From Mobula hypostoma (taxonomy: Eukaryota), in the NCBI RefSeq assembly GCF_963921235.1, contig NC_086107.1, positions 103,914,001 through 103,978,000 on the forward strand: 64,000 bases of DNA, written 5' to 3'. The notes beneath the pieces are model-generated. The model did not search any database and was not told the DNA's origin. It worked only from the letters and a program-made list of their open reading frames with translations. Below are positions 1-64,000 of this stretch, piece by piece (positions within the stretch are counted from its first letter, which is position 1; each line of letters opens with the position of its first letter). The position numbers and the translations under genes are program-made.

Positions 1-499
1 GGAGTATGTCGTCCTGTACGTACAGCCTCGTACCCTGCCCCATGTGCTGTTTCTATCTGACATGGGGGTGGGGGGGGGGGAAGTGTTTACAGTCCACATA
101 CAGAGAGGCAAAGTAGAATGATTTCCTTGCAAAGGTGACTATTAACAAAGGTCATTCTCAAAACAAAATTTTAAATACACAGAATTGCATTGAGCTGTGG
201 TTTTATTGCCTAAAATAGGTGTGAACAAATATTTAAACAAGGTAAACCTATTGTCCCATCCCCAACTTGGACCGTATTTCTTCGGCTCTTTTCACCCTTA
301 TACCTGCTTCCAGTGCTGTAATGATCCTTCACTCTGCCCTCAGCCTGCAGATGCAATAGTACTACAGTATTTCATAAGACCTACATGTTTCTTTTAATAA
401 ATTCCCTCCCATCTACTGAACTTTTTTTTTAACTACACTTCCTTTATTTTGAACCATTATGCGCGTTTCCTCAAATATGTCTGTTTCCTCAAAGATAAG

Positions 500-3400
500 A
501 TATCCTGAAGTGGGAGGGTGAGGATCCAGAGGTCGTGGTACATATAGGTACCAATGACATAGGTAGGAAAAAGGAAAAGGTCCTGAAAGGAGAATATAGG
601 GAGCTAGGAAGGGAGTTGAGAAAAAGGACCGCAAAGGTAGTAATCTCGGGATGACTGCCTGTGCCACGCGACAGTGAGAGTAGGAATGCAATGAGGTGGA
701 GGATAAATGCGTGGCTGAGGGATTGGAGCAGGGGGCAGGGATTCAAGTTTTTGGATCATTGGGACCTCTTCTGGCGCAGGTGTGACCTGTACAAAAAGGA
801 CGGGTTACACTTGAATCCTAGGGGAACCAATATCCAGGCGGGGAGATTTGCGAGGGCTACTGAGGTGATTTAAACTAGAATGGTTGGGGGGTGGGAATCA
901 AATTAAAGAGACTAGGAGAGAGGAGGTTAGTTCACAACAGGGGGATGGGAACAAGTGCAGATAGACAGAGGGGTGTAAAATGAGGGTAGAAGCAAAAAGT
1001 AGTAAGGTGAAAAGTAAAAGTGGCAGGCTGGCAAATCCAGGGCAAAAATCAAAAAGGGCCACTTTTCAACATAATTGTATAAGGGCTAAGAGTGTTGTAA
1101 AAGCGAGCCTGAAGGCTTTGTGTGTCAATGCAAGGAGCATTCGTAACAAGGTGGATGAATTAAAAGTGCAGATTGTTATTAATGAATATGATATAGTTGG
1201 GATCACAGAGATATGGCTCCAGGGAGACCAAGGATGGGAGCTCAACATTCAGGGATATTCAATATTCAGGAGGGATAGACATGAAAGAAAAGGAAGTGGG
1301 GTAGCATTGCTGGTTAGAGAGGAGATTAATGCAATAGAAAGGAAGGACGTTAGCTGGGAGGATGTGGAATCGATATGGGTAGAGCTGCATAACACTAAGG
1401 GGTAGAAAACGCTGGTGGGAGTTGTGTACAGGCCACCTAACAGTAGTAGTGAGGTTGGGGATGGCATTAAACAGGAAATTAGAAATGTGTGCAATAAAGG
1501 AACAGCAGTTATGATGGGTGACTTCAATCTACATATAGATTGGGTGAACCAAATTGGTAAGGGTGCTGAGGAAGAGGATTTCTTAGAATGTATGCGGGAT
1601 GGTTTTTTGAACCAACATGTCGAAGAACCAACTAGAGAGCAGGCTATTCTAGACTGGGTATTGAGCAATGAGGAAGGGTTAATTAACAATCTTGTCATGA
1701 GAGCCCCTTGGGTAAGAGTGACCATAATATGGTGGAATTCTTCATTAAAATGGAGAGTGACATAGTTAATTCAGAAACAAAGGTTCTGAACTTAAAGAAG
1801 GGTAACTGTGAAGGTATGAGACGTGAATTAGCTAAGATAGACTGGCAAATGACACTTAAAGGGTTGACGGTGGATATGCAATGGCAAGCATTTAAAGATC
1901 GCATGAATGAACTACAACGATTGTTCATCCCAGTTTGGCAAAAGAATAAATCAGGGAAGGTAGTGCACCCGTGGCTGACAAGGGAAATTAGGGATAGTAT
2001 CAATTCCAAAGAAGAAGCATACAAATTAGCCAGAAAAAGTGGCTCACCTGAGGACTGGGAGAAATTCAGAGTCCAGCAGAGGAGGACAAAGGGCTTAATT
2101 AGGAAAGGGAAAAAAGATTATGAGAGAAAACTGGCAGGGAACATAAAAAATCTGACTGTAAAAGCTTTTATAGATATGTGAAAAGAAAAAGATTGGTTAA
2201 GACAAATGTAGGTCCCCTACAGACAGAAACATGTGAATTGATTATGGGGAGCAAGGACATGGCAGACCAATTGAATAACTACTTTGGTTCTGTCTGCACC
2301 AAGGAGGACATAAATAATCTTCCGGAAATAGTAGGGGGCAGAGGGTCCAATGAGATGGAGGAACTGAGGGAAATACATGATAGTAGGGAAGTGGTGTTAG
2401 GTAAATTGAAGGGATTAAAGGCAGATAAATCTCCAGGGCCAGATGGTCTGCATCCCAGAGTGCTAAGGAAAGTAGCCCAAGAAATAGTAGATGCATTAGT
2501 GATAATTTTTCAAAACTCTTTAGATTCTGGATTAGTTCCTGAGGATTGGAGGGTGGTTAATGTAACCCCACTTTTTAAAAAAGGAGGGAGCAAGAAACCA
2601 GGGAATTATAGACCAGTTAGCCTAACGTCGGTGGTGGGGAAACTGCTAGAGTCAGTTATCAAAGGTGTGATAACAGCACATTTGGAAAGCGGTGAAATCA
2701 TCGGACAAAGTCAGCATGGATTTGTGAAAGGAAAGTCATGTCTGACGAATCTCATAGAATTTTTTGAGGATGTAACTAGTAGAATGGATAGGGGAGAACC
2801 AGTGGATGTGGTATATTTGGATTTTCAAAAGGCTTTTGACAAGGTCCCACACAGGAGATTAGTGTGCAAACTTAAAGAACACGGTATTGGGGGTAAGGTA
2901 TTGATGTGGATAGAGAATTGGTTGGCAGACAGGAAGCAAAGAGTGGGAATAAACGGGACCTTTTCAGAATGGCAGGCAGTGATTAGCGGGGTACCGCAAG
3001 ATTCAGTGCTGGGACCCCAGTTGTTTACAATATATATTAATGACTTAGATGAGGGAATTAAATGCAGCATCTCCAAGTTTGTGGATGACACGAAGCTGGG
3101 CAGCAGTGTCAGTTGTGAGGAGGATACTAAGAGGATGCAGGGTGACTTGGATAGGTTAGGTGAGTGGGCAAATTCATGGCAGATGCAATTTAATGTGGAT
3201 AAATGTGAGGTTATCCACTTTGGTGGCAAAAACAGGAAAACAGATTATTATCTGAATGGTGGCCGATTAGGAAAAGGGGAGGTGCAACGAGACCTGGGTG
3301 TCATTATACACCAGTCATTGAAAGTGGGCATGCAGGTACAGCAGGCGGTGAAAAAGGCGAATGGTATGCTGGCATTCATAGCAAGAGGATTGGAGTACAG

Positions 3401-4010
3401 GAGCAGGAAGGTACTACTGCAGTTGTACAAGGCCTTGGTGAGACCACACCTGGAGTATTGTGTGCAGTTTTGGTCCCCTAATGTGAGGAAAGACATCCTT
3501 GCCATAGCAGGCGTACAAAGAAGGTTCACCAGATTGATTCCTGGGATGGCAGGACTTTCATATGATGAAAGACTGGATTGACTAGGCTTATACTGGTTGG
3601 AATTTAGAAGATTGAGGGGGGATCTTATTGAAACATATAAAATCCTAAAGGGATTGGACAGGCTAGATGCAGGAAGATTGATCCCGATGTTGGGGAGATC
3701 CAGAACAAGGGGTCACAGTTTGAGGATAAAGGGGAAGCCTTTTAGGACCGAAATTGGGAAAAACTTCTTCACACAGAGAGTGGTGAATCTGTGGAATTCT
3801 TTGCCACAGGAAACAGTTGAGGCCAGTTCATTGGCTATATTTAAGAGGGAGTTAGATATGGCCCTTGTGGCTACGGGGGTCAGGGGGTATGGAGGGAAGG
3901 CAGGTAGAGGGTTCTGAGTTGGATGATCAGCCATGATCATACTGAATGGCGATGCAGGCTCGAAGGGCCGAAGGGCCTACTCCTGCACCTATTTTCTATG
4001 TTTCTATGTA
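500..4010 (+). mobile_element. CR1-clade LINE (HER1-like), 5'-truncated and inactivated: end of ORF1 (esterase/SGNH-like), ORF2 (APE endonuclease + reverse transcriptase) and 3' tail
   Basis: ORF1 remnant PEVVVHIGTNDIG...DGLHLNPRGTN (~520-873). APE motifs NARSIRNK, GITEIW, GVVYRPP, MGDFN, SDHNMV (1110-1740). RT motifs PGNYRPVSLTS, YLDFQKAFDKVPH, VPQDSVLGP, FVDDTK (2178-3581). CR1 C-terminus FFTQRVVNLWNSLP. Tail cctactcctgcacctattttctatgtttctatg (~3976-4008). Disabled by stops at 1403-1405 and 3579-3581 and frameshifts near 1705 and 2150. Confidence 0.95.
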
Positions 4011-4029
4011 TTTGTATTAGCTTACAGAT

Positions 4030-4400
4030 CAACGCTAGCGGCTCTGGCAGTCTGCCTTCCAGTAACAGACTGGAAGCACAGTACCCACCCCTGCCGCCTT
4101 TCTCTGTCCGTGCCGGAGGGTGGGCGCCGGGCCGGTCCGAGGCTCCCTGGGCCTCAGCCACGCGGTGGGCTGAGGGGGAAGGAGCGGGAGGGCACGGCTC
4201 AGCCGGCTGAGCGGGCGGGCGGCTGTTGCAGGGGTGGGCGGAGCTGAGCTGATGCAACGTTGTGGTACTCGGAAGCGGATCCATGTGGATGCGTGGCGGG
4301 CCGGCGCGATGGTAACGTGGGGATCGATGAAAGGCGACGCAGTCTGAGGTAAAAGAAAATTAAGAGTCGGTGGGAACGGGGTCCGAGCGGCAAATGTTGG
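4030..4400. promoter_or_regulatory. CpG-rich, GC-rich island; candidate promoter or non-coding first exon
   Basis: Dense CpGs in an otherwise CpG-poor window, GGGCGG-type boxes (e.g. gtgggcggag ~4234), and a possible donor GAG|gtaaaa at 4348/4349. No transcript evidence. Confidence 0.45.
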
Positions 4401-4439
4401 GGCAAGGAGCGAGTGCAGGAGATGGAGGGAAGGGGAGGG

Positions 4440-5180
4440 CAATGGTCGGAAGGAGGAGAGGCGGGATGAGTGGGGGAGGGGGTAGCAGAGGTAGAGGTAG
4501 GGAAAACGGGGGTGGAAGGGGAAGGGGTTAGCAGAGGTAGAGATAGGGGAAACGGGGGTAGGAGGGGAAGGGGTTAGCAGGGGTAGGAGAGACAGGGTTA
4601 GTAGGGGTAGAGGTAGAGGAAACGGGGGTAGGAGGGGAAGGGGTTAGCAGAGGTAGAGGTAGGGGAAACGGGTAGGAGGGGAAGGGGTTAGCAGAGGTAG
4701 AGGTAGGGGAAACGGGGGTAGGAGGGGAAGGGGTTAGCAGGGGTAGGAGAGACAGGGTTAGTAGGGGTAGAGGTAGGGGAAACGGGGGTAGGAGGGGAAG
4801 GGGTTAGCCGGGGTAGGAGAGACAGGGTTAGTAGGGGAAGAGCTAGGGGAAACGGGGGTTGGAGGGGAAGAGGTAGGGGAGACGGGGGTGGGGAGGGAGC
4901 GGTTGGGGGAAGGGGTGGTGCGGATGGGGGTAGGAGGGGAAGGGGTTAGGGGTAGGAGAGACGGAGTTAGCAGTACAGGTAGGGGAAATAGGGTAATGGG
5001 TAGAGGTAGGGGAAACGGGGGTAGGAGGGGAAGGGTTTAGCAGGAGTAGGAGAGATGGGGTTAGCAGGGGTAGAAGGGGAAGAGGTAGGAGAGACGAGGG
5101 TGGGGAGGGACCGGTTGGAGGGGGGAAGGGGTGGTGCGGATGGGGGTAGGAGGGGAAGGGGTAGTGCAGATGGGGTAGAA
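4440..5180 (+). repeat. G/purine-rich degenerate minisatellite (ggggtaggaggggaaggggttagcag-type units)
   Basis: Directly visible repeated G-run units; the purine-rich tract resumes at 5948-6400 after the hAT insertion. Confidence 0.85.
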
Positions 5181-5947
5181 GGGGTATCCCACCTCTCCTG
5201 GAAGTCCTGGGAGTCTCCGGCATATTGATAGCAGCTCCCTGACACTCGCAAATTATATACAATATCCCTGAAATCGACTTTTTTTTGAGAGTGAGTGAGA
5301 GGGAGAGTGACAGAGAGCATCCTGATAGGTCTACCAGCACAGAGAGACCAATCAGTTTTATCTCTGTGCGGGTTTTACAGTCGACCTCTCTCTTTCTTTC
5401 ATTGTCCATCAGTTCAGTTTAGTGTCCCTCAGCGCCATGGCAGAGTGTTCCAAAAAAAGAAAATATAAAACGTACGTCACCCCAGACTACACTAAAGTGT
5501 ACCCCTGCCTAATAGGGGTCAAAAATAATGACGGTGTTGCTCGCTGCGCTGTTTGCAACAGTGACTTTTCTTTTGCCCATGGTGGGTTAAATGACTGTAA
5601 AAGACACTTTGAGGTGAGTTCTGGATTATGTCTCAAATAATCTTGAAGGACTGGTGCCAAACTACAAAAGTTTGCCAGTTGATGAGTTCTGGGGGAAGCT
5701 GTCCAAAGTAAAATCTGTGAGCACAGGGCAGTTGAGATTCAAATGCTCTGCCAGCTGATGAAGGTGCTTTTGGTGCTGCCAAATTCTAATTGTGATGTAG
5801 AAAGGGCATTAAGACAGAATTCAGAAGCCAGCCGTCTCACAAAACACTTGTGAATCTGATGTCTTGCGAAATTAACAAATTAATTGACACAGACTGCTAT
5901 GAGGTTGAGACCTCCCTGAAATGAGTTTTTGCAGGGTGGGATGTCTG
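5181..5947 (+). mobile_element. Internally deleted hAT DNA transposon (BED zinc-finger N-terminus + hATC dimerisation domain remnant)
   Basis: MAECSKKRKY...ARCAVCNSDFSFAHGGLNDCKRHFE (BED finger, from 5437) ends at a gag|gtgagt donor. It is followed by LPVDEFWGKL...LMKVLLVLPNSNCDVERA (hATC signature, ~5670-5810). Inverted termini share atcccacc (5186-5193) / ggtgggat (5935-5942). TSD not clear. Confidence 0.8.
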
Positions 5948-6669
5948 GTAGGAGAAATGGGGTTAGGGGGAGGGAAGGGCAATAGGAGAGAGGAGTGTAG
6001 TAGGGGAGGGAGTGGGAGAGGGACAAAGGGGGTTGAGGCGGAGGGGTAGTCGAGAAGATTGGGTGGGAATGGGTAGGGGAGAGCACAGGAGTGGAAAGAT
6101 AGAGTGGGGTGGTTGGAATTTGGAAGGGTACAGCTGATGGGGATAAAGGATGGCAAGAGATAAATAGGACAGGAATTGGGGGGAAGAAGTGGACTTAGTA
6201 GATAGGGCTGCGAGCTGGAGTGGAGCTGGGAGTCAGGGAAAGTTAGAAAGGATCAGGAGCAAAGAGAAGTAGAACAGAGTAAGGGGAGGATGAAGGAACC
6301 AGTGGGGTGGAAAAAGAAGGGTGTGAGTGAGGTGGGAAGAGGGACAGGTAAGTAAAGGGAAAATTTTGGGATATCTACTCTGGGCTGGAGTGGAAGTAAT
6401 GCGGACCAGTATGATTCAGTCATTGTGCTAAACGTAAGCACTATTAATATCAGGGTGGGGGTAGATTCTGTTCTGTCAACATGGTAAGCATGGCACTAAA
6501 TTAACGTGGAGAATATGTGTGGAACAAATAATGGAGAAATGAAGGTGGTTCTTGTTAACCATGACACAGAAAATATGCCATTCAGCCCAGTAGAGCAATT
6601 CCATGCTCCCCTTATTCTCCCGTCCTCCTGGGATTTATTCTCTTACATGTCCATTGACTCCCTTTTAAT

Positions 6670-8890
6670 TCCATAAGCAGAATCAGGCCATTTGGCCCAT
6701 CATAGCTGATATATTTCCCTCTCGATCCCATTCTCCTGCCTTCTCCCCATAACCTTTCACGCCCTGGCTAATCAAGAACCTATCAACCCTCACCTTAAAT
6801 GACGTGGCCTCCACTCCTCATACGATAAGCCTTTCATTCCCGGAATCATCCTTGTGAACCTACTCAAACCCTCTCCAATGTCAGCACATCCTTTCTTAAT
6901 TATGGGGCCTGAAACTGCTCACAATACTTCAAGTGAGGCCTCACCAGTACCTTGTAAAATCTCAGCAATACATTCTTATTTTTATCTTCCAGTCCTCTCA
7001 AAATAAATGCTAACATTGCATTTGACTTCCTCGCCACTGACTCAACCTGCAAACTAATCTTTAGGGAACCCTGCACGAGGATTCCCAAGTTCCTCTGCAC
7101 CTCAGATTTTTGAAATTTCCCCCCATTTAGAAAATAGCCTGTGCTTTTATTCTTTCTACCAAAGTGCTTGACCATACACTTACCAAAACAGTATTCCATT
7201 TGCCACTTCTTTGCCCCTTCTCCTAATCTGTTGTAAATCTTTCTGCAACCTCCCTGCTTTCTCAGCACAACCTGCTCCTCCACCTATTTTTGTATTGTAT
7301 GCAAATTTAGCGACAAAGCCATGAATTCCATTATCCATATCATTGATGTAACATAAAAAGAAGCAGTCCCAACACCAGACCCGCCAGAATATCACTAATC
7401 ACCAGCAGCCAACCAGAAAAGGCTCTGTTTACTCCCACTCTTTACTCCTGCCAATCAGCCAATCTTTTATTTATGCTAGTATCTACCCTGTAACACCATG
7501 GGCTCTTGTTAATTACAGGATTAATCTACCCTGTAACACCAGGCTCTTGTTAATTACAGGATTAATCTACCCTGTAACACCAGGCTCTTGTTAATTACAG
7601 GATTAATCTACCCTGTAACACCAGGCTCTTGTTAATTACAGGATTAATCTACCCTGTAACACCAGGCTCTTGTTAATTACAGGCTTAATCTACCCTGTAA
7701 CACCAGGCTCTTGTTAATTACAGGCTTAATCTACCCTGTAACACCAGGCTCTTGTTAATTACAGGCTTAATCTACCCTGTAACACCTTGCTCTTGTTAAT
7801 TACAGGCTTAATCTACCCTGTAACACCAGGCTCTTGTTAATTACAGGCTTAATCTACCCTGTAACACCAGGCTCTTGTTAATTACAGGATTAATCTACCC
7901 TGTAACACCAGGCTCTTGTTAATTACAGGCTTAATCTACCCTGTAACACCAGGCTCTTGTTAATTACAGGCTTAATCTACCCTGTAACACCAGGCTCTTG
8001 TTAATTACAGGCTTAATCTACCCTGTAACACCAGGCTCTTGTTAATTACAGGCTTAATCTACCCTGTAACACCAGGCTCTTGTTAATTACAGGCTTAATC
8101 TACCCTGTAACACCAGGCTCTTGTTAATTACAGGCTTAATCTACCCTGTAACACCAGGCTCTTGTTAATTACAGGCTTAATCTACCCTGTAACACCAGGC
8201 TCTTGTTAATTACAGGCTTAATCTACCCTGTAACACCAGGCTCTTGTTAATTACAGGCTTAATCTACCCTGTAACACCAGGCTCTTGTTAATTACAGGCT
8301 TAATCTACCCTGTAACACCAGGCTCTTGTTAATTACAGGATTAATCTACCCTGTAACACCAGGCTCTTGTTAATTACAGGTTTAATCTACCCTGTAACAC
8401 CAGGCTCTTGTTAATTACAGGCTTAATCTACCCTGTAACACCAGGCTCTTGTTAATTACAGGATTAATCTACCCTGTAACACCAGGCTCTTGTTAATTAC
8501 AGGCTTAATCTACCCTGTAACACCATGGGCTGTTATTAAGCAGCCTCATTTGTGGCACCTTGTCAAAAGCCTTCTGGAAGTCCCAAGTACTCCACATCCA
8601 CTGATCCTTCTCTGTCCATCCTGCTTGTTATTTCCTCAAAGAATTCCAGCAGATTTGTCAAACAAGATTAAGGAGACCATGCTGACTACGACCTATTTTA
8701 TCATGTGCCTCCAAGTACCCTGAAAGCACATCTTTAATAATTGACTTCAACATCTTCCCAACCACTGAGGTCAGGCTAACTTGCCTATAATTTCTTTTCT
8801 TCTGCCCCCCCCCCTTCCTGAAGAGTGGAGTGACTTTTGCAATTTTCCAATCCTACAGAACCATGCCAGAATCTATTGAATTCTTGAATG
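6670..8890 (-). mobile_element. Degenerate CR1 LINE fragment (RT to 3' end), interrupted by a 41-bp minisatellite
   Basis: Minus-strand ORFs KFAYNTKIGG, RLGEGAKKWQMEY, YKVLVRPHLKYCEQF. Colinear with the CR1 copy at 34506-35878. Confidence 0.85.
7481..8530 (+). repeat. 41-bp tandem minisatellite, ~26 near-identical copies (atctaccctgtaacaccaggctcttgttaattacaggctta)
   Basis: Units start at 7481 (43-bp variant), then 7524, 7565 ... 8508 at an exact 41-bp period. No spacers. Confidence 0.97.
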
Positions 8891-9257
8891 ATCATTTGAA
8901 TGTGCCTTTCACTTGGCACGTACCTACACAGGGGTGATGTATCCTATCCAGCTAATCTGCCAGCACATGTAGCAAGAATCTGGAGCCACACAATGATAGA
9001 ATGTGTGCCTCCACACAGACAGCATCGGGGCTTTGAGGCAGCCGTGCTAACTTTGGGGCTGATAGGGTCATGGAGTTACACAACACAGAAACAGACACTT
9101 TAGTACAACTTGCAAGGTGCCTACCTCATTAGTACCATTTGTCTGTGCTTAGCCGATAACCTCTCAACCAGGGGTAGCCAACCTTTTACATTCCATGCGT
9201 CAATTTTTTCACGCACGAGTTCAGATGTGATTTTTTCACGCATGAGTTCTATTTTAA

Positions 9258-10776
9258 GCAACATACATCAAAGTTGCTGGTAAACGCAGCAGGCCAAGCA
9301 GCATCTATAGGAAGAGGCGCAGTCGACGTTTCAGGCCGAGACCCTTCGTCAGGACTAACTGAAGGAAGAGTGAGTAAGGGATTTGAAAGCTGGAGGGGGA
9401 GGGGGAGATGCAAAATGATAGGAGAAGACAGGAGGGGGAGGGATAGAGCCGAGAGCTGGACAGGTGATAGGCAAAAGGGGATACGAGAGGATCATGGGAC
9501 AGGAGGTCCGGGAAGAAAGACAAGGAGGCGGGGGTGACCCAGAGGATGGGCAAGAGGTATATTCAGAGGGAGAAAAAGGAGAGTGAGACAAAGAATGTGT
9601 GCATAAAAATGAGTAACAGATGGGGTACGAGGGGGAGGTGGGGCCTTAGCGGAAGTTAGAGAAGTCGATGTTCATGCCATCAGGTTGGAGGCTACCCAGA
9701 CGGAATATAAGGTGTTGTTCCTCCAACCTGAGTGTGGCTTCATCTTTACAGGAGAGGAGGCCGTGGATAGACATGTCAGAATGGGAATGGGATGTGGAAT
9801 TAAAATGTGTGGCCACTGGGAGATCCTGCTTTCTCTGGCGGACAGAGCGTAGATGTTCAGCAAAGCGGTCTCCCAGTCTGCGTTGGGTCTCACCAATATA
9901 TAAAAGGCCACATCGGGAGCACCGGACGCAGTATATCACCCCAGTCGACTCACAGGTGAAGTGATGCCTCACCTGGAAGGACTGTTTGGGGCCCTGAATG
10001 GTGGTAAGGGAGGAAGTGTAAGGGCATGTGTAGCACTTGTTCCGCTTACACGGATAAGTGCCAGGAGGGAGATCAGTGGGGAGGGATGGGGGGGACGAAT
10101 GGACAAGGGAGTTGTGTAGGGAGCGATCCCTGCGGAATGCAGAGAGAAGGGGGGAGGGAAAGATGTGCTTAGTGGTGGGATCCCGTTGGAGGTGGCGGAA
10201 GTTACGGAGAATAATATGTTGGACCCGGAGGCTGGTGGGGTGGTAGGTGAGGACCAGGGGAACCTGGTCCTCACCTACTCCAGAGGACCAGGTGGTGGGA
10301 GGATGGAGTGAGAGCAGATGTACGTGAAATGGGGGAGATGCGTTTAAGAGCAGAGTTGATAGTGGAGGAAGGGAAGCCCCTTTCTTTAAAAAATGAAGAC
10401 ATCTCCCTCGTCCTAGAATGAAAAGCCTCATCCTGAGAGCAGATGCGGCGGAGACGGAGGAATTGCGAGAAGGGGATGGCGTTTTTGCAAGAGACAGGGT
10501 GAGAAGAGGAATAGTCCAGATAGCTGTGAGAGTCAGTAGGCTTATAGTAGACATCAGTGGATAAGCTGTCTCCAGAGACAGAGACAGAAAGATCTAGAAA
10601 GGGGAGGGAGGTGTCGGAAATGGACCAGGTAAACCTGAGGGCAGGGTGAAAGTTGGAGGCAAAGTTAATAAAGTCAGCGAGTTCTGCATGTGTGCAGGAA
10701 GCAGCGCCAATGCAGTCGTCGATGTAGCGAAGGAAAAGTGGGGGACAGATACCAGAATAGGCACGGAACATAGATT
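9258..10776 (-). mobile_element. Penelope-like retroelement, 5'-truncated: RT C-half + GIY-YIG endonuclease + pLTR/3' region
   Basis: PPLFLRYIDDCIG, LPFLDLSV, VYYKPTDSHSYLDYSSSHP (10271-10771) and GVIYCVRCSRCGLLYIGETQRRLGDRFAEH (GIY-YIG, 9646-10554 frame). 12-bp TSD gttctattttaa (9246-9257) / gttctatattaa (10777-10788). Confidence 0.93.
9321..9356 (-). ncRNA. Minimal type I hammerhead ribozyme in the Penelope pLTR
   Basis: Minus strand AGUC-CUGACGA-AGG-gucucgg-CCU-GAAA-CG-UC-GACU: intact core, stems I and II, and the palindromic ACGU stem III typical of dimeric PLE hammerheads. Confidence 0.8.
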
Positions 10777-10884
10777 GTTCTATATTAACGTTTTTTTACA
10801 AGAATTGAATGGGGGTACAAGATTTGAATGGCACATCTGAACTCGTGGAATGTAAAAGGTTGGCCACCCCTGCTCTAAACCTTT

Positions 10885-12100
10885 GAGAATCGGGTTTAAT
10901 ATCACTAGCATGTGTCGTGAAATTTGTTAATTTTGCGCTGAAGTACAACGCAATGCATGATAATAGGAAAAAACTGAAGTAAGTATACAGTATATATAAA
11001 ACAGTGAAAAAAAATAGGAAATAAAAGACAGTGAGGTAGTGTTCACGGGTTCAACATTTGTTTAGAAATTAGATGGCAGAGAGGAAGAAGCTGTTCCTGA
11101 ATCGCTGAGTGTGTGCCTTCAGGCTTCTGTACCTCCTTCCTATATTTCTGATCGAAAAGCTTCAGAACCTGGGCCTCTAGACCTCCCTCTGCAACTGCAT
11201 CCTCGCCTTCCTAATCAGAAGACTGTAGTCTGTGCGGATTGGAAATAACGTCTCCACCTCGCTGTCTATCAACACTGTCACACTTCAGTGATGTGCTTAG
11301 CCCACTGCTCTACTCTCTCTATGAGAACAAGGCATGTCCTGGGTGGTGGGGGTCCTTAATGATGGATACCAACTTTCTGAAGTACCGCTCCTTGAATATG
11401 TCCTCGTTACTATGGAGGCTAGTGCCCATGATGGAAGCTGACTAATTTTACAACTGTAGCTTAACTCGATCCTGTGCAGTAGCCCCCCCCCCCCAGTACC
11501 AGACTGTGATACCAGTTAGAATACTCTCCACAGTGCATCTCCAGAAATTTGCAAGCGATTTTGGTAACATACCAAATCTTCTCAAACTCCTGATGAAATA
11601 CAGCTGCTGTCTTGCCTTCTTTATAGTTGCATGGGTCCAGGTTAGGTCCTCAGAGATATTGGCACCAAGGGTACAACTCACTCTCTCTCCTTCTGGTCCC
11701 TCTATGAGGACTGGTGTATATTGCCTTGTTTTAACCCTTTCTGAAGTCCACAATCAGTTATTTGGTCTCACTAACTTTGTGTTCAAGGTTTTTGCTGCGA
11801 AACCACTCAACTAGCTGGCATATCGTGCTCCTGTACACCCTCTCGTCACCATCTGAGATTCTGCCAGCAATGGTTGTATCATCAGCAAATTTATAGATGG
11901 CATTTGAGCTGTGCCTAGCCGCACAGTCATGGGTGTAGAGAGAGTTCATTTCCAATCCACACAGATTGTGGTCTTCCAGTTAGGAAGGCGAGGATCCAGT
12001 TGTGGAGGGAGGCACAGAGGCCTGGATTCTGGAGCTTTTCGATCAGAGCTATGGAATGATGGTGCTAAATGCTGAGCTGTAGTCAGTAAACAACATTTTT
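10885..12100 (-). mobile_element. Rex1/Babar-like LINE fragments, with a short oppositely oriented segment at ~11148-11330
   Basis: [28 protein letters not shown] and KARQQLYFIRSLRRFGM...CTVESILTG on the minus strand. Confidence 0.8.
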
Positions 12101-12310
12101 AACATTGTAACTAACCACTTCTACCACTTATTCTGGCAGATTGTTTCATATTCCTTCTACCTTGTGGTGGAAAATACTTGCCCTTTAAATCTCCCCCCCG
12201 CCCCTTAAATCCGTGTCCTCTTAGACTCCTCCACCCTGGGAAAGAAACTGTGACCGTCCATCTTATTTACTGCCCCTCGTGCTTTTACAAACCTCTATAA
12301 GTTCAGTGCA

Positions 12311-12436
12311 ACACACATCAAAGTTGCTGGTGAACGCAGCAGGCCAGGCAGCATCTCTAGGAAGAGGTACAGTCGACATTTCAGGCCGAGACACTTCGTC
12401 AAGACTAACTGAAGGAAGAATTAGTAAGAGATTTGA
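12311..12436 (-). mobile_element. Short Penelope pLTR insertion with a mutated hammerhead, inside a CR1 3' fragment
   Basis: Near-identical to 9260-9387. Flanked by 14-bp direct repeats ataagttca(g/c)tgca at 12297-12310 and 12437-12450. Confidence 0.8.
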
Positions 12437-13119
12437 ATAAGTTCACTGCATCAGTCTCTAGCTCCAGGGAAAATGGTCTCAACCTATACAGTCTCTCCTT
12501 GTGAATCAGGACCTTCGGTCCTGGCGATATCTTTGTGAATCTTTTCTTTACCTCCTCTTGCCAAATTGAATTGAATTGACTTTTTTTCTCACATCTTCAC
12601 ATACATGAGTAAAAATCTTTACATTATGTCTCCTAAATGTGCAATTTATAGAGATTTGTAATAAATAGTATGTACAACAGGACAGTCAGTATAACATAGA
12701 AATACAATTGTATCAGCATGAATTAACCAGTCTGATGGCCTGGTGGAAGAAGCTGTCCCGGAGCCTGTTGGTCCTGGCTTTAAAGAACTAGAGGTCTCAA
12801 GTTTAGGGTGAAAGGTGAAATATTTAAGGGGGATCTTCTTCATTCTGGGGATAGTGTGACTGTGAAACAAGCTGCCAGCAGAGGTGGTGGATGCGGATTC
12901 AGTTGTAACATTTAAGAAGAGTTTGGATAGGTAGGTGGATGACAGTGTTATGAATGGGGTCTAAGCAGTAAACCAGTGCCGGCATGGACAAGATGGGCCC
13001 GTGCTGTTGTGCTGTGCAACTGTACGCCACCCACACACTCTTCCACGTCATTAATATACTGTATATGATAAGGAATACAACCGATCCCTGTGGCACAAAC
13101 CTCCACCACTTTCTGTCGG

Positions 13120-15060
13120 TCTTCCCTCCCCCTCAGCCTCCCCCTCCCCGCTCCCCCTCCCCTCTCCCCCTCTCCCCTCTCCCCCTCTCCCCTCTCCTCC
13201 TCTCCCCTCTCCCCCTCTCCCCCTCTCCCCCTCTCCCCCTCCCCTCTCCCCCTCCCCTCTCCCCCTCCCCCCTCCCCCTCCCCTCTCCCTCTCCCCCTCT
13301 CCTCCCCCCTCTCCTCCCCCCTCCTCCCCCCTCTCCTCCCCCCTCTCCTCTCCCCCTCAGCCTCCCTCTCCCCTCTCCCCTCTCCCCCCTCTCCCCTCTC
13401 CCCTCTCTCCCCTCCCCCTCAGCCTCCGTCTCCCCTCCCCCTCCCTCTCCCTCTCCCCTCCTCCTCAGCTTCCCTCTTCCCTCCCCCTCAGCTTCCCTCT
13501 CTCCTCCCCCCTCAGCCTCCCTCTCCCCCTTCCCCTCAGCCTCCCTCTCCCTTCCCCCTCTCCCCTCCCCCTTCAGCTCCCCTCAGCCTCCCTCTCCCCT
13601 CCCCCCTCAGGCTCCCTCTCTCCCTCCCCCTCTCCCCTCAGCCTCCCTCTCTCCCTCCCCCTCTCCCCTCTTCCCTCCCCCTCAGCTTCCCTCTCCTCTC
13701 CTCTCCCTCTTCCCCTCAGCCTCCCTCTCCCCCTCAGCTTTCCTCTTCCCTCCCCTAAGCCTCCCTCTCCCCTCCCCCCCAGCCTCCCTCTCCCCTCCCC
13801 CCCAGACTCCGTGTCCCCTCTCCCCAGCCTCCCTGTCCCCACCCCCTCGGCCTCTCTCTCCCCTCCTCCTCAGCCTCTCTCTCCCTCCCCCTCAGCTTCC
13901 CTCTCCCCTCCCCCTCAGCTTCCCTCTCCCTTCCCCCTCAGCCTCTCTCTCCCTCCCCACTCAGCCTCCCCCTCCCCTCCCCCCAGCCTCTTCCCCTCCC
14001 CCAGCCTCCCCCTCCCCCTCCTCAGCCTCAGCCTCCTTCTCCCCTCCCCCTCCTCAGCCTCCTCCTCCCCGACCCCCTCCTTAGCCTCCTTCTCCCCCAC
14101 CCCCTCCCCTCTTCAGCCTCCTTCTCCCCACCCCCTCCTCAGCCTCCCTCTCCCCCTCCCCTCCTCAGCCTCCCTCTCCCCTCCCCCTCCCTCTCCCTCT
14201 CCCCTCCCCCTCCATCTCCCTCTCCCCTCCTCCTCAGCTTCCCTCTTCCCTCCCCCTCAGCTTCCCTCTCTCCTCCCCCCTCAGCCTCCCTCTCCCTTCC
14301 CCCCTCAGCCTCCCTCTCCCCCTCAGCTTCCCTCTCCTCTCCTCTCCCTCTTCCCCTCAGCCTCCCTCTCCCCCTCAGCTTTCCTCTTCCCTCCCCTAAG
14401 CCTCCCTCTCCCCTTCCCCCCAGCCTCCCTCTCCCCTCCCCCCAGCCTCCCTCTCCCCTCCCCCCCAGACTCCGTGTCCCCTCTCCCCAGCCTCCCTGTC
14501 CCCACCCCCTCAGCCTCTCTCTCCCCTCCTCCTCAGCCTCTCTCTCCCTCCCCCTCAGCTTCCCTCTCCCCTCCCCCTCAGCTTCCCTCTCCCTTCCCCC
14601 TCAGCCTCTCTCTCCCTCCCCACTCAGCCTCCCCCTCCCCTCCCCCCAGCCTCTTCCCCTCCCCCAGCCTCCCCCTCCCCCTCCTCAGCCTCAGCCTCCT
14701 TCTCCCCCTCCCCCTCCTCAGCCTCCTCCTCCCCGACCCCCTCCTTAGCCTCCTTCTCCCCCACCCCCTCCCCTCTTCAGCCTCCTTCTCCCCCTCCCCC
14801 TCCTCAGCCTCCTCCTCCCCGACCCCCTCCTTAGCCTCCTTCTCCCCCACCCCCTCCCCTCCTCAGCCTCCTTCTCCCCCTCCCCAGCCTCCTTCTCCCC
14901 CCACCCCCTCAGCCTCCCTCTCCCCCTCCCCTCCTCAGCCGCCTTCTCCCCCTCCCCTCCAGCCTCCCCCTTCTCCCCTCTCCCCTCCTCCCCCCTCAGC
15001 CTTCCTCTCCGTTCTCCCCTCCCTCCTGCTCCCACCCCACCCCACCCCACCTCCTTAAAC
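13120..15060 (+). repeat. ~1.9-kb polypyrimidine (C/T) low-complexity tract with an internal ~660-bp duplication
   Basis: Almost purine-free apart from ctcagc units. The marker cccagactccgtgtcccc occurs at 13801 and 14464. Confidence 0.95.
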
Positions 15061-16409
15061 ACCCATTCCCCCTCCTCTTTTTGCTGGGGCCATCCTCTAC
15101 TTGCTGGGGCCATCCTCTACTGGAGCTCCTATGCCAGGGACGTCCACATTCCCAGCAAGGGAACCAGTCCAGCTTTCCTTGCTGATGTGGCAGCAGCTGA
15201 CTCTGCCTTCGTTCCAGCCCCTTCTGCCGGAGAGCGGCCACAAGCAGCTCACTTGAAGCCAAGCAGCAGCTGTACACTTCACTCTCAGACTGAGGCCCTG
15301 CATGCTAAACCCACAGATCAGCAGTGGCAGCTGTCGGGTAGATTGAAGCTCTCCAGACCGCTTGTTCTTTCCGTTCCACAAGTGTTCTTTCTATTCTGAA
15401 AAGTAAAGTCTTTACCGGTTCTCGGGCAGGAATGGACTGCTACTTCTGCAGGAGTAAAGTGGCTGTGTGATCGAAGCTTGTGTCTTAGGGTTGGACATTG
15501 TATGGCCGTATGTATTGGGGGTTTAAGAGACTGAAATATTTTATACAGCAGAGGCTGTGAGATGTAGTACATGGAATAAGGGGCCCTGAGACCTGATGTG
15601 GGGATATGGGGTGTGTGTGTGTTCCAGAAGTACACAGGATTTAGAATGAGTGCTCTGTCTGTTGCTATGTTTTTGTTTAACTTTCAAAATAGTTTGCCAG
15701 TCTGTTAACCTATTAATCCCCAAAATGGTGAACATGATCCAGATACTACCCGTCAACGTTACCCTCTTTGAACGCTCTCTTGCTTCTCCCGTGAGCAGCT
15801 CACTTCAACATTAACACAGTTGCTCTGTCTGTAGGTTGAACTTACTCTGCGACTGAGGGGCTGTACCTGATGAGCCTTTGAGGCTGTCGGGGTGGAGTGT
15901 TGCCCCCAAAGTGAATGCCTCGCTTCCTATGGTCCCATTCTGAACTGGGCATCACTGCTGGTCTCCTGCTTGGACTCTGCTTTCACCGCTTGGACCCGTA
16001 TGGAAGCAACCAGAACCCATTTCACCGCTCGGAGCTGAAGGAATTCCGACGGCAGCTGTGTGCAGGAACTGGAACAAAGCTGGAGCAGGAGGTGAGCCAG
16101 TGCTCGATCATTACCCGGTGTTGGGGGCACAGATGCAGACCTTGGGGTTAGTGTCCATTAGTTGTTCACCTCTCAAATTCCCGCTGAGTACTGAGTGGGC
16201 TTGTTTATTTTTAGTAAAAGTTTATTCACCAACAAAACACTGACCATTATAAATGTACAGTTTCAAATTAAAATATTAATATCTACAGTGCATTCAAACT
16301 TCTGAGGGTCCCACCGATCCTGGAAATCCCTCATTGTGCCCATCTGAGTGGACTCTGTTACAGCCAGTCCTGCAATATCCAGCTTTGCCCCTCTAATCTT
16401 TCCAAGACC

Positions 16410-16503
16410 TGGGCAGCACAGTGGTGCAACTGTCTGTCAGAGGCACTGCTTCACGGCGCTGTAGACCCAGGTTTAATCCTGACCTCCAGTGCTGTCTGTG
16501 TGG
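16410..16503 (+). mobile_element. tRNA-derived SINE head (V-SINE/HE1-like), degenerate
   Basis: gggcagcacagtggtgca...gacccaggtttaatcctgacctccagtgctgtctgtgtgg, similar to the better-preserved copy at 59030. Confidence 0.55.
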
Positions 16504-16504
16504 T

Positions 16505-19200
16505 ACAGGTATTGGTTTATTATTGTCACGTGTACCAAGATACAGTGGCTAGCTTGTCTTGCATACTGTTTATACAAATCAGATCTTTACAGCGTGCATT
16601 GAGCTAGAACAGGGTACAATAACAGTGCAAAAACTACCGAAAAAGTGCAGCACAGGTCAACAACAAAGTGCAAGCTCATAACGAGGTAGATTGTCAAGTT
16701 TATTGTTATTTAACTATATACATGTATATAGAAACAATACAACGTTTCTCCGAACCTGGTTGTAAATGCAACGAGCATATACAACAGTTCTTCCCTGTGT
16801 GACAGGAGAACACACATCATAGAACAATAGTCTGTTTTATTATTTCGTACATTATTATTGCACATTAGTGAATTATTGTGTATATTATTATTCCGTACTT
16901 TATATTAGTTAATATTATTATCATATTTATTATTATTATTGCTGTGTGTTTTTAAATGTTGCTGCTGTAACAAAATAATTTCCCTCTCAGGGAATAAATA
17001 AAGTACTTATTATTCTTAAAGCACAGTAGTATGCATAACACACGATATCGTGAAGGCAAGGATAAAATCCACAGATGAATCACACATAAATAACGAACTA
17101 AAGTGCATAAATTAAATTCTGTTAGTTTCCAAACAGATTAACCAGGGACATTTCGAATACAATGCAGCAGGAGTTTGGGGCCTAATTGCCTGAGGGAAGA
17201 AACTGTTTCCCATCCTGACCATTCTTGTTCTTATGTATCGGAGTCTGCTGCCTGGTGGTAGAATGTCAAAGAGGATGCTGGATGGATGGCTTAATAATAC
17301 TAAGGGCCCTGTGTACACAGTGTTCCTGATAATCAGAATCAGGCTTATTATCACCAGCATGTGTCGTGAAATTTGTTAACTTAGCAGCAGCAGTTACATA
17401 ATACATATTACATAATGGAGAAGAAGAAAATAATACTAAATAAGTAAATTAATTACAGTCTACGTATATTGAATAGATTAAAAATCGTGCAAGAAATAAT
17501 ATATACTGTATTAAACAAGTGAAGTAGTGTTCAACGGGATCAATGTCCATTTAGGAATTGGATGGCAGAGGGGAAGAAGCTGTTCCTGAATCACTGAGTA
17601 TGTGCCTTCAGGCTTCTGTACCTCCTACCTGATGGTAACAGTGAGAAAAGGGCATGCCCTGGGTGCTGGGGGTCCTTAATAATGGACGCTGCCTTCCTGA
17701 GACACCGCTCCTTGAAGATGTCCTGGGTACCTTGTAGGCTGGTACCCAAGATGGAGCCAACTAAATTTACGACCTTCTGCAGCTTCTTTCGATTCTGTGC
17801 AGTAGCCCCCTGATACCAGGCAAGTGATGCAGCCTGTCAGAATGCTCTCCACAGTACATCTATAGAAGTTTTTTGAGTGTATTTGTTGACATGCCAAATC
17901 TCTTCAAACTCCTAATGAAGTTTAGATGCTGTCTTGCCTTCTTTGTATCTGCATCAATATGTTGGGACCAGGTTAGATCTTGACACCTGGTATGGTCCCT
18001 GATCATGTCCCCAATGGATGGTAGTGAGACCCCTATGATCCTCTCAACTGATTGTGAGGCCAAGTGTCCATATTATTGTTCAGGAAGTCTTTAAGATTCT
18101 GATAACAGTGGGATAGAAGCTTTCCTTGAACCTGATGATTTGTGCTTTCAGATTTTCTTATCCTCTGCCTGATGAAGGGGAGATACGAGAATGTTGGGGT
18201 GGATGAAATCTTTGATTTGGCTGCTTTACTGAGACAGAGTAGGTAGGAGGGATTAGTGTTTGGTGTTTTTGATTTGCTTTTTCGCTGGTTCACCGCACCA
18301 TGGGCTGAATGGCTGGTTCCTTTGCGGTAATTTTTAATATTCGATGTTCTAGAGTACAAAGAGGAGAGACTGTTTCCTGTGATGTGCTGGGCTGCGTCCA
18401 CAACTCTGCAAGTTTCTTGCGATCAGTTGCCATACCAAGCCATTATGCATCCAAGCAAAATGCTTTCTATGGTGCATCGATAAAAATTGTTAAGAGTTGA
18501 TGGGGCCATCCTGAAGTTCTGCACACTCCTGGGAGGTTATTGGTGAGCCTGTCCTGGTCCAGTGTGATTAGAGCAGGACAGGCTATTGGTGATGTTGACA
18601 TCTAGGAACTTGAAGCTCTCGACCTCAGCACTGTTGATGTAGACAGGGATGTGTGCACCATCTCTCTCCCTCCCCCACCCCATTATTGAAGTAAATGGCC
18701 AGCTCTTTTGTTAACATTGAGGAAAACGTTGTGATACCATGTCACTAAGCTCTCTGCCTCCTTCCAGTACTCCGACACATCGTTGTTTGAGATGTGGCCC
18801 ACTACAGTGATATCACCTGCAAACTTGTACACAGGGTTGGAGCAGAATCTGGGCACGTAGTTGTGGAGTGTATTGCAGAGAAGCAACTTTGCTGAGGACC
18901 ACAGATTGGTGGAGGTGTTGCCGCCTATCCTGTCTGATTATGTTCTGTTGGTCAAAAACCCAAGGATCTAGTTGCAGAGGGAGATATTAACTCCCAAGGT
19001 CCAAAGTTTGCTTAGTATTGAAGGCAGATCTGTAGTCGATAGTGTGACCTAGGTTTCTTTACTGTCCAGAGGTGAGCACAGGACCAGGGAGATGGTGTCA
19101 GTAAGGCAAATTACAATGGGAAAGGTTGTCTGAAAAACTGGAGTTAATGTGTGCCATGAACAGCGTCTCAAAACACCTTATGATGTGAGATATTACCATC
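16505..19200 (-). mobile_element. Cluster of degenerate Rex1-like LINE fragments
   Basis: Minus-strand peptides KARQHLNFIRSLKRFGM, FYRCTVESILTGCIT, YKFAGDITVVGHISNND, and repeated 3'-end sequence gaagaagctgttcctgaat. Confidence 0.7.
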
Positions 19201-20984
19201 ATGGTGGATTTTGCAAGTTCCCCTGTGACTGAATGATTTTCCACCGGGGTGCCCTCTCCGTACCCCGACCCCTCCCCCCTTTCCCATCTCCCTAGCTCTT
19301 CCCCCACTCCACCCCTTATTGACTTTCCCTCCTCTGCTAAAAAATTGTCCCTACTGTATAGGTGGGTGGTACCATCTGGAGGAAGTTGATGGGGAATTTT
19401 AAATATGTATGATTAGTTTAAATGGATGGTTGATGGAAACATGGCCTGCTTCAATGTTGAGGGCATGCCCTGTCCCAGGGATGCAGAAGAGGCCAGAAAG
19501 GCTTTGTCCCATGCTCAGTGCCAAATGGCTGTAAGCTCACCGAATCCATAGCTTGGAATAAAAGGATTTGCACACCTCCAACCCCCACCGCCACCCGCCC
19601 TTACCTCTGCCCTCCTCACAGCGCTAACTGTCAGACCCTGCATTCCCACTCAGTGTGTTCACCGCCCTTCTGTGCTACTCATCCGACCCCCTCCCCACTC
19701 CCTCTCTCCCCCCTTCTCCCTCTCCTCTCACCCCTCTGCTCCCTCTCCTACACCCCCCTTCCCCCTCTCTCCTTCCTCCCTGTTATCCCTGCCCTTCCCA
19801 GTGCTTGCTGTTCTTCTTTCCTATTACACTCCAGCACCCCACCCTGCTCTCTCTTGGCCCGTTTCCAGCTATTGGTTTGAATGACTCTCGATTGTGTTTC
19901 AATCTGCGATAAACTCCACAAGAATAAACGCGAGCCGATGCTTCTTTGTTGGTGGGGGAGGGGGAGGTCATTTCTTTGCTGCTGCTTATGCGTGGGAGGG
20001 GGGAGCTGGGGGCGGGCTCTGGGGTTCTGACATCTAACCGTCATTCATTCTTTGGGGCACACCTCTGTTTTGTGAATGTTTGCGAAGAAATAGAATGTTA
20101 GGGTGTATATGGCGTACATTTCTCTGACATTTAATGTACATATTAAACTTATTCAATCAAGGTCACGTGGAACACCTGCCCTACGGAAAACAGTCCCTGT
20201 AATCATTAACCAACAGGCTCCCTGGGAGTAGGAGTCGCCACAGAGTTTTCAGCATTCCGTGACCTTGTCCTACCCTCCTCCCACTCCCCAGACCAATCCC
20301 ATCCCAGTCCCAACCCTTCTGCCGTCCTTGGGACCTGTGTGTGAAGGAGTACGATCAGGTATCCACTGCTGGCAGAGTACCGACTGCTAGTCAAGCGATG
20401 ATCTGAAATAGATACAGTCGCGAAACAGAACAGGCATCCTGACCTGGGTCAGCGCAGAAGTGTTGAAAACCTTTAGAGGTCTGGAGTTGTAGCAGATAGA
20501 ATGTTAGTTCAAGCATCCAGTTAAGTTACCCTGTGCCTCAGCGTTTCGGACAGAGCTGCGATGGTGGCAGGATTGGCTCGTTAGCCAGTATGACGCGGGA
20601 ATCTCATCAGATACTTGTGCAATCCATGTCAAAATTGTCTGTAACTTTCCAAATGTCCCCTGCTGTTAGTGCAAGGCAGTGCCACCATTAACTTTCAACT
20701 TCACAGCTCACTGTTTAGAAAGTACGCTGGCCTGCAAGTGGATGGCTCAGTTAAAATTGGGTGCCTCTGCTTATTGCCTGGAACACCCAGTTTGTACCCT
20801 CATGCTGTGTCTGCTCTGGGCTGGTATAGAGGACACACATTGCTCCCTTTCTAGCATGTGCAGCACTTGTCTGATGGAATGGCTTCAGCGTAGTTCTATA
20901 CCTAACCTGGAACGTTGGAAACGGCAGTGCAGATGGCACCTTGCCCTGTAGCTAACCCAAAGCTACTGTCACCAGCCTATCATC

Positions 20985-21722
20985 TCCCTGTGGTGTCCCC
21001 TCTTCGGCCCTTTGCCACCTATCACTTCCCAGCTTCTCACTTTATCCTCCCTCTTCCCCCACCTGCCCACCTTCCCATTCACCCGGTCTCACCTATCACC
21101 TGTTGGCTTGTACTCCTTCCCCTCCCCCACCTCCTTATACTGACTTTCCCCCTCCCCCATCTTATACTGACTTCCCCCTCCCCCATCTTATACTGACCCC
21201 CCCACCTTATACTGACCTCCCCTCCCCCACCTTTTCCTGACCTCCCCTCCCCTACCTTTTCCTGACCTCCCCTCCCCTACCTTATACTGACCTCCCCTCC
21301 CCCACCTTATACTGACTCCTTCCCCCTCCTTATACTGAATTCCCCCCTCCCTTCATCTCCTTATACTGGCTTCCCCCCTCCCTTCTTCTCCTTTTACTGG
21401 CTTCCCCCCTCCCTTCATCTCCTTTTACTGACTTCCCCCCTCCCTTCATCTCCTTTTACTAACTTCCCCCCTCCCTTCATCTCCTTATACTGGCTTCCCC
21501 CCTCCCTTCATCTTCTTTTACTGACTTCCCCCCTCCCTTCATCTCCTTTTACTGACTTCCCCCCTCCCTTCATCTCCTTTTACTGACTTCCCCCTGCCTT
21601 CATCTCCTTTTACTGGTTTCTCCCCCTCCTTTCCAGTCCTGATGAAGGGTCTCAGCGCAAAAGGTTAACTGTCTCTAGATGCTGCTTGACCTGCTGAGTT
21701 TCTCGAACATTTTGTGTGTGTC
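20985..21722 (+). mobile_element. Old Penelope 3'/pLTR fragment containing an expanded 31-bp C/T minisatellite (~21120-21625) and a decayed hammerhead
   Basis: ttccagtcctgatgaagggtctc...gatgctgcttgacctgctgagtttc...cattttgtgtgtg. 31-bp unit ctccttttactgacttcccccctcccttcat. Confidence 0.75.
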
Positions 21723-22229
21723 TCTGGATGAGCTGTTTGAAGTGACACTGAATCTCTTCTGATTCCCGTGGCAGTGCTCTGCGATGAACGGGGTAGAATG
21801 AGTTCCAGTGCCCTGTTAAATCTACGTTAAAGGGTCAGGAGGTACCACGTCAGGGATTGTAGACCAACTTTAGGCTTTTGACAAGTGCAAGGGACATGTT
21901 ACGGGGGAGGTCATGGTAAATTTGCTTTTATCTGGGAACATTGCGTCCGATGGTCTCCACTGTTCACAAACATTTGGCTCAAAGGCACGTGTGCTAGGAG
22001 TCTGATTGGGCGAGCGGCTGGGGGTGGTGGTTGAAATCAACACTGAAGATTAGCTTTTCAGAAACAGTGAGCAGCTGTTACTAAGTACTGCGTTTGAATG
22101 TGTTCACATACTACAAGCAGGGATCAGGAAGCATCAGGAAAGGTTGGCGCTGAAGTAGTGTGTTGGGGAGCTTACAGGAGACTACGTGAGTGTATCTGAA
22201 TGACAGAATGTGTTTTCTATAGAACTTGC

Positions 22230-23620
22230 AGTTGCTTGAACACTGGTGTCTCTCAGCCTTTCTCACTGATGCCTGTACCCCGGTGTCTCTCAGCCCCTCT
22301 GAGCAATGCCTGTATACTGCTATCTCAAACCTGCTGGGTGATGTCTCTCTCCGATGCCTGTGCCCAAGTGTCCCTCAGCCCCTTTCCCTGATATTGGTAC
22401 GCTGGTGTCATTCAGCCCTTCTCTCAGATACCCGTATCCTGGTGCCTCAGCCCCTTTCACCGACGCTGTACCCCAGTGTCTCTCGGCCCCTCTCTCCAGT
22501 GCCCATACCCTGTTGTCTCTTGTTCCTTCTCTCCGATACCCGTTACCCAGTGTCTCTCATTCCCTCTCTCCAATGCCCATTACCCGGTGTCTCCTGGCCC
22601 CTCTCTCTGATACCCATTACCCAGTGTCTCCCGGCCCCTCCCTACGATACCTGTTACCCTGTGTCTCCCGGCCCCTCTCTCCAATGCCTGTTACCTGGTG
22701 TCTCCCGGCCCCGCTCTCTGTTACCTGTTACCCGGTGTCTCCTGGCCCCTCTCTCCGAAACCCGTTACACGGTGTCTCTCGGTCCCTCTCTCCAATGCCT
22801 GTTACCCTGTGTCTCCCGGCCCCTCTCTCTGATGCCTGTTGCCTGGTGTCTCTCATCTTCTCTCTCTGATGCCCATACCCCAGTGTCTGTCGGCCCCTGT
22901 CTCCTATGCCCGTTACCCCGTGTCTCTCGGTCCCTCTCTCCAATGCCCATTACCCGGTGTCTCTCGGTCCCCCTCTCCAATGCCCGTTACCCCGTGTCTC
23001 TCGGTTCCTCTCTCCAATGCCCATTACCCGGTGTCTCTCGGTCCCCCTCTCCAATGCCCGTTACCCCGTGTCTCTCGGTTCCTCTCTCCAATGCCCATTA
23101 CCCGGTGTCTCTCGGTCCCTCTCTCCAATGCCCGTTACCCGGTGTCTCTCGGCCCCTCTCTCCGATACCCGTTACCTGGTGTCTCTCGGTCCCTCTCTCC
23201 AATGCCCGTTACCCGGTGTCTCTCGGCCCCTCTCTCCGATACCCGTTACCTGGTGTCTCTCGGTCCCTCTCTCCAATGCCCGTTACCCGGTGTCTCTCGG
23301 TCCCCCTCTCCAATGCCCGTTACCCCGTGTCTCTCGGTCCCTCTCTCCGATCCCCTTTACCCGGTGTCTCTCGGCCCCTCTCTCCAATGCCCATTACCCG
23401 GTGTCTCTTGGTCCCTCTCTCCGATACCCGTTACCCGGTGTCTCTCAGCCCCTCTCTCCGATACCCGTTACCTGGTGTCTCTCGGTCCCTCTCTCCAATG
23501 CCCGTTACCCGGTGTCTCTCAGTCCCTCTCTCCAATACCCGTTACCTGGTGTCTCCCGACCCCTCTCTCCGATGCCCATATCCCGGTGTCTCTTGACCCT
23601 TGTCACTAATGCCCGTACCC
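22230..23620 (+). repeat. 37-bp GC-rich minisatellite, ~35 copies (cccgttacccggtgtctctcggtccctctctccaatg)
   Basis: 37-bp period (e.g. tgtctctcgg at 22921 and 22958). Homogeneous core ~22900-23570, decayed copies at the 5' end. Confidence 0.95.
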
Positions 23621-25749
23621 AGAGCATGTGACGCTAGTTGTTGTGTTTTGAAGTCTTCACATACCTGGTGTACACCTCAGTATTTAGATAGTAAACAGGT
23701 AAAATAATAATACTATTTAGAAATTATGGTACTTTTCAATTGTCTTTTTAAAAAATTAATAATTTTTGAACAGGTTTTCTATAATGCTTCGTTTATTTCG
23801 GTCCGTCCCCGTTATACTTTTATTAACAGTAAAACAATGAACACGTGTAAATAAGCAATAGAACTCATCATTTTTCTTTTTTTAAAAAGTCCATAATTAT
23901 TGTTATTAATCCATTAACCTATGATAATCTCTGCTCAGAATTACCATGGCACGTGAGCAAATTTTTAATTGCTGATTTGGGCTCGGTCTCAAAAGGGTTC
24001 ACCGTCCCAATCTGTGCCATCTCTACCACGTCTCTATCCGCTCCTTCAGAGCAGATTTACCCACTGGCATGTCTCTGTCACCCTCTTCTAGGAGATCACT
24101 GCACAATGTTCGCTGTCTTTCACCTTTCTTGGGTCCCTACTGTAGGAAGAATCGGTGTTATCACAAGCATCGCTTTGCTTCCCACTCTACCTCTATGTCC
24201 AGCATTCCCTCTAATTGTTTTTTTACAGCTACATGGACCAACCATTGCTCTGAGAAGGAAATTTTCACACGGCCTGAAAGTTCCATGGCATTTTAATATT
24301 AGCATCATATTTTTAAAAAAGGGAAATTCCAGCTGCGTGGCAATGAAGGCTATGTGTGTGGGAGCATTTCTGTTACTGCACGGCCACGCAGAGTGAAAAG
24401 TGTTCTAAGCCCAGTCTGTCTCTGTCCTCCTATGTACTCCTCCATGGACCCTTCCCCATCCCTTGATTCTTTCCCCACTGTTTGCCTCTCCCTCCACCTT
24501 TTGTGGTATCTATTCATCAGCAGGTATGTACCTCTCCTGCCTCTCATTAAGTGTATATTGTCTGGTGTCTCCACTCTTTTCAGTGAGTTATTTGTGCAAA
24601 GACTGGTGAAACTGACCACCTCTCTCATGGCTATTTTTATTCACAGTTGTCTTTCAGTTCCTTCTGTGTCCCTGGGGATGTGCGGCTGAAGTACTCACTT
24701 ACTGGTAAAAGAACCCCAAACTAGATTCAAAGATTGAAAGTGCATTCATAATCGAAGATTGTATAAATTATTCAACCCAGAGATTTGTCTGCCTAGGGGC
24801 AGCCGCAAAGCAAGAAACCCAAAAGAACAAAATTTAAAAAAACAAAGACCAACCTCCAATGTGCAGAGAAAGAGGGAAAAAAAACCACAAATCATGCAAA
24901 CAATAAAAGCGAGCAACGACAACAGCATTCCAAACCAAGTTAAGTCCTTAGATCCAAATCCCCAGAGTAGGCCCAAAGCTTCAACATCCGTTCATCGTGT
25001 TAACGGTGCAAATCGTTGCAAAGTTCGCAGACATGAAGCACTGTAGCCGAGGGCAGTCTCGCAGCCTCAGTGCCATGGAGAGAGGAGCCCCCAGTCTATC
25101 TGGGCTGGTGTTTAAATTGTCCAAGCAGCAGATCGTACCTCACATAGGACCCATGGCGAATTGCTCCAGGTCTCGAATATGCAGCCCAGCGATCTGCTTC
25201 GGGCCTAGACTTCGCTGCCAAAGAATCCGTTCTCAACCTCTCCGAACACTCTGCTTTTCCAGTCTACCTGAGCTGGTGTTTAAACTAATTATATTGCCTT
25301 TAACATACTCCATATTCACAGTGCAGTTCATGGGAGTGTTATCAGGCAAGATTAAATAAGTGTAAGTGTAGATGGTTAAAAGATTGTGTGTCTGTGTAAA
25401 GAACATCAAGTCTCAGTAGCTAAAAGCACAGTAACTAGTGCAGGAGAGTCTAAAGTTCAGGCCAAAATTGGAAATGCGTGTACCAGTAATTGAGTACTTC
25501 AGGGCTGAGTGGGCTACAAAGGTGGGAGGGAGCATGCACAGAGAGATTTGAAACTAAGGGTGTCTATTTATTTACAAATATTTAGATACACCACGGAATA
25601 TCTACACCGCACAACAATCCCTCGATTTAATCATGGGACAATTTGACCCTTTGTCAGGCCCTCCATGGATGCTGCCTGACGTGCTGAATTCCTCCATCAT
25701 TTCTGTTTATTTATTGAGATACAACACAGAACTAGCATTTCTTGCCCTT

Positions 25750-25945
25750 TGAGCCACACCGCCCACAATCCCCAGATTTAACCCTAGCCTAAGTCACAGG
25801 ACAATTTACAATGACCAATTAACCTACCGTATGGTATAACTCAGGAGGAAACCCACGTGGTCACAGGGAGAACGTAGAAACTCCTTACAGGCAGCAGTGG
25901 GAATTGAAACCAGATCGTCTGTACTGAAAAGTGTTGTTGCTAGAA
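25750..25945 (-). mobile_element. V-SINE-like fragment
   Basis: Reverse complement of the tRNA-head/V-domain sequence (ggaggaaacccacgtggtcacaggga...ggaattgaaaccag), matching the 59030 copy. Confidence 0.6.
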
Positions 25946-26039
25946 TCAATCTAATACAAAACTTGTGCTTATGGGTGAATGTGATCTGGTGTGAAGTGTG
26001 ATAATGGAAAGGTTGACAACTGATGTTACAATGGTTAGT

Positions 26040-27750
26040 TACAGGTAACCAAAGGCTCTTAGCAGACAGCAAACTGTTGCGGTTAAAGATAGGAAATGAG
26101 TCAAAGGGGTTAATTGGTTTGTTATCAGTAGATGGTACTCAATGGTGAGAGGTCGATCCTGCTCTTCATACTGCATGCCTAGAATCAGTGATATGGGTGA
26201 GGGGACCAAATGTAATGTAAGATAGGTGGGTATGCAAGTTCTCGTGGAGTACGCAAAGAGATTGTAAATGGATTCAAACCTTTTGTGCCATTATACAGGC
26301 CTTCAGCAGTGCTGGCGATGAGGAAGGTGCAGAGGCTTCAGGGGAGTGTAGATCAGGCCATGACGTAAGGAAGAGAATTAGTCCATTCGGCCCATCGAGT
26401 CAGCTTCTCCATTCGATCATGGCTGCTTTACTTTTCCTCTCAATTCTATTCTCCAGCCTTTTCTCTGTAACCTTTGACGCCTGTACTAATCAAAGGTCTC
26501 TCAACCTCCTAGTGACTTGGTCTTCACCGCCATCTGAGCCTAAGTGAATCTGCAAGGACTTGGAAGATAGAATATAAGGTGGAAAGTAATGTGAGGTCAT
26601 CCACTTTGGTAGAAAGAAGATGGGCATGCTGTTTTTTTTAAATGATGTGAAGTTGAAAGGTGTCGATAATTCAGTGGGATTTAAGTGACCTTGTTTACAA
26701 ATCACTGAAGGTGAATATGTAGCAAGCAATCAGGAAGACAAACAGTATGTTGGTCTTTGTTGGAAGAGATTTTGAGTATGGGAGCAGTGTAGCCTCAGTT
26801 GTAGCAAGAACTAGGCCTCAATCCTCAAGTTTGCCTGCTGCTGCCGGCCAGGTGAGGGACGCAGAAACACGGCAGCAGAGTTGAACTTAGCTGGGCCTGG
26901 TCTTGCCTGTCAGTGCTGCCTCTAGTGTTCGAGCAGTGGAATGACAGGCTGGATTGCATGCGTCTGTACACTGCCAGGAGACTACCATCGATTTCTGGAT
27001 ACTGTCGTTCAGAATCTTGGACTATGTATGTTTTTTGAGTTAGTATGCTTCTTTGATTGATATTTTGAATTATGTTATTTGCTATTTTTGAATGTTTGGC
27101 TGCTATTTTGAATGTTTTGCACCTTAGCCCCAGAGGAACACTCTCGTTCGGTTGTATCTATGTATGGTTTGAATGATGATTAAATTTGATTTGAGTATGA
27201 GAAAAAATATTGCTCCATTTACAGTATATAGATACCTGGGGTGTTATGTTCAGGTCCAGTTTTTCTGTCTAAGGATGCACCTGCAGAAAAGATTTAGCAG
27301 AATCATTTCTAGGTTGACAAATCTGTGCTATGAGGGACCATACTGTGATACTGTGTACATATTTTAGTAGAGAGTTTTAAAGGATTGGAGGCAATCTTAA
27401 AAGTTCTCCTGAGCTTGTTAGAGTAGGCCCAGAAGCTGATGGCTTCCCAGGTTTTGCATGTTTGGAATCAAGGATCACAGTCTCAAAATAAGGAGGAAGC
27501 TGTTAAGGACAGAGTTGAATAAAACAAAAATCTTCATCCCCAGATACAGCCGGAGGGAGGTGAATCTATGTTATTTATGGCCACAGGCGGCTGAGGAAGC
27601 CAAGTCACTGGGTGTATTTGAAGTGGAGCTTGCTAGACGCTTGATTTATGAGGACATCCTAGGTTATGCGAGAAGGCTGGAGAATACGGTAGTAATAAAT
27701 CAGCCAGGAGCAGACTCGATGGGCCGAATGGCCTGATTCTGCTCTGACTT
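26040..27750 (+). mobile_element. Highly degenerate CR1 LINE fragments with secondary insertions
   Basis: CEVIHFG-like (tgtgaggtcatccactttgg, 26590), HSLKIRRKLLRTE, AKSLGVF, and the CR1 tail gatgggccgaatggcctgattctgctc. Confidence 0.65.
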
Positions 27751-28045
27751 GTGGTAGATAATCTAACCATGAGGCCTGTGGAGGCTCAGTCGCTGAGACA
27801 CACAGATCAATTGATTTTTTTCATAGGAAGGGAATCAAAAGATTCAGAATTAGCACAAGAAAGTGGTGCTGAGGTAAAAGACCATCCGTGCTTTTATAAA
27901 CGAGGGATCAAATGACTTGCTAATATTAGTCAGTATCATTGTTATGGAGAGCACAGAATTCTTAGTTTGTGTTGCGGAGGTTGTTTCTTACCAGTAGCTA
28001 GCAGCTCCAACGAGAAACAAGAGCAATTCTTGATTTAGTTAGGTA

Positions 28046-28610
28046 ACACACACAAAATGCTGGAGGAACTCAGCAGGCCAGGCAGCATCTATGGAAAAGA
28101 GTAAACAGTCGGTGTTTCGGGCCGAGACCCTTCATCAGGGCTGGAGAAAGAGGATGAGGAGTCAGAGTAAGAAGGTGGGGGGAGGGAAGGAAGAATCACA
28201 AGGTGAAAGGTGAAACCAGGAGAGGAGGGGCCTGAAGTGGAGCTGGGAAGTTGATTGATGAAAGAGATACAGCTGGAGAAGGGGGAATCTATTAGGAGAG
28301 GACAGAAGGCCGCAGAGAAAAGGAAAGTGGTGGGAGGGGGAACACCAGAGGGAGGCAATGGGCAGGCAAGGAGATAAGGTGTCAGAGGGAAATGGAAATG
28401 GGGAATGGTGAAGATTCGGGGGCATACTGGAAGTTCGAGAAATCGATGTCCATCCATCAGGGTGGAGGCTACCCAGCTGGAATATAAGATGTTGCGCCTC
28501 CAACCTGAGTGTGGCCTCATCATGACAGTAGATGAGGCCCTGGATGGACATGTCGGAAGGCTATGTTGGGTGTCACTGATGTACAAGAGGCCACACCAGG
28601 AGCACAGAGT
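28046..28610 (-). mobile_element. Penelope 3' fragment (GIY-YIG end + pLTR)
   Basis: MSIQGLIYCHDEATLRLEAQHLIFQLGSLHPDG. Hammerhead core ctgatgaagggtctcggcccgaaa present, but stem III/cleavage site mutated. Confidence 0.85.
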
Positions 28611-28847
28611 CTTAGGGAGTGAGGCTTGACAGGTAGAAGATGTTTTAATGGGGGAGCACTTTGCTGGTAGTGATTGTAATTAGATTTAGAAAAATAGGTG
28701 TAATGGTACAAGGTTGGCAGGAAGCCAATGTTACTGGACTTAGAAGTGATCTCATAAAAGTGGTCCAACAACAGACACTTGAAGTTAAATCAGTCTCGAA
28801 GCAATGGGAGGAACTTATTAAACAGATGTGAGATATTCAGGTTGTAT

Positions 28848-29180
28848 GTTCCTAGTGGAAGACCAGATTGAGGAGGCGTATGAATGTAAGAAAGCCAAAT
28901 GCCAGGAGCTGATAGAGCAGTGCCAAAGACAGGGGTGAGGGGCAGAGTGTGAGCCTGTAGAGGTAGAGTGTAGATGTTTTGCTGGCTGCTCACTCTGCAG
29001 AATCTACTCTCCTCGGCATTAACCAGGGTTGCAAAGAAAAGAGCCATCAGGACCGTCACACAGCCTGCTGGGTTGATGCCTGATCAACCCTGGCTGGGTC
29101 GCCTGGGCAAGAGTGTCTGATGTTGAAAGACCCAAACCACCCAAAGACCCCAGATTACATGACTGACTATGTGTCCCAGC
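28848..29180 (+). mobile_element. HERO/NeSL-like non-LTR retrotransposon 3' fragment (restriction-like endonuclease domain)
   Basis: Frameshifted translation VP/WEDQIEEAYECKKAKCQELIEQCQRQG*GAECEPVEVECRCFAGCSLCR resembles the ELTVPWE...RKxxKY...EVGCRG RLE signature. Confidence 0.7.
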
Positions 29181-30089
29181 CTAGGAAGTATCTTAGCATG
29201 GAAAACAGTGTGGGACTGCCTTATCTACGCATGACAAGTGTCTAGGGCACAGGATAGGTTCATAAAGAGGAGCTTTTGCCAGGTACCAAGAGCCTAGTAC
29301 AATAGAAAACCTGAAGGGTTATGCAAAGTGTAACAGAGAGCGAAGTGGTTATTACTCAGGATGCAAAGCAGCATAAAAATCACAAATTAAATGCAGGATG
29401 CAAAGCTGCATACAAATCACAAATATAAATACATAAGATTATCTTATATACAATAGACTAATTGTAGGTACATAAAGGGATGCTGGGCATGGGAGTATCT
29501 GTACATAAAGTGACTGACAGGAAATGATAAACTAGTGGAGAGGTATGGGAGCAAATAGGAAAGCAGAGAGAGGGTTTTTTAATTAAGCTATGAAAATAGA
29601 GACAAGGAGACATTTACAGTAACAAAGCATTTGGGTTCCTAATGAGTCTTTCATTCTTTGGAAATCTCTCTCTAGCGGGAGGTACCATAAACTGGGTGGT
29701 AGAAACAAACAAGAGACGTCAACGATTTACTCTTTCCATAGATGCTGCCTGGCCTTCTGAGTTCCTCTGGCATTTTGTTTGTGTTGGTAAGAACTCAGAA
29801 ACTGGTTTAATCTCCTCCCAGCAAGGATGCAGTGAACACAAGGCAGACTGTGCTTGCTGAAGCTTAAAGTCATGTCTCTACTGGCTGTTATTGCCACATG
29901 ACACGGGAAAGAGCAGAGGTTCTCAAGCGAGAAATTCCTTCATTTTAGAAACTTCTTCTCACTAACCCAATCAATAAAAAAAACCTGTGTGTTTGAAAAG
30001 TGCTCTCGAAATATGTTTCCTTTCCTGTTTTGTAGGGACTGAAACATTTGATAATTGACAAATCTTTGGGGCAGAGGGACCCCACTCCT

Positions 30090-30555
30090 CCTCCTCCATT
30101 CCCCATTCCTGTTTCCCTTTCTCACCTTATCTCCTTAGCTGTTCATCACCTCCCTCTTGTGCTCCTCCTCCTTCCCTTTCTTTCATAATCTTTTGTCCTC
30201 TCCAGTCAGGTCCCCCCCTCCTCCAGCCCTTTATCTCTTCCACCAATCAGCATCCCGGGAAGTGGGTGAGAGAGGGTCTTACTGAACTCCCATTGATGAG
30301 AAGATTTAAACTTCTTCAGGGTAGGCATTTTGATGAGAGTTCAGTCTCTCTCTTGCGATCTCTGCTGCTCTCCTTCTCTTTGACTGTGTACTTACCCATC
30401 ACCTTCTAGCTAGTCCTTTTTTCCATTCCCCTCCCCCACCTATTTATTCCCCTCCCACTTCCTGAACAAGGGTCTTGGCCCAAAACGTCGACTATTTATT
30501 CATTTCCATGGATGCTGCCAGACCTGCTGAGTTCCTCCAGCATTTTGTGTGTGTT
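30090..30555 (+). mobile_element. Old Penelope pLTR fragment
   Basis: cctgaacaagggtcttggcccaaaacgtcgac...gatgctgccagacctgctgagttcctccagcattttgtgtgtg; hammerhead core decayed. Confidence 0.7.
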
Positions 30556-31053
30556 ATTTTAGAAAGGAGTTGAAAGAATACAAAGGAGATTTAAGCAGAA
30601 AGATGAGCTCCTTCTTGGTATAGAGAAAGCCAAGCGATACTTAGTTGAAATACGTAATATTTAAAGTCATAGTACGTTGGAAGGGCCCAGTGGTGGGGGG
30701 GGGGAGGGTTCAAAAATTAGATAATATAGCTTTAAAGTAATTATTAGAAAGATAAAGAAAGAGTTTTTCATTGGAGGTTGGCAGGAATCTGGAACTCATT
30801 GCCAAGAATTATGTTCGAGAATGAAACCTTATACTTGGATGTGTTCCTATCATTGACTGACATGGTGTGATCTTGGTACTGAGATACTTCTCTGCTTTTA
30901 GAAGATAGTGCCAGTGGAATTTTCCACTGCTGTAATGAGGCACCTCAGATGTTGGGATTCTAGATCACGCATTGCATTTTACCTCCCTCCCCCCAGCTAG
31001 TTGCTTGAAAGCTCGCCGCCACCCGGCTGCATCTCCTTCACGTTTGACCTCTA

Positions 31054-31240
31054 ATGGGAAAGAGCAAGACGGACTCCCAGAGTGTCATTGCAACTGAGTC
31101 CAGCACGGGGCTGGTGCTGGAGCAGCCTCACAGACCGGCATGGGGGAACAAGCTGCAGTATATCCTGGCCCAGGTGGGGTTCTCTGTGGGACTTGGAAAC
31201 GTCTGGAGGTTCCCGTATCTCTGCCACCAGAATGGAGGTG
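31054..31240 (+). CDS. SLC6 transporter coding exon 1 (TM1)
   Basis: ATG 31054, ...[12 protein letters not shown]; donor G|gtaagt. Upstream acceptor cctccccccag (ending 30996) implies a 5'UTR exon further upstream. Confidence 0.92.
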
Positions 31241-34200
31241 GTAAGTAGCCTGTTACTTGCTTATTCTATGCTCCTCTCTAACTGATGACCTGTTGGACGA
31301 TTCATGCTTCCCATCACAGTTCTTCTATGGAAACAGCTCACCTCAGTCTAATTCAGAAGCTATTCAGTCATGGCACTCAACTGCCCGCAATACACTAGCT
31401 GAAACTAACCCTTCAGTGGGTCATAGATTCGTGGATAGGTTCTTGGATTGGAAATCTACAAAATACACTCGGCTAACTTTTCACTGGTGTGGCACTACAC
31501 CTTTCAGGGAAATAATTCCTAGTTGCAGGGAGGTGGATGAAACAGCAGGCAGAGTCAGGGATGGGGGATGGGTGTCTACATCACCTTCCAGTCTGCGCAG
31601 TGGTAGAATCACAAACCCTCAGCACCTGAATATCTACTTGGAAGAACTGCAGGACTCTGAGCGAAGGTAGGATCAGGTTGACAGTAGAGACATGAGGGAA
31701 TCAATAGTCACTTCTGTGTTTAACTTTGCAATGCTTCTTGTTACGTACCCCGTAACTGGGTTGCCAAACCAGCAGAAATGGATCACTCAGTTGGAGTCTG
31801 GAGTACTAGAACTAAGAAAGTTTTATTAAAGAAACAAGCAACACATTAATCGAAAGGATAATAAATGCAACAGTTCAGCGATGATAAACGCACATGTGCA
31901 CAGAATTAAGATAACAGCATCAATCAAGCTCTATCGTTGTCTAGGGGTAAATGACCAATTTCAAAATGACTCAAAGTTCAGTCCAGTTAGTAGTTCAGTT
32001 CGCAGTAATCGTTGCCATGGCGATGGACAAGGTGGGGGAAGAGAGACATAGAATAGGAACAACTGATCATTCAGAACACGGCTTCACTCACAGACCAGCG
32101 AGATGGCTCACAAATAGCTTTTGGGCGGGTCCTTGGTGATGTCACCTGAGGTCACCGACTGTGACCCCTCCTCCAGATGCGGTCGATCCTCTGCAGTGAA
32201 CCCGGCACCCAGGCAAGGGCGGACACACACCGAGTTCCCGCTGATCGTACCTTTCCACCCTGGTCGTTGTCTGGTACTTCTCACCCACTCGTGAGAAGCG
32301 TACCGCTTCCAGGGTCTCGTTACCTCAGGTGGCGTGTGTCCCTGTCTTAGCGAACCTGTCCCTTTTTATCCCCCTGCTGGGGTATCGCCTGTCCATCACT
32401 TCAAACAGTTCAGGGTTCAAAGGGGGGAGCCGCTCCAGACAGCTCTCTCTCCCACATCCCTTCATTACACATCTCCAGACGCTGCTCCATTGTTCCTTAT
32501 CTCTCCTTCCCCTGAGGGCAGGTGGCAGACCAACTGCTGATGCCACTGATGCTAGCCCAGGCCAGCAAACATCTTAATTTTATGTGTATTCTCGTAACAT
32601 TCTAAACACCAGGCTGAAGATAGGGGGAGATCTCCGTCCAAGTTGCACACCTACCTGAGCTGGAAATAAATTGTCACAAGTCTGAATCCTTAATGTCCCT
32701 ATCCAATAGTCCAGTAGGAGCACCTTCACCACGAGGATTGCAACAGTTCAAGAAAGCAGCTCAATACCAACTCAAGGGAAATTGAAGATTGGCAATGGAT
32801 GCTCGCCTTGTCAGTAACATCCAGCTGCTGAGAGATAAGGAAGTACCTTCTGCCGAGTGGGGGACAAACCCAATAAGAGATACCTCCTTTTTTGAAAGCT
32901 TGCTTAGTGCCCAAATATTATTTTAGCCAGGGAACTTTATGAAGTGTATTCACTTCTGTAATGGTGGAACTGCAACAGCCAGTTTATCCACACAGAGGTA
33001 ATAGAACAAGATGCATCATGTGTCAAACCTTGGAGGAGGATGAGGCCGTTTCGTCCCTTGAGCCCACCCTGCCATTCAATTGAACAATGTCTTATAGGGG
33101 CATAGAGCTGAAACAGACCATTTGCCTCACTGCGTCCATGAGGACCTGATGCCTCTCCAAGTTTCATCCCGTGTGCCTGCATTAGTCCTGTATCCCTCTA
33201 TCCCTTTCCTACCTGTCTAAATTTTAAATATTGTTACAGATATTTGCTCTATATTCCCAGTATCTTAAGACTTCATTTCTGAACCTTGGAAGGTCCAGAA
33301 GACCACCAGAGTGAGTTCACAACTATCAGCGCCCTTTGACGACATACTTCCTGACGTCACACCTATGCAGCCTGGTTCTAACAGGGTTGAACTCCCCGAT
33401 TAGAATCTCCCAAACCAGTCCCCGCCAAAGGAAATATTTCTCTCTCTGCCCCTTAAGTCTGATTCACTGAAATGTCCTACTGCTGCCGCCAAAGGGAAGG
33501 AGATATCGAAGCCTTAGGTCTCAAAGTACCGGGTTCAGGAATAGTTGTGACCCGTCAACCATCAGGTTCCTGAACCAGTGTGGATAACTTCACTCACCAC
33601 AACTCTAAACTCATTCCATGACCTACAGACTCACTTTGAGACTCTGCAACTCATGTTTTCAGTAGTATTTATTTATTTGTGGGCCATCCATTTATTTATT
33701 ATTGTTTATTATTTGTTATTTATCGTTATTATTTATTTTATTTATTATTTGGGACCCGCTCTCAGGGCCTCACAACTGGCCACTTTTTGATATCCCAAGG
33801 ACATGACCTGGAAGACTAGCACGCCTTCAGGGTGCTAGATTTTCGTGGCTCTGGAGACGGGCTGATTCAGGGCCGGTGCCCTGGCTGAGGCATTGCGGGA
33901 GAATATGTAACATTGGGAGTAGCGGGTTAGCTGCCCGCTGTGTGTCCAGAGACCTGAGCCTTTCTGGGCACAGAGCTCGGAAAAAGCAACGCAACAGACT
34001 TTTAACATCTTAAATCAGCAAATTGTTTGTTATATCTCCCCTCTTGCTGTGAAACGGGGATACCTCTTTTTCCCTTATTAGGGAGAGAGAGAGCCTGTGG
34101 TATGTTGAGTTAGCAGGTGAACAAGTATTCTTAGGGGTACTGCAAGCCTGTGTCTTTATTGATGTTTTGCTGCACGCTTGAGTGCTCGGATGAGGGTGCT

Positions 34201-37200
34201 GATGCTTTTTTTGCTGATGGGACGGGGGGTTCGTTGTCTTGCTTATGCTTGTGCGTGGCAGGAGGGAGCTGGGGGGGGGTCTTTGGGGTTCTAATGTTTT
34301 AATTGTCATTCATTCCTTGGGGCACTCCTCTGTTTTCGTGGATGTTTGCGAAGAAAAAAGATTTCAGGATGTATATTGCATACATTTCTCTGACATTAAA
34401 TGTGCCCATTGAATCTATTTATCTATTTCTGGATTTTTTTAATATTTGGGCAGTTTATCTTCCTTCATACATTGGTTGTTTGTCAGTTTTTGTGCGTAGT
34501 TTTCATAAAACCATAAAATATAGGAACAGAGTTAGGCCACGTGGCCAATTGAATCTGCTCACCATTTCATCATGGCTGATCCATTTTCCCTCTCAGCCCC
34601 AATCTCCGCCTTCTCCCCGTATCCCTTCATGCCCTGACTAATCAAGAACCTATCAACCTCTGCCTTAAGAATGCCCAATGACTTGACTTCCACAGTTACC
34701 TGTGGCCACAAATTCCACAGATTCACCATTCTCTGGCTAAAGAAATTCCTCTTCATCTCCGTTTTAAAAGGACACACCTCTATTCTGAGGCTGTGTTCTC
34801 TGGTTTTAGACTCCCCCACCTTTGGAAGTATCCTCTCCACATCCACTCTTATCGAGGCCTTTCAACAAGTTTCAGTGAGGTCACCTCTCATTCTTCTGAA
34901 TTCCAGTGAGTAGAGGCCCAGAACCATCAAACATTCCTCATATGACAAACCTTTCATTGCCAGAGTCATTTTCGTGAACCTCCTCTGAACCCTCTCCAAT
35001 GTCACCACATTCTTTCTTAGATAAGGGGCTCAAAACAGCTCACAATACTCCCAAGTGAGGCCTCACCAGTGCTTTATAGTCTTAACTGTACATCCTTGCT
35101 TTCATGTTATAATCCTCTCAAAATGAATTCTAACATTACATTTTCCTTCCTCTTGACCTGCAAATTAACCTTTAAGGAATCTTGCACAAGGACTTCCAAA
35201 TCCCTTTGTGCCCCATATTTTTGAATTTTCTCTCCATTTAGAAAATAGTCCATACTTTTGCTTCTTCTACCAAGGTGCATGACACCTCCCAACATGTCAT
35301 TCTATCTGCCACTTCTTTGCCTATTCTCCTAATCTGTCCAAGTCCTTCTGTAGCATCTCTTCTTTCTCAAAATTACCTGCCCCTCCACCTATCTTCATAT
35401 CGTCTGCAGATTGATGCAAAGTCATCAATTCTGTCATCCAAATCACTGACATATAATGTAAAAAGAAGGGGTTCCAGTACAGACCCCTGTGAAACACCAC
35501 TAGTCACCGTCAGCCAACAAGAAAAGACTCCCTTTATACTCACTTTTTGTCTCCTGCCAATCAGCCAATGCTCTATTCATGCTTGTACCTTTCCTGTAAT
35601 ACTATGGGCTCTGAACTTGTTAAGCAGCCTCATGTATGGCACCTTGTCAAAGGCTGTCTGAAAATCCAAGTACACAACATCCACAAATTCTCCTTTGTTT
35701 ATCTTGCTTGTTATTACTCCAAAGAATTCCAACAGATCTGTCAGACAAGATTTTCCCTTAAGGAAACCATGCTGACTACGACTTGTGCCTCGAAGTGCAC
35801 CAAAACCACATCCTTAATAATTGACTCCAACGTCTTCTCAACCACTGAGGTCAGACAACTGGCCTATAATTTTCTTTGATTCTATTGTATTTATGTTTTT
35901 GCCCGCAAAAAAACAAATCTCAGGGTAGTATATGGTGATATATATGTACTTTGAAAATAAACTTATGTTGAAATTTGAACTCTGAACTGTGTTCAGAGGA
36001 CAGCAAGATACGTATGTGCAAAGCTGTCTTTGTCAGTGAAACCTGTGGACACAGACCTAATCAACAAAATGTAATTCTTGCAGGAGCGTTCCTTTTCCTC
36101 TATCTACTTCTGCTTGTGGTGATGGGAATCCCGCTGTTTTTCCTGGAACTGGCAGCAGGGCAGAGCATCCGCCAGGGCAGCATTGGAGTCTGGAAGCACA
36201 TTGACCCAAAGCTGGCTGGCATTGGATTTGCCAGTTGTGTGGTGAGTGAGAAGGTGGGGGGAGGATGGTGAAGGAACGCCTGCAGGGCCAGATATAGAGG
36301 AAGAGGGCGCAGTGCATGTCAGTGAAATTGGAATTACATGTACTAAGATGCAGTGAAAAGCTTGTCTTACAAACAGTTCATACAGATCAAGTCATCACAT
36401 AGCACATTGAGGCAAAACAGTCTTCAATAAACTTTAACAGTTACGGAGAAAGTACAGTGCAGGTAAACAATGTACAAGATTATAACAAGACAGATTGTGA
36501 AGTCAAGAGTCCATCTTATCCTAGGGAACCATTCAATAGACCTAAATGTCCTTGAGCCTGGTGGTACATGCTTTCAGGCTTTTGTGTCTTCTGCCTGATG
36601 GGAGAATATCCTGGGTGGTTGGATTCTTTGATTGTGCCGGCTGCTTTACTGAGGCAACAAGAAGTGTTGACAGAGTCCATAGAGGGGAGGCTGGTTTCCA
36701 TCATTTGTTGAGCTGTGTCTGAAACATTTTTGCAGTTTCCTGCAGTCATGGGCAGAGCCTTTGCCGTACGAAGTGCACTCTACATCTAGACCAGGGATTC
36801 CCAATCTGGGGTCCACGGGCCCCTTGCTTGATGGTGTTGGTTCATGGCATAAAAAAGGTTGGAAACCCCTGATCCAGACAGAATACTTTCTATGGTGGAC
36901 TGATAAAAATGGTAAAGGTCAATGGGAACCTTTCAGCTTCCTGAGGAAATAGAGAGTGGAGACAGGGTCAGTTGGTATGAGGTAACTGGGGTGGGAGGGG
37001 TAACTGCAACGTTCCAGGGAGTATGATGGGGTGGGGATGGAAGGGTACAGATGTGGATAGTGAGATTGCTCTGTGAGACCCCCAAGACTGACATCTGCTT
37101 TACTTGTTGCCTCTGCCTCCACAGGTCTGTGCCTTTGTCTCACTCTACTATAATGTCATCATTGCCTGGAGTCTCTTCTACTTTGGTCACTCTTTCCAGT

Positions 37201-40200
37201 ACCCACTGCCCTGGGAATCGTGTCCCTCTCTCCCCAACAACACAGGAGTAGGTACGTATCTACACTTAAGTTGTCTTTTCCACACCGCTCTCCCCCGCCC
37301 CCCCCCCCGCACAACCAAGTACCTGCTCCCTCACACCACCGGTACTTGCCCTAATTGTTTATTTCCACTCTCTGCCGCAGTGACCGAGTGCAGTAAGAGC
37401 TCCCCCACCACTTACTTCTGGTACCGTGAAACCTTAGAGATCACCGGCTCCATCAATGAGAGTGGAGGCCTGGACCCCACCATGACAGGCTGCCTGTTTG
37501 CAGCATGGGTCATTGTCTGCCTCGCCATGATCAAAGGAATAAAGTCCTCAGGGAAGGTAACATATGATTCCATTTTCATCATTTCCACAGGGAACTATGG
37601 CAGCTCCTGCCAGTCAGGTGTCTGAGGGAGTTATGTTGATTTAACAGTCATCTCTTGAATAAATTGAGGCAGGAGGCACCCAAAAAAATCCCTCTCCAGG
37701 GGCTCCAGGAATTCCACCAAAGGAGCAAATCAGCTCCTGGAGAAAATGGGATTGATTTAAAAAAAAATGGGAATGATGAAGAAAGCATCCCATAGGATTT
37801 TTGCAGAGCAGAGCGCGAAAGTTTCAGAAGGTTCTGAAAGCTAAAGTTCTCACTAAAGAGAGAAGGGATGAGAGTTCATTGGCAGTTGTTTCGACAGGTA
37901 GCCTGGGCAAGTCCATCTCTCTGCTGCTCTGGGGGAGGTTGGCTTATACAGATGGTGAATTCATGGAATTCATTGCCACAGACAGCTATGGAGGCCAAAG
38001 TCTATGGGTATATTTAAAGCAGAGGTTGATTGGTTCTTGATTAGTAGGGGCATCAAAGTTTATGGGGAGAAGGTAGCTGAATGAGGTTGAAAGGGATAAT
38101 AAATCAGCCGTGATGGAATGGCGGACCAGACTCCATGTGTCAAATGCCTAATTCTGCTCACGTGTCTTATGGCCTGTATGAGGAAAGCCAAGAGTCAAGA
38201 AAAAGTTGCAGGGAGTGGCTGCAGGCAAACCTTGGAAGGAAGGGTGAGGATTTACAATTCAGTGACCTGCGTAAGAGTGCAGCTGAGAGGAAGGGTGTGC
38301 GTCAAATGAATGAGACTGTGTTGGGCAGGGTAGAAGCTGGTCAAAATTGGGCAAGAAGAGAAACCCAACGAATAATTAAGCCCTGGTAATGACACTGGAG
38401 GGCCGGCTGGTGGTGTAGTGGTTTCAGCACTGGACTTCAAGGCAGAAGGTCCTGAGTTCAAACCCAGCCGGGTCCCAACCTGAGCAGCAGCAGTGCCTGC
38501 GCAGAAGAAAAGCCTGGCAATCTACTTCCATATCGTGCCATGAAAACCCTGTGGACCCTCTGGTCCATGAAGTCACGAAGAGTCGGACTCAACTTAACGA
38601 CTGAACAACAACAACAAATGACACTGGAAGAGGAGCTGTGGAGTTGGGTAGAGACAGGCAGTGTCAGCGGGGGGTGGGGGGGTAATATTTATTGAAAACA
38701 ATCAGGTGCAGTATGATTAGGTCAAGGAGTTGGGAATGAGCAGTGAGAGTGGTTGGAACCAAGGGCACTAGAGGTCTGTGTTAGTATGAGGGGTTCAGTG
38801 GCCTCTTTTATTCCTACCATGCTTCTAAGCGGGAATATTTTTGCACACACTCACTTGTACTGGGTGGCTAAATGTGCGTTATTCTGGTGAGCAGAGAGTT
38901 GTTAACGTCTTTGCCATTCACCCCACAGGTCATGTACTTCAGTTCCCTCTTCCCTTACCTCGTGCTTTTCTGCTTCCTCATTCGAGGCCTCCTACTGGAA
39001 GGGTCCGCGGATGGAATTCGCTACATGTTCACTCCTAAGGTAGGGGGAAGTGTTTGTGGGAGTGTAAGAGGGAGGGGCTACAACTTGGACCAGGAAATGG
39101 GCTTCAGGTGGTCGTACTGACTGAGATGGTCGGCTGAGGGTTGGAGGCACATTCTGCTCAGTGATGAACTGTCTCATTCCTTCCTTCTCCTAGATCCATT
39201 CTACTTTGATTCCCAGGTGGATGAGGTGGGGCAGGTGACCGAGGGAGGTGGAGGGGGGTCTTACACTTTCTCAAATGTGCCTGTTATCAACAAGTGTCAC
39301 TCTGTGGGAAGTGGAGTAGGAGTCACAACGAACATTTCATTCCTACCCACTGGCATCATTTTCCAAAAGTTATAAATTCATGAAGACTTCAGAGTTACAG
39401 ATATATTTCCACATCTTGTGTGTCACCACAGACCACTACAGCAAAGAAACAGGCCCTTTGGCCCATTTAGTCTGGCTGGCCTGGTTTTCTGCCTTCTCCC
39501 ATCTCCCTGCACCTGGACCATTGCCTTCCATGCTCCTCTGTTCCAAACTTAAGTGTTACAATCGAACCTGCATCCACCACTTATGCCGGCGACTCATTCC
39601 ACACTTGCACCACCCCCTAAAGAAGCTTCCCCTTCAGATTCCCATTAAATATTTTACCTTTCATCCTAAACCTATGTCCTCTAGTTCTAGTATCCTCCAA
39701 CCTGAAAGGACTGTATGGATTCACCCTGTATAAGATCTCCCTTTATTTTCCTGCGCTTCAGAGAATAAAATCCTAAGCTATGCAATCTATCCCTGGAACT
39801 CAGGTCCCAGCAACGCCAATGTAATTTTTCTCTGCATTCTCTGATACCTTTCCTGCGCACTATACTCTAAATTTGACCTCACCTACATCTTCTATAGCAG
39901 AACTTCTCAACCTGGGGTCCACGGACCCCTCAGTTAATGGCAAGGGTCCATGGCATAAAAAAGGGTTAGGAACTCCTGTTTTGCAATTTTAACATAACAG
40001 CCCAACTCCTGTACTCAGTGCCCTGAATTATGAGGGCTGATGTGCCAAAAACCTAACCTGACCTATTTAACCTATCCCTGTGGGAGAGAGTTAATCAGTC
40101 CATTAGACCTGCTATCAGATGTTCTTTGTCTCTTGGCTGAGTGAGATTTAATCGCTGGTTGGTATACTAATGGTTCTGGCTCTGTGCTGTGGTTTTATCG

Positions 40201-43200
40201 ATGGGAAATTGCTTCGAATAAGATAGTGCAACTGATGTAGGAAGTGTCTCAGACTCATTCCAGGAACGTCAGGAAGTGAAGATGGGTTGCAGTGTTCTCA
40301 GCCAGGTTTTTGTGACCAAGAAACAGCAATACTCTGTGTCTGTACCGACCCTAGCACTGTGTAAGACCAGGACATGCGAACAGAATTAGGCTATTCGGCA
40401 CATCGAGTCTGCTCTGCACAGCTAATTTATTCTCCCTGTCAACCCCGTTCTCCTTGTTTCTCCCCATAACCTTTGACACCCATACTAATCAAGAACCTAT
40501 CAACCTGTACTCTAAATATAGTGGATTCCGGTTAGTTGGGACATCTATTGATCAAGCCAGCTGCTTATTTAGGGCAACTCTTAAAAAAAAACACTAATCA
40601 AGAAAATAACCGTAAACAACAGGAGTTCTGCAGATGCTGGAAATTCAAGCAACACACATCAAAGTTGCTGGTGAACGCAGCAGGCCAGGCAGCATCTCTA
40701 GGAAGAGGTACAGTCGACGTTTCAGGCCGAGATTCTTCATCAGGAGTCCTGACGAAGGGTCTCGGCCTGAAACGTCGACTGTACCTCTTCCTAGAGATGC
40801 TGTCTGGCCTGCTGCGTTCACCAGCAACTTTGATGTGTGTTGCAAGAAAATAATTGTGATTCCCTTTATTTAGGGCACTAATTGGGATAGTAGACTTTAG
40901 CTGAACAGTCTCTAACTAGCATCAGACGTGTGCACTTGTGTGGGCATTAGACATTCCACTGTGCTTAGAGCGAACCATTTTGAAGTAGTGTCAATTGTGT
41001 GAGCCTGTATTCAAAAAGCAATGATTTTTGTCGCTGATAGTTGGCGAGTAATAAGCAGTAAGACAATTCAGAACTGTTTTGCTCACTGCGGTTTCCAACA
41101 TTCAGGCTTGGTAATCTCAGAAATGGCTGGGAGTGAAAATGAAACTATTTCACTACATTAACAAGCTATGAACTACAAGAGGTACAGGTATGATCTCCAG
41201 AAAGCCATCACAAGGGCGGTGGAGATTCAAATTAGACTGGAATCAACAAGGGATGCTAGACAGCTGTGGTGGGGTTTGAATGCCATAACCTCCTACAAAG
41301 TTAAACCTTGTGATATAGGGGACAGCAGAGCTTCGCTTCCAGATGAGCTCAATGCCTTCTATGCTCGCTTTGACCACCAGGACAAGGAGGAACAATTGCA
41401 CACTCCATGTCTCCCTGTGATCCTTTGGTCTCAGTATTTGAAGATGATGTGCCTTCAAGAGAGCGAATCCAGGGAAAGCATCCAGTCCAGATAGAGTACC
41501 TGGCCAAGTACTGAAGACCTGTGCTGATCAACTGGCTGGTGTGTTCACGGATATCTTCAACTCTCACTCCAGCAGTGTATGGTATCCACCAGCTTCAAGC
41601 AGGCTTCAATCATACTGATCCCCAAGAAGAGCATGGTAATCTGCCTCAATGACTATCACCCAGTGGCACTTACATCCACAGTGATGAAGTGTTTTGAGAG
41701 GCTGGCGTTGAAGCATATCAGCTCCTGTCTGAGTGGCGACTTGGATCTGCTCCAATTTGCCTACCAAAGCAACAGGTCTAGAGCAGATGCCATCTCATTG
41801 GCTCTTCACACAACCCCGGAACATCTGGACAACAAAGATGCATACATCAGGATGCTCTTTATCAGTTACAGCTCAGTATTTAGTACCATCATCCCCTGAA
41901 AACTAATCAGTAAACTCCAAGATCTGGGCCTCATTGCCCCTTTGTGCAATTGGATCCTGGATTTCCTCAGTTGCAGACCCCAGTCGGTTTGGATTGGCAA
42001 AAACATCATCTCTACAATCTCCATCGGCACAGGATGTGTGCTTAGCCCCTGCTCTACTCACTTTACACCTATGACTGTGTGGCTAAGTACAGCTCCAACA
42101 CCATATACAGGTTTGCTGACGACACCACTGTTGTGGGCCGTATCAAAGGTGGTGGTGAATCAGCAGACAGGACGGAGATTAAAAATTTGGCTGAGTGATG
42201 TCAATACAACAACCTCTTACTCAATGTCAGCAAGACCAGGGAACTGATTGTAGACTTCAGGAGAGGGAAAACAGAGGTCCATGAGCCAGTACTCATCAGA
42301 GGATCGGGTGGAGAGGGTCAGTAACTTTAAATTCCTGGATGTCACTATGTCAGAGGACCTGTTCTGGACCCATCATATAAATATTTTTTCAAAGAAAGGC
42401 CAACAGTTCCTCTACTTCCTCAAGAATCCATGGAGATTTGGCATGTCATCAGAAACTTTGGCAAACCTCAATAGATGTGTGGTGGAAAGTGTGCTGACTG
42501 GCTGTATTATGGCCTGGTATGGAAACACCTCTGCCTTTGAGCAGAAAATCCTACAAAGGGTAGTGGGTTCGGCCCAGTACATCACAAGTAAAGCCCCCCC
42601 CCCACTCCCCCCAACCATTGAGCACATCTACATAAAACGGTGCTGTGGAAAAGCAGCATCCATCATCAAAGATGCACCACCCAGGCCATGCTCTTTTCTC
42701 ACTGCACATCAGGCAGAAGGTACAAGAGCCTCAGGACTCGCACCACCAGGTTCAGGAACAGTTACTACCCCTCAACCGTCAGGCTCTTGAACAAAAGGGG
42801 ATAACTACACTCATTCTATTTCTGGTGTTCCCACAACCGATGGTCTCACTTTAAGGACTCTTTATCTTGTTATTTCATTCTCTCATTTATTGCTATTTAT
42901 TTATATTTGTATTTGTACAATTTATTCATTGATCCTGTTTACAGTTACTGTTCTATAGATTTGCTAAGTATGCTCGCGGTAAAAGAATCTCGGTTGTAGG
43001 TGATGGCATGTATGTACTCGATAATTATAAATTTTACTTTGAATTTGAAGGTATCGACAATCATCTTACAGGTCCACTGGGTAAATTCCCCTGTCAATAA
43101 TAAATAGAAACTAATACAGTTTTATACTACTGTAGTAGTATTGATAGTGTTCTAATTTGTTCTGCATTTCGTTAAAAACCTAATTTGTTACTCAGTTAAA

Positions 43201-46200
43201 TGGTAGTTTGGCTTTTTTATGTGTTTATAACTATTTCCATGAAACTTTGGCTAATTGGAATAGTATTTAATTGGGTGAAAATGTGCTGGTCCCAATGTGC
43301 CCCTATTAACCGGAATCCACTGTATATCCAATGATTTGGCCTCCACAGCCGTCTGTGGCAATGAATTCCACTGACTTACCACCCTCATGCTAAAGAAATT
43401 CCTCCTCATGTCTGTCCTAAAGGGGCATCCTTCTGTTCTGAGACTGTGCCCTCTGGTCCTAGACTCTCCCACTATTGGGAACATCTTCCCCCGTCCACTC
43501 TATATAGACCTTTCAATAATGGGGCATTATAGAAGAGATTTGCTCTGTCTCTTGTTAGGATAATTCCATTTCTGAAGAGTGGGAGACTGCACTCAATTTC
43601 TTGTTGCATAGGTGGCCATTTCACATCAGTTGTCAAACTGCTCTGGCTGGATGGAGTTTTGGTTAGAGGTGGCAGAGTGTACTGCTGTGCTCCCTTACAC
43701 ATTCTCCCTGGACTACATGATTTCCTCAGGGCGTTCCGATTTACTCCACCATCCCAAAGTCATGCAGGTTGGTAGGTTAATTGGCCATTGTAAGTGTGCG
43801 GTTAAGGGTCAAATCAGGAGGGCCAGTGGAAAGTTCAGCAGAATAAATTGGACTGAGGGTAGGTGAGTGGTTGATGGACTATGTGTTATTGCCAATTAAC
43901 TGGCCTCACACTTGTCCCTCAACCACACTTTAGTTAGTTGTGCACAAGGAGAACAGCATGGCCCCTGTCAGCACGCTGTTTTGAAGTTTGAACAAAGAAA
44001 TGCCGTTTTTATACAGAATCAACTAGTTGAATACAGTTCAAAGTTCAAACTAAATTTATTATCAGAGTACCCACTGTATATGTCACCATATACTACCCAG
44101 AGAGTATTGCAGTAGAACAAAATTACAATAGAATCAAAGAAAACACACAAAGACTGAGGGCCATTGTGCAAGTGAAGACAAACTACAAATACGAAAGAAA
44201 CAACAATAATAATAAATAACTAGAAAATAAATAATACTGACCAACTCGTAACTGTGTACGTTCAAATTCCTGATTTGCATGATCAATCCCCAATCACACT
44301 ATGGTATTACAGGTGTTAATAGCCAATAGAATTTACACATTAAAGGCCAATAATACTTCAGAACTAGTAAAGTAACTGACCAATATTAAGTGTCACCCTA
44401 GAATCCTTGGATTACATCCTTATCTTGTCTCAGTAATCCTAATGGCTCTATTTCAAAGCCCTTTCTTGCCTGGCTGACTGCACACTATCTGTAAGCTATC
44501 CTTGCTAGAACTTTGTCTTAGCCCTCACCTTGCCACAACTTCCACGTATGAACCCAAGGAGCCTGTATCTCACTAATAAATTTAAATGACAGTCTAATAA
44601 ATTTAATTTAAACATTAAAGATTAGCCGATTCTGTACTTCAATCTTCACTTGTAGAGTTGCTGGACATTTCTAAATCGGTTTGGTCTCCTGACTTCAGAT
44701 TATTTGCATCTTTTGCAGATTGAAATTTTGGTGGACACACAAGTGTGGCGCCAGGCTGCAACGCAAGTCTTCTTCGCCCTGGGTCTGGGCTTTGGCAGTG
44801 TCATTGCTTATTCCAGCTACAATCCCCACACCAATAATTGCCATTTTGATGCCTATCTCGTCTCCTTCATCAACTTTTTCACATCCGTCTTTGCCACGCT
44901 GGTTGTCTTCGCTGTGCTGGGCTTCCGAGCAAACGTCCTCACTCAGAAATGCTTACAAAGGTACAAGGCATGAGAGTTGGCATATAAAATGGCAACACCC
45001 TCCCCCCCCCCCGCCCCCCACAAAATGCTGGAGGAACTCAGCAGAACGGGCGGCATCTATGGAAAAGAGTAAAACAGTCGCTATTTCAGGCCGAGATGTG
45101 GACTGTTTACTCTTTTCTGTAGATGCTGCCTGGCCTGCTGAGTTCCTCTTGAGAGGTTTGGGTAAGTAGGTTATCTGGTTTAAAAGTGAATTGTGTGTGG
45201 GGGTGTTAATGGGATTAGAAGTGTAATTCCTGTTCGGTTGTAGGTAATGAACCACTTCCAGGAGAGGCAAACACTAGTGAGGACCACAGACTAAATCCTT
45301 CCCCCCTTGACTTGAACCTGTGTCAGGCTGGCTGATGTGATTCATGAGCTGGCTTCATGGTGGAGTTGTTCATCAGTTGATTGTGCTGTGTTTCAGGAAC
45401 ACCGTTCTGGTGACAGATCTGATTAACAGTGGCCTTTTGAACAGAAGTTTGATCCCCGAGTCTTTAAACTTCTCAACGGTATCGCACGAGCAATACAGCA
45501 AATGGTTTAACTCTTGGGAACCGGAGCTGGTCCGTTATGGTGTGGAGCAGTGTGACCTCAGACAAGAAATGCAGAAGGTAAGTCAGCCAACTTGACTAAG
45601 ATTAGAAAGTGGGAATTAGTCTGGAAGGTGAGTCACCAATGGACAGGAATAAGAAGAACTGAGTTGTGATAGACTACTGTTTTAGGTGCCTAGACTCAAA
45701 AGCAGTCAGGTTGATATATACTTCCATCCATTCATCCACCCCACCCACATACATACACATCAGGCACTTTTCTCCACAGCCCCTCAGCACCCTTCAACCC
45801 CCATGTACTGTCACTTTAGACTTCCACTCCACACCTCATGCCCACACTGACACAGTCATTGACCTACTGTGTTTTCATATGCCCTGCTGCGACCTACAGT
45901 ACTGTGCACAAGTCTTTGACACATTTATATAGCTAGGGTACCGAAGACTTTTGCACAGTACTGTATTTGTCAGCGGGGAGCGAGTTTATAAGTCTAGCGG
46001 GAGCATAGGATGTTGGGAATGGCGAGGGTGGAGCGCCGCAGGAGGGATGTGGGGGGAGGTGGCAGAGAAGAAGTGCCAGGGCTAGGGTGGGGGGTGGCAA
46101 AGCTACAGACCTGAGACACCAGGCAAGATCATTTGGTTCCAAACAATTGGCTTATTGATCATTACAGAATGTCTCTCTGGTGCTTCCTGCTCCCTCCCCC

Positions 46201-49200
46201 TTTCCCAGCCATGATTCCCCTCTCCCTGCCCCCTTCCCACTCTCAGTCCACAATGGAGACCCGAATCAGAATCAGGTTTATCATCACTCACATATGTCAT
46301 GAAATTTATCATCTTATTTTTTGTGGCAGCATTAAAGTGCAACACATAAAATTACTACAGTACTGTGCACAAGTTTTAGGCACTCTAGCAATATATATCT
46401 ATGCCCAAGATATTTGCACAGTTCTGTAGGAGAGATCCTCTTGCTAAAAGTAACTATGTCACTTTATCATTTCCTATCGGAGTCACCTTGTATAGAGATG
46501 TTCCTGCACTTAGTGTCACCTTATATATGTACGATGAAATGCTTTATATACTAATCTTATGTATGTGCAGCTACATTCAGTTAGTTACATATTGTGTTTT
46601 ATAAGATTGCTTTTACATTTATTGTGTTTTTTTGTATTTTATTGTGTTCTTTCAGTTTATTGTATTTTTTATTTGCATCTGGAGTAACAATCACTTTGTT
46701 CATTACACACGAGGGTAAAGGAGAACAATCTTGAATCTTGATTTTTGCCTGTTCTGCTCTGAGCGAAGAATTGCTTCTCTCTATTCACCAGGGCGCTGAG
46801 GGTACAGGACTTGCCTTCATTGCTTTCACCGAAGCCATCACGCATTTTCCTGCATCGCCATTTTGGTCTCTCCTGTTCTTCCTGATGCTGCTGAACTTGG
46901 GACTGAGCACAATGTTCGGAAACATGCAGGGAATTCTCACCCCACTCCTTGACAACTTCCCCTTGCTGTCCCGGAGGAAGTCACTCTTCACAGGTAAAGC
47001 ATAGTGCAGTCAAAGCTGGCCAGCGCCCTGTGACTGGATAGTCACTAAACCCACTGTTGCATCTTGATCCAAGCCCATCGTAACATCTGTGGGCGCATTG
47101 ACACTGCACCCTGCACCCTCTACAAATGGAAACTAATTTAACATCTACCTGTGGTAAACCACAAACAGAGGTTTCCTTCTGTCCTGCTTTTGCACTTGGC
47201 TGTAAGGTAGGAGGAGACGATTAGGTGCCCCAAATCCACCACGTTCTGTAGTTCTTCAGATAGTTCATTCTGCTATCCCCTTGATAGAAACCATAAAAAA
47301 ACTACAGTACAGAAACAGGCCTTTTGGCCCTTCTAGGCTGTGCCGAACCATGTTCTACCTGGTCCCACTGACCTGCACACGGACCATATCCCTCCATACA
47401 CCTCCCATCCACGATCTGTCCAATTTATTCTTAAATGTTAAAAAAAGAACCCGTATTTACCACCTTGTCTGGCAGCTCATTCCACACTCCCACCACTCTG
47501 TGTGTGGAGAAGCCCCTGCAATATTCCCTTTAATCTTTTCCCCCTTCACCCTTAACCCATGTCCTCTGGTTTTTTTCTCCCCTTGCCTCAGTGGAAAAAG
47601 CCTGCTTGCATTCACTCTATCTATACCTATCATAATTTTATATACCTCTATCAAATCTCCCCTCATTCTTCTACGCTTCAGGGAATAAAGTCTTAACCTA
47701 TTCAACCTTTCTCTGTAACTCAGTTTCTCAAGTCCTGGTTACATCCTTGCAAACCTTCTCTGCACTCTTTCAACCTTATTAATATCCTTCCTGTAACTTG
47801 GTGACCAAAACTGAACACAATACTCCAAATTCAGCCTCACCAATGCCTTATACAACCTCATCATAACATTCCAGCTCTTATACTCAATACTTTGATTTAT
47901 AAAATCAAAGCCTCTTCCCGGGATCTTGTCACCACCCACAATCACCCCCCCCACCGCCAGCATCTCACCTGTACCCCAGGTCTGACAGGACCCGTCTCAC
48001 CTCTTCCCAGGACACGCACTCTTGCTTCGCCACCTCCCAGGAGCCAGTCGACCCCCAACACCCCCTATCTCTCCTCTCTCTGGGGTCTGTTGCCCCCCAA
48101 CCCCCCACCCTGGGACTTGCCCTTCGGCCTCACCGCTTCTCTGGGTCCAGCCCACCTCTGCCATTCTACCTCACCTAGGATCCTGCATCCCCACCTCGCC
48201 GCTTCCCAGGGACCAGTACAAACCTCCTGTCCCACCTCCTCCCGGCGTCCCTCACTGCCTCATTCCTTGCTTTTCTTTTTATTCCAGTGTTCTGTTGTAT
48301 CCTGGGGTTTATCACTGGACTACTCTTTACACAGCGGTCGGGGAATTACTTTGTCACCATGTTTGATGACTACTCTGCAACATTGCCTCTGATTATCGTC
48401 GTACTGTTTGAGCTGATGGCAGTTGCCTGGATCTATGGAGCTGACAAGTAAGCTCTGGTTTACAACTCTCTGTTCTTTTCCCAACATCCCTCTCTCTGTC
48501 CACATCCATGTTTTCTGTTATCAGTAAAACTCCATAAATCCAGCATTAGTGGAAGTTTTTATAGATTGTTGGATGTTATTCCAGTGAGACTCCACCCCTC
48601 TCCTCCCCTTTCCTCCCCTCTCCCCCCCCTTTCCTCCCCTCTCCCCCTTTCCTCCCCTCTCCCCCCCTTTCCTCCCCTCTCCCCCCTTTCTTCCCCCTCC
48701 CCCCTTTCCTCCCCCCTCCCCCCTTTCCTCCCCCCTCCCCCTTTCCTCCCCCCTCCCCCCTTTCCTCCCCCCTCCCCCTTTCCTCCCCTCTCCCCCCTTT
48801 CCTCCCCTCTCCCCTTTCCTCCCCTCTACCCCCTTTCCCCTCTCCTCCCTTCTACCCACCTTTCCTCCCCCTCTACCCACCTTTCCTCCCCTCTCCCCTT
48901 TCCTCCCTCTCCCCTTTCCACCCCCTACCCCCTTTCCCCTCTCCTCCCCTCTACCCCCCTTTCCTCCCCTCTATCCCCTTTCCTCCCCCTCCCTACCCTC
49001 TCCCCTTTCCTCCCCATCCCCCCTTCCTCCCCCTCTACCCTCTCCTCCCCCTCTCTACCCTCTTCCCCTTTCCTCCCCATCCCCCCTTCCTCCCCCTCTC
49101 TACCCTCTCCTCACCCTCTCCCCCTTTCCTCCCCATCCCCCCTTCCTCCCCCTCTCTACCCTCTCCTCACCCTCTCCCCCTTTCCTCCCCCATCCCCCCT

Positions 49201-52200
49201 TCCTCCCCCTCTCTACCCTCTCCTTGCCCTCTCCCTCCTTTCCACCCCATCCCCCCGGCCTCCCCCTCTCTACCCTCTCCTCACCCTCTCCCCCCTTTCC
49301 TCCCCTCTCCCCCGCTTTCCCCGGTGGTGTAGGTTGAGTCCTGAGGCTCTTGTACCTTCTACCTGATGGCAGCAACAAGAAAAGAGCATGACCTGGGTGG
49401 TGAGGATCTCTGATGATGGATGCTGCTTTCCTATGACAACGTTTGATGTAGATGTGCGCAGTGGTTGGGAAGGCTTTACCTGTGATGTACTGGGCCAAAT
49501 ACACCACTTGTGGGGAAATATGGATCAACTGTAACTGGAGTTACTGTCATTGTAGGTTTATCGATGATATCCGGGAAATGATTGGTGACCGGCCATTCTT
49601 CCTGTACAAGTACTTGTGGAAATTTATCTGCCCTATTGTTATGGTGGCTCTGCTCCTTGCCAGCCTAATCCATATGTGCATCAAGCACCCAACGTACCGA
49701 GCGTGGAATGAAATCAAGGTAAGGACACTCTGTTACTACTTTATTAGGTGGGAAGGACTCCTGAGGAAGGGTCTTGGCCCAAACCTTGTTCTGTTCATTT
49801 CCCTCCATAGGGTGCTGCCCGACTTGCTAAGTTTCTCCGCCATTTTGTGTGTGTGTTTTGCTCAAGATTTCCAGCATCCGCAGAATCTCTTGTGAATCCA
49901 CTGGAGGAACTTAGCAAGACAAGCAGCATCTGTTGGGGTGGAGGTGCGGGGAGAAATTAATGTTTCAGGCTGAACATCAGGATGGTTCCTCCAATAGAGT
50001 GTCTTGCTCCGGATTGCAGTTCTCTTGTGTGAATGGTCGGCATGGACTCAGTGGGCCCAATGGCTTATTTCTGTGCTGAATCTTTCTTTGTTTCAGGGGT
50101 TCCCAACCTTTTTATGCAAGGGGTCCGTGGACCCCAGCTTGGGAGCTGCTGTTCTCCATCTTTCTCTAAGATGCACAAACTTCACTCCCGCCACCAAACA
50201 AAAACCCCCAGGCACAAAGTGGCAATGAAAAGGTTAAAGATTGTCATGGTGCAAGTCCATAGCTCCCTGAAAGTAGGGTAGTGAAGAAGACGTGAGGCAA
50301 ACTTTCCTTCATCATTTGAGATATTAAGCTATAAAAAACAGTCGTATGGCAGCTGTATGAAAGTCTAATCGGGCAACATTTGGAGTATTGTGTGCTGTTC
50401 TGGATAGTTTATTACAGGAAGGATGTGGAGGCTTTGAAAATAGTGCAGAAGAGATTCGCCAGGATATTATAAGAAGTTGGATTGTTTTCTCTGGAGTTCT
50501 GATAGAAGAATGATATAAAATTATGAGAGGCGTAGATGGGCATATTGTGTTTTATTTTCCTTGAGGGTGTTAAAGTCAAAAACTAGAGGACATTAAAGTA
50601 AGAGGAGGAAAGTTGAAAAAGGTTTATGTGGTAAGTTTTTTTCCCCCACACAGAGTGGTAGATACCTGAAACGCATAAACACAAGAGATGCTGAAAATCC
50701 AGAGTAACACAAAATGTTGGGTGAACTCAGCAGGTCAGGCAGCATCTATGGAGAGGAATAAACTGAGGATGTTTCAGGTTGAGAAAGACTAGAAAGGAAG
50801 GGGGAAGAAGGTGGGGGGTGGAGGGGAAGGAGTCCAAGCTGGCTGTGGACAGGTGAAGCCAGGTGAGTGGTTGGGGAGGAATATGCTGCCAGGGGCAGGG
50901 GTGGAAGCAGACACGGTAGAGATGATTAAAAGGCATTGGCAGGGAACAGAAGGACGTAGACTATGCACAGGCGGATGTGCAGTTTAAATTGGCATCATGG
51001 TTGACACAGACAGACACCATGTTATATAATAGACTCCTGTTCTATACGGCACTATGTTCTAAAAATATCCCTATATTATTGAAGAAAATCAGTGAAAGCA
51101 GCCAGGATATTTAGGAAATTCACGGCGAATTACAACAGTGTCCCTCTAACACTCACCTATCAGCTCATCCCACAGAGATGTAGGTGAACACCCTCTACGC
51201 CTTACTGCAACGTGATACAGAGGACCTCAGCATGTCTGACCATGACACTAGTCGGGGGGTCTTTGCCCTCTCCACTCTAGTTGTGGACATTAGAAATATC
51301 CCAGTCACGAGAAAGTCTGCAGGTTCTGGAAATCCAAGCAACACACACACAAAACTCAGCAACTCAGCAGGCCAGGCAGCATCTATGGAAATGAACAAAT
51401 AGTCAACCACTCGGGGCGAGACCCTCCTTCAGGACTGAAATGTCCCGGTGCTGGTTGGGGCTGCATTCAGCCCAGCTTCAGATATAAATTTGACCTTTCA
51501 TCAACTTGATAGTTATTCATCTGCGGTGTAAAGGTCACTAGCCTGCAATGTTGACAGTTTCTATCTCCACAGTTGATGCCTGACCTCCTGAGCATTATTG
51601 CTTCATTTCTAATTCTAAATATCTGTAATTTTTTTTTAGAACATAGAACAGGACAGCAAGACATTGTGCTGACCTGTACTCCAAGATTAATCTAACCCTT
51701 CCCTCCCACATAGTTCCATTTTGCTTTCATCTATGTGCCTATCAAGCGTCCCTAATGCCTCTGCCACCACCGGCCAACAGTGTGTTCCACTCACTTACCA
51801 ACGCCGTGTAAAATAGAAACACCACCTCTGACGTCCCCCCTATACGTTCCTCCAATCCCCTTAAAATTAGCCCTGAGGAACGAAAGTGCTGACAGTCCAC
51901 TCTATTTATGCCTCTTATCATTTTATGCGCCTCTATCAGGTCACCTGTCATCCTCCTCCGCTTCAAGGAAAAATCTCCACCTCGTTCAACCTTACTGCAG
52001 CATCCTGGTAAACCTCGTTTGCACCCTCTCTAATGCTTCAACATCCTTTCTGTAATGATGACCAGAACTGAACACAATTAGAATCAGGTTTAATATCACT
52101 GGCATATATTGTTAAATTTATTATGCAATACATAATAAAACTCTGAATTACTGTAAACATATATGTATTAGTCATAGAGAAGCACAGCACAAAAACATGC

Positions 52201-53473
52201 CCTTCGGCCCATCTAGTCCCTGCCAAAACCATTTGAACTGCCTACTCCCATCAACCAGCACCGGAACCATAGCTTCCGTACCCCTACCATCCAGGTACCT
52301 GTCCAAACTTCTCTTAAACGTTGAAATTGAGCTCGCATGCACCACTTGTGCTGGCAGCTCGTTCCACACTCTCACAACCCTCTGAGTGAAGAAGTTTCTC
52401 CTTAAACTTCTCGCCTTTCACCCTTAACTCACAACCTCTGGGTGTAGCCCCACCCCAAAGTCAGTGGAAAAAGCCTGCTTGCATTTACCCTCATAGTTTT
52501 GGTATGCTAGTAAAAAGTTAAATAAGACATGCAAAAAAAGGAGTATTGAAATAATGTTTGTGGGTTCAATCTCCATTCGAAATCTGATGGCAGAGGGGAA
52601 AAAGCTGTTCCTGAATCATTGAGTCTGTGCATTCAGGCTCCTGTACCTCCTCGCTGATGGTAGCAATGATGTCCTGGGTGATAAGGATCCTTAATAACAG
52701 ACACTGCCTTTCAGAGGCTTTCCCTCTTGAAGATGCCCTGGTTGGTCCACAATATCCCAAGTGTGGACTATCATTTCCTTGCTGCTGTTGAACCCAGTCC
52801 TCCGTCTAATGAAGACCAACACACCATATGCCTTCCTAATCACCCGATCAACTTGCATGGCAACTTTGAGGCATCTGTGGATGTGGACCCCAAGATCCTC
52901 CACACTTGCTCATAATGCTGCCATTGACCTTGTACTCTGCCTCCAAGTTCAACCTTCCAACAGTGTATCACTTGACTCTGTTCCGGTTTAAGCACCACCC
53001 GCCACTTTGCAGCCCAGCCCTGCGTCCTTATCAGTCAAACATCTTAACTTACGACAGCCTTCAGCACGGTACACAGTACCACCAACCTTTTTAACCTTTT
53101 GTGTTTTCAGGCAGGGGAAGTATTGGTGGAGTACCCAGGCTGGGCATTAGCTATGATGATCACCCTGATTATTGTTGCCTCCCTGCCCATCCCTGTCCTG
53201 TACCTCCGGCGAAAGCTGCTGGACAGACAGAGCAGTCGCTCGGACTACTCCGAGTGCGCCTACATCGAGGCTAATGCAGGCGACGAGGCTTCCTTCCCCC
53301 TGAACGAGAACGGCGATGAGGCCATGGGGCCAAACGGCTACCTGAAAGTTGACACCGAAGAGGGAGGTATGGAGCGGTCTGAGCTGCTCTCAGACGAGGA
53401 AGGAGAAGAGGATGTGTTCGAAATGGACAACATGTCGCAGGAGAAAAATCCTGAAACGGATTTGAAGCTGTAG
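31054..53473 (+). CDS. slc6a16: SLC6 sodium-dependent neutral amino acid transporter, SLC6A15/16/17 (B0AT2-like) subfamily, most likely slc6a16; 11 coding exons, 689 aa
   Basis: Exons 31054-31240, 36084-36241, 37125-37251, 37381-37556, 38929-39039, 44719-44960, 45397-45577, 46792-46993, 48288-48447, 49556-49718, 53111-53473. Sum 2070 nt, all GT-AG, phases join without stops. SNF motifs [71 protein letters not shown]. Subfamily is secure. The slc6a16 call rests on recalled features (CHQNGGG, GAFLFLY lacking the usual Pro) and needs phylogeny/synteny. Confidence 0.9.
31739..32599 (-). mobile_element. Solo LTR (861 bp), Gypsy/ERV-type, antisense in coding intron 1
   Basis: Termini TGTTACG...CGTAACA, perfect 4-bp TSD TTCT (31735-31738 / 32600-32603), minus-strand AATAAA (tttatt ~31822). 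Confidence 0.88.
33470..34500 (+). mobile_element. Rex1-like 3' end interrupted by a ~640-bp non-coding interspersed repeat (~33770-34410; related copies at ~19890-20150, 24720-25250 minus, 60880-61290)
   Basis: Shared 3' sequence ttttcgtggatgtttgcgaagaaaaaagatttcaggatgtatattg...tctgacattaaatg in several copies in the window. Confidence 0.6.
34506..35878 (-). mobile_element. CR1 LINE 3' fragment
   Basis: Minus-strand [11 protein letters not shown]...[13 protein letters not shown] and [10 protein letters not shown]...[14 protein letters not shown]1 tail. Confidence 0.88.
36084..36241 (+). CDS. SLC6 transporter coding exon 2
   Basis: ttgcag|GAGCG...[23 protein letters not shown]...SCV|gtgagt; 158 bp. 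Confidence 0.93.
36792..36871. mobile_element. 80-bp hAT-Charlie-type MITE (related copies at ~39898-39978 and ~50095-50150)
   Basis: TIRs cagggattcccaa / ttggaaacccctg; 8-bp TSD atctagac / atccagac. Confidence 0.8.
37125..37251 (+). CDS. SLC6 transporter coding exon 3
   Basis: ccacag|[19 protein letters not shown]...PLPWESCP...G|gtacgt; 127 bp. Confidence 0.93.
37381..37556 (+). CDS. SLC6 transporter coding exon 4
   Basis: ccgcag|..[15 protein letters not shown]...[10 protein letters not shown]|gtaaca; 176 bp. Confidence 0.93.
38400..38616 (+). mobile_element. tRNA-headed SINE with RTE/BovB (Bov-A-like) body and (CAA)n tail
   Basis: A box tggtgtagtgg (38411-38421), B box gagttcaaacc (38454-38464), 3' gtccatgaagtcacgaagagtcggactc...ctgaacaacaacaaca. 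Perfect 12-bp TSD aatgacactgga (38388-38399 / 38617-38628). Confidence 0.88.
38929..39039 (+). CDS. SLC6 transporter coding exon 5
   Basis: ccacag|[13 protein letters not shown]...YMFTPK|gtaggg; 111 bp. Confidence 0.93.
40610..40843. mobile_element. Penelope pLTR-derived palindromic insertion (97-bp inverted arms)
   Basis: Arms 40649-40745 and 40747-40843 with 4 mismatches. TSD caagaaaataa at 40599-40609 and 40843-40853. Confidence 0.9.
40745..40780 (+). ncRNA. Minimal type I hammerhead ribozyme on the sense strand of SLC6 intron 5
   Basis: AGUC(40745-48)-CUGACGA-AGG/CCU-GAAA-CG-UC-GACU(40777-80); predicted cleavage after C40776. Confidence 0.78.
41170..43045 (+). mobile_element. Rex1/Babar-like LINE, 5'-truncated, frameshifted RT
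   Basis: [74 protein letters not shown], 3'UTR ending ttttactttga. Confidence 0.9.
44719..44960 (+). CDS. SLC6 transporter coding exon 6
   Basis: ttgcag|[19 protein letters not shown]...VLGFRAN...AG|gtacaa; 242 bp. Confidence 0.93.
45397..45577 (+). CDS. SLC6 transporter coding exon 7 (EL4)
   Basis: tttcag|G NTVLV...[11 protein letters not shown]|gtaagt; 181 bp, phase fits neighbours. Confidence 0.88.
45897..46426. mobile_element. Two ~70-bp Tc1/mariner-type mini-MITEs (45897-45963 and 46358-46426) bracketing repeat-derived sequence
   Basis: Each has cagtactgtgca... / ...tgcacagt(a/t)ctg inverted ends and TA flanks. Confidence 0.65.
46792..46993 (+). CDS. SLC6 transporter coding exon 8
   Basis: caccag|[16 protein letters not shown]...[10 protein letters not shown]...G|gtaaag; 202 bp. 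Confidence 0.93.
47285..47905 (-). mobile_element. CR1 LINE 3' fragment
   Basis: Minus-strand [19 protein letters not shown] and [15 protein letters not shown]...[10 protein letters not shown]. Confidence 0.88.
48288..48447 (+). CDS. SLC6 transporter coding exon 9 (absent from the ORF track)
   Basis: ttccag|..[54 protein letters not shown]|gtaagc; 160 bp. Confidence 0.93.
48590..49320 (+). repeat. Polypyrimidine low-complexity tract in intron 9
   Basis: (ccctttcctcccctct)-type units, ~730 bp. Confidence 0.93.
49556..49718 (+). CDS. SLC6 transporter coding exon 10
   Basis: ttgtag|[11 protein letters not shown]...WKFICP...[10 protein letters not shown]|gtaagg; 163 bp. Confidence 0.92.
53111..53473 (+). 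CDS. SLC6 transporter last coding exon (TM12 + cytoplasmic tail)
   Basis: tttcag|[15 protein letters not shown]...NPETDLKL*; stop TAG 53471-53473. Confidence 0.92.
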   Translation, partial: AGEVLVEYPGWALAMMITLIIVASLPIPVLYLRRKLLDRQSSRSDYSECAYIEANAGDEASFPLNENGDEAMGPNGYLKVDTEEGGMERSELLSDEEGEEDVFEMDNMSQEKNPETDLKL

Positions 53474-55655
53474 CTCCCGTGGAGCTTGTTCTTTTTTGGA
53501 CACTTCAGGCCTTTCTACAAAATACATGGTGCAAAAAAAAAATGTTAACACTGCCATCCGATGATCTGGGTGCGGGCGTTTTCTTGTCAATCTGATTTGG
53601 TTTGGAGGCGATTGTCCGCATTAGCAGGACATTCTGTCTCTCTGCCCCCTACAAACATCCACCCTAAACAGACATGGTTACCATATGATGGGCGCAGCCT
53701 GTACTAAAGTTTCACCTTAGCAACATCCTAAAGAAACTAATTTATATTTTGGATGAGAAAAAGAACCAATTATGTAGAAAAAGAAGCATGGAGCAAGAAA
53801 GAGTGAGTTTCCAAAAGGAACTAAATCTTTGAAAACAATATTGACCATTGGTTTTGGAGCTGGGGTGTGGGGTAGGGTGGGGTATGAGAATGAGGAGTGG
53901 GGGGTGCGGGTGGGGAGATATGAGCCAATGTAATGCATGAGAATGGATCTCATTTCGTTATGACACTCGAATTCAACATTTTTTTAAAAACACAACATTG
54001 GGGATGAGCTATTGTGGAGTCTCCCACAGAAGAGAAACAGGAGACAAGAAATGATTGGCAAGCTTTTGGAATCTTGCAATGCATGTACCTCTGGGTTTGT
54101 ACGATGCAGTCAATGCAAAGTATAAATCTGTATTCTGGGCAGTTTATGAGTGGGTATAAAACTCTATTCTCTGCACTTGTACATTTCTAAATCTCTGCAG
54201 TGCAGTCAAATGACTAAATGTCCACATGTACACTGGTGTACAGTTTTAAATCCCCAAACACTTCATTCAGTGCAGGATTCTGGATCTGTTCCACGTTAGT
54301 CTGGTTCTTCACTTTGTGCATTTGGCCTGTGGTTCTAAATCTCGATTCTATGCAAACTACATATTACTGTATATCTGTACTACACAGTTGGTGCCTAGTT
54401 CTAGATTTCTACAGCTCATAGGATTATAGAGCACGGAAACGGGCCATTCGGCCTATCTCATCCATACTAGCCAAGTCAGTCCCATTTGGGCTGTATCCCT
54501 CTCAACCTTTCCTATCCGCATACTGTCTTTTAAACATCATTATTGTGTACCCGTTTCAACCACTTCCTGTGGCAAATGGTTCAAGATATCCACCATGCAA
54601 ATGATCTCAGTGTTTTGGATCTCCAGTGCAGTGTTTCTACAGCTCAGTACTGTACAGTTCACCATGCAGTAGAAGGCTATTCAGCCTGTCGTGTCTGTGC
54701 CAGCCAAAAAATAGCTACCCAGACCGCAACTGTACCTTCTGGCGCTTGGTCATACCCATTTCAATTACATTTCGAAAATACCACAAGGGTTTCTGTCTCT
54801 ACCATACTTTCCATCAGCGAGTGTCAGATTCTTTCCACCCTCTGGATCGAAAAACATACAATACCTTGGCTTCCAGCAGTGACTAAACATATGCTTTTTT
54901 TTTTACCCCTCTGACGAGGGAAAAGGGTCCTTACTATTTACTCTTATGGGCACCTCATAATTTTACATATCTCCTCCTAGCTTCCATTGTTCTCAAGGAA
55001 GCAATCCCATCATATCCAGCCTCATGGCGAAACATTTTCCAGCTTTGAGCAACTTGATCGTAAATCTCCATTGCATCAACTCCTGTCAATCACATCTTTC
55101 CTGTACCCGGTGTACAGTGCTCACACTAACCAGTGTTGTATACCCCTGTTCTAGGGTAGCCAGCCTGCTATTATATATCAGAGTAAAGCATTCCGGGTAC
55201 CTTTTTCAGCACCTCTGTTTTATGGATTAGAGGATAAATCCTGTGGGGTCCTTTTGCCTATCCACACTGTGTCTTGTTTTAACTCACCACCTCCCCCCAC
55301 CCCCATGCATCACCTTGCACTTCTCTAATTCATCTGACGCGTTTTTGCCCAACTCACTGGGCCTTCAATGTCCTTTTGCAATCTAAAGCCTTCCTATAGC
55401 CCTGCAGCCTATTTTTGAATCATCCATAAACATCTTTATCAGACCCTCTGTATTGAAATGTATATGATTTTGTATTATAAGTGCAAGGGACCAAGTATCT
55501 GCCCCAATAGAACAACTTTCCAATCACAGAAATACCTGTCAATAAGTGCCCTCTCTGTTCTGCATCTGATCCAATTTTGGATTAAATTTGCCACTCCACT
55601 TTCAATCCCATGGGTTTTCACTGCAAGTCCTTGTCAAAAAATGTGCAAACATATA

Positions 55656-56192
55656 TGCTCAGTGGCCACTTTATTAGGTTGCCTGTATACCTCATTAATG
55701 CAAATGTCTAATCAGCCAATCATGTGGCAGCAACTCAATTCATAAAAACCTGAAGAGTGGTCAAGAGGTTCAGTTGTTATTTAGACCAAACATCAGAAAG
55801 GGGAAGAAATGTGATCTAAGTGACCTTGACTGTGGAGTGATTGTTGGTGACAGGCGAGGTGGCTTAAGTATGTCAAAAACTGCTGATCTCCTAGGATTTT
55901 CATGCACAACACTCTCAAGAGTTAATAGGGAATGGTACGAAAAACAAAAAATGTTAAGTGAATGACACTTCTGTGGCTCAAAACGTCTTGTCAGTGAGAG
56001 AGGTTGGAGGAGAATGTCCAGACTGGTTCAAGCTGACAGGAAGGCAACACTCACTCAAATAACCACTTGTTAGAGTGGGTGAGTAGAAGAGCATATCTGA
56101 ACACACAACACATCAAACCATGAAGTGAATGGGCTACAGCAGAAGACCGCACCAGGTTTCACTCCTGTACCTAATAAAATGGGCACTGATTG
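55656..56192 (+). mobile_element. Internally deleted Tc1-like DNA transposon
   Basis: TIRs tgctcagtggccactttattaggt / acctaataaaatgggcactgattg with TA flanks. Paired-like HTH remnant GKKCDLSDLDCGVIVGDRRGGLSMSKTADLLGFSCTTLSRV. Confidence 0.88.
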
Positions 56193-59029
56193 TATATAGA
56201 CTACATCAAACATCTTGTCCTCATCCACCATTGATTCATGCTCATTAAATACATTTCCATTAACAAATCCTTCCTGATCTGTGACTTCCTAAATTTTTTC
56301 TACCAGACCTCTGATATATCACCTTTCCTGGGTATTACCTCTTTCTGATCCAAAATCAGGCTCTCGATTCTCTGCTGTCCTGGGATTCGTGACCTCTACA
56401 TCATGCAGTCAATTTTTGGACTGTGCCTTCAATACACAATTCTAGGAGCTATCCTGTCCAGTTGGTGTATGGTTCTAGATCTATGCAGCGAATTTGGATC
56501 ATACTTTTAAAGCTCCCTGCAATATGGTCATTGTATGGTGAAATCTGTAAAGTCTAGATCAGAGTAATATACCAACAACAATGATACTAGATCTTTTTAC
56601 TGTAATCTTTGTGTATAGTTTACGATCTTCATTTGTCATGATCAGCACATCGTCCTTAAACTCCATCTCTGTAGTTTTAGTTGGTGCGTTGTTCTGGATC
56701 TCTGTACCTTACAATGCCCTGAGGAGTTGGCACTGTTTTAGATTTCGACATGGTGCACAGTTGCTGTGATTCTGGAGCTCTCCTGTACTCTAAACACCTC
56801 TGGATATTTGTACTGTGTAGACTGCACATGGTTCTAGCATGCGTGGAACTGTACAATCTGTTCTTGATTCTAGATCTCCACACTTACACATTCGTACACG
56901 TGTCTAGAACCCGACACAGTAGTCAGCAGAGGATCATAGGCTTCTACATTCTGTCTCTACAGTGTTTGAGATCTCCATACCATGAAGCCAGTGTAAGTTT
57001 CTACAACTTAACTCTGCAGTGTGAGCACAATTCTAAACTGACAGTGGCTTACAATAATGCTAGTGGTATGTAACCAGGAGCAATGTCACAGCCATGAAAC
57101 AAAGGGCTACTAGAAAGATAAGCGGAGTGCTGACGCATGCTAGTAACACTGAACTGCAGACTGATACTGATCTTTCTGCAGGACGGGTCTTCCCCTTGAG
57201 ATCCTCCAGTAATGTAGGACAACTGGGGCAGCGTTCTCCTCATCCACCACCCAGCCTGAAGGGATAAAGACCCAACACGTGGTTTGAGTGGGTGTTCCGG
57301 GTCTTATTGACTTCATAGATGCAAGGGATTCTGCAGGTGCTGGAAATCGTGAGCAACGCACACAAATTGCTGGAGGAACTTAGCAAGTCAGGCAGCATCT
57401 ATGGAGGAACATTTTGGGCTGAGGCCCTTCATCGTGACTGGAAAGGAAGGCCACAGAATAAAGTGAGGGAGAGGGTGGAGGAGGCAAGTAAATGAAACCA
57501 GGTGAAGGCAAGGTGTGTTTCTCTCCATCGATACTGCCTGACCTGCCGGCTTCCTCCAGCATTTTGTGTGTGTCGTGCTTGTTGACTTCATTTGGTCATG
57601 TGACTTCATTTCTCCAGGAGATTGGAAAGCCCAAATCATTGATTTTTTTAAAATTGGCTTATTATAACATAACGAACAGCTGCAAGGATCTGACCAAATC
57701 AAATTGTGGGTGTATACTGTAGTTAGTGTGCTTGTGTATGTGATGTGCATGTGTAGTTGTTTGTACAGTATATATGCGTGTGTGGACCCATGCTTGTCCA
57801 TTTCCCCACGTGGATACAATTCTGTCTTTGAAGTTCGAAGAACAGACCCTTATTTATCACCCAGTGTTAAAGGATTCAGGCTATTATATAGTTAATGTGA
57901 GAAGCTGTTAACTACTAAAAGTAATTATTAATGAGACAGACAATCTTTGTATTCTCTGTTACCAGACCCCTTTCATTTTAAAAAAAATATTGGTATTTTT
58001 GAACAGTGCTTCATGAAAAATAAAATGTGTGCAAACAGACAAGTTGAGATTTATTTTGTACACTTGATCCCCTGCATTACAGTCATTTGCATTATGGAAA
58101 TCAATTCTTACAGAAAACACATCACATTCTAAAAATTTGAGATACAAAGTAAAATTCACTCATTGAATTAATATGGGGTGAAAAAATAAATGCAAATTTA
58201 ATTTTATCAACTTACTTTTTTAGATGTAGTACCTGTATGCACAGATGTGGCTGTGTAAGGAAACGTCACGATCTGGACTTCCTTTCTAGGAATGCAACAG
58301 TGTGGAATTATGCACAATAATCCGATGCCTGTAATTAAAACAAATTTCATCATGTGTTAATTTAAAGTAAATGTTTAACATTACTTAGATCATAGCGCCG
58401 TACAGCACAGAAATAGGCCATTCGGCTCAGCCGGTCCTTACTGAACATGACAATGGACAATATAAACTCTCATGTCAAACAGCATGAAGTGAATAACTAG
58501 GTGTCAGTTATGTCATTCGAACAATCACATGAGAAATTGCACGTTCACATGGGTAACTTTGTCTGGTATCGATGCCAGGATCTCTGCATTGACCCTGACG
58601 CCGTTCTCCTTGATGCTCCCCTGCTGGCGGCAATGCAGTCCCTCAACGCTGCATATTGCTCCCTTGATGCGGCCATGTTTCCTTCCCTCCCTGCTGCCCA
58701 GAGACGTGCCCAGGAGAGAGATGGAAACATGTCAGGGCATAGCACAGAAAACCGTGAACATGTTTGCTGGAGCAAGAATTGGAATTAATACTTTCTCATC
58801 GCTGCCCCTCCCACAGAATCGTTTTCCCGTGTTCCCTTGGTCCAATTTCTCCAGACCCTGACTCAGAAATGCCTCTCGTACAATAGTCCTCGAAAGCAAA
58901 TTCAGAATTAATTGTGAAATGTACAGAACCTTCAGGAATGTTCTTAACAGCGTCCTAGTTCTGTTGAACTATTCAAATCATGTCATATCATTTCAATTTA
59001 ATTCCTTGCTAAAACACAAGTAGTGAACT

Positions 59030-59165
59030 CGGCGCGGTGTCGTAGTGGTTAGCACAACGCGTTTACACTGCAGGCAACCCGGGTTCAATTCCTGCCGCTG
59101 TCTGTAAGGTGCCTGTGACTGCGGACTGCGTGGGTTTCCTCTGAGTGCTCCGGTTTCCTCCCACA
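59030..59165 (+). mobile_element. V-SINE (HE1-like) 5' portion, followed by an antisense Rex1-like fragment (59170-59510)
   Basis: tRNA-like gtagtggttagc...ccgggttcaattcc plus V-domain-like gcgtgggtttcctctgagtgctccggtttcctcccaca. Confidence 0.75.
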
Positions 59166-62100
59166 GTGCCAGGTAATTGGTCGTTGAGGAGAGGGCCCGT
59201 CCTAGGCGACGGGGGTCCCCTTATGATGCACGCTGCCCTTTTGAGGCATCGCTCCTTGAAGATGGCCTGGAGACTGAAGAGGCTATTACCCATGAAGTTC
59301 CATCTTCTGCAGCGTACTTCAATCCGGTGCAGCAGCGCCCGCCCCCATGCCAGACAGTGATACAGCTAGTTAGAACGCTGTCCACAATACATCTGTAGAA
59401 GTTTGCGAGTGTTTTAGGTGACATACCAAATCTCAAACTCCTAATGAAATATAGCTGCTGTCTTGCCTTCTTTATAGTTGCATCAATATGCTCGAACCAG
59501 GTGAGGTCTATCACTACGTGCCTTATTGTATGACATAGGCAATTATGGTCTTTGACCATGATTGTTTTTGGCAATACAGAAGTGCATTGCCGCCTTCCGG
59601 GCAGGGTCTCCAGCCATTATCAATACTCTTCAGAGATTGCCTGGTGTCAGGGGTCGTATAACCAGGACTTGTGATATGCACCAGCTGCTCATACGACCAT
59701 CCACCATCTGCTCCCATAGCTTCACATTTGGCGGGGGGAGGGTTGCTAAGCAGGTGGTAAAATTTGCGCAAGAGTGACCTGCAGGCTAGCAGAGGGAAGG
59801 AGCACCTTACACCTCCTTTGGTAGAGATGTATCTCCACCACACCAAGTGATGACAGTGTTGCTAAACTAGTGATTAGGGTTGTGACGATTGGTGCAAGAA
59901 CCGAGTGAAGGTGCCAAAAGTTGAGGAGAGTTGGGCCAAAGAACAACCAGAACATGAGGAGAAACCCCTTCAGACATTCCAACAGGGCTGCAGCCTCTTC
60001 TCGTTCAATACTTGCATGGAATGTGGACTTGCAGAAATGGAAGGAGCCCGGTAGTCCAACTTCAAAGCCTGTTGCACAATGCTGCACTGCGCAACACTCT
60101 CCTCCGCTGGACTTCCATTGCAGAGTGCGAGGGCTCCCCTCTGCCAGAAGGCGGAATAGGCTGCCAAGGCTTGTCTGTACAGCAAATGCAGGAGAGGGGG
60201 CCAGAGTGTGTGCAGTAACAGCCCACGTAGGAACAGTAGAATGGCAGGAAGGGCTTGTCTGAGAGATGGTCCATGTTGGGTAGGTTCTGCTCCTGGAGAG
60301 GTTTGCAGGGCCTGGATCAGACAGGCAAATCTGGCAGAGCAAGAGGTCAGTTCCGCCGGAATCGCCCCATGCCCCGAACCCCTTCACATTCACACGTTTG
60401 GACCTCTCCAGCGGCAGCGCACCCTTCCTTTCTCTCTCTCCGAACGTCTGCTCCACGGCCAGCTCCTCGGCAGCCTGACCCAGGCAGGACACCTACTCGA
60501 GCACCTTCCCCCTCAAAGCCCTCGGTATTGGACTCCTACAGCTCAGACATCTCCATTTTGTTCTCCTGGTCGAAGAGACAGGTGTGAGTCCTGTCCATGT
60601 TTCACCACAGACAATAGGAGGGAAAGCCTCCCCCTGCCTCCTCCCGAATCGACTGAGAACCCCTAGAATCGCCCATCCTCCAACAGCTGGTTGCTAACGC
60701 GCCAGTACAAGGACCCTCTCCTCCAACCGCCCCCGGGTAAGTGACAGGATGAGATCCAACTTTGAATGGACTTTGATCTACACCAGGTGGTGTTACAAGC
60801 ATAGAATCTGCAAAGGCACAGGAAGGGTACGGGCGATCAATTCGAGAGACTCCTCCTCCAGGTGAAGGTATCTGCGTGTGACGATCTCTCTCTCTCCCTC
60901 AATGCTGTTGGAAGTTGGTTCTAGAGTTCTGGGTCTTGGGCACAGCTTAATCGATGCGGTTTGTGGATTGCGCTCTGTAGTTCACTTTGTGATGTGCTCC
61001 TGGTTTCCAGCCACACCCTTTTTATTTGCTGTTTTGGACGATTTTGAATCAGAGTGGCCTGCAGATAACGTACACAGAGCTGAACTAAATATGCCTCCGT
61101 CCTTTCGATTTTGTGCTTTATATTCTGTATTTTTCGCTCTTTTTTGTTGCCATTTGCGCGATTTGTTTTTTTTTTGCGCGGGGGTGGGGGTTGATATTTT
61201 TCTTTGGACTGGTTCCGTGGCCGTCTGTGGGAAGATGAATCTCAGGGTTGTATACTACATACATATTTTGATACTAAATGTATTTTTAATCTTTGGAGCC
61301 AAAATAGAGAGTTTGCCAGCCAGTTCTTTCTACTTCTCCACCAACACTTGGCTGCGCGGGAGACTGGAGCGAACCTTCTCCAAGAGTACATTGAATATCC
61401 CCCTCCCCAAGGAAGGCACACGAGCTACAATCAACAGAAAGAAGGGCACTTTTCATAGGAAATTTACTATCAAAGACCACATACGTCACCACAGACCACC
61501 CTGAGACTCATGTCCTTGCAGGCATTTACAGGAAAAAACTATAGAATTTTATGATTTTAAAAAATCTATACATACGCCTACAAAGACTAACAATCAACCA
61601 ATATACAAAAGACAAATTATGCAATTCAAATTTATTTATCACGTGCATATCAAATCGCTCAGTGAAATGCGACATTTGCATTAACACCCTGCACACCCAA
61701 GGATGTACTGGGGGCTACCTGCAAGAGTTGTCTCACGTTCCGGCATCACGCCAGTGTAGAGGCGCCGTACAGAACTAGACTCGCCGGTTCAGTGAGTGAA
61801 AGGGCAGGCGCTGATCGCGGGCATGTACAGCAACTGTTTATTCACAAGCAAGTCCAGCAAGCACTCATCCAAGTCGCCCAAATTATAGAAACTACAGCAC
61901 TGAGCACTCCATGCGCTTGCAAAATCTGTCCAAGTTACACAATAGTAAACAAGCGATAAACATCTATTTAACTAGGTGTGCGCCCAAAACACAAGCCTCT
62001 CCCCCTATTAACTGTGACACACCTTCCAGGTGATTTCTCCAGTGCTGCCCGCCGTGGGCTGGAGGGTGTAGCTCAGACTGTGGCTGTTATCTTGAACAGC

Positions 62101-62209
62101 CCTCTCATATTCTAAAGCTGATCCTCAATATGTTGTGTTCGATATGCGGGACAGTGCAGACAGAACACACACCAGGAGGCCTGTATTTATTATTTCACCT
62201 CGTAATTCA

Positions 62210-62780
62210 AGTCAGAATTACCGATGCCAAGATTAAGGAAGGCATTTTTGTTGGTCCACAAATCAACAGGTCATCAATGACAGGCAATTGGAAGAACTTC
62301 TAGTAGGATCGGAGAAAATCACATGGAAGGCATCCGAGGATGTTGTTAAAACAATTCTTGGCAACTACAGAGCACCAAACTACGTGCAGCTGGTTGACAA
62401 CATGCGTCAAGCATACAAAACCACGAAGTGCAACATGTCACTAAAGATTCATTTTCCGCATTCCCATTTAGACTTCTTCCCTGCAAATCTTGGCGCTGTC
62501 AGTGACGAGCAGGGTGAAAGATTTCACCAGGACATTGTGTTCGTGGAGAAACGGCATCAGGGCAACTGGAATCCATCAATCCTGGCTGATTACTGTTTTA
62601 CTCTTAAGCAAGAAGCCTCAGACACTGAGTATGAACGAAAATCAACGAAACCCTTTCAGCTTAGTTGAACTTTTGCAAAGCGTCAGCATGGTTATGCAAT
62701 TAAATATATTCCATTCAGTAAAAGATAATTTCTTATTTCTCGAAATTCTTACGTGATACAAGTAGTTTGAAATTATATTT
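62210..62780 (+). mobile_element. DNA transposon transposase C-terminal fragment, probably CMC-Chapaev(3)
   Basis: AKIKEGIFVGPQI...NMSLKIHFPHSHLDFFPANLGAVSDEQGERFHQDI...QGNW...LADYC. Superfamily assignment is from recalled motif similarity. Confidence 0.7.
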
Positions 62781-62939
62781 GTGTTCATCTTCAAGCAGTC
62801 GATCATAAACAGAAACAATTTCTGAGGAAGCAACACTCTCGAAAGAAATTTTTGTCCGGTGTTATACAAAGCATTCTGTCTAGATTCATCACGGTCTGGC
62901 GCGGCAACTGCTCTGCACATAGCCACAAGAAACTTCAAA

Positions 62940-63115
62940 GACACACACAAAATGCTGGAGGAACTCAGAAGGCCAGGCAGCAACTATGGAAAAAAAAGTA
63001 CAGTCGACATTTCGGGCCGAAACCCTTTCCACAGATGCTGCCTGGCCTGCTGAGTTCCTCCAGCATTTTGCGTGCGCTGCTCGGATTTCCAACATCTGCA
63101 GATTTTCTCTTGTTT
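62940..63115. mobile_element. Older Penelope pLTR-derived inverted-repeat element
   Basis: caaaatgctggaggaactcagaaggccaggcagca ... tgctgcctggcctgctgagttcctccagcattttg inverted arms around a hammerhead remnant. Confidence 0.75.
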
Positions 63116-63329
63116 TAGAAACTTCAGAAAGTTGTGAATACATCTCAGCACACCACAGAAGCCAGTCTGCCGTCCATGGAATCTGCCTATACTTCTCGCA
63201 GCCTCGGTAAATAAAGCAATGCAAACGAAATATATGCAAAAGAATAAACACAGTAAAAAAACGTTTTACATTCTTTGTGTCATGTGGTAAATACATTCAA
63301 TGGCGCCAACTTATTTTAAAGCATAGCAC

Positions 63330-63562
63330 TGTTATGTTTTTGTAACTTCAAAGCATTAAATTAACTTGAAAGGAAGACACGAGAGTCCGAAATGTGAACG
63401 AGTTTCCTTCCAGCGAGGCGGGCACGTATCGTGCGGTAGCGCGATGACGTAACAATTCGCGTATTTGTACATACCTGTATACGCCGCAATGAGGATTGAA
63501 ACGAGCAAGAATGTTTAATCAAACAATAAATTTACAATATCACTCAAATATTAAATACACCG
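63330..63562 (-). mobile_element. Possible solo LTR (degenerate)
   Basis: Begins tgttatg and has a CpG-rich core in AT-rich context. 3' terminus and TSD not clean. Confidence 0.35.
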
Positions 63563-63639
63563 TTGCCACTCATGTGGGCCCCTCAGGGATGATATACCAT
63601 TTCAATGTTTGAGGGGCTTCCCTTCCCCATTCAGGCTCT

Positions 63640-63917
63640 CCAGGTGTGGTAGCAGAAAGACCCCCGACTGAGGTCCTGCCCCACAGAGCCCTTGTGGTAG
63701 CTGCACTGAGCGGCCTGGATCGTGCCTTCGGCAGCACTCCCCTTGCGGAGATCTCACTGTGATAGAAGACCGACAAGTTTCGGGAAGGCCAAAGGACTTG
63801 CACCAAGTTGATGATCTTCCAGCTGCACCCGACGTTTGCCTCAGCGTGTTCCCCCCGGGAACACCCGTAGATCAGAGAGTCGTTTGCTAAGCAACTGCTG
63901 GGGATGAACAAGGACAC
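63640..63917 (-). mobile_element. Tx1/L1-clade LINE ORF2 C-terminal fragment
   Basis: FIPSSCLANDSLIYG...WKIINLVQVLWPSRNL...ALWGRT resembles the Tx1-type ORF2 C-terminus (recalled similarity). Confidence 0.6.
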
Positions 63918-64000
63918 TTTCTATTCATAATATCTCACTCTCTTCCCCTCACCCCCCGGCTTTCTCTCCCTGTCTGTCTATCTGTCTCTCCGCAGTTCAG

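Follow-up and report, generated by a model that had tools for sequence, protein, structure and literature searches.

The window analysed here is a stretch of 64,000 nucleotides from Mobula hypostoma, and its plus strand carries an SLC6 gene with a coding span of about 31054-53467. All six exon-bearing frames submitted matched PF00209, and the best solved-structure relatives of the one SLC6 exon tested were SIT1/XTRP3. The intron of interest, delimited by exon frames (39040..44718, plus strand, 5,679 nt), lies between exons at 38929-39039 and 44719 to about 44960, and a contig of run X1 ends exactly at the exon boundary at 39039. It contains the relic of a TA-flanked transposon with terminal inverted repeats, recognised by its matching ends (40519..43322, unstranded), which may be of the pogo/Tigger type and which has a LINE-like relic with RT-like frames nested in it at about 41170-43000. 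The same transposon hosts a palindrome of Penelope-like element (PLE) sequence, and the original prediction that this palindrome lies inside the SLC6 gene, with a hammerhead on the gene's sense strand, was borne out. Over 40380-43380 three levels of nesting can be made out, in which an older repeat is split at a TA by the transposon, which in turn holds the PLE palindrome and the LINE-like relic.

As predicted, the palindrome consists of two inverted arms of 97 nt separated by a single base, both of them truncated pLTRs: a left arm on the minus strand (40649..40745), defined by inverted-repeat and copy alignment, and a right arm on the plus strand, the sense strand of the gene (40747..40843). 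Alignment of the arms revealed four differences (4/97, 4.1%; 40733-34 versus 40758-59, 40739 versus 40753, and 40689 versus 40803), which correspond in the sense RNA to the three G-U wobbles and one A-C mismatch that had been read from the letters. Folding of the sense RNA yielded a single hairpin of -202.3 kcal/mol (z -30; 0 of 200 shuffles equally stable), in agreement with the expectation that it would be almost fully paired.

The palindrome is bracketed by an exact 11-nt direct repeat (40599-40609 and 40843-40853), which arose by chance in 252 of 100,000 local shuffles and, in a cruder test in which tandem and simple repeats were counted as well, at 5.5% of random window positions. The claim of a perfect flanking duplication thus holds for these 11 nt, but the true duplication is probably longer: compared over 15 nt the copies are identical at 13 positions, with 40854-40857 matching the left copy at two of four, and from this alignment the target-site duplication probably runs for 15 nt and has been changed twice in its right copy. 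Its left copy would then occupy 40599..40613 and its right copy 40843..40857. If the duplication is 15 nt long, two apparent tandem CC-to-TT changes lie within ~120 nt of each other, at 40733-40734 and 40854-40855.

Contrary to the notion that the insert comprises the two arms alone, 40614..40648 is also element sequence, a minus-strand tail present on the left arm only. It is homologous to the tails of three other copies (49867-49893, 57329-57347 and 63085-63115), and other genomic copies in public-run contigs start matching at 40614; the tail measures 35 nt with a 15-nt duplication and 39 nt with one of 11 nt. The right arm stops at the tail-less end point common to the copies at 9.3 and 12.3 kb. 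Alignment with these two native copies placed the head-to-head junction at 40745..40746, where both arms are cut at the 5' edge of the ribozyme and the native upstream sequence is missing. An assembly artefact was ruled out because S1 contigs span both junctions, and S2 contigs the right one, with 0 differences. Contigs from all four runs show loose ends at 40745. These data support the proposed origin of the palindrome from Penelope-like pLTRs in one insertion event.

The nature of the element was clarified by a longer copy of the same subfamily on the minus strand (9253..10795), which encodes the C-terminal part of a reverse transcriptase (RT), a CX4CxxC linker and a GIY-YIG domain, followed by a pLTR arm directly behind the end of the broken RT/GIY-YIG ORF. 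This copy is 5'-truncated, its reading frame breaks near 10270-10290, and its arm differs from the right arm of the palindrome at 7 of 97 nt. The GIY-YIG domain matched PF01541 (E 1e-4, 23.0 bits), just above the cut-off of 22.6. The RT part has a YIDD motif; it gave no Pfam match at E 0.1 and nothing below E 0.77 in a PDB search, and its Atlas neighbours were PF26215, with one cluster partly RVT_1. The linker between RT and endonuclease (frame 9646-10593) conforms to the Neptune pattern CX2-5CxxC, and two cysteines lie between GIY and YIG in the translation, as expected for the CCHH zinc motif. Judged by the linker and cysteine motifs of PMC8557442, the family is a Neptune-type PLE: the copy shares with the Neptune clade the GIY-YIG domain, the inter-motif cysteines and the linker, the 3' 1.5 kb of the element alone being present in the window. 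Both hallmarks of EN+ PLEs were thus found, a pLTR linked to an ORF of RT and C-terminal GIY-YIG in the 9253-10795 copy, and an inverted 5'-truncated copy with a one-sided 30-40 bp tail and a duplication at 40.6 kb.

In total, 19 segments of the family were found in the window, which we grouped into 15 units. Four of these units are head-to-head pairs (40.6, 45.0, 57.3 and 62.9 kb), each with a different centre. Duplications of 10-11 nt bound three of the four (40.6, 57.3 and 62.9 kb), and all three bounded pairs carry the tail on exactly one arm; the two older insertions among them, at 57307-57591 and 62928-63126, each have a 10-nt duplication. The remaining pair is a stump at 45019-45148 in the next intron of the same SLC6 gene, ~60 nt past the exon end, for which no clear duplication was found (best 5 nt). 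The pairs at 45.0, 57.3 and 62.9 kb are palindromic without any ribozyme core. A solo stump lies on the sense strand at 49754-49931, ~35 nt after a splice donor; it has lost its GAAA box and is followed by a short opposite-strand fragment.

Outside the window the family is very large. A 2.6-kb stretch was matched by 119,702 contigs of run X2 (DNA) with depth concentrated on the arms, where summed contig depth, which is not a copy number, lies five to six orders above that of the flanks. Among the junction joints listed, 14 of 15 are other fold-back junctions, and 1054 further joints were present. With 4 of the 15 window units head-to-head and so many fold-back junctions in public-run contigs, palindromy is a routine outcome for this PLE family. 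Among the joints listed, 14 of 15 also end at 40745-40766, the 5' edge of the ribozyme, most rows having unknown letters in between. This is suggestive of a junction hot spot there, the stretch compared lacking the native upstream sequence; the gathered junctions may mark an RNA 5' end or a stop of the reverse transcriptase, or a bias of the stretch compared.

The right arm bears a minimal type I hammerhead motif on the plus strand (40745..40780). Its core comprises CUGACGA (40749-55), an extra A (40756), GAAA (40769-72) and GUC ending at C40776, after which the cut is predicted. Stem I (40745-48/40777-80) and stem II (40757-60/40765-68, with G-U at its base) have 4 bp each, and stem III is a four-base palindrome (40772-75) with a zero-nucleotide loop. 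The 9.3-kb copy keeps an intact native minimal hammerhead with a 5-bp stem I; the stem of the right arm is one base pair shorter because the junction removed a U. The description of the right arm as carrying a complete hammerhead is therefore correct as to the core and stems, but what is complete is only the minimal motif, with a loopless stem III and a 4-bp stem I. The left arm contains the corresponding minus-strand motif (40712..40747), in which the core letters are kept and stems I and II are damaged as had been predicted, by a junction-made C-C mismatch and two A-C mismatches, respectively. No second intact core was found on the plus strand anywhere in the window.

These features agree closely with the minimal type I PLE hammerheads of Cervera and de la Pena 2014 (PMC4209133, as far as the available text goes), namely CUGANGA, GAAA, NUH, a helix I of 4-5 bp, an extra base (9.1) between 9 and 10.1, and a palindromic 15.2-16.2 helix III without a loop. 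They differ in helix II: the available part of that source describes G10.1-C11.1 as highly conserved, whereas the 4-bp helix II of the right arm starts with G-U, as it does in all four young arms, an older copy at 28 kb having G-C. Position 40768, hammerhead position 11.1, is U in all four young arms versus C in older copies, suggesting from alignment that the young subfamily may have spread with a weakened stem II. The Infernal/Rfam scan proposed for the locus did not recover a hammerhead: nothing in the window reached gathering score, and three narrower searches, run up to E 10, gave no hammerhead family. Rfam is silent because the architecture of the motif is minimal, so that this silence is not evidence against it; a canonical Rfam-type hammerhead, with a covariance match and a closed stem III with a loop, is not what the right arm contains.

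Since stem III has no loop, it closes only in a dimer and not in one molecule. In folding calculations, in which the nearest-neighbour energies take no account of Mg2+, tertiary contacts or proteins, the isolated motif formed stems I and II but closed its core into a rod (open-core probability 0.001). The dimeric hammerhead fold reached -11.9 kcal/mol, compared with -11.2 per monomer rod and -30.7 for the most stable two-strand structure. In the experiments described in the part of PMC4209133 at hand, a single minimal motif gave no detectable cleavage and dimers cleaved at low levels; the same text reports pairs of minimal motifs on opposite strands, 100-700 bp apart. An anole element ribozyme, according to the available text of PMC11167929, cuts only together with its protein. 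On these folding models the ribozyme of the right arm is likely to show no activity, whether or not the second arm is present.

The insertion and its flanks were compared with two other organisms. The flanks diverge by 33/1515 (2.2%) from organism B (four contigs, repeat-only contigs 29-32 left out) and by 32/828 (3.9%) from organism C (three contigs, records 12-16 left out). Organism B likely shares the insertion, judging from a single contig that covers 20 nt of arm, short of the 31-letter rule. In organism C, a contig of single-copy depth aligns over 40483-40613 and then continues with 74 letters unlike the window, which points to a likely empty site. Because divergence between the arms is no lower than that of the flanks, the arms are without sign of constraint, small as these numbers are, and the palindrome is, by this comparison, likely decaying neutrally.

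We are highly confident that the locus holds a remnant of a highly abundant Neptune-type PLE, inserted with most of its 5' part missing, with a hammerhead that is likely inert, a palindrome likely undergoing neutral decay and probably no safety catch. In the mechanism we propose, the endonuclease of the element would cut A/T-rich DNA in a staggered fashion, and the second, inverted arm would form in the course of integration: both nicked strands would prime reverse transcription at two adjacent start sites, with and without the tail, and the two short cDNAs would be joined at 1-2 nt of microhomology. Such two-nick priming is the most likely route, because the anole protein, in the available text of PMC11167929, cleaves and extends both strands, with two start sites delimiting the tail, and because the tail is on one arm only in all three bounded palindromes. 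A close rival is fold-back self-priming, in which the inverted arm is made as proposed for inverted PLE arms in the portion of PMC3846280 available, and we regard it as a serious contender.

The masking of the ribozyme by its own antisense arm had been put forward as a built-in safety catch. The physical part of this proposal is supported by the model: as soon as transcription has passed the 3' strand of stem I, 31 of the 32 core and stem bases of the ribozyme are predicted to pair with the left arm. The functional part is not. Whichever strand is read, transcription of a head-to-head pair reaches the antisense arm before the sense one, so that masking is a matter of geometry, and folding of the opposite-strand transcript indeed masked 31 of 33 core and stem bases likewise; the hairpins of the two strands reached -196.1 and -190.6 kcal/mol, a gap of 5.5 in about 195. 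Each of the four differences between the arms is a C-to-T change on one of the two strands, and their wobble pattern is what such decay produces at chance level: three wobbles of four have a probability of 0.31, which rises to 0.5 when the tandem change is counted as a single event. At the observed divergence rates, a 36-nt ribozyme would remain unchanged with a probability of 0.47-0.67. On the other side of the balance, the changes that damage a ribozyme are all on the left arm (3 nt, two events), with none in the right ribozyme.

A selective version of the same idea is that solo sense-intronic hammerheads cut the pre-mRNA, through trans pairing with family RNA or with the help of the element protein, and are purged, and that self-masked palindromes are kept. 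Consistent with it, the predicted co-transcriptional masking is nearly complete, and among the three sense-strand segments inside the gene the sole intact core is the palindromic one, the solo sense copy (49754-49895) having a broken core; this is a comparison with n = 1, old copies of the family are dead on both strands, and the 40.6-kb copy belongs to the youngest group. Family sequence is also plentiful in run X1, a guessed RNA run, so that trans partners could exist, and an intronic ribozyme can influence host mRNA in the CPEB3 case (available text of PMC10919898). Against these points, the masking is symmetric and automatic and is accompanied by palindromes lacking a core at 45.0, 57.3 and 62.9 kb, and the wobble bias and the intact core are both at chance level. 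The cut would moreover be required within about 1 min, the time needed to transcribe the 3,942 nt that precede the next acceptor at the mammalian rate of 3.5-4.1 knt/min quoted in that CPEB3 text, whereas the minimal motifs in the accessible part of PMC4209133 showed no activity as monomers and slow cleavage as dimers, and introns cut by a hammerhead are still spliced in studies cited in the part of PMC2995048 seen. The ribozyme likely needs no catch, because its stem III cannot close alone, no second intact plus-strand core exists in the window and published monomers showed no detectable cleavage, and we consider selection for masking very improbable. Judged by titles and abstract openings, no literature proposing self-antisense masking of PLE hammerheads was found. 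If true, the proposal would mean that a transposon ribozyme is neutralised by its own insertion geometry, and it would offer a first indication of minimal PLE ribozyme activity in host pre-mRNA.

Even less probable, in our judgement, is that the palindrome is a self-propagating non-autonomous unit, a MITE-like mini-PLE whose copies are made in one piece from a palindromic master. Some junctions do lie far above single-copy depth (336 versus about 12 in X2), and some of the deep ones recur in two or three organisms. However, the four different centres of the head-to-head copies in the window, and the 14 different junctions among those listed with the 1054 further ones, fit a second arm made anew at each insertion. 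A non-LTR retrozyme was also rejected: in such elements, units that each contain a complete hammerhead follow one another head-to-tail in tandem (10.64898/2026.07.22.740005, in the part available), and the arms here are head-to-head and single.

Under the preferred reading, a truncated and neutrally decaying insertion, the arms would pair in the pre-mRNA into a 97-bp hairpin that buries the ribozyme core as a geometric side effect, and the hairpin, perhaps edited by ADAR, would leave with the spliced intron. Intronic inverted repeats are known ADAR editing substrates, and from the modelled fold it is plausible that this double-stranded RNA could serve ADAR or Dicer, as had been suggested. A>G and T>C places were no more numerous in run X1 (10 and 12) than in the DNA run X2 (13 and 15), counts that carry no weight for or against editing because the arms are overwhelmed by paralogues and rare variants are lost in contigs. 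An X1 contig unique to the palindrome locus had 0 other letters over 40818-40843, where contigs again drop rare variants, and on the two sides of the ribozyme X1 contigs had similar depths, 10.8 on the left and 11.7 on the right, values that cannot show RNA level. The least credible of the readings considered is that the hairpin has been co-opted, either to yield microRNAs or siRNAs or to control editing or splicing of SLC6 transcripts, since the great stability of the 97-bp hairpin and the intronic contigs on both sides in X1 are set against Rfam microRNA matches that are all below gathering scores and reflect merely a long stem, arms that have diverged no less than the flanks, and the likely absence of the insertion from organism C. 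A microRNA gene was likewise rejected.

The layout of the palindrome was already described in 2013 and 2021, and the insertion is one of very many PLE stumps. According to the available parts of Arkhipova et al. 2013 (PMC3846280) and Craig et al. 2021 (PMC8557442), EN+ PLEs typically leave an inverted 5'-truncated copy with a tail of 30-40 bp at one end and target-site duplications of 8-10 bp, and our locus resembles these insertion units, the pLTR hammerhead included. It differs from the units published there in that the palindrome lacks an ORF remnant, the insert being about 230 bp of pLTR, and in that both arms start at the ribozyme 5' edge, which is why each strand keeps a core. The CPEB3 HDV-like ribozyme (PMC10919898, text available in part) is likewise an intronic self-cleaving motif on the sense strand, but it is conserved and has a half-life of 2-3 min. 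The right-arm hammerhead is, in contrast to functional intronic ribozymes, young, repeat-derived, dimer-dependent and without conservation; such functional intronic ribozymes reportedly include the ultraconserved intronic hammerheads of amniotes. A large family with thousands of fold-back junctions is a natural data set for the formation of inverted arms by PLEs, including the restriction of the tail to one arm and the position of junctions close to the ribozyme 5' edge, and it also suits an orientation-by-palindromy test of the host cost of PLE hammerheads.

Two further features were observed elsewhere in the window. Over about 7530-8500, identical translations recur and reveal a tandem array with a period of ~41 nt, and a 485-aa open frame on the plus strand (2124-3578) matched RVT_1 (E 3.5e-31) and is a piece of a LINE-type reverse transcriptase.
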